Shown in pieces: positions 1-64,000 of a stretch of 64,000 bases of DNA. The stretch lies in assembly GCA_051955835.1 (NCBI GenBank), contig JBQCGH010000105.1, positions 41,242-105,241 of the forward strand, read 5' to 3'. The notes below the pieces were generated by a model that was given only the letters and a program-made list of their open reading frames with translations, was not told the DNA's origin and made no database searches. Position numbers and translations under genes: made by a program. This DNA is from Gemmatimonadales bacterium. Lineage in GTDB: Bacteria; Gemmatimonadota; Gemmatimonadetes; Gemmatimonadales; GWC2-71-9. Position 1 is the first letter of the stretch; every line of letters starts with the position of its first letter.

Positions 1-255
1 GCGCTCACGGTCCCAGCGTCCGCGGTCGTGTCGGGCCAGCAGGGCAGCTTCGTCTTCGTAATCCAGCCCGACAGCTCGGCGGCTACGCGGAAGGTGACGG
101 TGGCCCGGACGGCGGGCGATATCGCGCTGGTGAGCGGCGATGTCAAGGCGGGCGACCGCGTCGTCACCGACGGCCAGCTCCGCCTGCGGCAGGGCAGCAA
201 GGTCCAGATCAAGGCCCGGGGCGACAGTGCCCGCGCGGCTACGGGGGCATCATGA
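1..255 (+). CDS. RND efflux periplasmic adaptor (membrane fusion protein), C-terminal fragment; 5' end lies outside the window
   Basis: The frame is open from base 1. The tail ...GSFVFVIQPD..VTVARTAG..GDRVVTDGQLRLRQGSKV resembles the C-terminal end of AcrA/MdtA-type adaptors. Its stop overlaps the pump ATG (ATGA at 252-255). Confidence 0.6.
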   Translation, partial: ALTVPASAVVSGQQGSFVFVIQPDSSAATRKVTVARTAGDIALVSGDVKAGDRVVTDGQLRLRQGSKVQIKARGDSARAATGAS

Positions 256-3200
256 ACTTCACCGCCCTGTTCATCCGGCGGCCGGTCATGACGACGCTGG
301 TCATGGCCGGAATCTTGATTTTCGGCATCGTGGCGTACCGCGAGCTGCCGGTGAGCGACCTCCCCGCGGTCGACTATCCGACCATCTCCGTGAGCGCGAA
401 CCTCTCCGGGGCAAGCCCCGAGACCATGGCGTCCGCGGTGGCGACGCCGCTCGAGAAGCAGTTCTCGACCATCCCCGGGATCGAGACGATGAGCTCGACC
501 AGCAGTCAGGGGAACACGCAGATCTCGCTGCAGTTCGCGCTGAGTCGGAACATCGACGCGGCCGCCCAGGACGTGCAGGCCGCGATCTCGCAGGCCCAGC
601 GGCAGCTTCCCCAGGACATGCTGCCGCCCAGCTTCCGCAAGGTCGACCCCTCCTCGGCGGCGATCCTGTATTACGCCCTGCGCTCGAACACGATGCCGCT
701 CTCGCAGCTCGACCAGTATGCGGAGACGTTCCTGGCGCAGCGGCTCTCCACGGTTGACGGCGTCGCGCAGGTGCAGGTGTACGGCTCGCAGAAGTATGCC
801 GTGCGGATCATGCTCGATCCGCAGCAGCTCTCCGCGCGCAGCATCGGGATCGACGAGGTGGCGACCTCGGTGCAGAACGGCAACGTCAACGTCCCGACCG
901 GGATTCTATGGGGCACGGACAAGGCCTACTCGGTGGAGAGCCAAGGCCAGCTCACCGACGCCGCTGCCTTCGGCAACCTGGTCGTGGCCTGGCGTGACGG
1001 GGCGCCGGTGCGCCTCGGCGACCTGGGCAAGGTGGTGGACAGCGTCCAGGATACCAAGCAGGCGAGCTGGTTCAACGGCCAGCGCGCCATCGTGCTCGCG
1101 ATTCAGCGGCAGCCCGGCACCAACACGGTGGCGGTGGCGCAACGGGTGAAGGACGAGGTCGAACAGCTCCGGCCGCAGCTCCCGGCCTCCGTCGAGATGG
1201 CGACGCTCTACGACCGCTCGCAGAGCGTGAAGGCCGGGGTGTCGGACGTGAAGTTCACCCTCTTCCTCGCCCTGTGTCTGGTCGTGATGGTGATCTTCCT
1301 GTTCCTCCGAAACGTGCGGGCCACGGCCATCCCCGCGCTCGCCCTGCCGATGTCGCTGGTGGGCACGTTCTCGGTGATGTACCTGCTGGGCTTCAGCCTG
1401 GACAACCTGTCGTTGATGGCGCTCACGCTCGCCGTCGGTTTCGTGGTGGACGACGCCATCGTCGTGCTCGAGAACGTCGTGCGCCATATCGAGAACGGCG
1501 AACCCGTCATGGAGGCGGCCCTCAACGGGAGCCGCGAGATCAGCTTCACGGTGGTCTCCATGACGCTCTCGCTGGTGGCCGTGTTCATCCCGGTCCTGCT
1601 GCTCGGGGGTTTAATCGGGCGGCTGTTCCGCGAGTTCGCCGTGACGATCGGCGTGGCGATCCTGGTGTCGGGCTTCGTGTCCCTCACGCTCACGCCCATG
1701 CTCTCGAGCCGCTGGCTTCGGCACGAGCCGAAAGACGCACCGCGCGGGCGCTGGTACCGGGCCACCGAGCGTGCCTGGGAGGCCTCGCTGGCCGGATACG
1801 AGCGGAGCCTCGCGTGGGTCATGGACCGCCGCGGCCTCGCCATGCTCTTCAGCCTGGGCATCTTGATCGGAACGATCGTGCTGGGCCGCATCGTGCCGAA
1901 GGGCTTCATCCCCAGCGAGGATACGGGCCAGTTGAGCGGCACGACCGAGACCGCCGAGGGCACGAGCTACGATGCCATGGAGCAGCACCAGCGGGCGGCG
2001 GCCGCCATCGTGCAGGAGGATCCGAACGTAGACGGCTTCATGTCCTCCATCGGGGCTGGCGGGCGGAGCAATACGGTGAACCAGGGGCGGCTCTTTATCC
2101 ACCTCAAGGACCGCGATCAGCGGTCGATGGATGCCGACGAGGTGGCGCAGTCGCTCACCCGGAAGCTCGCGGCGGTGCCGGGACTCCGCGTGTTCATGAC
2201 CAATCCGCCGGTGATCAACATCGGCGGCCGCTCGTCCAAGAGCCTGTATCAGTTCACCCTGCAGAGCTCCGACATGGATGCGCTGTACCAGGGCGCCACC
2301 CGCCTCGAGCAGCGGCTGCACGACATCCCCGGTCTCACGGACGTCACCTCGGACCTGCAGATCAAGAACCCGGAGGTGCAGGTCAGCATCAACCGCGATC
2401 GCGCGTCCGCGCTGGGCATCGACGCCAACCAGATCGAGAACGCGCTCTACAACGCCTACGGCGCGCGCCAGGTCAGCACGATCTATACCCCCAATGACCA
2501 GTACTGGGTGGTGATGGAGCTGCTCCCGCAGTACCAGCGCGACCTCTCGGCGATGAACCTGCTCCACCTGACCGGTCGCGACGGCGTGTCGGTGCCGCTC
2601 GGCAGCCTGGCACAAGTGACCACCGGCACCGGTCCGCTGACGGTGAACCACTCGGGCCAGCTCCCGTCGGTCACGCTCTCGTTCAATCTCGAGCCCGGGA
2701 CCTCGATCGGCACCGCGGTCGGGCGCGTGCAACAGGCCGCGCGCGAGGTGCTCCCGTCCACCATCAGCACGGCCTTCTCGGGCACCGCCGCGGCGTTCCA
2801 GGACGCGCAGCAGGGGCTGCTGGTACTGCTGATCCTCGCGATCGTAGTGATCTATCTGGTGCTCGGGATCCTGTACGAGAGCTTCGTGCACCCGATCACC
2901 ATTCTCTCCGGCCTGCCGTTCGCGGGCTTCGGCGCCCTGCTCGCGCTGGTGGTCTTCCAGCAGGACCTGAGCATCTACGCGTTCGTCGGCATCATCATGC
3001 TGATCGGGATCGTGAAGAAGAACGCGATCATGATGATCGACTTCGCGATCGAGGCCGAGCGCAAGGAGGGGAAGAACGCGCGGGATTCGATCTTGGAGGC
3101 GGCCAGCGTCCGGTTCCGGCCGATCATGATGACTACGATGGCGGCCTTGGTCGGCACGCTGCCGATCGCGCTGGGGCACGGCGCCGGCGCGGAATCGCGG

Positions 3201-3413
3201 CGCCCGCTGGGCATCGCGGTGGTCGGCGGCCTCGCGTTCTCGCAGCTCATCACGCTGTACATCACGCCCGTGATCTACACCTATCTGGACGCGCTGCAGC
3301 ACCGGTTCGGGAGTGGCCGGCAGGCCCGCGCGCGGGAACGGCAGGCGGAGCGTGGCCGGGACCACGCGCCCGGCATCGCGCCGGATGCGGCGGCGCGGGT
3401 ACGGACAGTGTAA
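252..3413 (+). CDS. RND (HAE1, AcrB/MdtB/MdtC-like) multidrug efflux permease
   Basis: 1053-aa ORF. N-terminus MNFTALFIRRPVMTTLVMAGILIFG, plus LAVGFVVDDAIVVLENV and GIVKKNAIMMIDFA, are hallmark RND transporter sequences. It is translationally coupled to the upstream adaptor. Confidence 0.95.
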   Translation: MNFTALFIRRPVMTTLVMAGILIFGIVAYRELPVSDLPAVDYPTISVSANLSGASPETMASAVATPLEKQFSTIPGIETMSSTSSQGNTQISLQFALSRNIDAAAQDVQAAISQAQRQLPQDMLPPSFRKVDPSSAAILYYALRSNTMPLSQLDQYAETFLAQRLSTVDGVAQVQVYGSQKYAVRIMLDPQQLSARSIGIDEVATSVQNGNVNVPTGILWGTDKAYSVESQGQLTDAAAFGNLVVAWRDGAPVRLGDLGKVVDSVQDTKQASWFNGQRAIVLAIQRQPGTNTVAVAQRVKDEVEQLRPQLPASVEMATLYDRSQSVKAGVSDVKFTLFLALCLVVMVIFLFLRNVRATAIPALALPMSLVGTFSVMYLLGFSLDNLSLMALTLAVGFVVDDAIVVLENVVRHIENGEPVMEAALNGSREISFTVVSMTLSLVAVFIPVLLLGGLIGRLFREFAVTIGVAILVSGFVSLTLTPMLSSRWLRHEPKDAPRGRWYRATERAWEASLAGYERSLAWVMDRRGLAMLFSLGILIGTIVLGRIVPKGFIPSEDTGQLSGTTETAEGTSYDAMEQHQRAAAAIVQEDPNVDGFMSSIGAGGRSNTVNQGRLFIHLKDRDQRSMDADEVAQSLTRKLAAVPGLRVFMTNPPVINIGGRSSKSLYQFTLQSSDMDALYQGATRLEQRLHDIPGLTDVTSDLQIKNPEVQVSINRDRASALGIDANQIENALYNAYGARQVSTIYTPNDQYWVVMELLPQYQRDLSAMNLLHLTGRDGVSVPLGSLAQVTTGTGPLTVNHSGQLPSVTLSFNLEPGTSIGTAVGRVQQAAREVLPSTISTAFSGTAAAFQDAQQGLLVLLILAIVVIYLVLGILYESFVHPITILSGLPFAGFGALLALVVFQQDLSIYAFVGIIMLIGIVKKNAIMMIDFAIEAERKEGKNARDSILEAASVRFRPIMMTTMAALVGTLPIALGHGAGAESRRPLGIAVVGGLAFSQLITLYITPVIYTYLDALQHRFGSGRQARARERQAERGRDHAPGIAPDAAARVRTV

Positions 3414-3467
3414 GAGCGACACGGCAGGCACGCACCCAGCGCGGCGAGCGACCCGGCCGCGCGGTCC

Positions 3468-4979
3468 TCAGATCCCGTACAGGTCCGCGTATTTCCGGGT
3501 CAGCACCGCGACCAGGGGCCGGTGGTCGGGGGGCGAGCCCGTCACCACCTCGATCAGCCGCGCCGACGGATATCTCGCCCCCTCCCGATACACCCGCCGA
3601 CCCAGCCACGCGACCAGCTCGCCGAACTCGCCCCGCGCGAACTGCTCGCCCAGGTCGCCGAGCTCGCGCTCGGCCGCGGCGTACAGCTGGGCGGCGAAGA
3701 CGTCGCCCAAGGTGTAGGTCGGGAAGTAGCCGATCAGCCCGTCGGCCCAGTGGCCATCCTGGAGACAGCCCTCGGCGTCGCCCCGCGGGGCGAGTCCGAG
3801 GGTGTCGCGGTAGGCGGCCTGCCACGCGTCCGGCACATCGGCCACGGCGAGCGTGCCCGAGACGAGCGCCCGCTCGAGGTCGAACCGGATCATCACGTGC
3901 AGATTGTAGGTGACCTCGTCGGCCTGGATCCGGACGTAGGAGGGCGCCACCCGGTTCACCGCCGCGTGAAACTCGTCGGGCGAGACGTCGCCCAGGCTCT
4001 CGGGAAAGAGCTCGCGGGCCCGCGGGTAGAAGTAATCCCAGAACCCGCGGTCGCGGCCCACCCGGTTCTCCCAGAACCGGGCTTGCGCCTCGTCCATGCC
4101 GACCGAGGCCGCCTCGCCGACCGCGGTGCCGTAGTGCGCGGGGTCGAGGCCCTGCTCGTACAATCCGTGGCCGACCTCGTGCAGAATGGTGAACAACCCG
4201 CCCGCGAAGTCCCGCTCGTCGAACCGCACCGACACGCGGCAGTCGCCCGGACCGATCGCGGTGCAGGAGGGATGGACGCCGAGATCCATGCGGCCGCGGG
4301 TGAAATCGAAGCCGACCGCGGCGGCGACCGTCTCGCCGAACCGACGCTGGCGCTCGCGGGGAAAGTGGCGGCGGAGCACCGACAGGTCCGGACGGCGCGC
4401 GCCGCCGGCGAGCCGGTCGACCAGCGGGACCAGCTCGCGGCGCAGCGCCGCGAACAGCCGAGCCACCACGCGGCTTCGCAGCCCGGGCTCGAAGTCCTCG
4501 AGCAGCGCGTCGTAGGGCTCTTCCGCGTACCCGACGCAGTCGGCCTCGCCCCGCTTGAGGGTGACAATCCGCTCGAGCCAGGGCCGGAACCGCGAGAAGT
4601 CGGACGCGGCCCGGGCCGCCGCCCACGCCTTCTGGGCCAACGCGGTGGTGCGCGCCACGTCTTCGACCAGCGTCCGCGGCAGCCGGACGAAGCGATCGTA
4701 CTCGCGCCGGAGCGCCCGCACGTTGATCGCGGCCGGCGAGGCCGGATCCGCGAGCAAATTCGAGGTCTCGACCGTCGCGATGAGCTCACCCACCCGGGGA
4801 TCGGTCCCGCGCTCGTGCAACAGGCCGGCGACCAGGGCGAGCTGCTCGCTCCGGTTCTCGACGCCCCCCGGTGGCATATACGCGTCCTGGTCCCACTCGA
4901 GCAGCGCTTCGATCGTGGTCAGGAGCGACTCGTCACGCACTCGGCGGATGAGCTCGTCGTAGGCTTGCTCCGCGTGCAT
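3468..4979 (-). CDS. M32 family metallocarboxypeptidase (Taq carboxypeptidase-like)
   Basis: HEVGHGLYEQG zinc motif and VRIQADEVTYNLH are typical of M32. Start set to ATG 4979 (MHAEQAYDELIRR...), which has GGAGG upstream. The extra 74 codons of the 577-aa track ORF are Arg/Ala-rich read-through. Confidence 0.9.
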   Translation of the reverse strand: MHAEQAYDELIRRVRDESLLTTIEALLEWDQDAYMPPGGVENRSEQLALVAGLLHERGTDPRVGELIATVETSNLLADPASPAAINVRALRREYDRFVRLPRTLVEDVARTTALAQKAWAAARAASDFSRFRPWLERIVTLKRGEADCVGYAEEPYDALLEDFEPGLRSRVVARLFAALRRELVPLVDRLAGGARRPDLSVLRRHFPRERQRRFGETVAAAVGFDFTRGRMDLGVHPSCTAIGPGDCRVSVRFDERDFAGGLFTILHEVGHGLYEQGLDPAHYGTAVGEAASVGMDEAQARFWENRVGRDRGFWDYFYPRARELFPESLGDVSPDEFHAAVNRVAPSYVRIQADEVTYNLHVMIRFDLERALVSGTLAVADVPDAWQAAYRDTLGLAPRGDAEGCLQDGHWADGLIGYFPTYTLGDVFAAQLYAAAERELGDLGEQFARGEFGELVAWLGRRVYREGARYPSARLIEVVTGSPPDHRPLVAVLTRKYADLYGI

Positions 4980-5068
4980 GGTCCTCCGCAGTGATGGGGG
5001 TGATACGTTGGCATGGGGTTGGTCCGGGAGTAACATACACATGACACCCCCCGCCGGACGGAGCCCCG

Positions 5069-6523
5069 ATGTTGACCCCCGCCGAGGAGCATGGCCTCGC
5101 CGGGCTGGCCGTCGCCAGCCGGGTGCAGCACGCGCTCTATCGTCTCGCGCCCGCCGAGCAAGCCGGGCTGATCGAGCGGCTTCGGGCCGGCGCGCTCGCA
5201 CAGCACGTGGTCTACCTGCACGAGGGCGAGGTCGAGCCCATCCGAATCCTGCCCGCGCCGATCACCGTGCTGCCGGACCAGCTGGCGTACGTTCACCACG
5301 TCACGCTCACGGTACAGAACGCGCTCAAGCGGCTGCCGTCGCTCTATCTACACGACTTCTCGGTGCGCGAGATCCTGCGCCTCCCCGATGCCGAGGAGGC
5401 GTGGCTCCGCGAGTGCTGGGGGCCGCGGCAGGAGTCGCAGAACCCGGTGTTCGGGCGGCTCGACGCGCTGGTGGACTTCACCAGCCCGATGTGGAAGGAA
5501 ACGCTTCGCTTCGTCGAGCCGAACCTGATGGGTATCGGCGGCCTCCACCTGGTACCGACCTGCGAGCGCCTGATCGCCGACATCGTCGGGCCGGTGCTTC
5601 GTGCCGGCGACGACGCGCTCGACCTCGCAGTCGGCCAGGACATGCGCGAGCTGCTCACGGGGACGCTTCTCGAGCACATGGCCGCCACCGGCTGCGGGCG
5701 CCAAATCTGCTTCATCGAGCCCAAGTATGCCGGCACCGGCCCCGACGAGCAGGCGCAGCTCGCTCGCTACCTCGAGCGTCACCACGGCCTCCGCGTCATG
5801 CACGCGGATCCGGCGGAGCTCTCCGTCCGTGACGGTGCCGTGTGGTACGGCGACGAGCGAGTGGACCTGGCCTATCGTGACTACGGGGTGGTGGACCTGC
5901 TCGAGCTCGCGGACGAAGGCGTGGACGTCGAGCCGATGCGTATGCTCCTGCGGGAGAACCGGGTGGTCTCCTCGATCGCCGCCGATCTCGACCAGAAGGC
6001 GTGCTGGGAGGTGCTTACCGATCCGCGTCTGTGCCAGCAGTACTTCACCCCCGCGGAGCGGCAGGTGTTCCAGCGGCACATCCTGTGGACCCGGGTGCTC
6101 GGCGATCGCCGCACGGTCCTGCCCGACGGCCGGACCGGTCACCTGATCGACTTCGCCCGGTGGCATCACGAGGCGCTGGTGCTTAAGCCCAATCGGGCCT
6201 ACGGGGGCGATGGGATCGTGATCGGTCCGGCGGTAACGCGCGAGCAGTGGGAGGCGGCGGTGGCCGCGGCGCTGGAGGACCAGGACGATCGCTGGGTGGT
6301 GCAGCAGGTCGCATCGATCCCCGTGCGCGAATTCCCGGTGGCCGGGCCCGACGGCGCGGTGCACATCGAGCCGTTTTACACGGTCATGGGATTCGCGGCG
6401 AGCGACGACGGCGTGGCCATTCTCGCGCGGGCGTCGCAGAAGCAGGTCGTGAACGTGGCGCAGCACGGCGGCCTGTGCGGCGTGCTGGTAAGCCGGTCCA
6501 GGCCGGTGATCGGCGAGGCATAA
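5069..6523 (+). CDS. ATP-grasp superfamily protein (glutathionylspermidine-synthase-like / circularly permuted ATP-grasp type), substrate unknown
   Basis: 484 aa. The motifs GRLDALVDF...LRFVEPNLMGIGG, LVLKPNRAYGGDGIVIG, WVVQQ and QVVNVAQHGGLCGVLV match the pattern of GSP-synthase/CP-ATP-grasp ligases. GGAG lies 6 nt upstream of the ATG. Confidence 0.6.
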   Translation: MLTPAEEHGLAGLAVASRVQHALYRLAPAEQAGLIERLRAGALAQHVVYLHEGEVEPIRILPAPITVLPDQLAYVHHVTLTVQNALKRLPSLYLHDFSVREILRLPDAEEAWLRECWGPRQESQNPVFGRLDALVDFTSPMWKETLRFVEPNLMGIGGLHLVPTCERLIADIVGPVLRAGDDALDLAVGQDMRELLTGTLLEHMAATGCGRQICFIEPKYAGTGPDEQAQLARYLERHHGLRVMHADPAELSVRDGAVWYGDERVDLAYRDYGVVDLLELADEGVDVEPMRMLLRENRVVSSIAADLDQKACWEVLTDPRLCQQYFTPAERQVFQRHILWTRVLGDRRTVLPDGRTGHLIDFARWHHEALVLKPNRAYGGDGIVIGPAVTREQWEAAVAAALEDQDDRWVVQQVASIPVREFPVAGPDGAVHIEPFYTVMGFAASDDGVAILARASQKQVVNVAQHGGLCGVLVSRSRPVIGEA

Positions 6524-6575
6524 GCCGGCTCAGCGGCAGACCTCCTAGTCGCCCGGCTGACGGCGCGGACAACTG

Positions 6576-6607
6576 ACGGGGGCATGCGCCGCGGCGCATG
6601 CCCCCGT
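6576..6607. terminator. Perfect 32-nt palindrome (ACGGGGGCATGCGCC GC GGCGCATGCCCCCGT) between convergent genes; probable bidirectional intrinsic terminator
   Basis: Read directly from the sequence. The 15-bp GC-rich arms lie between the stop at 6523 (+) and the stop at 6632 (-). T residues follow on the plus side (TTGCGTTG). Confidence 0.6.
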
Positions 6608-6631
6608 TGCGTTGCGGACCTCCGGACATGG

Positions 6632-7189
6632 TCAGCCCGGCCAGACCCGGCGGCACTCGATCACGGTCGCCGCGAGCGGGGTCGGGAGCAACATCGGTGC
6701 GGATGAGTGTACACAGAACTCCTGCGCGGGCCCGAGCGTCATCTGCCGGCCCCACAGCGCGGCCTTCCCCTCGCGCACCACCGGCGCGAGCGTCGCGAAC
6801 AGGTCCGGATAGCGCATGCCTGCCGGCTTCGCGAACCATGAGACGACCTTCGGCGGATCATCCGTCGCGCCGAGGCGTGCGGAGTAGAGACCGGCCGTGC
6901 CACCGGCCGCCAGTGCGGCCGCGGCATCGTGCGGTCCGTGGCGCGATGCACTCACCGCGGCCGCGTTGAGCGGGTCGATCGCCGCGGAATCATCGAGTAG
7001 GTACCAGTCCTCGTACGAGTCGGCACCGCCGCCAGCCCACGCAGCGCCCGAGATGCCGGCACACCACGAGCGTCGGAAGCCCGGCGGCGGCACGGCCGCG
7101 AGCGCCTCGTGGAATCGGCGTTGCGCCGCTTCGTAGTCGGCGGCCGATACGTCCGGGCGACGCCAGTGCCAGAACACATAGGCGAGCAC
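6632..7189 (-). CDS. Hypothetical protein (about 185 aa)
   Basis: The C-terminal part of the 300-aa track ORF looks protein-like (VLAYVFWHWRRPDVSAADYEAAQRRFHEAL...YEDWYLLDD...). GTG at 7189 has GAGGAG 6 nt upstream and sits just after the stop of the preceding gene (7200-7202). No family recognised. Confidence 0.55.
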   Translation of the reverse strand: MLAYVFWHWRRPDVSAADYEAAQRRFHEALAAVPPPGFRRSWCAGISGAAWAGGGADSYEDWYLLDDSAAIDPLNAAAVSASRHGPHDAAAALAAGGTAGLYSARLGATDDPPKVVSWFAKPAGMRYPDLFATLAPVVREGKAALWGRQMTLGPAQEFCVHSSAPMLLPTPLAATVIECRRVWPG

Positions 7190-7199
7190 GACAATCTCC

Positions 7200-7889
7200 T
7201 CAGCGATCGGTGTCGGAGGGCTCGGTCGACCGGCCGAAGGCGATCTCGGTTGTGTAGCCGTCCGCGTGGACCATCGCCTCGAGCAGACGTCGCGCGCTCT
7301 CCTTCGCGTGTCCCGCCAGCTCGAGCTGGTTCGCCGACGCGACCAGTTGGCGGCGCGCGAGCGCGAAGATGGTGTCCCGGTCGGCGGGCCGGAATGGGTT
7401 CCAGAGTCCGCGCTGCTCGTCGTAGGTCCTGAGGTCGGTGATCTCGACGCCCATGACCGCCGGCTCCGGGAGCGTGATCCGGACGCGGTGCGAGGGTCGG
7501 TCCACGGTGACCTCCGTGCCATGGTCGAGATCAAAACCGGTCAGCACCTTGCCGGTCACCACGACGAGCGACCGCTTGGTCGAGCCGAGCCGGCTATTCT
7601 CGTACACCACCACGTCGCGCAGCATGGTTTCGCTCGTCACCAGGCGGGCGACCGCGCGGGTCTGCTCGACCACGACCGCCTGACTGACGTTCGTGTCACC
7701 GCCGGTGAGCCGCCCGAGCGCCGCGGAGCCGTACGCGACGCGACGCCCGGCCACGACGGCGAGCCCGAAGAGCACGAGGGCCAGCACCAGCGGCCACACC
7801 GGCCGCCGAGGCGCGCTATCGGCCACGCTGCGCCATGGCCGACTCGACCTCGGCCGGTTCGCGGGGCGCGCGGCTGAGCCACTCGACAC
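7200..7889 (-). CDS. DUF4230 family membrane-anchored protein
   Basis: N-terminal TM segment (WPLVLALVLFGLAVVAG) followed by VVVEQTRAVARLVTSE...LVVVTGKVLTGFDL, the characteristic DUF4230 pattern. The true start may be the GTG at 7826, because 7889 overlaps the upstream gene by 74 nt. Confidence 0.65.
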   Translation of the reverse strand: MSSGSAARPANRPRSSRPWRSVADSAPRRPVWPLVLALVLFGLAVVAGRRVAYGSAALGRLTGGDTNVSQAVVVEQTRAVARLVTSETMLRDVVVYENSRLGSTKRSLVVVTGKVLTGFDLDHGTEVTVDRPSHRVRITLPEPAVMGVEITDLRTYDEQRGLWNPFRPADRDTIFALARRQLVASANQLELAGHAKESARRLLEAMVHADGYTTEIAFGRSTEPSDTDR

Positions 7890-9263
7890 CGGTGCCCGTG
7901 ATGGCGTAGTCGTCCTCGATCCGAACGCCGATGCCGTTGTACCGCTGGACCGCCGGACGGACCTTCGCGATCATCGCGCGGTTCTTCGGCGTGTCCGGCA
8001 GCATGTCGAGCAGCCGCGTGCTCACGTACACCCCGGGCTCGATGGTGAAGACCTCTCCCGGGGCAAAGCGACCCGCGTCCTTCCACGGGTGGGGCGGGTC
8101 GTGTACCTCGAGCCCGATGCCGTGGCCCAGCCCGTGGGCCATGTAGAGAAAGGCCTGGGTGCACCGGACGGCCTCCTGCCGGCACTGGTCGGCCCAGGGC
8201 GGATCGAAGGTGGCGTCCACGCCTTCGGTGAGTCCGAGCCGGGCGACCGCGCGCGCGATCACGGCGCGCGCGGAGTCGCGCCATGCCTCGTAGGACGCGC
8301 CAGGGGCCGCGACGCGCTCCGCCGCGCGTTGGGCGTCGCGTACGATCTGGTAGATCGCCCGCTGGTCGGCGGTGAACCGCCCGCTGACCGGAACCGTCCG
8401 GGTCACGTCGGCCGCATAGCCGTCCCATCCGGCGCCGACGTCCATCACGAGCACGTCGCCCGCGCGCATCTGCCGCTGGTTGGCCTCGTAGTGGTACTGG
8501 GTCGAGTTGGGTCCCGAGCCGATGATCGAGCCGAACGCCGGACCGTCCCCGCCGCTCCGGCGGAAGGCCGCGCTGAAGAGTGCCTCGATCTGATACTCGA
8601 ACAAGCCTGGGCGGACCGTGCGCATCGCCTCGCGCTGCGCGGCGACCGTCACATCGATCGCCCGCCGGAGCAACGCCAGCTCGGCCGGGCTCTTCCGGGC
8701 GCGAAGACTGTCCACCGTGGGGTGAGCGTCCCGGACCGTGGCGCGTGGATGCGCCTGCGCGAAGGCCCCCATGAAGACGGCGCCGCGCGTCAGCGTGTCG
8801 GTGTCGGCATAGTCCTCGCCGGCGTAGTCCCGCAGCGTGTACACGGTGTCTCCGCGGGCAGCCAGCGAGTCGAGCATCGGCGGCAGCGCCGAGATCGAGC
8901 GTACCCCAAGCCCGGTGGCGCGCGCGAGGGCCGAGGAGTCCGGCGGGAATCCGTCGTACAGCACCCGACGCGGATCGCGCGGCTGCGTGAACAGCGTGCC
9001 TGCCGCGCGGCCGCCATGGAGCACGAGCAGGAGCGCGGCGTCGTGCTCGCGCACCCCGGTGAGCCAGCCGAAGGCCGGAAGCTGCGACTGTCGCGCGACT
9101 TCGGTCGGCGACACGGCGCCGAACGCGACCACCACGCCATCGCCCAGATGCGCGGCAAGCGTATCGCGTCGGGCGGCATACTCGGCGGGGGAGATCTGGG
9201 CGGCGAGCGCCGCCGGCGCCAGCAGCAGGGCGATCGCGCGGATCAGTGCGCGCATGCGGATCC

Positions 9264-9267
<4 letters not shown>
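7816..9267 (-). CDS. Secreted Xaa-Pro aminopeptidase (M24B)
   Basis: Signal peptide [25 protein letters not shown]24B motifs [41 protein letters not shown] and GVRIEDD are present. ATG 9267 overlaps the dctA stop (ATGA). The upstream part of the 864-aa track ORF is read-through. Confidence 0.9.
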
Positions 9268-10544
<1,277 letters not shown>

Positions 10545-10588
10545 GATCCTCGGCGGTGGGGAGCGTACGGGGAGGAGTGTCGTCGAAG

Positions 10589-11569
10589 CTAACCAGCGAC
10601 GGAAATGGGCGGGAGCGCCGCTTCGATCTCGGCGCGGTGTGGCTCCTCCCAAGGCGGAAGCCGGAGGGACTGGCCCAGGCGGGCGAGCGGCTCGTCGACC
10701 GTGAAGCCGGGACTCATGGTCGCCACCTCCAACAGCACGCCTCCCGGCTCGCGGAAGTAGATGGACTGGAAATAGGTGCGGTCGCGCACGGGCGTGACCT
10801 CTACGCCGAGACGCACCAGCTCCTCCCGCAACCGCAGCTGTCCTTCGGCGCCGTCGATGGCGAACGCCACGTGATGGACCGTGCCCAGGCCGTTGCGCGC
10901 GGCCGGCGCCGCGGGTGATTCAACGAGATCCACCAGATGCCCCGGAGCGTCGTGCGAGACGCAGAGGCGGCTGCGGGTGCCCTCCTCACCCACCATCCGG
11001 AAGCCGAGCACCTCGGTCAGGAACCGGGCGGTCGGACGGCGGTCGCGCAGGAGCAGGGTCACCGCGTGCAGGCCGCGGATCGCCAGCTCGGGGCTCACGC
11101 TACACCCCGGCCAGGGTGGTCGTTCATCGCGCGCGTCCGGCACCAGCTCGACGACAAGCCCGGACGGATCGCGCAGTGCGAGCGGAGATGCACCGAACCG
11201 TGCCTTCCTCTGCTCGACCCGAACACCGTCAGCCTCGAGTCTCGCACGCCAGTGGTTCTCGGCGCCGGCGGGAATCGAGAACGCGGTCGCCACGATCTGG
11301 CCGGTGCCGTGCACCCCGACGGGCACACTTTGGCCACCGTAGGGAAACGTCGTCCAGATCGTGCCCGGGTCGCCACGCTCGGTCCCATAGTAGAAGTGGT
11401 GGACGTTATGGTTGTCGAAGTTGACCGTACGCTTGACCAGCCGGAGGCCGAGCCGGCCGGAGAAGAAGTCCAGGTCCGGCTGGTCGCGGTCGACCGTGGC
11501 GGTCACGTGGTGGAGGTGGCGCAGCGGCGGCCGAGTGGCCGCGGTCGCCCCAGCGTCGGCTCCGCTCAT
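10589..11569 (-). CDS. Two-domain VOC superfamily protein, ring-cleaving dioxygenase-like (MhqA/YfiE-type), paralog 1
   Basis: 326 aa. [31 protein letters not shown], then HAVTLL, HHVAFAI and [19 protein letters not shown] form the duplicated glyoxalase/extradiol fold with His/His/Glu metal ligands. Confidence 0.85.
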
Positions 11570-11724
11570 TGCTCGACGGGCCGCCCCAGGAGGTCCTGGA
11601 AATCGAGGCTGAAATCGACGGCCGGTGAAGTGGGTATCATCTTGACCTGAGTAAGAGGCATGGGAGGGAACGTGTCCGCGGCCCGGGCATCTGGCAAGCC
11701 GCGGATCCGGCGTATACTTGGAGC

Positions 11725-12843
11725 ATGGCCGAGGCGATCCGCGTCTCCTACCTCGTCCGCGCGCCGGCGGAGCGTATCGCCGAGCGGGCGGAGGCGCTCA
11801 TGCTGGAGCAGGCGGTGGAGCTGCCCCGCGCCGTCGCCATGCGCGACCCGTGGGTGGCGGAGCACGTGCTCGGCCAGGTCGAAGCGATTCGCCCCGCGGG
11901 ACGCGAGTGCCATCGGGTGACGATCGCCCAGCCGCTCGTGACCGCCGCGGCCGACCCCGCGCAGCTGCTCAACGTGCTGTTCGGCAACTCGTCGCTGCAG
12001 CCGGATGTGGTGCTGGATGACGTGGCGCTCCCGCGCTCCGCCTTCGACTGGCTCCCCGGGCCGCGGGTGGGTATCGCCGGCCTGCGGGAGATCGCTGGCG
12101 TCGGCGGACGTCCGCTGCTCGCGACCGCGCTCAAGCCCATGGGACTCCGTCCCGTGGCCCTCGCGGCGCTGGCGGGCACGTTCGCCCGGGCCGGCATCGA
12201 TCTTATCAAAGACGATCACGGTCTCGCCGACCACGCATTCTGTCCCTTCGAGGCACGGGTCGAAACGTGCGTCCGCGCGGTGGACGATGCCGCCCGAGAG
12301 ACCGGGCGCCGTGCACTGTACGTGCCCAACCTGATCGGTGCGCCGGACCGGGTCATGCGTCAGCTCGCCTTCGCGCGGGAGGCGGGTGTGCGGGCGGTGA
12401 TGGTCTCACCTATGGTGACCGGGCTTCCCTTCCTGTGCCAGCTCGCCGCCATGGCAGACGGTCTCCCGATTGTGGCCCACCCCGCGCTGGCCGGCACGCT
12501 TCGGCTGTCGGAGCCGCTGCTCCTCGGAAAGCTGTTCCGCTGGTTCGGCGCGGATGCCGTGATCTTCCCGCATGCGGGAGGGCGGTTCACCTACAGCCTC
12601 GAGACCTGCCGCGCGATCGCGGAGGCGCTGCGTGCCGACCACCCGCGGGCACGCCCCGCGTTGCCGGCGCCTGCCGGCGGCATCAAGGTCGACCGCATCG
12701 GCGAGCTGCTCGAGGTCTACGGGCCCGACTGCATCCTGCTCATCGGCGGGAGCCTGTACGACCGCGGTGACGCCCTGTTCGAGCGCACCCGGGCGCTGGT
12801 GGACCGCGTGACGCGCGCCGCGGCCGCGGAGCCGGTGCCGTGA
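11725..12843 (+). CDS. RuBisCO-like protein (form IV RuBisCO large-subunit homolog), short variant
   Basis: 372 aa. ALKPMGL (KPxxG), GIDLIKDDHGL (carbamyl-Lys KDD motif), VAHPALAG, FPHAGG, PAGGI and LLIGGS align by eye with RuBisCO large-subunit barrel motifs, but several carboxylase residues are replaced. GGAG lies 4 nt upstream of the ATG. Confidence 0.85.
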   Translation: MAEAIRVSYLVRAPAERIAERAEALMLEQAVELPRAVAMRDPWVAEHVLGQVEAIRPAGRECHRVTIAQPLVTAAADPAQLLNVLFGNSSLQPDVVLDDVALPRSAFDWLPGPRVGIAGLREIAGVGGRPLLATALKPMGLRPVALAALAGTFARAGIDLIKDDHGLADHAFCPFEARVETCVRAVDDAARETGRRALYVPNLIGAPDRVMRQLAFAREAGVRAVMVSPMVTGLPFLCQLAAMADGLPIVAHPALAGTLRLSEPLLLGKLFRWFGADAVIFPHAGGRFTYSLETCRAIAEALRADHPRARPALPAPAGGIKVDRIGELLEVYGPDCILLIGGSLYDRGDALFERTRALVDRVTRAAAAEPVP

Positions 12844-13283
12844 GCACGCACGTGCGGCAAACCGATCCGTTCCGATGGGAAGGCGTCGACGTCAAACCAT
12901 ATAAGAACGACGGTACGCACTTCGCCGGCGTCACCCGGCAGCTGCTCTTTTCCGGCGGCGAGGGCCTCGCCTGCGAGCTCCGCTATTTCGAGGTGGCGCC
13001 GGGCGGCTGGTCGTCGCTCGAGCGGCATCAGCACGCGCATGCGGTGATGATCGTGCGCGGCCGGGCCCGGGTCCTGGTCGGCGACCGGGTGATCGACGCC
13101 GCCACGCACGATCTCGTCCGCGTGCCTCCGCTCACCTGGCATCAGTTCCAGCCGATCGGCGCGGAACCGCTCGGCTTTCTCTGCATGGTCGATTGCGCAC
13201 GCGACCGGCCCGAGCGGCCCGACCCCGACGCGCTGGCGGCCCTGCGGTCGCGCCCCGATATCGCGACGTTCATCAAGGTGTGA
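12840..13283 (+). CDS. Cupin domain protein (147 aa)
   Basis: FEVAPGGWSSLERHQHAHAVMIVRGRARVLVGD...LVRVPPLTWHQF corresponds to cupin motifs 1 and 2 with His ligands. The GTG start overlaps the RLP stop (GTGA 12840-12843). Confidence 0.85.
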   Translation: MSTHVRQTDPFRWEGVDVKPYKNDGTHFAGVTRQLLFSGGEGLACELRYFEVAPGGWSSLERHQHAHAVMIVRGRARVLVGDRVIDAATHDLVRVPPLTWHQFQPIGAEPLGFLCMVDCARDRPERPDPDALAALRSRPDIATFIKV

Positions 13284-13316
13284 CCGCGGCGAGCCCGCCG
13301 CGGGCGGAGGTGTCGT

Positions 13317-14270
13317 ATGGATCTGACCGGCATTCATCACCTGACCGCGGTCTCCGCAGACATCCGCGGCAACTATCGGTTCTACACCGAGACGCTCGGC
13401 ATGCGTCTGGTGAAGCGCAGCGTCAATCAGGACGACGTCAGCGCCTACCACCTGTTCTACGCCGATGCCGTCGGTACACCCGGCACCGACCTCACGTTCT
13501 TCGACTGGAAGATGCCGCGTGAGCGCCGCGGCACGCATAGCGTGGTGCGCACCCATCTGCGCGTGAACGGACGCGAGACGCTCGAGTGGTGGGCCGCATA
13601 CCTCACCCAACGCGGCGTCCTCGCCGCCCCCATCGTGGAGCGCGACCGCCGGCTCACGCTCGACTTCGAGGATCCCGAAGGCCAGCGTCTTGCTCTCGTC
13701 GACGACGGCGGGCGGGGGGACCCCCCGACACCCTGGGATCGGAGCCCCGTGCCGGCCGAGCGGCAGATTCGCGGCCTCGGCCCCATCGCCATGAGCGTGC
13801 CGAGTCTCCGCGCAACGGATGCGGTACTGACACGGGTCATGGGACTGCGGGCCGTGCGGGAGTACCCGGTGCCCGAGGACACGCGCCACACGGTGCACGT
13901 CTACGAGATGGGCCAGGGCGGCGCACACGCCGAGCTCCACGTGGTTGTGCAGCCTGAGCTCCGGCCCGCGCGGCTTGGCGCGGGTGGGGTGCATCATGTC
14001 GCGTTCCGCACCTCGAGCGTGGAGGAGTATCACGCCTGGCGCGCCCGGCTCGACGAGCTGCAGATCCCCAACAGCGGCGAGATCGACCGCTACTACTTCC
14101 GCAGCCTGTATTTCCGGGAGCCGAACGGCGTGCTGTTCGAGATCGCCACGGATGGCCCCGGCTTTGCCGTCGATGAGGATCCGGCCACGCTGGGTGAGCA
14201 CGTCGCCCTGCCGCCCTTCCTCGAGCCTCGCCGTGAGGCGATTCTCGCCGGCCTGGAGCCGATCGCATAG
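13317..14270 (+). CDS. Two-domain VOC superfamily protein, ring-cleaving dioxygenase-like (MhqA/YfiE-type), paralog 2
   Basis: 317 aa. [45 protein letters not shown], then HHVAFRT and [24 protein letters not shown] lies 8 nt upstream, and the gene starts 33 nt after the cupin stop. Confidence 0.88.
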
Positions 14271-14357
14271 CCATACGGCCCCGCTGGGCGGCAACGGGCG
14301 CTATGCGCTTGATCCACGTCTCTGGTCGATCACCAGGATGGCAGACGCACTTCGAGC

Positions 14358-14386
14358 ATGAGGGCATGTCCATGACATGCCCTCAT
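14358..14386 (+). terminator. Perfect hairpin ATGAGGGCATGTC-CAT-GACATGCCCTCAT followed by TGTTTCC; probable terminator of the RLP-cupin-VOC unit
   Basis: 13-bp perfect stem with a 3-nt loop, read directly. It lies 88 nt after the VOC2 stop in a lower-GC spacer. The T-tract is weak. Confidence 0.55.
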
Positions 14387-14458
14387 TGTTTCCGGCTCTT
14401 CGGTGATGCACGGCGGCGCTGGCGCCCCCACGCCGGGAGTTCGATACTTCCGGCATGA

Positions 14459-14880
14459 CGCTGCCCCGAAGCCGAGCATCATCTCTCCGTCGCCGTCGAG
14501 GCCGTAGTTACCCGGTTCGGCGCGATGGTTCGGCAGGTGGGCCGCCGGTACCGCCTCGACGAGGCTGATCTGGACGAGGTCATGCAGGAGGTGCGGATCC
14601 GGCTGTGGCGGGCCCAGCGCACGAGTGAGCAGATCGGCGAGGTCTCCACGTCCTACGTATACCGCACGGCGACCTCGGCCGCGCTCGACGTGATCCGCCG
14701 CCGCCGGTCCCGACGGGCCGAGCATCACCACTCGATCGACGCCGACGACCGAACGGTTACCCTCGCGGCGCCCACGCCCGATCCTCACGGCGCGTTGGAG
14801 GGCTCCGAGATGGCCCGGCAGACCCGCGCCGGGTCCATGGCATGCTGGGCGGCGGCGCGGGTCAGCGGGGTGACGAGACA
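14459..14880 (+). pseudogene. ECF-type sigma-70 fragment (region 2 only), probably truncated or degenerate
   Basis: VEAVVTRFGAMVRQVGRRYRLDEADLDEVMQEVRIRLWRA....YVYRTATSAALDVIRRRR is a clear sigma-70 region 2. An in-frame stop at 14456 leaves no canonical start before the internal ATG 14525. I found no recognisable region 4 in any frame. The frame then runs on, without a stop, antisense through the next gene. The 3' boundary is approximate. Confidence 0.35.
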
Positions 14881-14989
14881 AAGGCGGGCCAACAGCGCCG
14901 GGAGTCGTGTAATGCGAAGCATCCGGAAATGGGCGGCGAGGATGCCTGAAGATACCGACGTGCGGGTGCCCGACGAAACGGGACCGCGC

Positions 14990-15526
14990 TCAGCCGCGGC
15001 GTTTCCGATAGAGTCCCTCGAAGGCTTCGCTCCAGGTGGCGCCGCCGTCCGAAGATGTCTGCCAGAGCTGGTGCACGGTGCCATCCGGATTTGCGTGGAA
15101 GCTGAGCCGGTGCTCGAGCGTGGTGCCGTCGGGGCGACGGCTTTGGCCGCGGTACGTCAGTGTTCCATCGGCGTAGGTCCCGGCCAGGTCGAGCACGGTC
15201 CCGCTGTTGGAGACCCAGACCTGGTGCCACTGCCGGTCACCGCGGTCATAGAAATTGAAGCTCTGGCCCGTGTCGCCTTCGCTCCCGGTCCAGTGCTCGT
15301 GGACAAGACACCCGGTTTCCTCCGAGGTTACCAGGTTCTTGCCCGCCGGGTGGCCGTGGCTCGTGACATCCCAGTCTCCTACCCAGAAATCGAGTTGACG
15401 GTACTCGGCGCCCTGGCACGTCGGGTGAGCGCGCGGGGCCTGAGCCGCGAGAGGAGCCGCGACCACGACGGCAGCGGCGAGGACCGCGGGAGAGCATACC
15501 CTGCTGCTACCATGGCACGACCGCAT
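14990..15526 (-). CDS. Secreted protein of unknown function
   Basis: 178 aa. Signal-like N-terminus (AVLAAAVVVAAPLAAQA), then a Trp/Asp/His/Gln-rich, non-shadow composition (YRQLDFWVGDWDVTSHGH..HEHWTGSEGDTGQSFNFYD..WHQVWVSNSG). GAGGAG lies upstream of the ATG. Confidence 0.65.
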   Translation of the reverse strand: MRSCHGSSRVCSPAVLAAAVVVAAPLAAQAPRAHPTCQGAEYRQLDFWVGDWDVTSHGHPAGKNLVTSEETGCLVHEHWTGSEGDTGQSFNFYDRGDRQWHQVWVSNSGTVLDLAGTYADGTLTYRGQSRRPDGTTLEHRLSFHANPDGTVHQLWQTSSDGGATWSEAFEGLYRKRRG

Positions 15527-15804
15527 GATCGCTCCTCGAATCGAGTGGCACTCAGCTTACCGTTTTCCGATAAAGGAGACGGCACCGACCTGGCGGCCCA
15601 CACCCGTCAGAAGCTCGGGAGCCGAGCCGTGCCGTGGCGCGCGTCACCGGGACGAAGCGAAGTGTGAAAATGCGAGCACTCCGTTGCGCGAGCGCCTGTT
15701 GCAGCGCGACGACCTTTGGTGTAACTGTACCTGAGTGCGCGGACGCCGGAGCCGCCCCTTTCCGGTGGCGGTCGGCGCCGCGCGTAGACGACGGGCAGTG
15801 ATCG

Positions 15805-16857
15805 ATGCGTATAGCAATGGTTTCGACTCCATTCGTGCCGGTGCCTCCGCCCCTGTACGGCGGGACCGAACTGGTCGTTCACGATCTGGTAGAGGGCCTG
15901 ATCGACCGCGGACACACTGTGACGCTCTTCGCCACCGGCGATTCCCGGAGCCGGGCACGCCTGTGCTCGCTTTACCCTCGCGCCCAATGGCCGCCCGCAG
16001 CCTTCACTGATCTCAACCACACCTCGTGGGCCATGGCCCAGGTGGCCGAGGGTGATTACGACGTCATCCACGCGCACTCCGCCGCCGCCCTCGCCCTCGG
16101 CCGCCTGCTGCCCGACATCCCCCTGGTCTATACGCTGCACCATGCGTTCGAGCCCGAGTTGTCGACCTACTACGCCGACTTTCCGGAGGTCGCGTTCGTG
16201 GCCATTTCAGGTGACCAGTGCGGCCGGGAGGTCGGCGTGCCCCACTGCACGGTCGTCCACCACGGCCTCGATCCGAGCCGATATCGGTCCACCACTCGGC
16301 CCGGATCCTATGTGTGCTTCGTGGGCCGGTTCGCCCGCGAGAAGGGCCTGCACACGGCCATCGATGCGGCGGCGCGAGCGGGCGTCCCGATCCGGGTGGC
16401 CGGTGAGGTGCACCCGCGTGACCGCGACTATGGCCGGTCCGAGGTCGAGCCACGACTGCGCCTGCCGCATGTGACGTATCTGGGATGCATCGGGCCCGAG
16501 CAGAAGGTTCCCCTGCTCCGTGACGCGCGCGCGCTGCTCGCTCCCATCGAGTGGAACGAGCCGTTCGGCCTCATCCTGATCGAAGCCATGCTGTCGGGCT
16601 GCCCGGTGGTGGCGTTTCGGCGTGGCAGCGTATCCGAGCTGATCGAGCATGGCGTCACCGGTCTCATCGCCGACTCGGCGGACCAGGTGGCCGAGTGGAT
16701 CCGGCCCGGCGGGGCGGCCGATCAACTCGACCGACAGCGTATCAGAGCGGCGGCTGTCACCCGCTTCAATCACCGTCGGATGGCCGCGGAATACGAGCGG
16801 TTGTACACCGCCCGGGCGAAGGAGACGGCCACCGCCTGGCCCACCACCGCGGCATGA
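15805..16857 (+). CDS. Glycosyltransferase family 4
   Basis: MRIAMVSTPFVPVPPPLYGGTELVVHDLVEGL... N-terminus and the EPFGLILIEAMLSGCPVVAFRRGSVSELIEHGVTGLI (E-x7-E) motif of GT4/GT-B enzymes. Confidence 0.9.
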   Translation: MRIAMVSTPFVPVPPPLYGGTELVVHDLVEGLIDRGHTVTLFATGDSRSRARLCSLYPRAQWPPAAFTDLNHTSWAMAQVAEGDYDVIHAHSAAALALGRLLPDIPLVYTLHHAFEPELSTYYADFPEVAFVAISGDQCGREVGVPHCTVVHHGLDPSRYRSTTRPGSYVCFVGRFAREKGLHTAIDAAARAGVPIRVAGEVHPRDRDYGRSEVEPRLRLPHVTYLGCIGPEQKVPLLRDARALLAPIEWNEPFGLILIEAMLSGCPVVAFRRGSVSELIEHGVTGLIADSADQVAEWIRPGGAADQLDRQRIRAAAVTRFNHRRMAAEYERLYTARAKETATAWPTTAA

Positions 16858-19088
16858 GCCGAACCGCCGAGGCGCCGGCTCCCAGCCAGCGCGAAAGGCT
16901 CCCCGAACAGCTACGCCCCGTGCCCATGGTCGATGCGGTGGGCTATCCCTCGCTCGATTGCGCCAGCGAGCGGCTGCCGGAGCGCGCGCTCGTGATCAAG
17001 CAAGACCGGCTCTTCATGCTGGCGGACTTGCACGGCAGCATCGCACCCGCCGGCGTCTGCTCGCTCGGTCTCTTCCAGGACGATACCCGGATCCTCAGCC
17101 ACTACGACCTTGCGGTGCATGGCGGGCCACCGGATCTGCTGTCGGCCCAGGTGCCAAGCGCGTATTGCGCCCAGGTCGATCTGGCGATCGGCAATCTCGC
17201 CTTCGGCGGCGACCCGTGGGATCCGAGGAACGTAGTCCACATTCGCCGGGAGCTCACGCTCGCCGATCGCCTCGCGGAGCGGCTCACCCTGACGGGTTAC
17301 CTCGGCGCCCCGGTGGACTACTGGATCGAGCTCCAGCTCGGCTGCGATTTCGCCGACATCTTCGAGGTCCGGGGCTGGCGCCGTGAGGCGCGCGGACAGT
17401 ACTTCGCCCCCCGTCCCTCGGACGACTCGCTTGTGTTCGCGTATCGTGGCCGGGACGGCCGCCTGGTGCGGACCGTGGTGCGGTTCGGCCGCTCGCCCGA
17501 CCGGCTCACCGAGCGCGCGGCGCACTGGAACGTGCGCCTCGAGCCGGATCGGCCGGTTGCCCTCGAGTGGGATGTGCGGGCCGACGACGGCACGGATCGC
17601 ATCCTTGTCCCGTCCTGCCGCCTCGACGAGTGCCGCGCGGGCCTCGACCGGGTGTACCACGGGTGGCACGATGGCAACAGCCGGTGGGAAAGCGACGTCG
17701 CGGACTTCGACAGTCTCATCCATCGGGCCGCGGATGACCTTCGCGCGCTGTACGTCGAGATCGACGGGGATGCCGTCATTTCCGCAGGAATTCCCTGGTA
17801 CTCGACCGTGTTCGGGCGCGACTCCATCATCACCTCGCTCCAGACCCTGCCGCTCCAGCCCAGGATCGCGATCGATACCCTCCGCTACCTGGCTCGACAC
17901 CAGGGGCGCCGCGAGGACGCGTACACCGAGGAGCAGCCGGGCAAGATCCTCCACGAGCTTCGTCGTGGAGAGATGGCGCGGAGCGGCGAGATTCCGCACG
18001 TGCCGTACTACGGTAGCGTGGACGCAACCCCGCTCTGGCTCATTCTGCTGCACGAGACCTGGCGCTGGACCGGCGATACCGAGCTCGTTCGCGGGCTCAT
18101 GCCGAATGCCGAGCGTGCGCTCGAGTGGATTGCCCGCTACGGCGACCTGGATGGCGACGGATTCGTGGAGTACGCCCGGACATCGGCAAAGGGCCTGGTT
18201 AATCAGGGCTGGAAAGACTCCGGTGACGGCGTGCCCTTCCCCGACGGCCGGCTGCCCGAGCCGCCCATCGCGCTGGTCGAGGTGCAAGGCTACGTGTACG
18301 ACGCCAAGCTGCGGATGGCCGAGCTGTACCGGCACCTCGGCCACTCGGACCGCGCGACGGCCTTGCGCAAGGAGGCGTCTGAGCTCAGAAACCACATTCG
18401 CAGTGCGTACTGGATGGAAAAGCCGGGCATATTCGCCATCGCCCTGGACGGGGCCAAGCGGCCGATTCCGACCGCGACGACCAATGCCGGCCACCTCCTA
18501 TGGAGCCGGGTGCCGACCCCCGAGATGGCTCGGCGGCTCACGGCTCGCTTTCTCGAGCCGGATTTCTTCTCCGGGTGGGGCGTTCGTACCCTCAGCTCGT
18601 CGCACGCGGCGTTCAACCCGATGAGCTATCACAATGGCTCGATCTGGCCGCACGACAACGCCATTCTGGTGCTCGGCATGGCGCTCAACGGGCACGCGCG
18701 GGCCGCGCTTCCCATCGTCCATGCGCTGTACGAGGCGGGGGTACACACGGACTTTCAGCGTTTGCCGGAGTTGTACTGCGGCATGACCCGACAACGTGGT
18801 ACTCGGCCGGTCAACTACCCGGTAAGCTGCTCACCGCAGGCCTGGGCGTCGGGCTCGCTCTTCATGCTGCTCCAGGCCATGCTCGGCATCTACGCCGAGG
18901 CGCCCGCTCACATCCTTCACATTCGCGATCCAATTCTGCCCGATTTCCTGAGTGATCTCACCGTCACGGGCCTGGCCATCGGGCGCTCGCGCGTGGCCCT
19001 GCAGTTCCGGCGGCACGGCACCCGGACGCTGGCGAATCTGCTCGGCGTCGAGGGCGATCCGCTTCAGGTGCGGCTCGAGCTGACCTGA
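16854..19088 (+). CDS. Amylo-alpha-1,6-glucosidase / glycogen-debranching-enzyme-like (GDE_N + GDE_C) protein
   Basis: GIPWYSTVFGRDSIITSL, GKILHELRRGEMA, VNQGWKDSGD and NGSIWPHDN are typical of bacterial/archaeal GDE_C (alpha/alpha)6 hydrolases. ATG 16854 overlaps the GT4 stop (ATGA). The first 101 codons of the track ORF are read-through. Confidence 0.85.
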   Translation: MSRTAEAPAPSQRERLPEQLRPVPMVDAVGYPSLDCASERLPERALVIKQDRLFMLADLHGSIAPAGVCSLGLFQDDTRILSHYDLAVHGGPPDLLSAQVPSAYCAQVDLAIGNLAFGGDPWDPRNVVHIRRELTLADRLAERLTLTGYLGAPVDYWIELQLGCDFADIFEVRGWRREARGQYFAPRPSDDSLVFAYRGRDGRLVRTVVRFGRSPDRLTERAAHWNVRLEPDRPVALEWDVRADDGTDRILVPSCRLDECRAGLDRVYHGWHDGNSRWESDVADFDSLIHRAADDLRALYVEIDGDAVISAGIPWYSTVFGRDSIITSLQTLPLQPRIAIDTLRYLARHQGRREDAYTEEQPGKILHELRRGEMARSGEIPHVPYYGSVDATPLWLILLHETWRWTGDTELVRGLMPNAERALEWIARYGDLDGDGFVEYARTSAKGLVNQGWKDSGDGVPFPDGRLPEPPIALVEVQGYVYDAKLRMAELYRHLGHSDRATALRKEASELRNHIRSAYWMEKPGIFAIALDGAKRPIPTATTNAGHLLWSRVPTPEMARRLTARFLEPDFFSGWGVRTLSSSHAAFNPMSYHNGSIWPHDNAILVLGMALNGHARAALPIVHALYEAGVHTDFQRLPELYCGMTRQRGTRPVNYPVSCSPQAWASGSLFMLLQAMLGIYAEAPAHILHIRDPILPDFLSDLTVTGLAIGRSRVALQFRRHGTRTLANLLGVEGDPLQVRLELT

Positions 19089-19214
19089 GACGAGGCTCGA
19101 GCGCTGGGCCCGGTGCGGCGACGGCTGATGGCGAGCGCGGTCGAGCTTGCGCGACGCGCGGGCGCCGACGGCGATGAGCAGTGAAGGCTGCCTGGTGATC
19201 TCCCGCGACTGTTG

Positions 19215-19784
19215 CTAGCCTGCCGCCGTCGAGGGCTGGCCCAGGCGGAGCTGTGAGCCGGTCGTCAGCGACAGGACTTCGACCCCGTCGGTCATCAGGG
19301 CCTCCCTGCCCCCTTGCTCGCGATCGACCACCGCGAGCACGCCGCGCACCCGCCCGCCGGCTGCCGTGACGGCGGCAATCGCCGTTTTCGCCGACCCGCC
19401 GGACGTGATCACGTCCTCGATGACGACAACTTCGTCGCCAGGGCGGAAATTGCCTTCGATCGTTCGCCCCATGCCGTGCTCTTTGGCGTCCTTGCGAACG
19501 CTGAAGGCGTCGATTGCGGGACCACTCGCCCAGCTCGCGGCGGCGATGGCGTAGGCGACGGGATCGGCTCCCATCGTGAGCCCGCCGACAGCCGCGGGCG
19601 TCCACCCCGCACTGCGAATCGCCGCGAGGCCGAGGCGCCCGATCAGGACCTGGCCTTCGGCGCTCATGGTGGTGAGGCGGCAATCGATGTAGTAGGAGGA
19701 ACGCTGACCCGAGGCGAGCAGAAAGTCTCCGTGGCGAACCGACCGCTCCAGCAAGAGCTGGCGAAGTCGGTCCGCGTCGGTCAC
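19215..19784 (-). CDS. pyrE: Orotate phosphoribosyltransferase
   Basis: GDFLLASGQRSSYYIDCR..., the PRPP loop VVVIEDVITSGGSA and VLAVVDREQGG. The GTG at 19784 overlaps the kinase stop (GTGA). Confidence 0.9.
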   Translation of the reverse strand: MTDADRLRQLLLERSVRHGDFLLASGQRSSYYIDCRLTTMSAEGQVLIGRLGLAAIRSAGWTPAAVGGLTMGADPVAYAIAAASWASGPAIDAFSVRKDAKEHGMGRTIEGNFRPGDEVVVIEDVITSGGSAKTAIAAVTAAGGRVRGVLAVVDREQGGREALMTDGVEVLSLTTGSQLRLGQPSTAAG

Positions 19785-20677
19785 TCTCCGCCCTTGCCGA
19801 AGAGCGAGGAGAGAAAGCCGCGCTTTCCCCCGCCCTGGCGGATGGCCGTGCACAACTCCTGGGCGAATTCGTCCACCGTCTTGGAACGCTTGCTCAGATC
19901 ACGCTCGAGCCCGTGCATGACGGCGGCCTCGAGTGGTGCCGGAAACCGAAGTCCTTTAACGGCTTGATTGAGCGGGACCGGTGCCTGTGTCAGTAGTTGC
20001 TGAAACAACTCCCGGGGGCTCTTCCCAGTGAACGGCAGTTCCTGGGTCAGCAGGTAATACGCGATCGTGGCCAGACTGTAGACATCCGCCTGCTCGTTCA
20101 CCAACTCGCCGCTCAGCGTTTCTGGTGCCACGTACTGGAGTGTCCCCACGAAGAAGCCCGCCCGCGTGAGCCGCTCCTCCGGGCTGAGCTCCGAGTCCCG
20201 CGCGATGCCGAAATCGAGCAGCTTGGCCGTCTGCGTCGCCGGGTCATACATGATGTTCGCCGGCTTGAGGTCGCGGTGGATGATGCCGGCCTGGTGCGCA
20301 CAAGAGAGGGCGGCACCCAGTTGCTCGACGATCGTCGCCACGAGTGGCGGGGCTAATTTGCCCGACCGGTTGACGAACTCGGCGAGCGGCTCGCCCTGCG
20401 CCCACTCGAGCGCCAGATAGTGCAGGCCGTCCGTGGCGCCGTAATCATAGGTCTGGACGATGTTGGCGTGACGTACGCGGGCACCGTACTCCGCCTCGCG
20501 CAGGAAGCGCTTCACCGCGATCGGATCCTGGGCTAGGCGGGGACGCAGGATCTTCACGGCCGCTCGGCCGCGGTCCGGGTGATCGGCCCGGTAGACGGTC
20601 GCCGTCCCGCCCTCGCCGATGTATTCGGCGAGGTGGTATCCGGCCACGGTGCGGCCCACCATGTTGTCAGCGTTCAT
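19781..20677 (-). CDS. Ser/Thr protein kinase, catalytic domain only (298 aa)
   Basis: IGEGGTATVYRA...AAVKIL (Gly-rich loop and VAIK-type Lys), IIHRDLKPANIM, DFGIAR and YVAPE are Hanks kinase subdomains. No sensor or TM domain follows. Confidence 0.9.
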   Translation of the reverse strand: MNADNMVGRTVAGYHLAEYIGEGGTATVYRADHPDRGRAAVKILRPRLAQDPIAVKRFLREAEYGARVRHANIVQTYDYGATDGLHYLALEWAQGEPLAEFVNRSGKLAPPLVATIVEQLGAALSCAHQAGIIHRDLKPANIMYDPATQTAKLLDFGIARDSELSPEERLTRAGFFVGTLQYVAPETLSGELVNEQADVYSLATIAYYLLTQELPFTGKSPRELFQQLLTQAPVPLNQAVKGLRFPAPLEAAVMHGLERDLSKRSKTVDEFAQELCTAIRQGGGKRGFLSSLFGKGGE

Positions 20678-20798
20678 GGAACCGCCAAGCTACCGAGAAT
20701 CCGAGCCCGCAGCAAGTTGCGTGGCCGCGCCTCGTGAGCGAGCTTAACCGTCCGTCTGGCGACTCGCGGGCGGAGCCGCCCTGTCCCTGGAGAGCTCG

Positions 20799-22139
20799 AT
20801 GCGCCGGTTGGTGATGTCCGCGATCCTGTGCGCGACTCTGTATGGCTGCGGCAGCTGGAGCCGGGTCGGCAGCGAGCGCGGGCCGTCGGCCTCCGAATCG
20901 CTCACCCGGGTGCTCAATGCCACGGAGTTCTACCGACGCCTCGGTCGGCTGGCCGCCGATCAGCCGTTGCCGTTTGTGGGCAACGTGGCGTTCGCCGCGG
21001 GGCCCGCGGATTCGGTCATCGGCGTGCTTGCGTTGTCGCTGGAAAACCGGGCATTCGCGTTCCAGCGGGAAGGGAACGTGTTCGTCGCGCGGTACCGGGT
21101 GAGCCTGTCGTTCCGGCGGCAAGGGGCCCCGTCGGTCGACGTCACTCGGGAGGAGATCGTCCGGGTGCCCACCTTTCAGGAGACCCAGCGGGCCGACGAA
21201 AGCGTGCTGTTCCAGCAGCTGCTTCGCCTTCTGCCCGGCACATATCACGTGAGCGTCACCGTGCGCGACGTCGGCTCGACCTCCGAGAGCCACGCCGAAG
21301 CCGACTACAGCACACCGAACTTCGCCGCCGGCACCACCAGCGCGCCGATCCTCACCTATCAGGCGACCGGCCGGGGAAACTTCACCGACCCGCTCAATCT
21401 CGTGCTCAATCCGCGCGGGTCGGTAGGCTACGGCAGCGACACGCTGCTGGCCTACATCGAGGGCTACAACTTCACCAAGCCGACCACGGTACCGCTCAAG
21501 GTTCTGGATGAGCAGCAGAACGTCGTCCATCAGAACGACCTGCGATTCCGCGGCGGCCACCAGGTGGAAAGCCAGGTTGTGCGTCTCTCGCCGGACAGCG
21601 TGGCCCTCGGCGAGTTGACCCTCGTCGTCGGGGAGGGACAGGCGGAGCGCAAGGTGTCCGCGCTGGTATCGTTCACCCAGGCCTGGGTGGTCACCAACTT
21701 CGACGAGATGCTCGATATCCTGCGCTACTTCGGGCACGATAACGAGATCAGCGCCATGCGGAAGGCACCCCAATCCGAGCGTGCCAAGCTCTGGCGCGAG
21801 TTCTACGTTTCCACGGACCCGAATACCACGACGCCCGAGAACGAGGCGCTGAACGCGTACTTCACCCGGGTGGCCCAGGCGAATCAGCGGTTCACCGACG
21901 AGGAGGAGCCGGGGTGGCGTACCGATCGTGGCGAGGTCTACATCAACCTCGGCCAGCCTGACGAGGTGGTCGAGAACACGCCCGGCACGACCGCCAACCG
22001 CATCGTGAAGTGGACGTACATCACCTACCGGTTGGAGCTGTATTTCCGCGACGAGAGCGGGTTCGGCCGCCTCAAGCTCGTGCCGACCAGCCGGGCCGAC
22101 TACGAGCGTACGCTCGCGAGATTGCGTCGGCAGGAATAG
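20799..22139 (+). CDS. GWxTD domain-containing lipoprotein
   Basis: Lipobox MRRLVMSAILCATLYGC. The C-terminal ...EEEPGWRTDRGEVYINLGQPDEV... is the GWxTD signature. Confidence 0.8.
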   Translation: MRRLVMSAILCATLYGCGSWSRVGSERGPSASESLTRVLNATEFYRRLGRLAADQPLPFVGNVAFAAGPADSVIGVLALSLENRAFAFQREGNVFVARYRVSLSFRRQGAPSVDVTREEIVRVPTFQETQRADESVLFQQLLRLLPGTYHVSVTVRDVGSTSESHAEADYSTPNFAAGTTSAPILTYQATGRGNFTDPLNLVLNPRGSVGYGSDTLLAYIEGYNFTKPTTVPLKVLDEQQNVVHQNDLRFRGGHQVESQVVRLSPDSVALGELTLVVGEGQAERKVSALVSFTQAWVVTNFDEMLDILRYFGHDNEISAMRKAPQSERAKLWREFYVSTDPNTTTPENEALNAYFTRVAQANQRFTDEEEPGWRTDRGEVYINLGQPDEVVENTPGTTANRIVKWTYITYRLELYFRDESGFGRLKLVPTSRADYERTLARLRRQE

Positions 22140-22326
22140 CGCTCGCTGGGCACCAGGCCTGAGCAGGGGGCCCTGAGCGCACAAGCCGGACACGGCCTGA
22201 AGCGCGCAGCTCGAGTCGCGCCGCAGCGTGCGGCGTGAAGGGCGGGAGTGGGGTAGGGGCCGGCGTCTTCTCTTGCCACCCGCGTAGCCAGCGATGGGGG
22301 TCGCCGACCGGCCTTATCTTCCGCAT

Positions 22327-25257
22327 ATGCCCAACCACACCCCACCCCGGCTCTTCCTGATCGACGGCTACGCGCTGATCTATCGCGCATTCTTCGCGAT
22401 GATCTCGCGCCCGCTGCGGACGACCAAGGGAGAAAACACGTCCGCCGCCTGGGGTGTGGTGAACTTCCTGCTCCGTCTCCGCGAGAAATACCGGCCCGAC
22501 TACGTGGCCTGGGTCAACGACGCCGGCACGTCGTTCCGCGAGGAGCGCTACCCCGACTACAAGTCCACCCGCGAGAAGCTCGACGACTCGCTCCAGGCCG
22601 ACTTCGACCGCGCGGTGGAGCGGATCTGCGCCTTGCTCGAGGCCTTCCGGATTCCGCTCGTCGCCATCCGCGGGTACGAAGCCGACGACGTGATCGGCAC
22701 CCTGGCAACCAAGGGTGCCGCGCACGGCCTGCAAGCGGTCATCGTTTCCGGCGACAAGGACTTCTATCAGCTCATCGGACCAGGCGTGTGCCTGCTCAAT
22801 CCGGGCCGGGGCGGGCCGGCGGCGGTCGACGAGGTCTGGGTCGACGAGTCGAACGGAGCGGAGCGTCTCGGGGTGGCCCCGAATCAGGTGGTGGATTTCC
22901 TCGCGCTGGTCGGCGACTCGTCGGACAACATTCCGGGCGTCCGTGGCATCGGCGAGAAGGGTGCCCAGAAGCTGCTGGCCGATTACGGCGACCTGGAGAA
23001 CATTCTCGCCCACGCCTCGGAGATCTCGGCCAAGCGTACTCGCGAGGCGCTGCTTTCCCAGACTGACAACGCGCGGCTGTCCAAGGAGCTCGTCACCATC
23101 CGGCGCGACGTCCCGGCGGAGCTCGACCTCCCGAGCATGGTGCTGCGCGAGCCCGACCGGGACACGCTGCTGCGGCTTCTCTCGGAGCTCGAGTTCTTCT
23201 CCCTGGCAAAGCGCCTCGGGGGACCCGGCGGGTCCACCGCCGCCGATGCCGCGGAGACCTCGCAGCCTGCCATCGAGTTGCCACCTCCGTCACAACCGGA
23301 TGGCTTCGGCGCGGCCGAGGTCGCCTCCAGCACGCTGGAGACATCCGGGCCCGCGGCGGCCGCGGCCGTCGCGACGCTGCCGGAAACGGCGGCGGACTGG
23401 CATGCCCTCGACGAGCAGTCGGCGCCGGATGTGGTGATCCTCGACGATCCGAAGGATCTGCCGGGGCTCGTCCGCCGGCTCCGGGCCGCGCCGCTGGTCG
23501 GTCTCGACGCGGAAACCACCTCGCTCGAGCCGCGGCGCGCGGCGCTGGTCGGCCTGTCGCTCGCCGCAAGCCCGACCGAAGTCTGGTACCTGCCGTTCGG
23601 CCACCGCGCGCCGGCCGGCGAACTCGCGGCCCCCGCACCGGTCACGAACCTTCCGTCGCTCGGCGACCCGGCGTTGGCGCCGCTCGCCGAGCTACTGCAG
23701 GATCCCGCGGTCAAGAAGGCCGGCCACAACATCAAGTACGACTGGCAGATCCTGCGCGCCGCCGGCATCGAGCTCGCGGGCGTCGCCTACGACACGATGC
23801 TCGAGAGCTTCGTCCTCGATCCCGGTCGGCGTTCGCTCGCCATCGACACGCTCTGCCTGGAGCATTTCGGCCGGACGCTTCAGACGTATGCCGACGTGGC
23901 GGGTCGCGGAAAGGCCGAGATCTCCTTCGCCGAGGTCCCGGTCCAGGCCGCGGCCGCGTACTGCGGGGCCGACAGCGGGGCCGTCCTCACGCTCCACGAG
24001 TTCTTCGCCCCCGCGCTGCGCGAGATCGCGATGGAGCCGCTGCTCCGCGAGATCGAGATGCCGCTGGTCCCCGTGCTGGTCGACATGGAATGGGAGGGCA
24101 TCTCGATCGATCCGGCGGTGTTCGCGCGACTCGACGCAGAGCTCGGCGCCGAGCTGCGCCGGCTGGAGGGCGAGATTGCCACCCTCGCGGGCGAAGCGCT
24201 GAATCTCAACTCACCGCGCCAGCTCGCCACCATCCTGTTCGAGAAGCAGCAGCTTCCGGTCCTCAAGCGCACCAAGACCGGCCCCAGCACCGATGCCGAC
24301 GTCCTGGAGCAGCTCGCCGCGATGGGCCATGCGCTACCGCAGCTCATCCTCGACTACCGCGAGCTGCAGAAGCTCAAGAGCACCTATGTGGACACGCTGC
24401 CGGCCACGGTGAATCCCAGAACTGGACGCATCCACACCAGCTTCAACCAGAACGGTGCGGCGACTGGACGCCTCAGCTCCTCCGATCCCAATCTGCAGAA
24501 TATTCCCATCCGCACGCCACGGGGCGAGGAGATCCGCCGGGGGTTCGTGCCGCGGGCGGGGTGGCAGTTCCTGGTGGCGGACTACTCGCAGATCGAGCTG
24601 CGCCTCATGGCGCACCTGTCGGGGGACCCGGCGTTCATTGAGGCGTTTCACCAGGGCGGCGACATCCACCGGCAGACCGCGGCGCTCATCTTCGGCGTTC
24701 CCGTCGACCAGGTCACGCCCGACATGCGCGCTCGCGCCAAGACGATCAACTTCGCCACGATCTACGGACAGGGTCCGTTCGCGCTGAGTCGCCAGCTCGG
24801 TATCGCGCAGGAGGACGCCCGGAGCTTCATCGCCCGCTACTTCGAGCGCTTCGCCGGCGTCCGGGCCTTCCTCGACCGCCAAGTTCGGCTGGCCCGGGAG
24901 CAAGGCTACGTCGAGACCTTGTTCAAGCGTCGCCGCTATATCCCCGAGATCAAAGACCGCAACTTCAACATGCGCGCGTACGGCGAGCGCAACGCGCAGA
25001 ACTCGCCGCTCCAGGGGTCCGCCGCAGACCTGATCAAGCTGGCGATGATCCGGATTCACGACGCCATCCAGGAGGGCGGTCTGCGGAGCCGGATGCTGCT
25101 GCAGGTACACGATGAGCTGGTTTTCGAGGTCCCACCCGACGAACTCGAACGGATGCGCGAGCTGGTCCAGGAGCACATGGAGGGCGTCGTCGAGCTGCGC
25201 GTGCCACTGGTCGTGGACATTGGGATCGGGCCGGACTGGCTCGACGCGAAGCGGTGA
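22327..25257 (+). CDS. polA: DNA polymerase I
   Basis: 5' nuclease (LFLIDGYALIYRAFFA, GDSSDNIPGVRGIGEKGA), 3'-5' exonuclease (LVGLDAETTSLEP) and Pol A palm motifs (DYSQIELRLMAHLS, RRRAKTINF-like RARAKTINFATIYG, QVHDELVFE). ATG 22327 is preferred over 22294 because a TATCTT box lies 6 nt upstream. Confidence 0.95.
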   Translation: MPNHTPPRLFLIDGYALIYRAFFAMISRPLRTTKGENTSAAWGVVNFLLRLREKYRPDYVAWVNDAGTSFREERYPDYKSTREKLDDSLQADFDRAVERICALLEAFRIPLVAIRGYEADDVIGTLATKGAAHGLQAVIVSGDKDFYQLIGPGVCLLNPGRGGPAAVDEVWVDESNGAERLGVAPNQVVDFLALVGDSSDNIPGVRGIGEKGAQKLLADYGDLENILAHASEISAKRTREALLSQTDNARLSKELVTIRRDVPAELDLPSMVLREPDRDTLLRLLSELEFFSLAKRLGGPGGSTAADAAETSQPAIELPPPSQPDGFGAAEVASSTLETSGPAAAAAVATLPETAADWHALDEQSAPDVVILDDPKDLPGLVRRLRAAPLVGLDAETTSLEPRRAALVGLSLAASPTEVWYLPFGHRAPAGELAAPAPVTNLPSLGDPALAPLAELLQDPAVKKAGHNIKYDWQILRAAGIELAGVAYDTMLESFVLDPGRRSLAIDTLCLEHFGRTLQTYADVAGRGKAEISFAEVPVQAAAAYCGADSGAVLTLHEFFAPALREIAMEPLLREIEMPLVPVLVDMEWEGISIDPAVFARLDAELGAELRRLEGEIATLAGEALNLNSPRQLATILFEKQQLPVLKRTKTGPSTDADVLEQLAAMGHALPQLILDYRELQKLKSTYVDTLPATVNPRTGRIHTSFNQNGAATGRLSSSDPNLQNIPIRTPRGEEIRRGFVPRAGWQFLVADYSQIELRLMAHLSGDPAFIEAFHQGGDIHRQTAALIFGVPVDQVTPDMRARAKTINFATIYGQGPFALSRQLGIAQEDARSFIARYFERFAGVRAFLDRQVRLAREQGYVETLFKRRRYIPEIKDRNFNMRAYGERNAQNSPLQGSAADLIKLAMIRIHDAIQEGGLRSRMLLQVHDELVFEVPPDELERMRELVQEHMEGVVELRVPLVVDIGIGPDWLDAKR

Positions 25258-25754
25258 CGACCGCCGCCCGGTTCGTCTGCAGCGATCCTGACGCGGGCGA
25301 CCTCGAGTTCGCCGGGGTCGAGGCCGTGCTCGACGCAATCGAGGCCGCGCTGATCGCGCCGACCACGCCGGTCTTCGATGCGGCACGCCAGAGCTGGCAG
25401 CCGGCCGCGCTGCACCCCGAGATCCGCGCCGCGTGGGCCGAACGGTTGCGGTTCCGTCCGCCGGTGCCCGGGCTCGGCCTTCCCGCACTGCCGTCGGTGA
25501 CCGCCCTCGTCCGCAGCCTGCCCGAGGATGAGCCCGGTGACGAGGCGCGCCGCCGCGCGGCCTTCGCCCGGGTGCGGAGCGGTGCGCCGCCCGCCCGGCC
25601 GGCGTCCGCGTCCGCCCGGGATCGCCGCCTCGCCGCCCTCGGGCTGGCGGTGGCGCTGGCCTTGCTTCTGATCGTCGGGTGGGCGGTGCTGTCCTTCGCC
25701 ACGCGATTGAGCAGCCTCGCCGCCAACGCCGTCGGCGTACGTTCGCCCCGCTAG
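25254..25754 (+). CDS. Hypothetical C-terminally membrane-anchored protein
   Basis: 166 aa. The GTG overlaps the polA stop (GTGA). The N-terminal ~55 aa weakly resemble a GYF_2/DUF4339-type domain (..VFDAARQSWQPAALHPEI..). C-terminal TM segment LAALGLAVALALLLIVGWAVL. Confidence 0.45.
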   Translation: MTTAARFVCSDPDAGDLEFAGVEAVLDAIEAALIAPTTPVFDAARQSWQPAALHPEIRAAWAERLRFRPPVPGLGLPALPSVTALVRSLPEDEPGDEARRRAAFARVRSGAPPARPASASARDRRLAALGLAVALALLLIVGWAVLSFATRLSSLAANAVGVRSPR

Positions 25755-25769
25755 CCGCCCGGTCAGTCT

Positions 25770-28055
25770 CTACCCCTGCAGCTCGGGCATCTCCGACGAC
25801 AGCCGGTTCCTGGGCCGAATTCTCCGCACCCCGGGCCACCAGTTCCACCGCCCCATCGCCTGCATGAACGCGGGCACCAGCACCATCCGGATCACGGTCG
25901 CGTCGAGCAGCACGGCGACGGCCAGCCCGAACCCCATGAGCTGCATCGCCAGCACGCGCGCGAAGGCGAAGATCCCGAATACCAGGATAATTATCAGCGC
26001 CGCCGAGGTGATCACCGAGGCCGTCGCGCTCAGCCCCTCCATGGTGGCCTCGGTATTTCGGCCGCTGCGGTCGAACGCCTCCTTGATGCGGCTCAGCAGG
26101 AAGACCTCGTAATCCATGCTGAGGCCGAACACGACGGCGAACACCAGCACGGGTACCGCCACGAAGATGGCGGACGTCGGGCCGTCGAGCCCGAAGAGCC
26201 GCGAGCCGACGCCGTGCTGGAACACCAGCACGATGAGGCCGAACGTGGCGCTCACGGACAAGGTGTTCATGATGATCGCCTTGATAGGCACCAGCAGCGA
26301 CCGGAACGCCACAGCGAGCATGATGGCGGTCGCGCTGAGGATCAGGACGACGAGCAACGGGAACCGCGCCAGGAGGTCGTCCTGGAAATCGAGCGCCGCG
26401 GCGGAGTACCCGCCGACCGTGATCCTCATGCCTTTGGTGCCGCGCAGCCCGGCCGTCGCGAGCTGCCGGGCTCGGATCACGACGTCCGTCGCGGTCGTGA
26501 GCGACGTCGTGTCGGCCAGAATGACGTCCAGCAGCGTGTAGCGGTGGTCGCTGCTCAGGTAGGCGTCGACGAAATCGGGGTACTTCGCACGGGCGGAGGG
26601 AAGGTCGCTGTAGAGGAGCGAGTACCCCAGCAGGCTTCCCCTGGGCTCAAGCGTCACCAGGCTCCGCACTTCGCGCACGCGGGGATCGGCGCGAAGCGAG
26701 TCACTGAGGGTCATGAGGCCGCGGAGGGAGCTGGCGTCGACCGCGCTCCGGCCGTGCGGCACCTCCACCAGCACTCGGACGGGCTGCACGAACCCCGCGA
26801 CCCCCATCGTGGAGAGCGCATCGAGTCCGGCACCGGCTTCCGTTCCCGTCGGCCACCAATGCCGGGAGGGCAGGCCGATCTTGATGAAGTACACGGGAAA
26901 GGTCAGGATCGCGATGACGGCGCCGCCGTAGGCCATCGCTCGGATGGGATGGCGGCTCAGCGTCCGCGCCCACTTTTCCCACACCTGCGGCGCATGGTAC
27001 CACGCGAGCCGCCGGGCGAGCCACCGGGGACGGTCGATGTTCCGGCCGAGGACGGCGAGCATCGCCGGCAGCAAGGTGATCGACAGCGTGACCGCCACCG
27101 CGACCACGATGAGCCCGCCAATGCCCACACTGCGCGTTTCGATCAACGGGGTGAGCAGCAGCGCACCAAAGCCGACGACGACCGTCAGCCCGGAGGTGAT
27201 GACCGCCCGGCCCGCCGTAGCGAGCGTATTGACCGCCGCAATCTGCCGGCGCGTGCCGCGCGCCAGTTCCTCGCGGAACCGGGTGACCACGAGCAAGGAG
27301 TAGTCGATTCCGACGCCCAGGCCGATCATCGTCGTCATGTTGAGCACGAACACGGACATGGGCGTGACGTGCGCGATGAGCCCGATGATCGAGAGCGAGA
27401 CGGCGATGGCCAACACGCCGATCACCAGCGGCAGCGCGGCCGCCACGAGCGCGCCGAACGCGAGCACCAGGATGACCAGCGTCAGGGGAAGCAGCCGCTT
27501 CTCGCCCCGCGCGCTGTCGCGCGTCACGACCGCGCGGACGTCGAGGTCGAGGGGCGCGCGCCCGGTGACGAGCGCGCGGTACGCGCCGCCATCGGGAATC
27601 CGTGCGATGGTCGTCCGGACCAGCCGGCGCACCGGCTGCACCAGCGATCCCGCGCTGTCGCCCCGCGCTTCGAGCGCCACGATGATGAAGGTAGAGCGCC
27701 GGTCCCGGCTCACGAACGTGGTGTCGCCCGTGGAGACGTATGATACGAGCCCGCGGATGTAGGGCTGGGCACGGAGCGCGTCGAGCAGGGTGTCGAGGGC
27801 CGCCCGGGGGCCGGGCGTATCGAACGATCCAGGCGCCTGGAGTGTGATCGCGAAGAATTCGCTGATGGGTCGGCTGAACCGGCTGGTCAGCAAATCTTCG
27901 GTGCGAGAGGCCTCGGTTGGACGGTCGCTTCCGCCGCGGATGTCGAGCAGGGCAGGGGTAGCGGGGGCTCGGACCAGCGCGACCCCCCCAATCACTACCC
28001 AGACCACCAACACCACCCAGCGCCAGCGGACCATCGCCCGGGCGAAACGGTCCAT
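25770..28055 (-). CDS. MMPL family (RND superfamily) transporter
   Basis: 761 aa with two 6-TM bundles and two periplasmic loops. N-terminus MDRFARAMVRWRWVVLVVWVVIGGVAL and GVGIDYSLLVVTRFREE / GLSMDYEVFLLSRIKE are repeated MMPL motifs. Confidence 0.9.
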   Translation of the reverse strand: MDRFARAMVRWRWVVLVVWVVIGGVALVRAPATPALLDIRGGSDRPTEASRTEDLLTSRFSRPISEFFAITLQAPGSFDTPGPRAALDTLLDALRAQPYIRGLVSYVSTGDTTFVSRDRRSTFIIVALEARGDSAGSLVQPVRRLVRTTIARIPDGGAYRALVTGRAPLDLDVRAVVTRDSARGEKRLLPLTLVILVLAFGALVAAALPLVIGVLAIAVSLSIIGLIAHVTPMSVFVLNMTTMIGLGVGIDYSLLVVTRFREELARGTRRQIAAVNTLATAGRAVITSGLTVVVGFGALLLTPLIETRSVGIGGLIVVAVAVTLSITLLPAMLAVLGRNIDRPRWLARRLAWYHAPQVWEKWARTLSRHPIRAMAYGGAVIAILTFPVYFIKIGLPSRHWWPTGTEAGAGLDALSTMGVAGFVQPVRVLVEVPHGRSAVDASSLRGLMTLSDSLRADPRVREVRSLVTLEPRGSLLGYSLLYSDLPSARAKYPDFVDAYLSSDHRYTLLDVILADTTSLTTATDVVIRARQLATAGLRGTKGMRITVGGYSAAALDFQDDLLARFPLLVVLILSATAIMLAVAFRSLLVPIKAIIMNTLSVSATFGLIVLVFQHGVGSRLFGLDGPTSAIFVAVPVLVFAVVFGLSMDYEVFLLSRIKEAFDRSGRNTEATMEGLSATASVITSAALIIILVFGIFAFARVLAMQLMGFGLAVAVLLDATVIRMVLVPAFMQAMGRWNWWPGVRRIRPRNRLSSEMPELQG

Positions 28056-28185
28056 CAGATTCAGAAGGTCCTCCCGGGTCCGGCCCGCCGTGAAAGTGGC
28101 AAAATGTTAGACGGCCAGGGGTTCCGGCGCCAGCGTGCCGGGCGGCGCTGGCGGCCGGAGCCGGGAGCCCTCCATATTGTCAGAT

Positions 28186-28977
28186 ATGCGGCGCCACCTG
28201 CTTCCCCTGGTCACCTTCGGCCTCCTGCTCCTGGTGCTGGCCGACCGGGCACTGGAGGCCACCCGGCGTTACCTGGTTGCCGCCGAGCCCGTGGCCAGCG
28301 AAACCCGCAGCGCCACCCCCGACTTGAGCCGTAGGGCCACCGCTCCCGCACGCCGGACGACGCGGACGGGAGTCGTCGACGATCGCCTGGCCCGCCTTGC
28401 CGTCCGCGAGGCGCTCACGCGCGAGGCGGGGTCCACGTACCTGGATTCGCTCATCCTCAGCACCGACTCGGTGGTGCGCCGCTGGCCCGACCGCTGGGGC
28501 GAGCCCATTAAGGTCGCGATCATCGAGGGTGGTGTGCCGGACTGGTCGCCCAAGATGGGCGACGATGTGCGGACCTCGCTGGACCGCTGGGAGAGCCTGG
28601 GCATCGGCCTCCACTTTTCCCTCGTGAGCGATACCAGCAAGGCGGATATCCTGGTGCGTTGGATCGACCATTTCGATTTCGACCGCGCCGGCCAGACAGA
28701 TCTCACGTGGGATCAGTCCGGCCGGGTACGGCGCGCGCTCGTATCCCTCGCCGTCCGCACCAATACCGGCGTGCTGCTGCCTGACGACGCGCTGCTATCC
28801 GTCGCCGTGCATGAGACCGGCCACGCTATCGGTCTTCCCCACTCCGCCGACTCGAACGACGTCATGTTCCCCGCCACCCGCACTGGCGTGCTGTCCGATC
28901 GTGACCGCCGGACCGCGGCCGTGCTCTACCGGCTGCCTCCCGGTCCCGTTCGTGAGGTCCTTGAGGGGGAGCGCTAG
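28186..28977 (+). CDS. Matrixin-like (M10 family) zinc metalloprotease, membrane/signal-anchored
   Basis: VAVHETGHAIGLPHSADSNDVMFP is the HExxHxxGxxH motif plus Met-turn. Start set at ATG 28186 (MRRHLLPLVTFGLLLLVLA), which has a -10-like box just upstream. Confidence 0.75.
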   Translation: MRRHLLPLVTFGLLLLVLADRALEATRRYLVAAEPVASETRSATPDLSRRATAPARRTTRTGVVDDRLARLAVREALTREAGSTYLDSLILSTDSVVRRWPDRWGEPIKVAIIEGGVPDWSPKMGDDVRTSLDRWESLGIGLHFSLVSDTSKADILVRWIDHFDFDRAGQTDLTWDQSGRVRRALVSLAVRTNTGVLLPDDALLSVAVHETGHAIGLPHSADSNDVMFPATRTGVLSDRDRRTAAVLYRLPPGPVREVLEGER

Positions 28978-29186
28978 CACGCGTTCTTCCCGCGCTTCCC
29001 CGGATGTGCTGCACGCCCTGCCGCTGGTCGGCGACTGCCAGGCACGATCGTTGCCGGCATGGCTGTCGGACTTCCCGACGAATTGATCCTACTCGTCCAT
29101 TCCCGCGGTTCGCGCGCCCACCGGCCTCTCCCCGGCGCTCCGGCGGCTCGACGGGCACGGACGCCGTCTTTTCCCTGGAGATTTGC

Positions 29187-30368
29187 ATGGGTGCGATGGC
29201 ATGGCCCACGAGCCTCGGCGTCGGCATGCTGGTTCTCGCGGTGACCGCCGGGCCGGCGCGAGGCCAGTCATTCGCCGACGTCGACGTCGCGGTCCGGGAC
29301 GGCATCCAGAAGGGGATCTACCCCGGCGCCGTCGTAGTGATCGGACGGCGAAATTCCATCCTCTACGCCAGAGGCTACGGGCACTTCACCTGGAGTCCTG
29401 CCTCCTCCGTCCCTGACCCGGACTCCACGCTCTGGGATATCGCGTCGATCACGAAAATCGTGAGCACCACGAGCGTGGCCATGCGCCTGCTGGACCAGGG
29501 CAAGCTGGATCTGGACGCGCCGGTGCATCGCTACCTGCCCCGCTTCTCGGGCGGACTCAAGAACGATGTCACCGTTCGGATGCTGCTCGATCACACGAGC
29601 GGCCTCAAGAGCTACGTCCCGTTCTACGTCAAGGCGCGCGGCAGCCGGACCCGTACGGTCGACCTGCTCTACGCTCAGCCGCTGGTGCGCCTCCCCGGCG
29701 ACAGCGCCGAGTACAGTGACCTCAACGCACTGCTGCTGGGCCTGATCGAGGAGAAGGTCGCGCACTTGCCGCTGGATCAGCTGGCCCGGCGCGAAGTCTT
29801 CATGCCCCTGCACATGACCCAGACGATGTACCGGCCCTCCTCGAAGCTGAAGCTTCGGATCGCCCCGAGTGGAATCTGGCGGGGGCATCCCGTACCCGGC
29901 GACGTGAACGACCAGAACGCAGTGGCCATGGGCGGTGTTGCCGGTCATGCGGGCGTCTTTTCGACAGGCATGGACCTCGCGCGCTACGCTCAGGTCTGGC
30001 TTCGCTCCGGGGCCGGCCCCAAGGGCCAATGGGTGCAGCCGGAAACTCTGCGTCGCTTCCTCATCAAGGGAACGCACAGCGGCTCCCGGCTGCTCGGGTG
30101 GGACACGCCCGACGCCAAGCCCGATGAGCCGAGCGTGTTCGGCACCCTGGTGAGCACGGCTGCCTACGGCCACACCGGTTTTACGGGCACCGAGCTCTGG
30201 ATCGATCCGGCCCGCGACCTGTTTCTGGTGTTCCTCACGAATCGAGCATTCGACCCGCGGGTCCGCGAGTCCTTGAAGGAGTTGAAGGTGGTGCGGGCCG
30301 CACTCAGCGACGCCACCGTCCGGTTGGTGCCCCATGGCTGCGCACAGGAGCTCATGGCCGGCTGCTGA
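29187..30368 (+). CDS. Serine hydrolase, beta-lactamase (class C / EstB-like) family, secreted
   Basis: Signal peptide MGAMAWPTSLGVGMLVLAVTAGPARG. SITK (SxxK), YSDLN (YxN-like) and GHTGFTG (KTG-like) motifs are present. GGAGA lies upstream of ATG 29187. Confidence 0.85.
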   Translation: MGAMAWPTSLGVGMLVLAVTAGPARGQSFADVDVAVRDGIQKGIYPGAVVVIGRRNSILYARGYGHFTWSPASSVPDPDSTLWDIASITKIVSTTSVAMRLLDQGKLDLDAPVHRYLPRFSGGLKNDVTVRMLLDHTSGLKSYVPFYVKARGSRTRTVDLLYAQPLVRLPGDSAEYSDLNALLLGLIEEKVAHLPLDQLARREVFMPLHMTQTMYRPSSKLKLRIAPSGIWRGHPVPGDVNDQNAVAMGGVAGHAGVFSTGMDLARYAQVWLRSGAGPKGQWVQPETLRRFLIKGTHSGSRLLGWDTPDAKPDEPSVFGTLVSTAAYGHTGFTGTELWIDPARDLFLVFLTNRAFDPRVRESLKELKVVRAALSDATVRLVPHGCAQELMAGC

Positions 30369-30403
30369 CGGCCTGGCCTCGCGCCCGGGCCGGCCGACGG
30401 TGT

Positions 30404-30416
30404 TAGGATAATCCTA
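30404..30416. repeat. 13-nt palindrome TAGGAT-A-ATCCTA abutting the DUF59 start codon (candidate -10 box and/or operator)
   Basis: Read directly. The left arm is a TAnnnT hexamer 6 nt upstream of ATG 30416, and the right arm ends on the A of the ATG. Confidence 0.3.
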
Positions 30417-30760
30417 TGACCGAGACTGGCCCGGGCGCCACGGCCCCAACGCCCGCACTCCCCCCAACGCCCGACACGCTGAGGAAAGCGCTCCGCGCGG
30501 TCAAGGATCCCGAGCTCAACCTCAACATCATCGATATCGGCCTGGTGTACGACATCGAGATCGACGCGTCCGGCGACGTGCGTGTCCGCATGACGCTCAC
30601 GAGTCCGGGATGTCCCGCCGGCACCGAGATCATCGATGACGTGCGGCGCGTGCTCTCCGACATGGAGGGGGTGCGGTCCGTCGAGGTGGAGTTGGTGTGG
30701 GATCCCTACTGGACGCCCGAGAAAATGGATCCGCGGGTCAGGGCGTTCCTCGGATTCTGA
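30416..30760 (+). CDS. DUF59 / SufT-like Fe-S cluster assembly protein (MIP18 family)
   Basis: LRAVKDPELNLNIIDIGLVYDIEID..VRVRMTLTSPGCPAG is the canonical DUF59 core with its conserved Cys. Confidence 0.85.
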   Translation: MTETGPGATAPTPALPPTPDTLRKALRAVKDPELNLNIIDIGLVYDIEIDASGDVRVRMTLTSPGCPAGTEIIDDVRRVLSDMEGVRSVEVELVWDPYWTPEKMDPRVRAFLGF

Positions 30761-30769
30761 CCGCGAAGC

Positions 30770-31930
30770 TCAGGTCCCTTCTCTCGCACCCGCCGCTCGG
30801 GCCGGCTCCGCCACCGCGGCAAGCAACGCTTCCCCGATCTCGCGCACCTGCCATCGCCTGAGCTCAGGCACCCGAGCCAGCGCCTCCACCGATGCGGGCC
30901 GCGCCCGGGCGATCGCCTCCAGCGTGCCGTTCGGGCAGAGCACACCGGGCTGCAGGTCCAGCTCGGTCGCCAGTCGGTTGCGCACGACCTTGAGACGTTC
31001 CAGCGCGGCGTCGAACGCAGCGTCGTAGGCCCGCCGGGGGCGGCGATCGACTCGGGGAAGGTCGCGCTCCGGGACTTCCTGGCCCCGACGGATCGCTCCG
31101 AGCAGATCCCGGCCCCGGCGCTCGGCCTGGTCGGCGCTGATGCCGGGGATTGCCTTGATGCCGCTGATGTCGGCGGGCGGATGCTTGGCCATTGCCAGCA
31201 TCGGCTCGTTGCCCAGCACTCGGAATGTGGCGCGGTCCAGTCGCTGCGCGACACCGTCGCGCCAGTCATACAGCTCTCGGAGGATGGCGAGCTCACGCCC
31301 CTTCAGGGCTTTCGCGCCCTTGAGCCGGAGATATCCCGGCTCCTGGTCGCTCGGACCACCCCGGATGTTTTCCAGCGCCTGGAACTCCTCCATCGCCCAG
31401 TCCAGCCGCCCCCGGGCCTCGAGCTGCCCGCGTAACAGATCCCTGAGCTCCGGCAGGTGCTCCGTGTCGGACGCGGCGTAGTCGAGCATGCCCGACGACA
31501 GTGGGCGGGCCGACCAGTCCGCACGTTGGAACCGCTTGTCGAGCCGAATCCCCAGGTACTTCTCCAGCAGCGCCGCCAGTCCGACCCCCGGCTCGTTGAG
31601 CAACTGCGCCGCGATCCGCGTGTCGAACAGGTGTGTCGCGCGGAAGCCGTATTCCCGGTCGAGCAGGCGGAGATCGTAGTCCGCATCGTGGAACACGGCC
31701 TCAATCCCGCGGTCGACCAGCACTTGGCCGAGAGGTGCCAGGCTCTCCACGGCGAGTGGGTCAATGACCGCCGTCTCCGCTCGAGAGCTGATCTGAAGCA
31801 GATAAATCCGATCGGTGTAGCGGTGAAAGCTCGCGGCCTCGGTGTCGAGCGCGAGGAGCGGCGCGCCTTCGAGGCGCGTGAAGAGTGCTTCCAGCTCGGG
31901 CTGCGACTGAATCAGGAGCGGGGGACTCAC
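30770..31930 (-). CDS. rnd: Ribonuclease D (DEDD 3'-5' exonuclease + HRDC)
   Basis: LALDTEAASFHRY, FHDADYDLRLL, RADWSARPL and YAASDTEHL are DEDDy motifs, followed by HRDC-like C-terminal repeats. The GTG start overlaps the upstream small ORF stop (GTGA). Confidence 0.85.
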   Translation of the reverse strand: MSPPLLIQSQPELEALFTRLEGAPLLALDTEAASFHRYTDRIYLLQISSRAETAVIDPLAVESLAPLGQVLVDRGIEAVFHDADYDLRLLDREYGFRATHLFDTRIAAQLLNEPGVGLAALLEKYLGIRLDKRFQRADWSARPLSSGMLDYAASDTEHLPELRDLLRGQLEARGRLDWAMEEFQALENIRGGPSDQEPGYLRLKGAKALKGRELAILRELYDWRDGVAQRLDRATFRVLGNEPMLAMAKHPPADISGIKAIPGISADQAERRGRDLLGAIRRGQEVPERDLPRVDRRPRRAYDAAFDAALERLKVVRNRLATELDLQPGVLCPNGTLEAIARARPASVEALARVPELRRWQVREIGEALLAAVAEPARAAGAREGT

Positions 31931-32097
31931 TCGGCGCGCGAGACCTGCTCGAGCCCCGCCGCGATCTCGTCGAGTGCCTTCGACAGCGCCTTGTAGAATT
32001 CGGCGTCGGCCTGCGGGGTGCCGCCCATCGCGGCGTCCATCTGAATCTTTCGCGCGAGCTTGGCGGCGTGTCGGATGTAGTCCGTGGCGGGCTTCAT
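31927..32097 (-). CDS. Small hypothetical protein (56 aa) co-transcribed with rnd
   Basis: MKPATDYIRHAAKLARKIQMDAAMGGTPQADAEFYKALSKALDEIAAGLEQVSRAE is helical and non-shadow in composition. Its stop is coupled to the rnd start. The start is uncertain: the track ORF extends to 32229, but that would overlap the divergent gene start. Confidence 0.4.
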   Translation of the reverse strand: MKPATDYIRHAAKLARKIQMDAAMGGTPQADAEFYKALSKALDEIAAGLEQVSRAE

Positions 32098-32218
32098 AGG
32101 GGATGGGGACGGTGAGGACGGAGCGAACGGAGAAGTGATCTCCGCGGGGTCATCGGAAGTGTAGCCGCCCTCTTCGCTTTTCGCTCGTCTCAACGTCCTC
32201 GATGCTCTATCTTCGGAC

Positions 32219-33427
32219 ATGCCCACCACCGGCGATATCGACCTGCTCGTCTACCCCGACGAGTGCGACGCCTTCGGACACCTGAACCAGGCCTCCTTTC
32301 TCAGCTTGTTCGAGCGCGCCCGCTGGGAGATGTTGGTCCGCGGCCCGGGCATGGACGTGTTTACGCGGTCCGGTGCATGGCCCGCAGTTCGCAAGACCGT
32401 CATCGACTATCACGCCGCCGCCTTTCCCGGCGATGTCCTCCGCTTCCACCAGACGCTCACGCATCACGGTCGCACCAGCTTCACGATGCGGCAAACCGCG
32501 CGCCGCGTTCGGGACGACGCTCTGATCGCGACGGCGGAATTCGTCTTCGTGTGCATCAACCGGGATGGCCGCCCGGTGCCGGTGCCGGCGGCCTTCGGCG
32601 ATTTCGTGCAACCGCGGCCTGGCGCCGGAGGCGCCCAGCGTCTCACCGTGAACGGCGTAAGCCTCGCGGTGGAGGTGTGCGGCGACGGCCCCGCCATTCT
32701 CTTCGTCCACGGGTACCCCTTCAACCGAACCGTCTGGACGGATCAGTTGGAGCAGCTGGACGGCTATCGTCGCATCGCCCCCGATCTTCGCGGCATGGGC
32801 GAGTCCGACGCCCCGGATCTGGGGTACGCGATGAGCACCTACGCGGCCGATCTTGCGGCGCTCCTCGATGTGCTGGGCGAGCAGGAGGTGGTGCTCTGCG
32901 GGCTGTCTATGGGCGGCTACGTGGCATTCGAGTTTGTGCGACACTGGCGAGACCGTGTCCGGGGTCTGATTCTAGTCGACACCCGTGCGGAGGCCGATGG
33001 CGCCGAGGCCCGACGCGCTCGAGACGCAGCCGCCACGCTGGCGCGTGAGAGCGGGGCCGAAGCCGTGGCGGACGCCATGCTGCCGAAGATCCTGGCGGAG
33101 ACCACGATGCAGCGATCGCCAGAGGTGTCCGCGCGGATCCGGGCCATGATGGCGGCCACGCCGGTTGCCGGCCTTGTGGGGGCGCTGGCCGCCATGCGGG
33201 ACCGTCCGGACAGCACAGGGCTGCTGCCCACCCTGGCCGGGCTTCCTACGCTCGTCATCGTGGGCAAAGAGGACAGCTTGACCCCGCCGGAGGCGGCGCG
33301 GCGAATCGTCGCCGCTATTCCTGGGGCCCGCCTGACCGTCATCGACGGGGCCGCGCACGTCCCGCCGGTCGAGCGCCCTCGCGAGACCACCGCGGCTATT
33401 CAGGAGTTCCTTCGCATCGTCGGGTGA
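32219..33427 (+). CDS. Fusion protein: N-terminal 4HBT/YbgC-like hotdog acyl-CoA thioesterase + C-terminal alpha/beta hydrolase
   Basis: The N-terminal ~135 aa (YPDECDAFGHLNQASFLSLFERARWEML...) are hotdog thioesterase-like. The C-terminal part (ILFVHGYPFNRTVW..., GLSMGGYVAFEF = GxSxG, ...IDGAAHVPPVERP) is a hydrolase fold. Confidence 0.8.
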   Translation: MPTTGDIDLLVYPDECDAFGHLNQASFLSLFERARWEMLVRGPGMDVFTRSGAWPAVRKTVIDYHAAAFPGDVLRFHQTLTHHGRTSFTMRQTARRVRDDALIATAEFVFVCINRDGRPVPVPAAFGDFVQPRPGAGGAQRLTVNGVSLAVEVCGDGPAILFVHGYPFNRTVWTDQLEQLDGYRRIAPDLRGMGESDAPDLGYAMSTYAADLAALLDVLGEQEVVLCGLSMGGYVAFEFVRHWRDRVRGLILVDTRAEADGAEARRARDAAATLARESGAEAVADAMLPKILAETTMQRSPEVSARIRAMMAATPVAGLVGALAAMRDRPDSTGLLPTLAGLPTLVIVGKEDSLTPPEAARRIVAAIPGARLTVIDGAAHVPPVERPRETTAAIQEFLRIVG

Positions 33428-33611
33428 AACCTTTTCCGGGGGACCCGCGTTGTGAGAACGGCGGCGAACGCCATTCCAGGTGTCTCCGCTGATCGTCCTA
33501 CCATTACGGCTCCGGGGTCGCGGCCAAGCAGTTCGATCCCGGGGCCGCTCTCCTCCCAGGCCGGGCGATCGTGTTGCCACCGTGCACAGGATGAAGGCCG
33601 AAACGCACAAC

Positions 33612-33633
33612 GGGAGCTCCGCACGGAGCTCCC
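33612..33633. terminator. Hairpin GGGAGCTCCG-CA-CGGAGCTCCC followed by TTTCTGT; likely bidirectional terminator between convergent genes
   Basis: Read directly. 8-10 bp GC-rich stem with a T-run on the plus side. It lies 27 nt beyond the ferredoxin stop on the minus side. Confidence 0.55.
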
Positions 33634-33659
33634 TTTCTGTATGCCGAGGCTACGGCCCG

Positions 33660-33923
33660 CTACCGCTTGGGACGACCGGGAGGCGTGTCGCTGTTGAAGA
33701 TCTCGCGGTTCTTCTCGATGAACGAGGTCATGTTCGGCGGTACGTCCTCCTCGGGGAAGATGGCCGTCACCGGGCACTCCGGCTCGCACGCGCCGCAGTC
33801 GATACACTCGTCGGGATGGATATACAACTGATCCTCGCCCTCGTAGATGCAGTCCACGGGACACACGTCTACGCAGGCGCGGTCTTTCACCCCGATGCAT
33901 GCCTCGGCGATCACGTACGTCAT
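33660..33923 (-). CDS. fdxA: 7Fe ferredoxin ([3Fe-4S][4Fe-4S])
   Basis: [27 protein letters not shown]...[13 protein letters not shown] is the classical 7Fe FdxA cysteine spacing. GGAGG lies upstream. Confidence 0.9.
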
Positions 33924-34162
33924 TGCGCGGGCCCCTCCGAAGTTGCCGACTCGAGCATCGCGTCGCTCAGAAGACGCGGCATTCCGGTAGGTATACGAAA
34001 GTGCCTAGGGTGGCGCAAGGGGCGTAAACTCTGCCGAATGGCGTTGCACCAGCACGGTTTGGCGCGGCGCCTGAATTCGCCTTGTGCTCCATCGAGCGTG
34101 TCGTTCGGCCGATTGACCGCGCCACTTGGCATCGGTGTGTCGAACGGAGCTCAGCTGGAATG

Positions 34163-34735
34163 CTAGAGCAATCCGCTCAGCGGCGAAGCGTAGCTGGTAT
34201 TGCGATCCTCGGGCGGCCCGTACCGGCCATCGGGGCCATGGAGCCGGTGCCACTCCTCGCGCAGACAGAAGGGGTCTAGACCATGCGGTCGGTCGACCGC
34301 CAGCACGCCGTCGAGGTGGTCGATCTCGTGCTGCAGCAACTCCGCGCGATCGCCGTCGAGATCCAGCTCGAGCCAGTCGCCCTTCGTGTCCTGATAACGG
34401 ACCCGGATCCGGTACGCGCGCGACACCCGCACGAGGAGGTTGGGGAACGAGAAGCAATCGTCCCAGACCTCGAAGTCCTCGTTCCCGATGTCGACGATCT
34501 CTGGGTTGATGAGGGCCCACGGCTTGTCGAGCTCGCAGTAGACCATGCGGACCGGCGCGCCAATCTGTGGCGCGGCGATGGCGCGCCCGCTTCCAAAGCG
34601 TGACTGCCAGTCCCGAAGCGTTTCCCGCATGTCATCCAAAATCACCCGGACGGCAGTGGACTTGGGCTTCGTGATCGGCTCGCATTTGGCGCGCAGAATC
34701 GGATCGCCCAGTAAACGGATGCGGTGGATGGTCAT
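34163..34735 (-). CDS. def: Peptide deformylase (divergent motif 2)
   Basis: GRAIAAPQIG (motif 1), DDCFSFP (motif 2, canonical EGCLS) and QHEIDHLDG (motif 3, HExxH). Confidence 0.85.
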   Translation of the reverse strand: MTIHRIRLLGDPILRAKCEPITKPKSTAVRVILDDMRETLRDWQSRFGSGRAIAAPQIGAPVRMVYCELDKPWALINPEIVDIGNEDFEVWDDCFSFPNLLVRVSRAYRIRVRYQDTKGDWLELDLDGDRAELLQHEIDHLDGVLAVDRPHGLDPFCLREEWHRLHGPDGRYGPPEDRNTSYASPLSGLL

Positions 34736-34845
34736 GGATGAGCCTTTCGGGAGGGCGATTGCCCCGAGATTCTAGCCGAGTACTGCTAAGCCAATATGGG
34801 ATCTCCCTTGCACCCGGGCCAGCAGGGCACATCGGCAACATATAA

Positions 34846-34862
34846 GTAGTATAGCATACTAC
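34846..34862. repeat. 7-3-7 palindrome GTAGTAT-AGC-ATACTAC in the AT-rich def/sufR intergenic region (candidate operator)
   Basis: Read directly. It is overlapped on the left by CAAC-ATATAA-GTAG (34836-34849). Confidence 0.3.
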
Positions 34863-34958
34863 CTTACAAATATTCTATGCTGATTGGCCGTCGTTTATCC
34901 CAGTAATAGCCCATGGGACAATAGCTTGTGGTGTTTCGCACCAATTATATTGTACAAA

Positions 34959-34987
34959 TTGACAATCCCGACTTCTGCACTTAACAT
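34959..34987 (+). promoter_or_regulatory. Sigma-70-type promoter of the sufR operon: TTGACA - 17 nt - TAACAT
   Basis: Consensus -35 at 34959-34964, a 17-nt spacer, then a TAnnnT -10 at 34982-34987 ending 8 nt before ATG 34996. This implies a leaderless or very short-leader transcript. Confidence 0.5.
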
Positions 34988-34995
34988 TCGATCAT

Positions 34996-35669
34996 ATGGG
35001 AGCTTCTTTGCCTCTGGCGGCCGACGCCGTCTCTCCTGGCACTCGCAAGAGTCCTCGACACGCCGTGCTGGTCGAGCTCAAGCGAGCGCGGCGTCTCACC
35101 GTGAAGGGCCTGGCCCAACGCCTTGGTGTCTCCCTGAATGCTGCTCGGCATCACTTGAAGGAGCTGGAAGCAGAAGGTCTGGTGGCCTACGAGCGGGAGC
35201 ATCATGGGGTAGGCGCGCCGGCGCACGCCTATGGCCTCACCGCCGACGGGGAGGCGCTTTTTCCGCGCCGTTACGAGGCAACCCTGACGGCGCTCCTCGA
35301 TCATTTGATCGAGCGAGATGAGCGCGAAACCGCCGTTGCATTGCTCGAATCCCGGTTCGCCGACCTGAGTCGCCGGCTACGGGCTGAGCTTTCGCAGCGT
35401 CCGCCCAGCGAGCGCCTCCAGGCGCTCGGCCAGGCCTTATCTGAAGAGGGCTATATGGCGGAGGTGGCGGACCGAGACGGTGTCGTCACGCTGACTGAAC
35501 ACAATTGCGCCATTCCAGCGGTCGCCAAGCGGTTTCCCGAGATCTGTGCCGCCGAGGCCCGCTTCCTCGCCGAAGTGCTCGGGGCCGAGGTCGACCGGCG
35601 GGAGCACATGCTGGCCGGCTGCAGCACCTGCGAATACCACGTGCGGTTCAACACCGCTCAGGAGAAGGC

Positions 35670-35673
<4 letters not shown>
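34996..35673 (+). CDS. sufR: SufR-type Fe-S cluster-sensing transcriptional regulator
   Basis: Winged-helix N-terminus ([30 protein letters not shown]) plus a C-terminal Cys cluster (C-x12-C-x24-C-x2-C). It is the first gene of the suf operon and is ATGA-coupled to sufB. Confidence 0.8.
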
Positions 35674-37109
<1,436 letters not shown>

Positions 37110-37128
37110 CCACGGGGAGACGCAAAGA

Positions 37129-37887
37129 GTGCTGGAAATCAGAGACCTTCGCGCGAGCGCAGGCGACAAGGAGATCCTCAGGGGCATCGACCTCACGGTC
37201 AATCCCGGCGAAGTGCATGCGGTCATGGGACCCAATGGCTCCGGCAAGAGCACGCTCGCCCAGGTCCTGGCGGGTCACCCTGCGTACGAGGTCACCGGTG
37301 GGTCGATCCGGTACCGTGGCCAGGACCTCCTCGAGCTCGAGCCTGAGGCGCGGGCCCAGGCGGGTCTGTTCCTGGCGTTTCAGTATCCGGTCGAGATCCC
37401 GGGTGTCAGCCACGCGTATTTCCTCCGGGCTGCGTACAACGAGATCCGAAAGGCGAACGGGCTCGACGAAGTGGATTCGATGGACTTTCTCGACCTCCTC
37501 GAGGAGAAGCTCAAGGTCGTGGAATGGGAGCCGGAGATCATGAGCCGGGCGGTCAACTCGGGATTTTCGGGCGGCGAAAAGAAGCGCAACGAAATTCTGC
37601 AGATGGCTGTGCTGGAGCCGACCCTGGCCATCCTCGACGAGACCGATTCCGGCCTCGACATCGACGCGCTCCGTATCGTCGCGGCGGGGGTGAACAAGCT
37701 GCGGCGGCCGGACAACGCCACCATCGTCGTGACGCACTATCAGCGGCTGCTCAACTACATCGTACCCGATTTCGTTCACGTGCTCTCGGCAGGACGTATC
37801 GTCAAGTCGGGCGGTAAGGAGCTCGCCCTCGAGCTCGAGGCCCGGGGTTATGAGTGGCTGGAGGACGAGGTGGGAGCCGCTTCGTGA
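37129..37887 (+). CDS. sufC: Fe-S cluster assembly ATPase SufC
   Basis: Walker A GPNGSGKST, signature FSGGEKKR and Walker B ILDETDSGLD. GTG 37129 (VLEIRDL...) has GGGGAGA upstream. The alternative GTG 37099 overlaps the sufB end. Confidence 0.93.
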   Translation: MLEIRDLRASAGDKEILRGIDLTVNPGEVHAVMGPNGSGKSTLAQVLAGHPAYEVTGGSIRYRGQDLLELEPEARAQAGLFLAFQYPVEIPGVSHAYFLRAAYNEIRKANGLDEVDSMDFLDLLEEKLKVVEWEPEIMSRAVNSGFSGGEKKRNEILQMAVLEPTLAILDETDSGLDIDALRIVAAGVNKLRRPDNATIVVTHYQRLLNYIVPDFVHVLSAGRIVKSGGKELALELEARGYEWLEDEVGAAS

Positions 37888-39191
37888 GCGAAGCTTTCGT
37901 TCAGGAGTTCGAGGCGCGGGCCGGCGCGGCGACCGCTGAGGGACCGGAGTGGCTGGAGCCGATCCGGCGGGCGGCCATGACGCAGTTTGCGCTGACTGGA
38001 TTTCCCGGCGCGCGGGATGAAGAGTGGCGCTTCACGCCCATCGCCCCGATCGCCCAGGGCACCTGGCGGCCGGCCCAGGCTAGCGCGCGTGAGGTGAGCC
38101 CAGAGCAGCTCGCGCCCTTCCTCTTCGGGCGTGACGACTGGCCCACCCTCGTGTTCGTGAACGGGACATACGCGGAGGGTCTGAGCCGGACCGGCTCCCT
38201 GCCGCCGGCGGTTCGGGCGGGCAGTCTGGCCGACATGCTTCGTGTCGACGGCGCCTGGCTCGAGACCCATCTGGCGCGCCACGCGCCGGTCGAAGGGTCT
38301 CCCTTTACCGCGCTCAATACCGCTTTCTTCGACGATGGCGCTGTCGTGCACGTCGCCGCGGGCGCCGAGCTCAGCGCGCCCGTGCACGTCCTCTTCGTGA
38401 CCACCGCGGAGGCCGGCGGCGCGGTCGTGCATCCGCGGAACTTGCTGGTGATCGAGCGCGGTGCCCGGGCCGCCATCATCGAGAGCTACGTCACGCTGGC
38501 CCTCGGTCAATCGTACTGGACCAACCCGGTGACCGAGGTGAGTGTGGGGCCTGGGGCCTGGGTCGAGCACACCCGCATCCAGCGCGAGAGCGAGCGCGCA
38601 TATCATGTCGGGCTCACCCACGTCGACCAACATCGCGACAGCCACTATCGGTCGTTCACGCTGGCGATGGGCGGGGCGCTGGCGCGGCACAACCTGCACG
38701 TCCGTCTCAATGACGAAAACATCGAGACCCTGATGTACGGCCTGTATCTCACGCGTGGTGAACAGGTGGCCGATAACCACACCGCCATCTACCACGACCA
38801 GCCACACTGCCGGAGCTGGGAAGTCTACAAGGGCATCCTCGACGGACGCTCCCGCGCGGTCTTCAACGGCAAGGTCTTCGTCAAGCCCGAGGCGCAGAAG
38901 ACTGATGCCAAACAGACCAACCGCAACCTGCTGCTGAGCAATGGGGCCAAGGTGGATACCAAGCCCCAGCTCGAGATTTTCGCCGACGACGTGAAGTGCA
39001 CGCACGGCGCCACCGTAGGCCGGCTCGACGAGCTGGCGCGGTTCTACGCCCGGAGCCGCGGCATCCCGGCCGCGGCCGCCGACCGTCTGCTGACTTATGC
39101 GTTCGCCGCGGAAGTGATCGACGAGGTCGCGCTCGCCCCGGTTCGTACGGAGCTCGATCGGCTGGTGCTCGATCGCCTTGGGGGTCTCTGA
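37884..39191 (+). CDS. sufD: Fe-S cluster assembly protein SufD
   Basis: The beta-helix C-terminal region ...NGKVFVKPEAQKTDAKQTNRNLLLS..AKVDTKPQLEIFADDVKCTHGATVG is the SufD/SufB signature. The GTG overlaps the sufC stop (GTGA). Confidence 0.9.
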   Translation: MSEAFVQEFEARAGAATAEGPEWLEPIRRAAMTQFALTGFPGARDEEWRFTPIAPIAQGTWRPAQASAREVSPEQLAPFLFGRDDWPTLVFVNGTYAEGLSRTGSLPPAVRAGSLADMLRVDGAWLETHLARHAPVEGSPFTALNTAFFDDGAVVHVAAGAELSAPVHVLFVTTAEAGGAVVHPRNLLVIERGARAAIIESYVTLALGQSYWTNPVTEVSVGPGAWVEHTRIQRESERAYHVGLTHVDQHRDSHYRSFTLAMGGALARHNLHVRLNDENIETLMYGLYLTRGEQVADNHTAIYHDQPHCRSWEVYKGILDGRSRAVFNGKVFVKPEAQKTDAKQTNRNLLLSNGAKVDTKPQLEIFADDVKCTHGATVGRLDELARFYARSRGIPAAAADRLLTYAFAAEVIDEVALAPVRTELDRLVLDRLGGL

Positions 39192-39198
39192 GCTCGCC

Positions 39199-40437
39199 AT
39201 GACCGCCACCGCGGCCCTCCCGCTCGATATCGAGCGCGTGCGACAGGATTTCCCCATCCTCTCGCAGCGCGTGCGGGGCAAGCCGCTGGTCTATTTGGAC
39301 AACGCCGCCACCAGCCAGAAGCCGCGCCACGTCATCGACGCCGTGTCGCGGTTTTACGCGCTGGAAAACGCGAACATCCATCGCGGGGTCCACTATTTGA
39401 GCGAGCGCGCGACGGCCGAATACGACGAGGTTCGCGCCCGGGTGGCCCGTTTCCTCAACGCCCCTTCCGCCGACACGATCGTCTTTACGCGCGGGACCAC
39501 CGAGGCGATCAATCTCGTCGCGCAGAGCTGGGCGCGCACCACGCTCGTGCCTGGGGACGAAATTCTGGTGACGGGCATGGAGCATCATTCGAACCTGGTA
39601 CCGTGGCAGCTCGTGGCAGCCCAGACCGGCGCGGTGGTGCGGGCCGTGCCCATCACGGACGTGGGCGAGCTCGACCTGCAGGCGTTCGATCGCATGCTCA
39701 CCGAGCGTACGCGCCTGCTCGCCGCGGTGCATGTCTCCAATGCGCTCGGCACGATCAATCCGGTGCGATGGATGGTGGCGCGAGCGCGGGAACGTGGCAT
39801 CGTGACCCTTGTTGACGGCGCGCAGTCAGTGCCTCACCTCCCGGTGGACGTTCAGGCGATCGGCTGCGATTTCTTTGCGTTCTCGGGACACAAGGTCTTC
39901 GGCCCGACGGGCGTCGGGGCGCTTTACGGACGCGCGGAGCTGCTCGATCGCATGCCGCCCTGGCAAGGCGGCGGCGATATGATCGAGTCCGTCACCCTGG
40001 AGCATAGCACCTGGGCGCGCCCCCCAGCCCGCTTTGAGGCCGGAACGCCCATGATCGCGGAGGTCATGGGACTCGGCGCGGCGCTCGAGTACGTCGACAC
40101 CATTGGTCACTCGGCCATCGGCACCTGGGAAGAGGAGCTCCTCGGCTGCGCCACCGAGCGAATCCGAGAAGTCGATGGCGTGCGCCTCGTAGGGACAGCC
40201 CGCGAGAAGGCGGGCGTGCTCTCGTTCGTGCTCGATGGCGTGCATCCGCACGATGCGGGCACGGTGCTCGATGACGACGGCATTGCGGTCCGCGCGGGCC
40301 ATCACTGTGCCCAGCCCGTCATGCGGCGATTCGGCATCCCGGCGACGGTTCGGGCCTCGTTCGCCTTTTACAACACCCGGGATGAAGTCGACGCGTTGGT
40401 GCGGGGCGTGGAGCGGGTCCGGAGCGTGTTCGCCTGA
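39199..40437 (+). CDS. sufS: Cysteine desulfurase SufS (class V aminotransferase, group II)
   Basis: YLDNAATSQKP, FSGHKVFGPTGVGALYG (PLP Lys) and RAGHHCAQP (catalytic Cys loop). ATG 39199 lies 8 nt after the sufD stop. Confidence 0.95.
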   Translation: MTATAALPLDIERVRQDFPILSQRVRGKPLVYLDNAATSQKPRHVIDAVSRFYALENANIHRGVHYLSERATAEYDEVRARVARFLNAPSADTIVFTRGTTEAINLVAQSWARTTLVPGDEILVTGMEHHSNLVPWQLVAAQTGAVVRAVPITDVGELDLQAFDRMLTERTRLLAAVHVSNALGTINPVRWMVARARERGIVTLVDGAQSVPHLPVDVQAIGCDFFAFSGHKVFGPTGVGALYGRAELLDRMPPWQGGGDMIESVTLEHSTWARPPARFEAGTPMIAEVMGLGAALEYVDTIGHSAIGTWEEELLGCATERIREVDGVRLVGTAREKAGVLSFVLDGVHPHDAGTVLDDDGIAVRAGHHCAQPVMRRFGIPATVRASFAFYNTRDEVDALVRGVERVRSVFA

Positions 40438-40871
40438 TGGCCGGTCTCAGCGAGCTGTATCAGAACGTGATCCTGGAGCACAACCGGTCGCCCCGGAATT
40501 ACCGGACGATGGATGATGCCAGCCGGACGGCCCAGGGATCCAATCCCTTGTGTGGCGATCAGGTGACGGTCTGGGTCAGGCTCGAGGGGGATCGAATCGG
40601 CGACGTCAGCTTCCAGGGCGCAGGATGTGCCATCTCGAAGGCCTCGGCGTCACTCATGACCGGGGCCGTAAAAGGAAAGACGCGCGCCGAGGCCAACGCG
40701 CTGTTCGAGCGATTTCATCGGCTGATCACGGGCGGGCTGAGTCGCGAAGAGGCGGAAACCCTGGGCAAGCTGACCGTGTTCTCGGGAGTGTCGGAGTTTC
40801 CGGTGCGTGTCAAATGCGCGAGCCTTGCCTGGCACGCGCTCAAGTCGGCGCTGGACGGCGGTTCAGCCTGA
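40437..40871 (+). CDS. sufU: SufU / NifU-like sulfur-transfer protein
   Basis: NPLCGDQV, GAGCAISKASAS and VRVKCASLAW are the three conserved Cys regions of SufU/IscU-like proteins. The start overlaps the sufS stop by 1 nt (TGATG). Confidence 0.9.
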   Translation: MAGLSELYQNVILEHNRSPRNYRTMDDASRTAQGSNPLCGDQVTVWVRLEGDRIGDVSFQGAGCAISKASASLMTGAVKGKTRAEANALFERFHRLITGGLSREEAETLGKLTVFSGVSEFPVRVKCASLAWHALKSALDGGSA

Positions 40872-40917
40872 CGGCGCGAGGCATCGCGTACAAACTATTC
40901 AGAGGAGTCTCAACATC

Positions 40918-41346
40918 ATGCCTTACAACCCCGCCCTCGTCGCGCCGATGCGCGAAGAGATGACCCGCATGGGGGCCCGCGAGCTCACAACCGCGACCGA
41001 CGTCGACTCAGCCCTGGGCGATCAGCGGGGCACGATGCTGCTCTTTGTGAACTCGGTATGCGGGTGCGCCGCCGGAAACGCCCGGCCGGCGCTTCGGCTT
41101 GCGCTGCAGCATGGCGTCACGCCGCAACAGGTAGTCACGGTCTTCGCGGGGCAGGATACCGACGCGACCGCGCGTGCCCGCCAATACTTCGCTGATTATC
41201 AGCCGAGCAGTCCGTCGATGGCGCTGCTGCGGGACGGCGAGGTGGTTCACTTTGTCCATCGGCATCAGATCGAAGGACGCTCGCCCCAAGCGATTGCCGC
41301 CGATCTCACGGCCGCCTTCGACCGCCATTTCGCGGCCGCGGTTTGA
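40918..41346 (+). CDS. brx: Bacilliredoxin (BrxA/BrxB, YphP/YqiW, DUF1094 family)
   Basis: Near-colinear by eye with my recollection of B. subtilis YphP: ...LLFVNSVCGCAAGNARPA...VTVFAGQD..A...YF....PSSPSMALL.DGEVVHF..RH.IEG.., including the CGC redox motif. AGAGGAG lies upstream of the ATG. Confidence 0.9.
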   Translation: MPYNPALVAPMREEMTRMGARELTTATDVDSALGDQRGTMLLFVNSVCGCAAGNARPALRLALQHGVTPQQVVTVFAGQDTDATARARQYFADYQPSSPSMALLRDGEVVHFVHRHQIEGRSPQAIAADLTAAFDRHFAAAV

Positions 41347-41357
41347 ACGGGCGCGCC

Positions 41358-41642
41358 ATGGCCGGGCATGTTTTTCATCCGGGGCATCAGGCGTTGCACG
41401 GCGTGACGGTCGTGCTCGAGACCGTAGGTGACAAGACCTACGTCGGCCGGTTCGACAGCCAGGACGATCGCGGCGTGCACATGCATGACGTCGGGGTGCA
41501 CGATGCCGCCACGGCGACGGTTTCGAAGGAAGCATTCCTGCAGCGTTGCGATCGGTTCGGAATCCCGACGCAGCATCGTGACCTCCTCGTGCCCGTGACA
41601 GACGTCGCGCGCATTCAGAAGCTGGTCGACGCGGTCCGCTGA
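41358..41642 (+). CDS. Hypothetical small protein (94 aa)
   Basis: MAGHVFHPGHQALHGVTVVLETVGDKTYVGRFDSQDDRGVHMHDVGV... has a beta-rich, Sm-like feel, but no family is recognised. It sits between brx and mnmG on the same strand. Confidence 0.45.
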   Translation: MAGHVFHPGHQALHGVTVVLETVGDKTYVGRFDSQDDRGVHMHDVGVHDAATATVSKEAFLQRCDRFGIPTQHRDLLVPVTDVARIQKLVDAVR

Positions 41643-41661
41643 TCCTTTCCAGGCGCTTGCC

Positions 41662-43539
41662 ATGGGTTGCAGCTACGACGTGATCGTCATCGGGGGCGGC
41701 CATGCCGGGGCGGAGGCAGCGGCGCTCGCGGCCCGGTCCGGCGCACGCACGCTTCTTCTCACCCAAAATCTCGAGACCATCGGTCAGATGTCATGTAATC
41801 CCGCCATCGGCGGGATTGCCAAAGGCACCGTGGTTCGAGAAGTGGACGCTCTCGGCGGGGTGATGGGACGGGCCACCGATAGGTCGCGCATCCACTTTCG
41901 AATGCTCAACCGCTCGAAGGGGCCCGCGGTTTGGTCCCCCAGAGCGCAGTGCGACAGGGCGCTGTATCGCCAAGCTGTACGTGCTGAATTGGAACGTTTG
42001 CCAGGCCTGCGGTTTTCGCAAGGAACGGTCTCCGGTTTGCTCATGGCGCGTGGGTCGGTTGCCGGTGTCACGACAATCGATGGAAGGGTTTACCACTCGA
42101 GAGCGGTCGTACTGACGGCCGGGACATTCCTTCGAGGCCGTATCCACGTGGGGACGCGCACTCAAGTGCCAGCCGGGCGAGCCGGCGAGGCACCGGCCGT
42201 TGAGATTACGCAAGCACTTGGTGATATTGGACTTACGAGTGAACGATTCAAGACCGGTACCCCGCCGAGAATTGACGGGCGCTCGGTTGATCTGCAGAAG
42301 CTTGAGCGACAGAATGGGGACGGAGCGTCTTACTGGTTCTCGTTCCATGTCCAGACAGTGTCGCCCCGCCAACTGGCCTGCTACCTGGCACGCTCGAATC
42401 ATGAAACCCATCGGATCATCGCCGAGCGCCTCGGCGAGTCGGCACTCTACGGCGGCGGGATCAGTGCATGCGGGCCTCGCTACTGCCCCTCGATCGAGGA
42501 CAAGGTCGTTCGGTTTCCTAGGGCCGCGAGCCACCAAATCTTCCTCGAGCCCGAGGGGCTTGAGACCTCTGAACTGTATGTGAACGGTCTTTCTACCTCA
42601 TTGCCTCCAGACGTCCAGCTCGATGTGCTCCGATCGATAACAGGTCTGGAGCGGGTACACATGACCAGGCCTGGGTACGCGATCGAGTACGATTACTTCC
42701 CCCCGACACAACTCAAACCAACGCTGGAGTGTCGTGGCGTCCCGGGACTATTTCTGGCAGGCCAGGTTAATGGAACGACTGGCTATGAGGAGGCAGCTGG
42801 GCAGGGAGCGCTGGCTGGGATCAATGCCGCCTCGGTGGCCCTGGAGCGTGAGCCGCTTGTGGTAGGTCGGTCTGTAGGGTTCGTCGGCGTTCTGGTTGAT
42901 GATCTGGTGAACCGTGGCGTTGATGAGCCGTACCGACTGTTTACCTCTCGCTCCGAGTTCCGACTGCTCCTGCGTCAGGATAACGCGTTGCGGCGCATGT
43001 GTCCCATCGCGTTGGATCGGGGGCTTTGGACTGAAGCGGAGCTTCGTAGTGCCGAGACCTTGCTCGAGCGAGAGGATCGCGTGCTGGAACTCGCTGATCA
43101 GACGAATGTCGACCCGTCGATTGCGAACCCGATTCTCGAAGCCGCAGGCTCGCGCGCGATCGCCGAGCCCCATCCGGTCGCTTCATTGGCTCGACGTCCC
43201 CGCGTTTCGACGTCAGAGCTCCTCCGCGGTGCTGGCGTCGAGGTCGACGATCGAGCGGCCGTCTGGGCTGATGTCGAGCTCAAGTACGCTGGTTATCTGG
43301 CGCGTGAGCGGGCCACCGCGACGCGTCTGACCGCCTTGGAAGATTTCGCGCTGCCTCAGGATCTGGAGTACCTGTCACTCGCAACGATCTCAACCGAGGC
43401 TCGCCAGAAGCTTCATGTCGCCAAGCCCTCCACCATCGGCGGAGCCCGTCGCATCCCGGGCGTCTCGCCGAGCGACCTTCAGAACCTCATCGTTGAAGTC
43501 CTCAAACGTCACGGCCCTAGGATCTGCGAGAGGTCCTGA
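41662..43539 (+). CDS. mnmG: tRNA uridine-5-carboxymethylaminomethyl modification enzyme MnmG (GidA)
   Basis: YDVIVIGGGHAGAEAA, MSCNPAIGGIAKG, TGTPPRI, GPRYCPSIEDK and LFLAGQVNGTTGYEEAA are canonical. Confidence 0.97.
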   Translation: MGCSYDVIVIGGGHAGAEAAALAARSGARTLLLTQNLETIGQMSCNPAIGGIAKGTVVREVDALGGVMGRATDRSRIHFRMLNRSKGPAVWSPRAQCDRALYRQAVRAELERLPGLRFSQGTVSGLLMARGSVAGVTTIDGRVYHSRAVVLTAGTFLRGRIHVGTRTQVPAGRAGEAPAVEITQALGDIGLTSERFKTGTPPRIDGRSVDLQKLERQNGDGASYWFSFHVQTVSPRQLACYLARSNHETHRIIAERLGESALYGGGISACGPRYCPSIEDKVVRFPRAASHQIFLEPEGLETSELYVNGLSTSLPPDVQLDVLRSITGLERVHMTRPGYAIEYDYFPPTQLKPTLECRGVPGLFLAGQVNGTTGYEEAAGQGALAGINAASVALEREPLVVGRSVGFVGVLVDDLVNRGVDEPYRLFTSRSEFRLLLRQDNALRRMCPIALDRGLWTEAELRSAETLLEREDRVLELADQTNVDPSIANPILEAAGSRAIAEPHPVASLARRPRVSTSELLRGAGVEVDDRAAVWADVELKYAGYLARERATATRLTALEDFALPQDLEYLSLATISTEARQKLHVAKPSTIGGARRIPGVSPSDLQNLIVEVLKRHGPRICERS

Positions 43540-43543
43540 GCAC

Positions 43544-43559
43544 TGTTTCACGTGAAACA
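43544..43559. promoter_or_regulatory. parS: parS centromere site, perfect TGTTTCACGTGAAACA
   Basis: 16/16 match to the canonical tGTTNCACGTGAAACa palindrome. It begins 5 nt after the mnmG stop. Confidence 0.85.
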
Positions 43560-43825
43560 ATCGGATTCATTCAGACCCGCCGTGCGGCCGGCTCTGAGCC
43601 TCAGGTTCTCATTCATAGCGTAAGCGATCGCGAATTCGTGGCAGGGAGCTCGAATCTTCTCTTGGCGTCGGGGCATCGAAGCCCGGCCGCGAGCCCAGTA
43701 GACCTCGAATATCAGCGACGGGAAAACTGAACCGCGCGAACACCACCGCACGCTGGCCCCTCGTCCTGGACCAAGACCGTTTTTGCTGCCTGTCCGCGCT
43801 TGGAATCAGTCGTCTACGGCTGCGG

Positions 43826-43841
43826 CGTTCCACGTGAAACA
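43826..43841. promoter_or_regulatory. parS: parS centromere site, CGTTCCACGTGAAACA (one outer mismatch)
   Basis: 15/16 match to the parS consensus. It lies 127 nt upstream of the parA ATG. Confidence 0.7.
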
Positions 43842-43967
43842 CCTGTTGATTATCCGACGCGCATTCCTATATTGGCGGCGTATCGGCGACATCACCTTCC
43901 CCCAACATGGCCGCCGCTATCGATGTAAGCCTTTGTTGTACAATACTTTACAAACATACACCTCTAT

Positions 43968-44783
43968 ATGGCCCACATCGTCGCGATCGCCAATCAGAAG
44001 GGCGGCGTCGGAAAGACCACAACTGCGGTCAATCTCGCCGCGTCGCTAGCCATCGCTGAACGCCGCACGCTGATCCTTGATGCTGACCCGCAAGGCAACG
44101 CGACCAGCGGTGTGGGCATCGTCAAGCACGAGCTGCAGGTGTCTCTCTACGACGCCCTCGTCGAGCACCGGGCACCCGCCGAAATCGTCGTACCCGTCCC
44201 CGGCCTTCCTCATCTCTCCGTGCTGCCGGCAACCCAGGATCTAGTCGGTGCCGAGCTCCAGCTTGTCGATCGGCCCCATCGCGAGTCGGCGTTGCGCGCC
44301 GTCCTCGAGCCACTCCAGTCTGACTACGACTACGTGGTCGTGGATTGTCCGCCCTCGCTGGGCATGCTCACGCTCAACGTGCTTGCTGCCGCGAACACGG
44401 TACTGATTCCCATTCAATGCGAGTACTACGGTCTCGAGGGCATCTCGCAGTTGCTGAACACCGTGCGGCTCGTGCAGCAGAATTTCAATCCGGGGCTGGC
44501 CATCAGCGGCGTCCTGCTTACCATGTACGATGCGCGTCTCAATCTCTGCCGCCAGGTTGCCGATGATGCCAAGGAGTACTTCGGGGGCAAGATGTTCGTC
44601 ACGCCGATTCCGCGGAATGTCCGTCTGGCCGAGGCGCCCAGCTTCGGCAAGCCGATCCTCCTTTACGACGTGCAGTCGGTCGGCGCCAAGAGCTATCTCT
44701 CCGTCGCGCAGGAGCTCATGCGGCGGATCGAGAACACACCCGCGCCTGAGATCCCGGAGCCGCTGCCCGAGGTAACCACATGA
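43968..44783 (+). CDS. parA: Chromosome partitioning ATPase ParA (Soj)
   Basis: MAHIVAIANQKGGVGKTTTAVNLAASLA (deviant Walker A), DADPQGNATSG and VVVDCPPSLG. Confidence 0.95.
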   Translation: MAHIVAIANQKGGVGKTTTAVNLAASLAIAERRTLILDADPQGNATSGVGIVKHELQVSLYDALVEHRAPAEIVVPVPGLPHLSVLPATQDLVGAELQLVDRPHRESALRAVLEPLQSDYDYVVVDCPPSLGMLTLNVLAAANTVLIPIQCEYYGLEGISQLLNTVRLVQQNFNPGLAISGVLLTMYDARLNLCRQVADDAKEYFGGKMFVTPIPRNVRLAEAPSFGKPILLYDVQSVGAKSYLSVAQELMRRIENTPAPEIPEPLPEVTT

Positions 44784-45673
44784 CCGAGACCAAGCGATTG
44801 GGACGAGGACTGGAAGCCCTGCTGGGGCCGGTATCACGCGAGCAGGCGGAGGCGGCGGGGGCCTTGCGCGAGGTACCGATTGGAAGCGTCAAGCCGAACC
44901 CCTATCAGCCTCGCACCAGAATCGACGAGGGTCAGCTCGACGAGCTGGTCGCCTCGATTCAGGCGTCCGGGCTGCTGCAGCCCGTCGTCGTGCGGCCACG
45001 CAATGGGGGGTACGAGCTCATTGCCGGCGAGCGCCGCTGGCGAGCGGCCACGAAACTCGGGTGGAGCAAGATTCCAGCAGTGGTGAGGGACGTCGACGAC
45101 CAGACGCTCCTGACCCTCGCGCTTATCGAGAATCTGCAGCGCGACGATCTTTCTCCCATCGACGAAGCAGCGGGCTATCAGCGGCTCGGCGCCGAGTTCA
45201 GCCTCCCGCACGCGGAGATCGCTCGACTGGTGGGGCGAAACCGCGCGACGGTCAGCAATCTCCTCCGCCTCCTTCAGCTTCCAGTCGAGGTCCAGTCCCT
45301 GGTACACGAGCGAAAGCTGTCGGAGGGTCATGCGCGCGCCCTCCTGAGCCTGGCCGAGCCTGACTCGATGATTCGCCTGGCGCGCCAGGCAGTGGACGAG
45401 GGCTGGTCGGTGCGCGAGATGGAGTCGAGGGTTCGCGGGGATGCCCCGACCGCCGCTTCGCCCAGTCCCGAGACGATCCGGCGGACCCGACCGACCCGGG
45501 TCATCACAGCCGACGCCAAGCGCGTTGAGGACGCCCTGCGCAAGCACCTCGGCACCGACGTGCGCGTCACGACGCGCCGACGTGGGCGCGGCTTCCTCAC
45601 CTTGAGCTATTACTCCAACGACGATCTCGCCCGTCTCCTCGAGCTGATCCTCGGTCGGCCGTTCCAAGGATGA
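44780..45673 (+). CDS. parB: Chromosome partitioning protein ParB (Spo0J)
   Basis: NPYQPRT, LLQPVVVRP, ELIAGERRWRAA (ParB box) and an HTH around HAEIARLVGRNRATVSNLLRLL. The ATGA overlaps the parA stop. Confidence 0.95.
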   Translation: MTETKRLGRGLEALLGPVSREQAEAAGALREVPIGSVKPNPYQPRTRIDEGQLDELVASIQASGLLQPVVVRPRNGGYELIAGERRWRAATKLGWSKIPAVVRDVDDQTLLTLALIENLQRDDLSPIDEAAGYQRLGAEFSLPHAEIARLVGRNRATVSNLLRLLQLPVEVQSLVHERKLSEGHARALLSLAEPDSMIRLARQAVDEGWSVREMESRVRGDAPTAASPSPETIRRTRPTRVITADAKRVEDALRKHLGTDVRVTTRRRGRGFLTLSYYSNDDLARLLELILGRPFQG

Positions 45674-46464
45674 GCCGCGCGTCCCGCGCGGTGACAATCC
45701 TCATCCAGCCCGACGGTGCCACCACTTCTCAAACCTACCGGGTCCCGGTCTGGGTCTTTCGGGCCGGGGTTGGGTTCGCCATCGCAGCAGCTGTTGCGGC
45801 GGTCGTCGCAGCCGCCCTCTACGGACCCATCTTGCGGGCCGCTGTCCGAGTGCCCCGACTCGAGCACCAGGTCGCCAAGCTGGAAGCCGATAACGCGAAA
45901 GTTCGGCAGCTCAGCGCAGCTCTTGACAGCGTCGAATCACGGTATGCACAGGTGCGTCAGATGATAGGGGGAGACATCGTCCGCGACCCCATGACTGCTG
46001 GCGTTTCGCTTCCGGTGGCGCCCGTGGTCCTGGCGCGAGCCGCAGACGCTCCTCGAGGCCCCTCGGTGGGACTTTCCGTTCCGAGGCGGTGGCCGCTCGA
46101 CGAGGCTGGCTACATCACCCGCGGCCAGGTGGATACCGGCTCTACGGACGATGTACACCCCGGTATCGACATCGCCGTCGCTGCTGGGAGTATCGTCCGC
46201 GCAGCCGGTGGTGGGACCGTGCATCAACTAGGCGAGGATCCAGAGTACGGCCTCTTCGTACTGCTCGATCACCCGGACGACTACCAGACAATGTACGGTC
46301 ACCTCTCCAGAATTCTCGTTCAGCCGGGCACCTCCGTGGCCCCCGGCCAAGTCATCGGCCTGAGCGGGAACACAGGCCGTTCAACCGCGCCGCATCTCCA
46401 TTTCGAGGTGCGCCAAAAGGGCGTCTCGGTGGACCCCCGAACCATGGTCAAGGAGGGTAGCTGA
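45670..46464 (+). CDS. M23 (LytM-type) metallopeptidase with N-terminal TM segment and coiled coil
   Basis: HPGIDIAV...G.V..AG.GTV, YGLFVLLDH...TMYGHLS and GNTGRSTAPHLHFEV are M23 zinc motifs. TM segment FAIAAAVAAVVAAALYG, then LEHQVAKLEADNAKVRQL. The ATGA overlaps the parB stop. Confidence 0.9.
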   Translation: MSRASRAVTILIQPDGATTSQTYRVPVWVFRAGVGFAIAAAVAAVVAAALYGPILRAAVRVPRLEHQVAKLEADNAKVRQLSAALDSVESRYAQVRQMIGGDIVRDPMTAGVSLPVAPVVLARAADAPRGPSVGLSVPRRWPLDEAGYITRGQVDTGSTDDVHPGIDIAVAAGSIVRAAGGGTVHQLGEDPEYGLFVLLDHPDDYQTMYGHLSRILVQPGTSVAPGQVIGLSGNTGRSTAPHLHFEVRQKGVSVDPRTMVKEGS

Positions 46465-46886
46465 TGGGGATTTTCAATAACCCTGCGCGCGACGAACAAG
46501 GCAATGAGCTGCGGCGGCGGCGGACCGATCAGATACCCTTCTCGATTATAGCCAGCGACATGACAGTAATAGGCGACCTGGAGACAGAAGGGGTCGTCCG
46601 GATAGAAGGACGCGTCCGTGGAACGGTCAAAGTGGGTGCCCAGGTGCTCGTCGCCGCCGGAGCGGTCATCGAGGGTGACCTTCATACCCAAGAAGCTGTC
46701 GTCGCCGGGCAGGTGAGCGGAGCGATCGTGGCGCGGGAGCGGGTTGAGCTCCAAGCTACCGCCGTGGTCTCGGGCGACATTCTCACTCCGCGGATCGCCA
46801 TCGTGGAAGGGGCCAAGGTGACGGGCGAGGTGAAGATGGACCACTCTGCAACGCTTGCCACGTCACCGGATATGCACAAGAGTTGA
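46464..46886 (+). CDS. Bactofilin (DUF583 polymer-forming cytoskeletal protein)
   Basis: Repetitive beta-helix core: MTVIGDLETEGVVRIEGRVRGTVKVGAQVLVAAGAVIEGDLHTQEAVVAGQVSGAIVARERVELQATAVVSGDI. The start overlaps the M23 stop by 1 nt. Confidence 0.9.
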   Translation: MGIFNNPARDEQGNELRRRRTDQIPFSIIASDMTVIGDLETEGVVRIEGRVRGTVKVGAQVLVAAGAVIEGDLHTQEAVVAGQVSGAIVARERVELQATAVVSGDILTPRIAIVEGAKVTGEVKMDHSATLATSPDMHKS

Positions 46887-46956
46887 TAAGCCAGCATAAG
46901 TTGTGGAAAATCAGGGCTTTGCCTCAGATAACCTCGCGTAAAAAAGTCTGCTGCCC

Positions 46957-47928
46957 ATGAACTGGCGTTACGGTGCTCTCTTGGTGATGCTTGTCGGATG
47001 CCGCCCGGGGCCTGCCAAACCCGCCGGCGTTCGCGTTGGCTTGATCACGCCCGGAAGCGTGGCCGACGCAGCATGGAATTCGGGAGCTTACGCCGGCCTT
47101 CAGGCGATCCGCGATTCGCTCGGACTGGCCATCAGCCACGTTGAGGCCAGGACGCCGGCGGAGCAGGACGAGGCACTCCGGGCCTACGCTGCCCAAGGCT
47201 ACGATCTGGTCTTCGCACACGGGTTCGAGTTCCAGGGCCCGGCGGAGCGGGTGTCTGCCGAGTATCCCAAGACGGTGTTCATCGTGACATCGGGGTCGCG
47301 GGCGCACGGCAACGTCGCGCCACTGATTTTCCGGCTTGAGGAAGCGAGTTACCTGGCGGGGATGGTCGCGGGCGGGCTTACCCGCACCAATGTGCTCGGG
47401 TTCGTCGGTGGCATCGAGTTGCCACCGATCAAGGCCGCCTACGACGGGTGGGTGAACGGCGCGCGGTCGGTCAATCCGAAGGCGAAGACCCGGGAGATCT
47501 ACCTCAACAGCTTCGATGATGCCGCCGCGGGGCGAGAGGCCGCGCTGGCCCTCATACGGGTCGGTGCCGACATGTTCCACCACAACGCCGATGCCGCGGC
47601 ACTCGGCGTGTTCCAGGCGGTCAAGGAATCGCCTGGGGTGTACATCTTCGGCGCCAATGCCGATCAGTCGGCCCTGGCGCCTGGCCGGGTCATAGGCAGC
47701 GCCATCATCGATCTTCCCCGCGCCCTCCTCCTCGTGGCCAAAGAAGTCAAAAGCGGGACCTTCCGGCCCAAGGTCGAGTCGTTCGGTCTCGAAAGCGGCG
47801 TGGTGCGCTACGAGGCGAACCATGCGCTCGATTCCCTCGTGCCGCCGGCGCTCGCCGCCAAGGTCCGCTCGGCCGCGGACTCCATCGTGGCCGGCACCAT
47901 TCATCCCGCCGAGCAACCCCCGCGGTGA
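46957..47928 (+). CDS. BMP family (PnrA-like) ABC transporter substrate-binding lipoprotein
   Basis: Lipobox LLVMLVGC. ...GLITPGSVADAAWNSGAY.GL...GYDLVFAHGFEF...VGGIELPPI... are typical of basic membrane protein/nucleoside-binding SBPs. Confidence 0.85.
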   Translation: MNWRYGALLVMLVGCRPGPAKPAGVRVGLITPGSVADAAWNSGAYAGLQAIRDSLGLAISHVEARTPAEQDEALRAYAAQGYDLVFAHGFEFQGPAERVSAEYPKTVFIVTSGSRAHGNVAPLIFRLEEASYLAGMVAGGLTRTNVLGFVGGIELPPIKAAYDGWVNGARSVNPKAKTREIYLNSFDDAAAGREAALALIRVGADMFHHNADAAALGVFQAVKESPGVYIFGANADQSALAPGRVIGSAIIDLPRALLLVAKEVKSGTFRPKVESFGLESGVVRYEANHALDSLVPPALAAKVRSAADSIVAGTIHPAEQPPR

Positions 47929-48743
47929 AGGCGGACCGCGCCTCGAGCGCTTCGGTGTCGCTGGTCGAAATCGTCTCCTATCTGGACGACTACCTGCGTG
48001 TGCGGGAGGTACCGGACGAGCGGAACGCCGTCAACGGTCTTCAGGTGGAGAACCAGGGCCTGATCGGTGGCATCGTCGCCGCCGTGGATGCCTCCCAGAC
48101 CACTATCGATGGGGTGGTCGCGGAAGCACCGGATCGGGGCGCGGCGCCGCCACTGCTGCTGGTGCACCACGGGCTGTTCTGGGACGGCAATGTTCCACTC
48201 ACCGGCCGACGCTATCGGCGCGTGGCCGCGCTGCTAGAGCATGATGTCGCCATGTACTCGGCCCATATCCCGCTCGACCTCCATCCCATCGTGGGCAATA
48301 ACGTCGTGCTCGCCGAGCGGCTCGGCCTGGCCGTCGAGGGTTGGTTCGGCGACTACAAGGGTGTCCCAATCGGCGTCTGGGGTCACGCGCCGGCACGCAT
48401 CGCCACACGGGAGGCACTGGTGGCCGAGGTGAACCACGCCCTGGGTACGACCAGCGCCGGCGCGCGGCTCATCGCCGGGGGTCCCGAGCGCGTCGGACGC
48501 ATCGGCATCATCACCGGCGGCGCAGGCGGCATGATCGGCGCCGCGCGCGACGCGCGCCTCGACACGTACATCACTGGCGAAGGCGCCCACCACACCTACT
48601 TCGACGCGATCGAGCTCGGACTCAACGTGATCTTCGCCGGACACTATGCGACCGAGACTCTCGGGGTCCAGGCGCTTGCCTCCCACCTCGCGGAGCGCTT
48701 CGAGCTCGAGTGGACATTCCACGACCATCCTACGGGCCTGTGA
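47925..48743 (+). CDS. Nif3-like dinuclear metal centre protein (YbgI/NIF3 family)
   Basis: ..NGLQVEN...IVAAVDASQ...LLLVHHGLFW... and the C-terminal ...ITGEGAHHTYFDA...AGHYATE... match the NIF3 fold. GTGA overlaps occur at both ends. Confidence 0.85.
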   Translation: MKADRASSASVSLVEIVSYLDDYLRVREVPDERNAVNGLQVENQGLIGGIVAAVDASQTTIDGVVAEAPDRGAAPPLLLVHHGLFWDGNVPLTGRRYRRVAALLEHDVAMYSAHIPLDLHPIVGNNVVLAERLGLAVEGWFGDYKGVPIGVWGHAPARIATREALVAEVNHALGTTSAGARLIAGGPERVGRIGIITGGAGGMIGAARDARLDTYITGEGAHHTYFDAIELGLNVIFAGHYATETLGVQALASHLAERFELEWTFHDHPTGL

Positions 48744-50206
48744 GCGCCGCCGCCGTCCTCGCGCTCAGCGGCATTCGCAAACGCTTCGGCTCCGTGCAGG
48801 CCCTGGGCGGGGCCGATTTCACATTGATGCCCGGCGAGGTCCACGCGCTGCTGGGCGAGAACGGTGCGGGTAAGTCGACATTGATGCACGTAGCATACGG
48901 TCTCGTGCGGCCCGATGCCGGCGAGATCGCGGTAGACGGCGTGGTTCGCCCCATTCCCTCTCCACGTGCGGCGCGCCGACTCGGCATCGGCATGGTGCAC
49001 CAGCACTTCACCTCGGTGCCCTCCATGACGGTTGCGGACAACGTCGCGCTCGCCACCGGCTGGGATGTGACCCCCGGAATGCTGCGCGAGCGGGTTCGGG
49101 CGGTCGCCGATCGTTGCGGCCTCCCGCTCGACCCCGACGTGCGGGTCAGTCAGCTCTCGGTCGCGCTCAAGCAGCGGCTCGAAATCGTCAAGGCGCTCGC
49201 CACGGAGGTGCGCATTCTCCTGCTCGACGAGCCGACTGCGGTGCTCACGCCTGCGGAAACCGAGGAGCTGCTGCAGGTCATCGCGCGCTTTACCGCTGCG
49301 GGCGGGTCAGCCGTGCTCATCACCCACAAGCTGGACGAGGCGCTCGCCGCCGCGAGCCGGGTGACGGTACTGCGCCAAGGGCTAGTCGTGCTCGCAGCGC
49401 CCATCGCCGGTCAGACGGCGGCGTCGCTCGCCGTGGCCATGCTCGGCGACGCGGCGCACCCCGCGCGCGCGCCGCGTGCGGACGCGGGCACCGCGGAAGG
49501 TGCAATACTGGTTCGACTCGAGGAGCTCGAGGTGCCGCGCGAGTCGGGCTATGGTATCGCGGTGCGGCGCGCGACGGTCGGCATTCGCGCCGGGGAAATC
49601 GTCGGCGTCGCTGCGGTGGAGGGCAATGGCCAGCGCGAGTTGCTGCGAGCGGTCGCTGGACGCATCCAGCCGTTGCGGGGGCGGCGGGAGGTCGCTGGGC
49701 CCATCGCGTTCGTGCCCGAGGATCGCACCACGGAGGGCCTCATCCCGTCGCTCACCCTGACGGAGAACGTGGTGCTCGGCTCCCGGGCGGACGATCCGTG
49801 GCTCCGGCGTGGGCGCGTGGATTGGCGCGCAGCCCGCGCGCGTACCGCCTCGCTCTTGAGCGAGTTCGAAATCGTGGCCGCGGGGCCCGACGCGCCCGCG
49901 GCCTCGCTGAGCGGCGGCAACCAGCAAAAGGTCGTGGTGGCGCGCGAGCTTGCGCGCCATCCGCGCGTGGTCGTGGCCGAGAATCCGACGCGCGGCCTCG
50001 ACTTCCGGGCCGCGTCTGCGATCCACGACCGGCTCCGCACCGCGGCGGCAGAGGGCGCTGCGGTGCTGGTCTATTCGAGCGATTTGGACGAGGTGCTCGG
50101 GCTGGCCGATCGCGTGGTGGTCGTCGCCCGTGGCCTCGTGAGCGAGGCTCCCCCCGGATCCAGTCGTCTCGAGATCGGGGAGCTCATGGTGACCGGTGCC
50201 CATTAG
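48740..50206 (+). CDS. ABC transporter ATP-binding protein with duplicated ATPase domains (sugar/nucleoside type)
   Basis: GENGAGKSTLM (Walker A), LSVALKQRLEIVKAL, LLLDEPTAVL, then a second domain with LSGGNQQKVVVAREL. The GTG overlaps the Nif3 stop. Upstream track-ORF codons are read-through. Confidence 0.9.
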   Translation: MSAAAVLALSGIRKRFGSVQALGGADFTLMPGEVHALLGENGAGKSTLMHVAYGLVRPDAGEIAVDGVVRPIPSPRAARRLGIGMVHQHFTSVPSMTVADNVALATGWDVTPGMLRERVRAVADRCGLPLDPDVRVSQLSVALKQRLEIVKALATEVRILLLDEPTAVLTPAETEELLQVIARFTAAGGSAVLITHKLDEALAAASRVTVLRQGLVVLAAPIAGQTAASLAVAMLGDAAHPARAPRADAGTAEGAILVRLEELEVPRESGYGIAVRRATVGIRAGEIVGVAAVEGNGQRELLRAVAGRIQPLRGRREVAGPIAFVPEDRTTEGLIPSLTLTENVVLGSRADDPWLRRGRVDWRAARARTASLLSEFEIVAAGPDAPAASLSGGNQQKVVVARELARHPRVVVAENPTRGLDFRAASAIHDRLRTAAAEGAAVLVYSSDLDEVLGLADRVVVVARGLVSEAPPGSSRLEIGELMVTGAH

Positions 50207-51215
50207 GGCGCCGGCGCTCGCCGTACTGATCGGCGCACTGGTCCTGGCGGCCGGTCTGCAGCTCGCGGGCTATGATGCGGCGACCGCGCTCGGCGCGATG
50301 TGGCACGGCGCGTTCGGCTCCTGGTACGCGTTCACGTCCGCGACGCTCGTGCGCGCCGTGCCGCTCATCGTCATCGGGCTGGGCATCGCGCTGGCGTTTC
50401 GCGCGGGTGCGCTCAACATCGGGGCCGAAGGTCAGTTCTACGCGGGCGCGATCGCCGCCACATTCATCGGCCTTCATGTGGCCTCGCGGCCGCCCGTAGT
50501 GGCGATTCCGGCGGTCCTGGCCGCAGCCGTGCTCGCCGGCGCCACCTGGGTCGTAATACCGGTGTGGCTGCAATTGCGCTACGGGGTGCTGGAAGCCATC
50601 AGCACGCTGCTGCTCAACTTCGTGGCGGATGCGCTGGTCAGCCTTATGGTCCAGGGACCGCTGCAGGAGTCGCAGCACATCTATCCGCAGAGCGACCCCA
50701 TCGCCCTGTCGGCCCGCTTACCGCTCCTGCCAGGCACGCGCCTGCACGCCGGCCTGGCGCTCGCGGTCCTCGCCGGCATCGGCCTCTGGTATATCTTCGC
50801 TCGGACGCTGTGGGGATTTCGCCTTCGCGCCGTCGGCGCGGGTCCACGCGCAGCCGAGATCAGCGGCCGCGTGGACGTTCGGCGTGTCATGGCGGTGGCG
50901 TTGCTGTGCTCGGGCGCATTCGCGGGGCTCGCGGGAGGCATCGAGGTAAGCGGCGTGTCCTATGCGCTGTTCCAGAATCTGTCGCCGGGGTACGGCTATA
51001 CCGCGATTGCGGTGGCCCTGCTCGCGCGCCTGGACCCGCTCGGCGTTCTGGCCACGGGATTCCTATTCGGCGCACTCGAGGCCGGCGCCGGCGCGATGCA
51101 GCGCGAAGCCAATGTGCCCGCCGTCGCCGTGTACGTGGTCGAGGCGGTGGTGATCATCGTCGTGCTATTGGCCGACGCGAGCGCTCGGCGACGCGCGGCG
51201 CAGGTCGCGGCGTGA
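50196..51215 (+). CDS. ABC transporter permease (BMP/ribose-type)
   Basis: 339 aa, polytopic. ...ALNIGAEGQFYAGAIAA... is typical of branched-chain/ribose-type permeases partnered with BMP SBPs. The GTG overlaps the ATPase end. Confidence 0.85.
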   Translation: MPIRAPALAVLIGALVLAAGLQLAGYDAATALGAMWHGAFGSWYAFTSATLVRAVPLIVIGLGIALAFRAGALNIGAEGQFYAGAIAATFIGLHVASRPPVVAIPAVLAAAVLAGATWVVIPVWLQLRYGVLEAISTLLLNFVADALVSLMVQGPLQESQHIYPQSDPIALSARLPLLPGTRLHAGLALAVLAGIGLWYIFARTLWGFRLRAVGAGPRAAEISGRVDVRRVMAVALLCSGAFAGLAGGIEVSGVSYALFQNLSPGYGYTAIAVALLARLDPLGVLATGFLFGALEAGAGAMQREANVPAVAVYVVEAVVIIVVLLADASARRRAAQVAA

Positions 51216-52126
51216 CCGACACGAGCGCGCTGGTCGGCGGCTTTCTCGCGGCGGCGGTGCGGGTGACCACGCCGCTCCTGCTCGCGGCCACCGGAGAAAC
51301 GGTCGCGGAGCGCGCCGGGGTGATCAATCTCGGCGTCGAGGGGATGATGCTGACGGGCGCGCTGGCGGCAACCCTCGGGGCAAGTGCGGTCGGCGCCTGG
51401 ACCGGCATCGCCCTGGCGGTGCTGGCGGGCACGGCGCTCGCCGGCGTGTTCGCGGCCGTCTCGATCGCCGCGCGGACCGACCAGATCATCGCCGGGACCG
51501 CGATCACGCTGGGGGCGGTGGGCCTGACCGGCACGATCTATCGCGAGGCGTTTGGCGCCCGTGGCGCCGGGCTCACGCTTCCCACGCTCGCGCCCGTGGC
51601 GATACCTGGGCTCGCGCGGATACCCGTGCTGGGCCCGGCGTTGTTCGCGCAGCCGGCGACGACATACATCGCACTCCTGGCGCTGCCGGCCGTATGGTGG
51701 GTGCTCTTTCGCACCCGCGCGGGGCTGGTGCTGCGCGCGACCGGCGAAGCCGCCGAGATGGCGCGGGCTGCGGGCGTGCGGACGACTCTGGTGCGCACCG
51801 GTGCGACTCTGGTGGGGGGCGCCTTTGCCGGTGTCGCCGGGGCCACCCTGGTCTTGGCTCAGGTGGGGAGCTTCGCGGAGAACATGACGGCGGGGCGGGG
51901 CTACGTCGCGATTGCAATCGTCGTGCTCGGGCGATGGCATCCGGTCGGGGTGGCGATCGCGGCACTCCTTTTCGGCGCCGCCACCGCGCTCCAGTACGTC
52001 TTTCAGGCGCTGGGGCTGGGGGCGCCATACCAGCTGTTCCTGATGCTGCCCTACGTGCTCACGCTGCTCGCGCTCGCCGGCGCGGTCGGCCGAGTCCGAG
52101 CACCGGCGGACCTCGGAAAGTCGTAG
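51212..52126 (+). CDS. ABC transporter permease (second subunit)
   Basis: VTDTSALVGGFLAAAVRVTTPLLLAATGETVAERAGVINLGVEGMML... The GTG overlaps the previous stop (GTGA). The first 304 codons of the track ORF are read-through. Confidence 0.85.
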   Translation: MTDTSALVGGFLAAAVRVTTPLLLAATGETVAERAGVINLGVEGMMLTGALAATLGASAVGAWTGIALAVLAGTALAGVFAAVSIAARTDQIIAGTAITLGAVGLTGTIYREAFGARGAGLTLPTLAPVAIPGLARIPVLGPALFAQPATTYIALLALPAVWWVLFRTRAGLVLRATGEAAEMARAAGVRTTLVRTGATLVGGAFAGVAGATLVLAQVGSFAENMTAGRGYVAIAIVVLGRWHPVGVAIAALLFGAATALQYVFQALGLGAPYQLFLMLPYVLTLLALAGAVGRVRAPADLGKS

Positions 52127-52136
52127 GGCCTCGGCG

Positions 52137-52904
52137 CTACTGCCTGGGCGCGGCCGGCCGGTCGGGAGCCGCCAGGGCTGCTCGTGCCTGGGCGATTTGA
52201 CTTCTCACCCGCTCCTTGAGCGGGGGCACATCCGCGGGCGTGAGGCCGGCCGTCTCGACCGGCTCGAGCACCTGTACCACCGCCGCGCAACGGCCGAAGC
52301 GCCAATCGTGCTTTCGCAGCGCCGTTCCCGTTCCGTGTACCGCGAGCGGGAGAATCGGGACGCCGGCGTCGACGGCAAGGCGAAAGGCGCCGTCCTTGAA
52401 CGGCAGCAGGTCTCTAGTGGCGGAGCGGGTGCCTTCGGGAAAGATCATTACCGACACGCGCCGTGCCAGCATCTCACGACATTTGGTCATGGCCTCGATG
52501 GCGCTGGGGCCGAAGCCGCGCTTGACTGGAATGTCGCCGGCCAGACGCTGCATCCACCCCAGGAACGGGATCCTGAACATCTCCGCTTTGGTGAGCCACT
52601 TCATTTCCCAGGGCAGATGGCTGATCAGCAAGATGTCGACGAACGACTCGTGGTTGGAGACGACCACGTAGGGCCGTCGTGGGTCGGGAGGCATGACGCC
52701 CGTCACGCGGAAGCGCCACATCGGATTGAGCGCGGCATGCACCGGGCCGATACGCCGAAACAAGTAACCCACCCAGTAGCGACCCGGATCGAACGGCGCG
52801 GTCACCAGCCGCAGCACCAGCATTACCGGTAACCAGATCAGGATGCAGAGGGCGAGGACCAGCCAGCCCCACAGCGACAAGATCGTCTGCCAGACGCGCG
52901 CCAT
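52137..52904 (-). CDS. plsC: 1-acyl-sn-glycerol-3-phosphate acyltransferase
   Basis: VVSNHESFVDIL (HX4D) and MIFPEGTRS motifs, plus an N-terminal TM segment. ATG 52904 has GAGGAG upstream. Confidence 0.85.
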   Translation of the reverse strand: MARVWQTILSLWGWLVLALCILIWLPVMLVLRLVTAPFDPGRYWVGYLFRRIGPVHAALNPMWRFRVTGVMPPDPRRPYVVVSNHESFVDILLISHLPWEMKWLTKAEMFRIPFLGWMQRLAGDIPVKRGFGPSAIEAMTKCREMLARRVSVMIFPEGTRSATRDLLPFKDGAFRLAVDAGVPILPLAVHGTGTALRKHDWRFGRCAAVVQVLEPVETAGLTPADVPPLKERVRSQIAQARAALAAPDRPAAPRQ

Positions 52905-52985
52905 GCTTCTCCTCGACACCAGCCCGTGTGCTGGCGCACAGCCCGGCGGGCCGGCGCCGCGTAACCTTACTGCCTGCCGGGATGC

Positions 52986-54206
52986 GTGGACAAGGGCGGT
53001 CTTCCTCACACAATGCGTGGGACCATGAGCACTCGTACCACCGAGGAGTCGGCCCAGACTGCGGCATTTCGGCCCGACGCGCCGGCTGCGCCGGGTCCGC
53101 CCACCCCGGACGAGTCCGGCGGGGCCGTCGAGCAGCCCGATCTCACCAAGCTCGGCCAGGCGCTCCATCGCATCGAGGTGCGCTCGATCGCCATCACCGG
53201 CCTCTTCGTGCTGGCGGTGCTGTATACGCTGTACTTCGCGCGGGCGTTCCTGCTCCCCATCGTGCTCGCTATCCTGCTCGATTTCCTGTTGAGCCCGCTG
53301 ATCCGCACCCTCAAGCGCGGCCGGATTCCCGAACCGGTCGGCGCGGCGCTCGTGCTCCTGGGCCTGCTCGGCGCGGTCAGTGTCGTCGGCTACAGCCTCG
53401 CCGAACCGGCGCGCGAGTGGGTGGCGAGGGCACCCGAGAGTCTGCAGAAGGTGCAGTCACGACTGCGCGACCTTCGGAAACCGGTCGAGCAGGTGACCCG
53501 GACGGCGGAGCAGGTCGAGGCCGCAACCGAGGTTGAGAAGGGCGGCCCGCAGGAGGTGGTGGTCCGCGGGCCGCGGCTCAGCGAGCGACTCTTCGGCACG
53601 ACCCAGTCCCTGCTGACAGGCGCGCTCGAGACGCTCATCCTGCTCTACTTTCTGCTCGCGGTGGGCGACCTCTTCCTCGAGAAGCTGGTGAGGGTGCTCC
53701 CGCAGCTCAAAGACAAGAAGAAGGCGGTCGCGATCGCCCGCGAGACCGAGGCGTCGATCTCGACTTACCTCTTCACCGTCGCCCTCGTGAACCTGGCGCT
53801 CGGCGTGACCGTGACGCTGGTGATGCTCGCCATCGGCATGCCGAACGCGCTCCTCTGGGGCGCGATGGCGGCCCTGGCCGAGTTCATTCCCTACATCGGG
53901 GCCACCATCCTGCTCACGACCCTGGCCCTCGCGGGGCTGGTCACCTTTCCCACGGTCGGGCACGCGCTGGCGGTGCCAGGCGCGTACCTGACGGTCAATC
54001 TGCTCCAGTCGCAGTTCATCTCCCCGCTCGTGCTGGGCCGCCGGCTCACGCTCAACCCCGTGGCGATCCTCGTCGGACTGGTGTTCTGGTGGTGGCTCTG
54101 GGGGGTGGGCGGGGCGTTCATCGCGGTGCCGCTGCTGGCGACGTTCAAGATCTTCTGCGACCACATCGAGTCACTGGCACCGATCGGCGAATTCCTCGGC
54201 AAATGA
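52986..54206 (+). CDS. AI-2E family transporter (PerM/YhhT, UPF0118)
   Basis: Eight-TM pattern with ...AEFIPYIGA... and ...WLWGVGGAFIAVPLLATFKI... The true start may be ATG 53013 or 53025. Confidence 0.85.
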   Translation: MDKGGLPHTMRGTMSTRTTEESAQTAAFRPDAPAAPGPPTPDESGGAVEQPDLTKLGQALHRIEVRSIAITGLFVLAVLYTLYFARAFLLPIVLAILLDFLLSPLIRTLKRGRIPEPVGAALVLLGLLGAVSVVGYSLAEPAREWVARAPESLQKVQSRLRDLRKPVEQVTRTAEQVEAATEVEKGGPQEVVVRGPRLSERLFGTTQSLLTGALETLILLYFLLAVGDLFLEKLVRVLPQLKDKKKAVAIARETEASISTYLFTVALVNLALGVTVTLVMLAIGMPNALLWGAMAALAEFIPYIGATILLTTLALAGLVTFPTVGHALAVPGAYLTVNLLQSQFISPLVLGRRLTLNPVAILVGLVFWWWLWGVGGAFIAVPLLATFKIFCDHIESLAPIGEFLGK

Positions 54207-54673
54207 GCGGGCTCACGGCGGACGAGCATCGTCATCTCGGCCGGCTCACGCGTATGGTGGACTGCGCCCGCGTGCGGGTGCATCGCGCACGCGGGGCCGG
54301 TGCCCATGACCGGCTGCGCGACCTCGTGCTGTGGGCCAGCCGCGGCCGCGCCGTCACGCTCGGCAACCACGTCTTCCTGCCGGATCGCTGCGCTGCAGAC
54401 CTCCCGACGCTCGCGCACGAGCTCACCCATTGCGGGCAATACCAAGCCTGGGGTGCATGGCGCTACTTCATGCGCGGTACCTCGGCGCAACTGCGCGATC
54501 TCCTCCATCGCACGCTCGGCATCGGGTCCAGTCCATATGCCTACGGACTGGAGACGGGAAAGCCGTTCGAGGCGTACGGCATGGAGCAGCAGGCCCAGAT
54601 CGTGGAGGACGGCTTTCGCGGTGACGCCGCCGCGCTCGCCGTCTCGCCGTATCACCCGGACGATCTCGCCTAG
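54203..54673 (+). CDS. DUF4157 (zincin-like HExxH) domain protein, standalone 156 aa
   Basis: ...AVTLGNHVFLPDRCAADLPTLAHELTHCGQYQAWG... matches the DUF4157 core. The ATGA overlaps the transporter stop. Confidence 0.65.
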   Translation: MSGLTADEHRHLGRLTRMVDCARVRVHRARGAGAHDRLRDLVLWASRGRAVTLGNHVFLPDRCAADLPTLAHELTHCGQYQAWGAWRYFMRGTSAQLRDLLHRTLGIGSSPYAYGLETGKPFEAYGMEQQAQIVEDGFRGDAAALAVSPYHPDDLA

Positions 54674-54681
54674 CTGCGACC

Positions 54682-55113
54682 TCAGGACACGCCATCGGCC
54701 TGGTCCAGGTGTACGTGCGTCTGCGGATGCTCCACGGTTTCGGGCAGGCGGTCCTCCCACAAGGCGAGCACGTTGCCGTCCGGGTCTGCCACCATCGCCA
54801 TGATCCCCCACGCCTGCTGGGTTGGCTCGGCGATGAATCGGATGCCGCGCGCATGCAAGTCGCCGCAGAAGTCCAGGAGGTCCGGTACGTAGAGCGTGAT
54901 CCCTGTGTGCCGGCCCACGAGCGATTTGGATTCCTCGTGCACCGCCGGGTGCACCCCGATACGGGTGCCTGCCGTGAAAAACTCCGCCCCGAACGAGCCC
55001 TGTTTGCCGAGCGGCAGCCTGAGTCCGTCGCGGTAGAACTCGACGGCGCGCGTGATGTCATGGACGAAGATGGCGACGCTGTAGATCGAGGGCCCGGAAG
55101 GGGGTGAGGTCAC
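54682..55113 (-). CDS. Single-domain VOC/glyoxalase family protein
   Basis: IYSVAIFVHDITRAVEFYRDGLRL...GITLYVPDLL...GIMAMVADPDGNVLALWE is the typical glyoxalase/bleomycin-resistance fold. Confidence 0.8.
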   Translation of the reverse strand: MTSPPSGPSIYSVAIFVHDITRAVEFYRDGLRLPLGKQGSFGAEFFTAGTRIGVHPAVHEESKSLVGRHTGITLYVPDLLDFCGDLHARGIRFIAEPTQQAWGIMAMVADPDGNVLALWEDRLPETVEHPQTHVHLDQADGVS

Positions 55114-55616
55114 GGGAGCAGTCCGGAGAGAAGTCGAACGAGAACGATGGCGAGCGCAACCGCACCCGCGGTGAGCAGCACGAGGCCGACGACGAGGACG
55201 GCCACGAACCGCGCGCTCGCCCGGCGAGCCTGGCCGGGCGCGCGCGCGTAGTCGTCGAGCAGCGCCAGATTGCGCATGTTGGACTGGAAGCCGATGTCGA
55301 ACAGATCACCGAGGATCGGGACTTCACCCACCAGAGTGTCCAGCGCCACGTTCCAGCCCATCCGCGCGAGCAGGCCGCGTGGCACGCCGAGACGGGCGGC
55401 CTCGAGAATGATGTAGAGCGAGAACAGCCCGCCCAGCAGGTCACCGATCCCCGGGATCAAGCCCACCAGCGGATCGAGACCCAGCGTGACGCGCGTGCCC
55501 GGAATCCGGACCGAGCGGTCGAGCAGCCAGCCGATGCGGCGGAGACGCTCCACCCGCCGCGGGTCCAGCACGACGACCTCGGAGGCCGCCGGACCGCGGG
55601 TGAGAGGGCCGGTCAT
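55110..55616 (-). CDS. DUF4112 domain membrane protein
   Basis: LLDRSVRIPGTRVTLGLDPLVGLIPGIGDLLGGLFSLYIILEA...LDTLVGEVPILGDLFDIGFQSN is the DUF4112 signature. A TAGCTT box lies 6 nt upstream of the ATG. Confidence 0.8.
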   Translation of the reverse strand: MTGPLTRGPAASEVVVLDPRRVERLRRIGWLLDRSVRIPGTRVTLGLDPLVGLIPGIGDLLGGLFSLYIILEAARLGVPRGLLARMGWNVALDTLVGEVPILGDLFDIGFQSNMRNLALLDDYARAPGQARRASARFVAVLVVGLVLLTAGAVALAIVLVRLLSGLLP

Positions 55617-56317
55617 GGGTGAAAGCTATCGGGATTGTGCTATGACCGAGAGAGGGAGGCGGTGTGTGGCTCGGATGGCATGCGGGCGAAGTGCGGCGAG
55701 GTGGGCCCGACCGTCGCTGGAGCGACGGCCCGGCTCTACCGGTCACCCGGACGGCCTCATTGCGCCCGCGGAGGAGTGCTGTTTCCACCATCCTGCATGA
55801 ACTTCCAATCCTGGTCCGCCTGCTTGTGCCAGATACAGGACCGGCAGCCACGGGCCCGGTGCCCCGACGAGAGCCGGAAGGCGTACCACTGACGCGCCGA
55901 GATCACCGCCACGAGGTCCAGGCACCGATGATGATCAGGCCACGCGCCCGCATTCACCCCCCTGGGAATTCCCGAGGCGGACACAGACAGGCGAGCCTCC
56001 GCTACGCTGCGGGCCGCGCAACGCACCGAAGGCCCCCGGCCCGCGATGCTGCCGCGGACCGGTGACGGGCTCCCACTCCCGCCAACCTCTCTGTGCATCG
56101 AACGCACGGCGGTCCATAGCGGCCTCCGGGCCCACCGTGCGCAGAGGAGACGGACCGGCGGAGGGATGGTGCACGCGTTGGTGCAAGGAGGAACAGGGTG
56201 TGGAGAAGACGCAATGGGGAGCGGAGTGAGACGCGACGACGAGGGCAAGCTGCAGCGGGAGACGGAAAGGAGTGAGGTCGCGCAGGATCTCGAACGCTAC
56301 GGCTTCTTCCGCTCCGG

Positions 56318-56545
56318 TCAGCCCATCAGCCGCCGGATGATGTAGAGCACCACGCTCAGTCCTACGGACAGCACCAGCATTGACGCCAGCGGCACGTACA
56401 CGTGCACGGAATCGCGCTCGAGCCGGATATCTCCCGGCAGCCGGCCGAACCAGCCCAGCGCGCCTGACCACACGAGGAGCCCAACGGCCACCAGCGCGAT
56501 GCCCGCGCCGACCAGCACGGGGCCGATCGAGCCGGTCGGCGTCAC
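56318..56545 (-). CDS. DUF2905 family small membrane protein (75 aa)
   Basis: ...GPVLVGAGIALVAVGLLVW.....FGRLPGDIRLERDSVHVYVPLASMLVLSVGLSVVLYIIRRL is the DUF2905 pattern. The GTG overlaps the dinB-like stop (GTGA). Confidence 0.7.
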   Translation of the reverse strand: MTPTGSIGPVLVGAGIALVAVGLLVWSGALGWFGRLPGDIRLERDSVHVYVPLASMLVLSVGLSVVLYIIRRLMG

Positions 56546-57009
56546 TCGACGAGCCCCGACCGCACGGCGTGGATGTAGTCGGTGTACGCCGGCGACCCGC
56601 CGGCCTCGCGGACCGCCGCGGCAATCTGCCCGCGATGATACGCGGCGTGCAGCACCACGTGGGTGAGGATATCCTCGACGCTGCTGGTCCAGAACTGGCC
56701 TTTGCTGTTCCGGTAGGCCACGCCATCTTCGAGCGCCTCTTCGTCCAGCTCCTGGAGACACCTTGCCCACTCGGCCTGGAGCGCCGCGACCTCCGTCTCA
56801 CACGTCGTGAGATCGAGGTCCGGCCAGACCGGCATCGTCGGGGGCTCCTGTCGGATCCGAGCGAGCCACGTCCGCTCGGCGCCGACGATGTGGGCGAGCC
56901 AGATGCGGGCCTTCTCGGACGCCGGACCGTTCTTGAGCGACTCGAGCGCCTCAAAGTTGGCCCAGCCGTCGTGCTCCAGCAGTCGGCGGTAGCGCGCCAG
57001 CTCCGTCAT
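56542..57009 (-). CDS. DinB family protein
   Basis: MTELARYRRLLEHDGWANFEALESL....ILTHVVLHAAYHRGQIAAAVR is a four-helix DinB/YfiT-like motif with His ligands. The ATGA overlaps the queG stop. Confidence 0.8.
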   Translation of the reverse strand: MTELARYRRLLEHDGWANFEALESLKNGPASEKARIWLAHIVGAERTWLARIRQEPPTMPVWPDLDLTTCETEVAALQAEWARCLQELDEEALEDGVAYRNSKGQFWTSSVEDILTHVVLHAAYHRGQIAAAVREAGGSPAYTDYIHAVRSGLVE

Positions 57010-57947
57010 CGTCCGCTCTCCGGTCGAGGCCTCGAGGCGAGGGCGGCTCGCACGTTGCGACGCATGCCGGCGAGGCCGGGCCGCGCGAACGGTGTCGAGC
57101 CGTAGCGTCGGTCGAATTCGTCGGCGTCCATCCCGTCGAAATGCGTGTCGGTGACGTCCGCGAGCGAATGTTGCGGACGCAGCTCGATCACGGCGGTGGG
57201 CGACGCGAATCGCTCGTTCCACGGGCACACGTCGTTGCAGATATCGCAGCCGAAGGCGTAGCCGGCCAGGCGTTCGACCAGCGCGTCGGGAATGGGACCG
57301 CGCTGTTCGATCGTGAGATACGAGATACAGCGCGTCGCGTCGAGCAGCCGTGGCTGGACCAGTGCGCCCGTCGGACACGCCTCGAGACAGCGTGTGCAGG
57401 TCCCGCAGTGGTCGGTCGTGAAGGGCGGGTCGGGGGCGAGCGGGAGATCGGTGAAGATCGAACCGATGAAAAAGAAGGACCCCGACCCTGGCCGGATCAG
57501 CATCGTGTTCTTGCCGATCCAGCCGAGGCCGGCGCGCTGGGCCAGCTCGCGCTCAGGCACCGGACCCGCGTCGACGTAGGGGCGAGCCACCACGGCACCG
57601 CGCGCGCGGAGCCAGTCGGCCAGCCGCTCGATTCGCGCCAGGGTAACGTGATGGTAGTCCTCGCCGCGCGCGTATTTCGCCACCCTTGGGGCGGCGAGGT
57701 CGCTCTCCCCGTCCGGCGTATAGTAGTTCTCGAGCAGCACCACGACGGCGAGCGACTCAGGGACGGTGATCCGCGGATCTTTTCGGCGGCGGGCCTGACG
57801 ATGCATGTAGCGCATCGTTCCGGCGTACCCCTTCGCGAGCCACTCGTCCAACCGCTCGGCGTGGGGCGGCGGGCCCGGATCGGTGATCCCGCAAGCCAAA
57901 AACCCGAGCCGCCGGGCTTCCGCCTTCAGAGCTTCGGCCACCGTCAC
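57006..57947 (-). CDS. queG: tRNA epoxyqueuosine(34) reductase
   Basis: GWIGKNTMLI, CGTCTRCLEACPTGAL, CISYLTIE and CDICNDVCPWN are QueG Fe-S/cobalamin-domain motifs. Confidence 0.9.
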   Translation of the reverse strand: MTVAEALKAEARRLGFLACGITDPGPPPHAERLDEWLAKGYAGTMRYMHRQARRRKDPRITVPESLAVVVLLENYYTPDGESDLAAPRVAKYARGEDYHHVTLARIERLADWLRARGAVVARPYVDAGPVPERELAQRAGLGWIGKNTMLIRPGSGSFFFIGSIFTDLPLAPDPPFTTDHCGTCTRCLEACPTGALVQPRLLDATRCISYLTIEQRGPIPDALVERLAGYAFGCDICNDVCPWNERFASPTAVIELRPQHSLADVTDTHFDGMDADEFDRRYGSTPFARPGLAGMRRNVRAALASRPRPESGR

Positions 57948-59245
57948 GCGGACTTGGCCTGCCGATCGGTCGCTGCGGTCTCCGCCGGCGGCGGCAGCTC
58001 GCCGGTGATGAGCCTCGCGCCCCGGCTATAGCTGGCGTAGGACAGTGCCCACTCGAGCAGGACCAGCACCCGGTTGCGGAAGCCGATGAGGAAGAAGATG
58101 TGCACGAAGATCCAGACCAGCCACGCGATGAACCCGCCGAAGCGGAGCCGCCAGATGTCGGCGACGGCCTGACCGCGCCCGATCACCGCGAGCTGTCCTT
58201 TGTCCCAGTACTGGAATGGACGCCGCGGGCGGCCGGCGAGGTCGCCGACGATGGCGCGCGCGGCGTACTCACCCATCTGAATGGCGACCGGCGAGACGCC
58301 GGGGAGCGTGCCACCTCCGTGATGGGAGAACGCCGCCGCGTCGCCGAGGACGAAGACCTCGGGATGACCCGGGATAGTGCAATCCGGCTCGACGATCGCG
58401 CGGCCGGCACTGTCGAGCGGCGTGCCAAGCTCGCGGAGGACCGGGCTTGCCGTGTTGCCGGCGGCCCAGATCACGGTTTCCGTGGGGATGATCCAGCCCG
58501 CTGCCGCCACGAAACCCGGCCGGATGTCCGTTACGAGTGTGTCGATCCGGACCTCGACGCCCAGCCGGCGAAGCTCGAGCTTGGCCAGGTCGCTCAGCTT
58601 GGGCGGGTAGGAGGGCAGCAACCGGGGTCCGCCTTCGAGCAGAAGCACCGTGGCCTCGCCCGGGTCGATGTGGCGGAAATCGCGCCGCAGCGCGTAGCGC
58701 CGGATCTCCGCAACGGCGCCCGCCATCTCTACGCCGGTTGGACCGCCACCCACGATGACGAACGTGAGATAGCCGTGCCGCCGCCTCGGGTCGGGCTCGC
58801 GCTCCGCCTTCTCGAAGGCGAGCAACACCCGTCGCCGGATCTCGAGCGCGTCCTCCAGGCTCTTGAGGCCAGGAGCGAGCGGCTCCCACTCATCATGGCC
58901 GAAGTACGAGTGGCGCGCGCCCGTGGCCACGATCAGGTAGTCGTATTGGAGGGTGCTTCCGTCGGTAAATCCCACGCGCCGAGCGCTCACGTCGATCGTG
59001 CTCGCCTCGGCCAGCAGCACCTCGGTGTTCTTCGAATGCCGGAGGATCGAGCGGATGGGCGACGCGATGTCGCTGGGATTGAGCCCCGCCGTCGCCACCT
59101 GGTACAGCATGGGCTGAAACAGATGGTGATTCCGGCGGTCCACGAGCGTGACCCGCACGGGCGCGTTCTTGAGGGCGCGGGCGGCGTACAGGCCGCCGAA
59201 CCCGCCGCCCAGGATCAGGACGTGGGGCCGCTCGTCGCCGCTCAC
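57944..59245 (-). CDS. ndh: Type II NADH dehydrogenase (NDH-2)
   Basis: VLILGGGFGGLYAARAL, HLFQPMLYQVATAGL and FVIVGGGPTGVEMAGA are dinucleotide folds. A C-terminal membrane-association region is present. GTG 59245 overlaps the upstream stop (GTGA) and has GGGAGA upstream. Confidence 0.9.
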   Translation of the reverse strand: MSGDERPHVLILGGGFGGLYAARALKNAPVRVTLVDRRNHHLFQPMLYQVATAGLNPSDIASPIRSILRHSKNTEVLLAEASTIDVSARRVGFTDGSTLQYDYLIVATGARHSYFGHDEWEPLAPGLKSLEDALEIRRRVLLAFEKAEREPDPRRRHGYLTFVIVGGGPTGVEMAGAVAEIRRYALRRDFRHIDPGEATVLLLEGGPRLLPSYPPKLSDLAKLELRRLGVEVRIDTLVTDIRPGFVAAAGWIIPTETVIWAAGNTASPVLRELGTPLDSAGRAIVEPDCTIPGHPEVFVLGDAAAFSHHGGGTLPGVSPVAIQMGEYAARAIVGDLAGRPRRPFQYWDKGQLAVIGRGQAVADIWRLRFGGFIAWLVWIFVHIFFLIGFRNRVLVLLEWALSYASYSRGARLITGELPPPAETAATDRQAKSA

Positions 59246-59502
59246 AGTCCCAACGTCTCCCGCCGCCAGCGCGCGAAGCGCACGACATCGTCCGCCGGAG
59301 GAATGGCGTCCTCGTCGGCGTAGGCCGTGTACATCCTCCACCGGAGGTACTCGCGGTCGGGCACCGGGAGGAAGGGTGCCCTGGTCCACCACCGGCGGCG
59401 GCGAAAGGCCCACGCGGTGCGCAGCAGGTCGAGCGCGAGCCGCGGCCGCAGGATGGCTCGCCAGGCGAGCGCGGCCGTGAGGGAGGTCCAGGAGTCCGCC
59501 AT
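59242..59502 (-). CDS. Small hypothetical protein (86 aa) heading the ndh-queG unit
   Basis: MADSWTSLTAALAWRAILRPRLALDLLRTAWAFRRRRWWTRAPFLPVPDREYLRWRMYTAY... A TATACT box lies 6 nt upstream of ATG 59502. No family recognised. Confidence 0.45.
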   Translation of the reverse strand: MADSWTSLTAALAWRAILRPRLALDLLRTAWAFRRRRWWTRAPFLPVPDREYLRWRMYTAYADEDAIPPADDVVRFARWRRETLGL

Positions 59503-59635
59503 GGCCGAAGTATAGGCGCGCGCCGCTCCGCCGCCACACGAATGGCGCCCCGGGGATCGCTCCGCGGGCCGAGTCCCACGGTCATCCGCGGACGCTCCGC
59601 ACCGATCGGTCGACGGAGCCTCTATATTGTGCACC

Positions 59636-60781
59636 ATGCCGACTGCCGCCGCCGCGCCGCCGCGGGACTATCGGGCGGAGTTCCCCATCTTCCGCCGCGC
59701 GGTCTACCTCACCCGCTGCTCGCTCGGCGCCTTGTCCGCGCGGTCGCGCGCCCGGGTCAACGAGTGCCTGGATCTTTGGGAGACCCTCGGCGCCGCGGCG
59801 TGGTACGAGATCTGGTGGACCGCCCTGGCCGAGCTGCGCGCGCGCTACGCACGCTGGATCGGCGCTGCCGTCGGGTCGGTGGCGCTCCACCCGAACATCT
59901 CGACCGCGCTCACCTCGGTGGCGGAGTCGCTCGACTATCGCCGCCGGCCACGTGTCGTGGTCACGAGCCTCGATTTCCCGACTCTCGCGTATCAATGGCT
60001 GGCGCGTGCCGGTGAGGGCATCGAGCTGGTGGTGGTCGAGAGCCCCGACGGGGTGAGCGTGCCGGTGGAGGCGCTGGCACGCGCGGTCGATGGCCGGACC
60101 GCGCTGCTCGCTACCAGCCACGTCTTCTTCACCAGCGGGGCCATCCAGGACCTGCGCGCGCTGGCCGACCTGGCCCACGCGCGCGGCGCGTTTTTCCTGG
60201 TGGACGGCTACCATGGCGTCGGCCAGGTACCCGTGGACGTCGCAGCGCTCGATGTGGACTTCTACTGCAGCGGCGGACTCAAATGGATGCTCGGCGGACC
60301 GGGTGTGGCGTTCATGTACGCCCGGGCGGAGCTCTGGCCGTCCCTGCTGCCGCGCGCCAGCGGCTGGTTCGCGCACCGCGACCAGTTCCGCTTCGATCCG
60401 CGCACGCTCGAGCTTCACGACGACGCCCGCCGGCTCGAGGGCGGCACGCCGGCCATCGCCGCCGTCTACGCGCAGCTGGGTGGACTGGACATCCTGGAGG
60501 AGCTCGGGCCCGAGGAGATCCGACGCCGTACCATGGCGCTCGCCGAGGATCTGATCGAAGCGGCCCGAGCGGCCGGGCTCGAGCCGAAGGTCGCCGCCAC
60601 TCCCGCCGAGCGCACCGGGATCGTCATGCTGCCGCGCGCCACCCCGGCCGCCGACGTGCGCCGACTGGCCGAGGCCGGCATCGTGACCGACGCACGGCCC
60701 GGCCACGTGCGCGTGTCGCCATACTTCTACAACGTCCCCGACGATCACCGGGCCGCCATCGAGCGTCTGATCCGTGACTAA
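59636..60781 (+). CDS. Class V aminotransferase-fold PLP enzyme (kynureninase/cysteine-desulfurase-like)
   Basis: ...FLVDGYHGVGQVPVDV..DFYCSGGLKWMLGGPGVAFMY... (PLP Lys in GGLKW). ATG 59636 has a TATATT box 7 nt upstream. Confidence 0.8.
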   Translation: MPTAAAAPPRDYRAEFPIFRRAVYLTRCSLGALSARSRARVNECLDLWETLGAAAWYEIWWTALAELRARYARWIGAAVGSVALHPNISTALTSVAESLDYRRRPRVVVTSLDFPTLAYQWLARAGEGIELVVVESPDGVSVPVEALARAVDGRTALLATSHVFFTSGAIQDLRALADLAHARGAFFLVDGYHGVGQVPVDVAALDVDFYCSGGLKWMLGGPGVAFMYARAELWPSLLPRASGWFAHRDQFRFDPRTLELHDDARRLEGGTPAIAAVYAQLGGLDILEELGPEEIRRRTMALAEDLIEAARAAGLEPKVAATPAERTGIVMLPRATPAADVRRLAEAGIVTDARPGHVRVSPYFYNVPDDHRAAIERLIRD

Positions 60782-61571
60782 CAGCCCCTACCGCCATCTG
60801 GGCGACAACAAGCTGCCCACCGAAGACGAGCAGCTCCTCGAGAGCCCTCCTCCGCTCCGCCCCGAGCAGCTCTTCCTCAAGTCCGATTCATGGCGCGTGC
60901 TTCGCATCATGGGCGAGTTCGTCTGGGGCTTCGACAACCTGGCGGACGTCAGCGACGGGGTGACCATCTTCGGCTCGGCGCGCACCCTCCGCGGCGACCC
61001 CTACTACGTGAAAGCGGTGCAGACGGCCATGCTGCTCGCGAAGGCGGGCATCCCCGTGATTACGGGCGGCGGCCCCGGCATCATGGAGGCGGCGAACAAG
61101 GGGGCCTCCGAGGCGGGCGGCGTCTCGGTCGGGTGCAACATCGAGCTGCCGTTCGAGCAGGGCTCGAATCCGTATCTCACCCGGAGCCTGAATTTCAAGT
61201 TCTTCTTCGTGCGAAAGACGATGTTCGTGAAGTACGCTACCGCGTTCATCGTCTTTCCCGGCGGCTACGGGACGCTCGACGAGCTCTTCGAGGCGCTGAC
61301 CCTGATCCAGACCGGCAAGGTCAAACACTTCCCCGTGATCCTGTTCGGGAGCGCCTACTGGGCGGGCCTGGTGGACTGGCTCACCCGCACGGTGGCCGAA
61401 GAGCGGAAAATCAATCCCGCGGACCTCCTCCTGTTCCGCGTGACCGATGACCCCGAAGAGGCGGCGCGCATCGTCATCGAGGCCCGGGCCGAGAAACCGG
61501 TCGACGAGGTCGCCCGCATGACCAACGAGTACATCATCCGGGCTCCAGCCAAGCGCAAGGATGCGACATGA
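60774..61571 (+). CDS. LOG family / TIGR00730 Rossmann-fold nucleotide-binding protein
   Basis: [17 protein letters not shown] and [22 protein letters not shown] are the LOG (PGGxGTxxE) signature. Confidence 0.9.
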
Positions 61572-62743
61572 CCCGACCGTCGGCGCAGTACCTTCGCGGG
61601 CAGCGCATCGAGCCCACGGCCATCACGGGGCGCGAGACCGTCGCCGCGCTGGTCGACAACGCGTTCCTCGCGTACAACGCCGGGCGCTTGCGCGAGGGCT
61701 GCCAGCTCTTCACCCAGCGCATGCTCGAGTCCGACACCACGGTCGGCATGACGCTCACGGGTGCCATGACGCCGGCGGGCATCGGCATGAGCTGTCTCAT
61801 TCCGCTCATGGAAGCGGGCTTCGTGGACTGGGTGATTTCCACCGGGGCCAACCTCTATCACGACGCTCACTTCGCGCTCGGGCTCCCGATGCATCGGGGA
61901 ACCCCCAATGCGGACGACGTCGAGCTGCGCGACAAGGGCGTGGTGCGGATCTACGACATCTTCTTCGACTACAACGTGCTGCTCTCGACCGACAGGTTCG
62001 TCCGCGAGGTATCGGCGCGGCCCGAGTTCCAGCGGCCGATGAGCACGGCGGAGTACCACTACCTGCTCGGCGGGTACGTGCGCGAGCGCGAGCAGGCCCT
62101 CGGCCTGAGCCGCCGCTCGGTGCTGGCCGCCGCCCACGAGCTCGAGGTGCCGCTGTACACCAGCTCGCCAGGCGACAGCTCGATCGGCATGAACGTGGCG
62201 GAGCAGGCCCTTGCCGGCAGCAAGCTGCGGTTCGATGTGAGCGCAGACGTGAACGAGACGGCGAGCATCGTGCTCGACGCCAAGCGGACGGGGGGGAAAA
62301 GCGGGGTGCTGATCGTGGGCGGCGGCAGCCCCAAGAACTTCATGCTGCAGACCGAGCCACAGATCCAGGAGGTGCTCGGCATCGACGAACGTGGCCACGA
62401 CTATTTCCTGCAGATGACGGATGCGCGCCCCGACACCGGGGGTCTGTCGGGCGCTACGCCGGCGGAGGCAGTGAGCTGGGGCAAGATCGACCCCGACCAG
62501 CTGCCGGGCACGGTCGTCGTGTACGCCGACAACTCGATCGCGCTTCCGCTGCTCACGGGCTACGCGATGGAGAAGCGCGCGGCGCGGCCGCTGAAGCGGC
62601 TCTACGGCAAGCGCCAGGCGATGATGGATCGACTGCTCACGGAGTACCGCTCCGCGCTCGCCTTCAGGGACGAGCGGGCGGAGGAATCGCTGTCGCACAT
62701 GCACCCTGGGGCGGGTGGAGCGGAGACGACGGCGCGGCGATAG
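61568..62743 (+). CDS. Deoxyhypusine synthase-like protein
   Basis: ...[12 protein letters not shown]...[20 protein letters not shown]...VGGGSPKNF... matches the deoxyhypusine synthase family fold. The ATGA overlaps the LOG stop. Confidence 0.88.
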
Positions 62744-62790
62744 CCCGGATCTCGTCTGGCTCACCGGCGCCGCCCTGACATCCGGGTCCG

Positions 62791-63126
62791 CTACTTCGCC
62801 CGAAACATCAGCTCCACCAGCTCCTCATACATCGCCTCCGCCTGCGCCGGGTCCTCCGACCGGATGGCCTCGGCCGCGCAATGCTTGAGATGGTTGTGCA
62901 GCAGCGAGCGGCTTACCCCACGGAGCGCCTCCTGCACCGACGACACCTGCGTCAGGACATCGGCGCAGTAGCGCTCCTCGTCCACCATCTTCTGCAGGCC
63001 GCGGATCTGTCCCTCGATGCGCCGAAGCCGCGTCTGCACCGCGCGCTTGGTCTCGGGGTCCACGGCCACCGCGTGGGTGCCGTCCCCGGGACGGGCGCAC
63101 GCGCAGGGCACGATGGTTTCGTTCAT
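62791..63126 (-). CDS. csoR: CsoR/RcnR family metal-sensing repressor
   Basis: RLRRIEGQIRGLQKMVDEERYCADVLTQVSSVQEALRGV...HLKHC is the CsoR helix bundle with Cys/His/Cys ligands. The ATGA overlaps the copA stop. Confidence 0.85.
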   Translation of the reverse strand: MNETIVPCACARPGDGTHAVAVDPETKRAVQTRLRRIEGQIRGLQKMVDEERYCADVLTQVSSVQEALRGVSRSLLHNHLKHCAAEAIRSEDPAQAEAMYEELVELMFRAK

Positions 63127-64000
63127 GCTCGACCTCCCGACGTAAAGCGGCGGAGCCGCAGACTGTTGGACACCACGCTTACCGAGCTCACGGCCATGGC
63201 CGCCGCCGCCATGGCCGGCGTGAGGCGGAGGCCGAAGGCGGGATAGAGTACGCCGGCCGCGATCGGAATGCCGATCACATTGTAGACGAATGCCCAGAAC
63301 AGGTTCTGCCGGATAATGCGCAGCGTCCGGCGGGCCAGCACGATTGCCGTCACCACGGCCCGGGGGTCGCCGCGCATGAGCGTGACCGCGCCCGCCTCGA
63401 TCGCCACGTCGGTGCCGGTGCCGATGGCGATGCCCACGTCTGCCGCCGCGAGGGCCGGTGCGTCATTGAGCCCGTCGCCCACCATCGCAACCACGCGCCC
63501 CTCCGCCTGGAGCCGCCGAATCTCCTCGAGCTTCCGGTCGGGTGGAACCTCCGCCAGCACCCTTCCGATGCCCACGCTTCGCGCCACGCTCTCCGCGGTG
63601 CGCTGCGCGTCGCCGGTAAGCATGACCGTCTCGAGGCCCAGCGCCCCCAGCCGGGCCACCGCCTCCGCGCTCGCCGGCTTCACCGGGTCGGCCACCGCGA
63701 CGAGCCCCGCGAGTGCACCATCCACGGCGACGAACACCGGCGTCCATCCACGCGCCGCGACCTCGTCGCCGCGGGTGAGCAGCGGTGTCGGGTCTACGCC
63801 CTGCTCTCGGAGCAGCACGATGTTGCCCACGGCAACCCGATGACCGAGCACCGCGGCCAGGACGCCCTGGCCCGTCCGGCTCTCGAAGCCGTCGGTCGAG
63901 TCGAACGCCACGCCCTCCTGCGCCGCTGCCACGAGAATCGCTTCGCCGAGCGGATGCTCGCTCAGCCGCTCGGCGGCGGCGAACCCGAGCAACTCACGCT
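63123..64000 (-). CDS. copA: Heavy-metal (Cu+) translocating P1B-type ATPase, C-terminal part; 5' end lies outside the window
   Basis: MLTGD, VAMVGDGLNDAPALAAADVGIAIGTGTDVAIEA and the final two TM helices. The frame is open to the window edge. Confidence 0.9.
   Translation of the reverse strand, partial: RELLGFAAAERLSEHPLGEAILVAAAQEGVAFDSTDGFESRTGQGVLAAVLGHRVAVGNIVLLREQGVDPTPLLTRGDEVAARGWTPVFVAVDGALAGLVAVADPVKPASAEAVARLGALGLETVMLTGDAQRTAESVARSVGIGRVLAEVPPDRKLEEIRRLQAEGRVVAMVGDGLNDAPALAAADVGIAIGTGTDVAIEAGAVTLMRGDPRAVVTAIVLARRTLRIIRQNLFWAFVYNVIGIPIAAGVLYPAFGLRLTPAMAAAAMAVSSVSVVSNSLRLRRFTSGGRA

What the first reader, a model, noticed from the sequence alone, without database searches (positions are those of the whole stretch)
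11725..12843. The RLP is unusually short and carries KPM and KDDH in place of the KPK and KDDE motifs
The following comes from by-eye alignment to RuBisCO large-subunit landmarks.
- The KPxxG lysine sits at about residue 137, against 175 in spinach numbering. The N-terminal domain is therefore roughly 40 residues shorter.
- The second Lys of KPK is Met (LKPMGL).
- The carbamyl-Lys motif reads IKDDH, so the Glu204-equivalent metal ligand appears to be His.
- VAHPALAG keeps a His294-like residue but has Pro where Arg295 would be.
- PAGGI has Ala where Ser379 would be.

This rules out carboxylase chemistry. It also suggests a modified metal site compared with the characterised enolase/isomerase RLPs.
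Basis: partly seen in the sequence, partly recalled or inferred. Interest (0 to 1): 0.55.

Follow-up and report, generated by a model that had tools for sequence, protein, structure and literature searches.

The report
Known-type RuBisCO-like methylthioribulose-phosphate isomerase gene
This gene encodes an ordinary member of a known, already characterised group of RuBisCO look-alikes that recycle the sulfur waste product methylthioadenosine rather than fix CO2.

Summary
Every residue-level observation is correct. The ORF 11725-12843 is 372 aa and cannot start further upstream. K137 aligns with RuBisCO K175, there is no K177, and the motif reads K162-D-D-H165 where RuBisCO has KDDE. H252-P253 replace H294-R295, R287 replaces K334, and A317 replaces S379.

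None of this is peculiar to this protein. The same signature and the same length occur in the two biochemically characterised DeepYkr-clade RuBisCO-like proteins:
- R. rubrum RLP: 374 aa, 43% identity, with ALKPQGL and IKDDHGMAD.
- R. palustris RLP: PDB 3QFW, 378 aa, E 1e-95; TM-score 0.90-0.95 to an AlphaFold model of the window protein.

His at the E204 position is found in 130 of 150 family representatives, and Gln in 16.

The next gene (12840-13283) overlaps the RLP stop codon. It is a full-length homologue (54% identity) of the R. rubrum cupin 1-methylthio-xylulose-5-phosphate methylsulfurylase. This RLP-cupin pair is kept in 71 of 80 loci from many phyla, and the two are fused into one protein in 26 of 150 representatives.

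The metal site differs from the MtnW enolase but not from the characterised isomerase. Low interest.

The parts
11725..12843 (+). RuBisCO-like protein gene, 372 aa, DeepYkr clade. Predicted 5-methylthio-D-ribulose-1-phosphate 1,3-isomerase.
   Evidence: Pfam RuBisCO_large 73 bits. PDB 3QFW E 1e-95 over the full length. 43% identity to the R. rubrum RLP over 368 aa with 2 gaps. AF2 model pLDDT 96.4; Foldseek top hit 3QFW with TM 0.90/0.95.
11986..11988 (+). Codon for N88, equivalent to RuBisCO N123. The MtnW enolase has its general base Lys98 here.
   Evidence: MAFFT alignment. Asn in 138 of 150 representatives.
12133..12141 (+). K137-P138-M139. K175 and P176 are conserved, and Lys177 is absent because of a one-residue deletion. 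The Met slot is variable in the family.
   Evidence: K in 146 of 150 and P in 147 of 150. Third position: M 51, L 24, R 23, V 22, Q 18, I 9.
12208..12219 (+). K162-D163-D164-H165. These are the candidate carbamyl-Lys, the Asp metal ligand, and His in place of Glu204.
   Evidence: K in 147 of 150 and D in 147 of 150. Last position: H 130, Q 16 of 150. The same KDDH occurs in 3QFW and in the R. rubrum RLP.
12478..12483 (+). H252-P253, equivalent to H294 and R295 (Arg replaced by Pro, as also in MtnW).
   Evidence: H in 144 of 150 and P in 145 of 150.
12583..12585 (+). R287 in the loop-6 position of RuBisCO K334.
   Evidence: R in 137 of 150.
12673..12681 (+). A317-G318-G319, equivalent to S379-G380-G381 (phosphate-binding loop, with Ser replaced by Ala).
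   Evidence: A 84 and G 50 of 150 at the Ser379 position.
12840..13283 (+). Cupin gene, 147 aa. Its GTG start overlaps the RLP stop codon (GTGA). [quoted passage not shown]
   Evidence: Pfam Cupin_2. PDB 3KGZ E 3e-44 and 3JZV (Rru_A2000) E 3e-42, both over the full length. 54% identity to the R. rubrum protein that NCBI names '1-methylthio-xylulose 5-phosphate sulfo-lyase'. Directly downstream of the RLP in 71 of 80 loci.
11691..11718 (+). Promoter-like site (CTGGCA, 16 nt, TATACT) that ends 6 nt before the RLP start codon. It may give a leaderless or near-leaderless transcript.
   Evidence: Consensus scan only: 1 site found against 0.2 expected. Weak evidence.
13317..14270 (+). Two-domain VOC (glyoxalase/ring-cleaving-dioxygenase-like) gene, 34 nt after the cupin gene. 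Membership of the module is not shown.
   Evidence: Pfam Glyoxalase. PDB 1ZSW E 1.5e-65, then MhqO 3OAJ and PcpA 4HUZ. A homologue follows the cupin only in the closest Gemmatimonadales loci L001, L006 and L010.
10589..11569 (-). Divergently transcribed paralogous VOC gene (37% identity to 13317-14270). Membership of the module is not shown.
   Evidence: A homologue lies upstream in L002 and L004 only.

Best explanation
The gene encodes a DeepYkr-clade RuBisCO-like protein, orthologous in function to the R. rubrum RLP and to R. palustris RLP1.

**Proposed pathway role**
- The RLP takes 5-methylthio-D-ribulose 1-phosphate, which is made from methylthioadenosine by MtnP and MtnA encoded elsewhere in the genome.
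- It moves the carbonyl by an overall 1,3-proton transfer through enediolate intermediates.
- The product is 1-methylthio-D-xylulose 5-phosphate, with some of the ribulose epimer.
- The translationally coupled cupin encoded next door then removes the methylthio group with a thiol. This gives 1-deoxy-D-xylulose 5-phosphate for isoprenoid synthesis plus methanethiol for methionine resynthesis. This is the MTA-isoprenoid shunt.

**Proposed active site**
- It keeps the enolisation core of the superfamily: N88 (N123), K137 (K175), K162 (K201), D164 (D203) and H252 (H294).
- It lacks every carboxylation-specific residue.
- His165, in the Glu204 slot, is a family hallmark.

**Shown here:** homology, fold, motif conservation, and gene pairing and fusion.

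**Inferred:**
- The catalytic activity of this particular protein.
- Carbamylation of K162.
- A role for His165 as a neutral metal ligand or hydrogen-bond partner rather than an acid/base. This rests on Gln replacing it in 11% of relatives, including fused ones.
For: **Similarity to characterised members**
- Full-length similarity to the two experimentally characterised isomerases. R. palustris RLP structure 3QFW: 324 bits, E 1e-95. R. rubrum RLP: 43% identity, 2 gaps, E 3e-91.
- Other RLP groups score far lower: 137 bits for Geobacillus MtnW, 86 for the C. tepidum RLP, 75 for R. palustris RLP2 and 52 for 3NWR.
- The AF2 model (pLDDT 96.4) superposes best on 3QFW, with TM 0.90/0.95 and rmsd 1.8 A.

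**Shared active-site signature**
- The same signature is present in the window protein, 3QFW and the R. rubrum RLP.

**Link to the cupin**
- The downstream cupin is 54% identical to the R. rubrum MTXu-5-P methylsulfurylase. It overlaps the RLP stop codon.
- The RLP-cupin adjacency is kept in 71 of 80 loci across Gemmatimonadota, Proteobacteria, Chloroflexota, Deinococcota, Acidobacteriota, Actinomycetota, Eremiobacterota and others.
- 26 of 150 representatives at 50% identity are RLP-cupin fusion proteins.

**Annotation and literature**
- JGI names several 73-76%-identical homologues 'S-methyl-5-thioribulose 1-phosphate isomerase'.
- PMC5893883 reports the isomerase activity of the R. rubrum RLP and R. 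palustris RLP1 (kcat 1.2 and 1.3 per s), the adjacent RPA2169 and RPA2170 genes, and the pathway.
Against: - No enzyme assay exists for this protein. Identity to the characterised enzymes is only 43-50%.
- No mtnP or mtnA gene was found among the ORFs scanned in the 64 kb window. These genes are also unlinked in R. rubrum and R. palustris (locus tags), so this is weak evidence against.
- NCBIfam has no model for this clade. NCBI gives the exact protein only a generic name.
- The original mechanistic papers could not be read here. The description of the chemistry therefore rests on PMC5893883 and PMC6302742 and on my own recollection.
Confidence: 0.85

Rival explanations
1. The protein has the same fold and the same cassette, but a different physiological substrate. 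One example is 5-deoxy-D-ribulose 1-phosphate from 5'-deoxyadenosine, which a 1,3-shift would convert directly to DXP. Another is some other thio- or deoxy-pentulose phosphate in Gemmatimonadales.
For: - Identity to the characterised enzymes is only 43-50%.
- 9 of 80 related loci lack an adjacent cupin.
- The closest Gemmatimonadales loci carry lineage-specific VOC genes next to the pair.
Against: - The active-site signature is identical to the characterised isomerases.
- The methylthio-specific cupin partner is translationally coupled here, and is fused to the RLP in 26 of 150 relatives. This argues that a methylthio intermediate is handed over.
Confidence: 0.08
2. It is an MtnW/YkrW-type 2,3-diketo-5-methylthiopentyl-1-phosphate enolase of the canonical methionine salvage pathway.
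For: The best NCBIfam hits are the two MtnW equivalog models, at E 4e-52 and 4.5e-39. The MtnW structures are the second-best fold matches.
Against: - The scores are far below the curated cut-offs: 177 against 409, and 134 against 513.6.
- The MtnW general base Lys98 is Asn88 here, and the metal ligand Glu176 is His165.
- No mtnB, mtnX or mtnD-like neighbours are present. The partner is the shunt-specific cupin.
Confidence: 0.03
3. It is a degenerate or non-catalytic RuBisCO remnant, or alternatively a genuine CO2-fixing RuBisCO.
For: It matches the Pfam RuBisCO_large domain. JGI pipelines often label homologues 'ribulose-bisphosphate carboxylase large chain'.
Against: - Six carboxylation residues are replaced.
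- The retained residues are 90% or more conserved across 66 diverse relatives. The model is confidently folded. GC3 of 0.88 is typical of coding genes in this window.
- Relatives have measured isomerase activity.
Confidence: 0.02

Closest known systems
Rhodospirillum rubrum RLP (Rru_A1998), a DeepYkr-clade 5-methylthioribulose-1-phosphate 1,3-isomerase of the MTA-isoprenoid shunt
   Same: - Similar length: 374 aa against 372 aa.
- 43% identity end to end, with 2 gaps.
- Same signature: N at position 123, KP with no K177, KDDH, HP, GGRF, PAGG and IGG.
- Same cupin partner, at 54% identity.
   Different: - In R. rubrum a BrnT/BrnA toxin-antitoxin pair sits between the RLP and the cupin. Here the two genes overlap by 4 nt.
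- The K177-slot residue is Gln in R. rubrum and Met here.
- The host is a Gemmatimonadales bacterium rather than an alphaproteobacterium.
Rhodopseudomonas palustris RLP, PDB 3QFW (released 2011), and RLP1 (RPA2169)
   Same: - Best sequence match (E 1e-95) and best structural match (TM 0.90/0.95, rmsd 1.8 A).
- LKPQGL and IKDDHGLAD motifs.
- 378 aa.
- The cupin is adjacent downstream (RPA2170; L055).
   Different: - About 45-50% identity (for representatives of the same range).
- 3QFW is only 68-70% identical to the three Rhodopseudomonas loci fetched. The exact strain, and whether it is identical to RPA2169, was not established here.
MtnW/YkrW DK-MTP-1-P enolase (Geobacillus kaustophilus 2OEK, B. 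subtilis 2ZVI)
   Same: - Same two-domain fold (TM about 0.9).
- K175 and K201-D203 equivalents are present.
- H294 is followed by Pro, and H327 is lost.
   Different: - MtnW has Lys98 as its general base where this protein has Asn88.
- MtnW has KDDE where this protein has KDDH, and Ser where it has Ala317.
- MtnW is about 40 aa longer.
- The NCBIfam cut-offs are not met.
Bona fide RuBisCO large subunit (forms I-III)
   Same: - Same fold.
- Retains N123, K175, K201, D203, H294, G380-G381 and G403-G404.
   Different: - Lacks K177, E204, R295, H327, K334 and S379.
- Lacks the N-terminal arm, the long loop between beta-6 and beta-7, and the C-terminal tail.

Membership tests
DeepYkr-clade RLP (5-methylthioribulose-1-phosphate 1,3-isomerase) | RuBisCO large-subunit two-domain fold (N-terminal alpha/beta domain plus TIM barrel) | tested here: met
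   Pfam PF00016. AF2 model pLDDT 96.4 and pTM 0.94. All top Foldseek hits are RLPs or RuBisCOs.
DeepYkr-clade RLP (5-methylthioribulose-1-phosphate 1,3-isomerase) | Closer to the characterised clade members (R. rubrum RLP, R. palustris RLP) than to any other RLP clade | tested here: met
   324 bits to 3QFW, against 137 (MtnW), 86 (C. tepidum), 75 (R. palustris RLP2) and 52 (3NWR). E 3e-91 to the R. rubrum RLP. No formal phylogenetic tree was built.
DeepYkr-clade RLP (5-methylthioribulose-1-phosphate 1,3-isomerase) | Active-site signature of the characterised enzymes: Asn at 123, K175, no K177, K201-D-D-His, H294-Pro, Arg at 334, Ala or Gly at 379 | tested here: met
   The signature was derived here from the R. 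rubrum RLP, 3QFW and 150 representatives, not taken from a published definition.
DeepYkr-clade RLP (5-methylthioribulose-1-phosphate 1,3-isomerase) | Genomic pairing with the cupin MTXu-5-P methylsulfurylase | tested here: met
   The cupin overlaps the RLP stop codon. 54% identity to the R. rubrum enzyme. The pairing is kept in 71 of 80 loci, and 26 of 150 representatives are fusions.
DeepYkr-clade RLP (5-methylthioribulose-1-phosphate 1,3-isomerase) | Conversion of MTRu-1-P to MTXu-5-P and MTRu-5-P | not testable with these tools
   Needs an enzyme assay. The activity is reported for the R. rubrum and R. palustris proteins in PMC5893883.
DeepYkr-clade RLP (5-methylthioribulose-1-phosphate 1,3-isomerase) | Upstream enzymes MtnP (or MtnN/MtnK) and MtnA present in the same genome | tested here: inconclusive
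   Not found among 33 ORFs scanned in the 64 kb window. The rest of the genome is not available. These genes are unlinked in the model organisms.
MtnW/YkrW DK-MTP-1-P enolase | Score above the NCBIfam equivalog cut-offs (NF007095, TIGR03332) | tested here: not met
   177.1 against a cut-off of 409, and 134.2 against 513.6.
MtnW/YkrW DK-MTP-1-P enolase | General-base Lys98 (Geobacillus numbering) and KDDE metal site | tested here: not met
   Asn88 and KDDH at the aligned positions. The role of Lys98 is recalled from Imker et al. 2007, which was not read here.
Bona fide RuBisCO (forms I-III) | Complete set of catalytic residues K175, K177, K201, D203, E204, H294, R295, H327, K334 and S379 | tested here: not met
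   K177, E204, R295, H327, K334 and S379 are replaced by a deletion or Met, His, Pro, Ile, Arg and Ala respectively.
[quoted passage not shown] | Full-length homology to Rru_A2000 (PDB 3JZV), with the His-rich cupin motif retained | tested here: met
   E 2.6e-42 with residues 10-145 aligned to 18-153; the 'LERHQHAH' motif is identical. 54% identity. Activity was not testable.

The most novel reading that the evidence does not exclude
The Lys-Asp-His (or Gln) site that replaces the Lys-Asp-Glu metal site of every other RuBisCO-superfamily branch may be a functionally distinct metal centre. It could have a different metal preference, or it could lack any requirement for Lys carbamylation. I could find no mechanistic analysis of it: 3QFW is a structural-genomics deposit, and no held paper discusses the His. 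This is a question about the whole clade, not about this gene.

A second, weaker reading is that the two VOC paralogues flanking the pair in the closest Gemmatimonadales relatives extend the shunt, for example by handling the thiol-methylthio adduct.
Probability: 0.25. Interest if true: 0.35.

Novelty: new member of a known kind. Interest (0 to 1): 0.14.

Why it matters
The finding matters little beyond annotation.
- It lets a gene that NCBI calls only 'RuBisCO large subunit C-terminal-like domain-containing protein' be named as a methylthioribulose-1-phosphate isomerase, and its neighbour as the methylsulfurylase.
- It therefore places the MTA-isoprenoid shunt in Gemmatimonadales. The pathway is characterised only in two purple alphaproteobacteria.
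- The survey made on the way shows that the two-gene cassette is much more widespread than those model organisms. At least 596 species-representative genomes carry a KDDH-type RLP. The cassette is often fused into a single protein.
- The survey also shows that His, or sometimes Gln, at the Glu204 position is a clade hallmark whose role in metal binding remains untested.

Tried and rejected
**Papers not held**
- I tried to read the primary papers: Tabita 2007 MMBR, Erb 2012, Warlick 2012 (both papers), Imker 2008, Singh & Tabita 2010 and Tabita 2008. None is held.
- Whether the literature explicitly discusses the Glu-to-His change is therefore not established here.

**Look-ups and scans that found nothing**
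- The exact-sequence contig look-up for the window protein found nothing.
- An Rfam scan of 11300-14600 for a SAM or other riboswitch gave no hit at E <= 1.
- The search for mtnP or mtnA in the window found none among the 33 scanned ORFs.
- All-against-all clustering of ORFs in 80 related loci, looking for further conserved neighbours, found only the RLP and the cupin to be widely shared. The next real cluster is a short-chain dehydrogenase in 11 loci.

**Ideas considered and rejected**
- A longer upstream start is ruled out by the in-frame stop and the absence of any start codon in between.
- An alignment shift that would place a Glu at the metal position does not occur in the HMMER or MAFFT alignments.
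- The MtnW enolase and carboxylase identities were rejected (see rival explanations).

**Limitation**
- Residue-level superposition on 3QFW, and inspection of its metal site, were not possible because coordinates are not exposed by the tools.

Full report
**1. What is there**

The window is high-GC DNA (68% G+C). The exact protein is on record at NCBI from a Gemmatimonadales MAG, named only 'RuBisCO large subunit C-terminal-like domain-containing protein'.

The ORF 11725-12843 (+) encodes 372 aa. In its reading frame a stop codon lies at about 11626. No ATG, GTG or TTG occurs between that stop and ATG 11725, so the N-terminus cannot be longer. The N-terminus also lines up with the start of the R. 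rubrum RLP (residue 1 to residue 1) and with PDB 3QFW (residue 6 to residue 9).

Pfam recognises the RuBisCO_large catalytic domain.

**2.

I aligned the protein with MAFFT against four kinds of sequence:
Its length of 475 aa and all landmark positions were checked.
- The 3QFW and Geobacillus MtnW (2OEK) sequences, as printed.
- 150 representatives of clusters at 50% identity.

The correspondences are:

| Window residue | RuBisCO equivalent | Note |
|---|---|---|
| N88 | N123 | |
| K137-P138 | K175-P176 | |
| M139 | K177/L178 slot | One residue is deleted, so there is no second Lys |
| K162-D163-D164-H165 | K201-D202-D203-E204 | |
| H252-P253 | H294-R295 | |
| I280 | H327 | |
| R287 | K334 | |
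| A317-G318-G319 | S379-G380-G381 | |
| G341-G342 | G403-G404 | |

HMMER's own alignment to MtnW places KDDH on KDDE at maximal posterior probability.

The protein is 38 residues shorter than spinach up to K175. This is mostly because the N-terminal arm is missing. It also lacks a six-residue loop after H294, about 15 residues before the S379 loop, and about 40 C-terminal residues.

**3. None of this is special to this protein**

- The best solved-structure match is 3QFW, 'Rubisco-like protein from Rhodopseudomonas palustris', released in 2011. It is 378 aa and matches at E 1e-95 over the full length. It reads LKPQGL and IKDDHGLAD.
- An AlphaFold2 model of the window protein (pLDDT 96.4, pTM 0.94) superposes on 3QFW with TM 0.90/0.95 and rmsd 1.8 A. 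This is ahead of the MtnW enolases and all RuBisCOs.
- I fetched the R. rubrum chromosome locus through its cupin gene. Its RLP (L082:2942-4066, 374 aa) is 43% identical to the window protein over 368 residues, with two gaps. It reads ALKPQGL, IKDDHGMAD, AHPTLAG, GGRF, VPAGGM and LIGGN.
- Across the 150 representatives, the Glu204 position is His in 130 and Gln in 16. The conserved positions are Lys201 in 147, Asp203 in 147, Pro295 in 145, Arg334 in 137 and Asn123 in 138. The Lys177 slot is variable (M, L, R, V, Q, I).
- The median length of unfused members is 378 aa.

**4. Context gives the function**

The next gene, 12840-13283, starts with a GTG that overlaps the RLP stop codon (GTGA). It encodes a 147-aa cupin. 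The cupin matches three PDB entries over its full length: 3KGZ, 3JZV (Rru_A2000) and 3IBM, at E 3e-44 to 6e-42. It is 54% identical to the R. rubrum protein that NCBI names '1-methylthio-xylulose 5-phosphate sulfo-lyase'.

In the best 80 related loci, from at least eight phyla, the cupin lies directly downstream on the same strand in 71. In 26 of the 150 family representatives the RLP and the cupin are fused into a single protein of 520-785 aa. All-against-all clustering of ORFs in the 80 loci found no other widely conserved neighbour, so the module is a two-gene cassette.

According to PMC5893883:
- The DeepYkr RLPs of R. rubrum and R. palustris (RPA2169, next to the cupin RPA2170) isomerise 5-methylthioribulose-1-P to a 3:1 mixture of 1-methylthioxylulose-5-P and 1-methylthioribulose-5-P. 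The kcat values are 1.2 and 1.3 per s.
- The cupin then yields DXP and a methylthio-thiol adduct that releases methanethiol.
- MtnP and MtnA are encoded elsewhere in those genomes.

PMC6302742 summarises the same pathway.

**5. Mechanism**

Shown here: the enolisation core of the superfamily is retained, the carboxylation-specific residues are gone, and the MtnW general base Lys98 is Asn.

Inferred:
- The enzyme binds a divalent metal through K162 (possibly carbamylated), D164 and H165.
- It forms an enediolate and shifts the carbonyl by two 1,2-proton transfers.
- Gln substitutes for His165 in 11% of representatives, including five RLP-cupin fusions. The residue is therefore more likely a neutral ligand or hydrogen-bond partner than an acid/base catalyst.

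The published RLP assays contained Mg2+ and no added bicarbonate. Which metal the His binds, and whether it binds one at all, is unknown to me.

**6. Verdict**

The motifs and the short length are, however, the normal signature of a known and biochemically and structurally characterised RLP clade. The 'modified metal site' differs from the MtnW enolase but not from the characterised isomerase.

This is a new member of a known kind, in a phylum where the pathway has not been studied. Interest is low. The residual open question is the role of the clade-wide His or Gln at the Glu204 position, and it belongs to the family rather than to this gene.

Noticed in passing
proteins P0139, P0146, P0157, P0162, P0172, P0178, P0182, P0188-P0190, P0198, P0204 and others: 26 of the 150 family representatives at 50% identity are single polypeptides of 520-785 aa in which the RLP is fused to a C-terminal cupin homologous to the window's downstream gene. 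This is a Rosetta-stone link between the two enzymes. I do not know whether it has been described.
   Followed up: partly
window 10589-11569 (-) and 13317-14270 (+); loci L001, L002, L003, L004, L006, L010: Two paralogous two-domain VOC proteins flank the RLP-cupin pair. They are 37% identical to each other and resemble MhqO and PcpA ring-cleaving dioxygenases. Homologues sit next to the pair only in the closest Gemmatimonadales loci and in none of the other 70 loci. This may be inherited synteny or a lineage-specific addition to the module.
   Followed up: partly
window 11691-11724: A promoter-like site (CTGGCA, 16 nt, TATACT) ends 6 nt before the RLP start codon. A GGAG lies only 1 nt before the ATG. 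Together these suggest a leaderless or near-leaderless transcript. This rests on a consensus match only.
   Followed up: no
L082:4136-4685 (R. rubrum chromosome CP077803.1): In R. rubrum a BrnT/BrnA toxin-antitoxin pair is inserted on the opposite strand between the RLP and cupin genes. In 71 other loci the two genes are contiguous.
   Followed up: no
proteins P0162, P0170, P0182, P0186, P0218, P0223, P0243, P0244, P0253, P0257, P0260, P0262, P0263, P0266-P0268: A minority of the family has KDDQ instead of KDDH at the Glu204 position. Five of these are RLP-cupin fusions.
   Followed up: partly
loci L021, L022, L025, L026, L027, L028, L051, L075: Eight KDDH-type RLP loci have no cupin homologue within 4 kb although there is room for one. 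They come from Verrucomicrobia/Opitutales, Rhodothermales, Thermoleophilia, Acidobacteria and Eremiobacterota. What follows the RLP in these loci was not examined.
   Followed up: no
locus L059 (CAMATU010000006.1): A contig labelled 'MAG: Klebsiella pneumoniae' carries a DeepYkr RLP-cupin pair that is 48% identical to the window protein. The taxonomic label looks doubtful, or the region was acquired horizontally.
   Followed up: no
window 11725-12843: There is an annotation gap. NCBIfam has no model for this clade. The best hits are the MtnW models, far below their cut-offs. NCBI gives a generic name, and most JGI entries say 'ribulose-bisphosphate carboxylase large chain'.
   Followed up: yes
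window 35505-40437, 44780-45673 and 60774-62743: Other genes noted while looking for mtnA and mtnP:
- a SUF Fe-S assembly cluster (SufB/D, ABC ATPase, SufS-like aminotransferase)
- ParB
- a LOG-family ('lysine decarboxylase-like') gene followed by a deoxyhypusine-synthase-like gene, which is related to polyamine use

   Followed up: no
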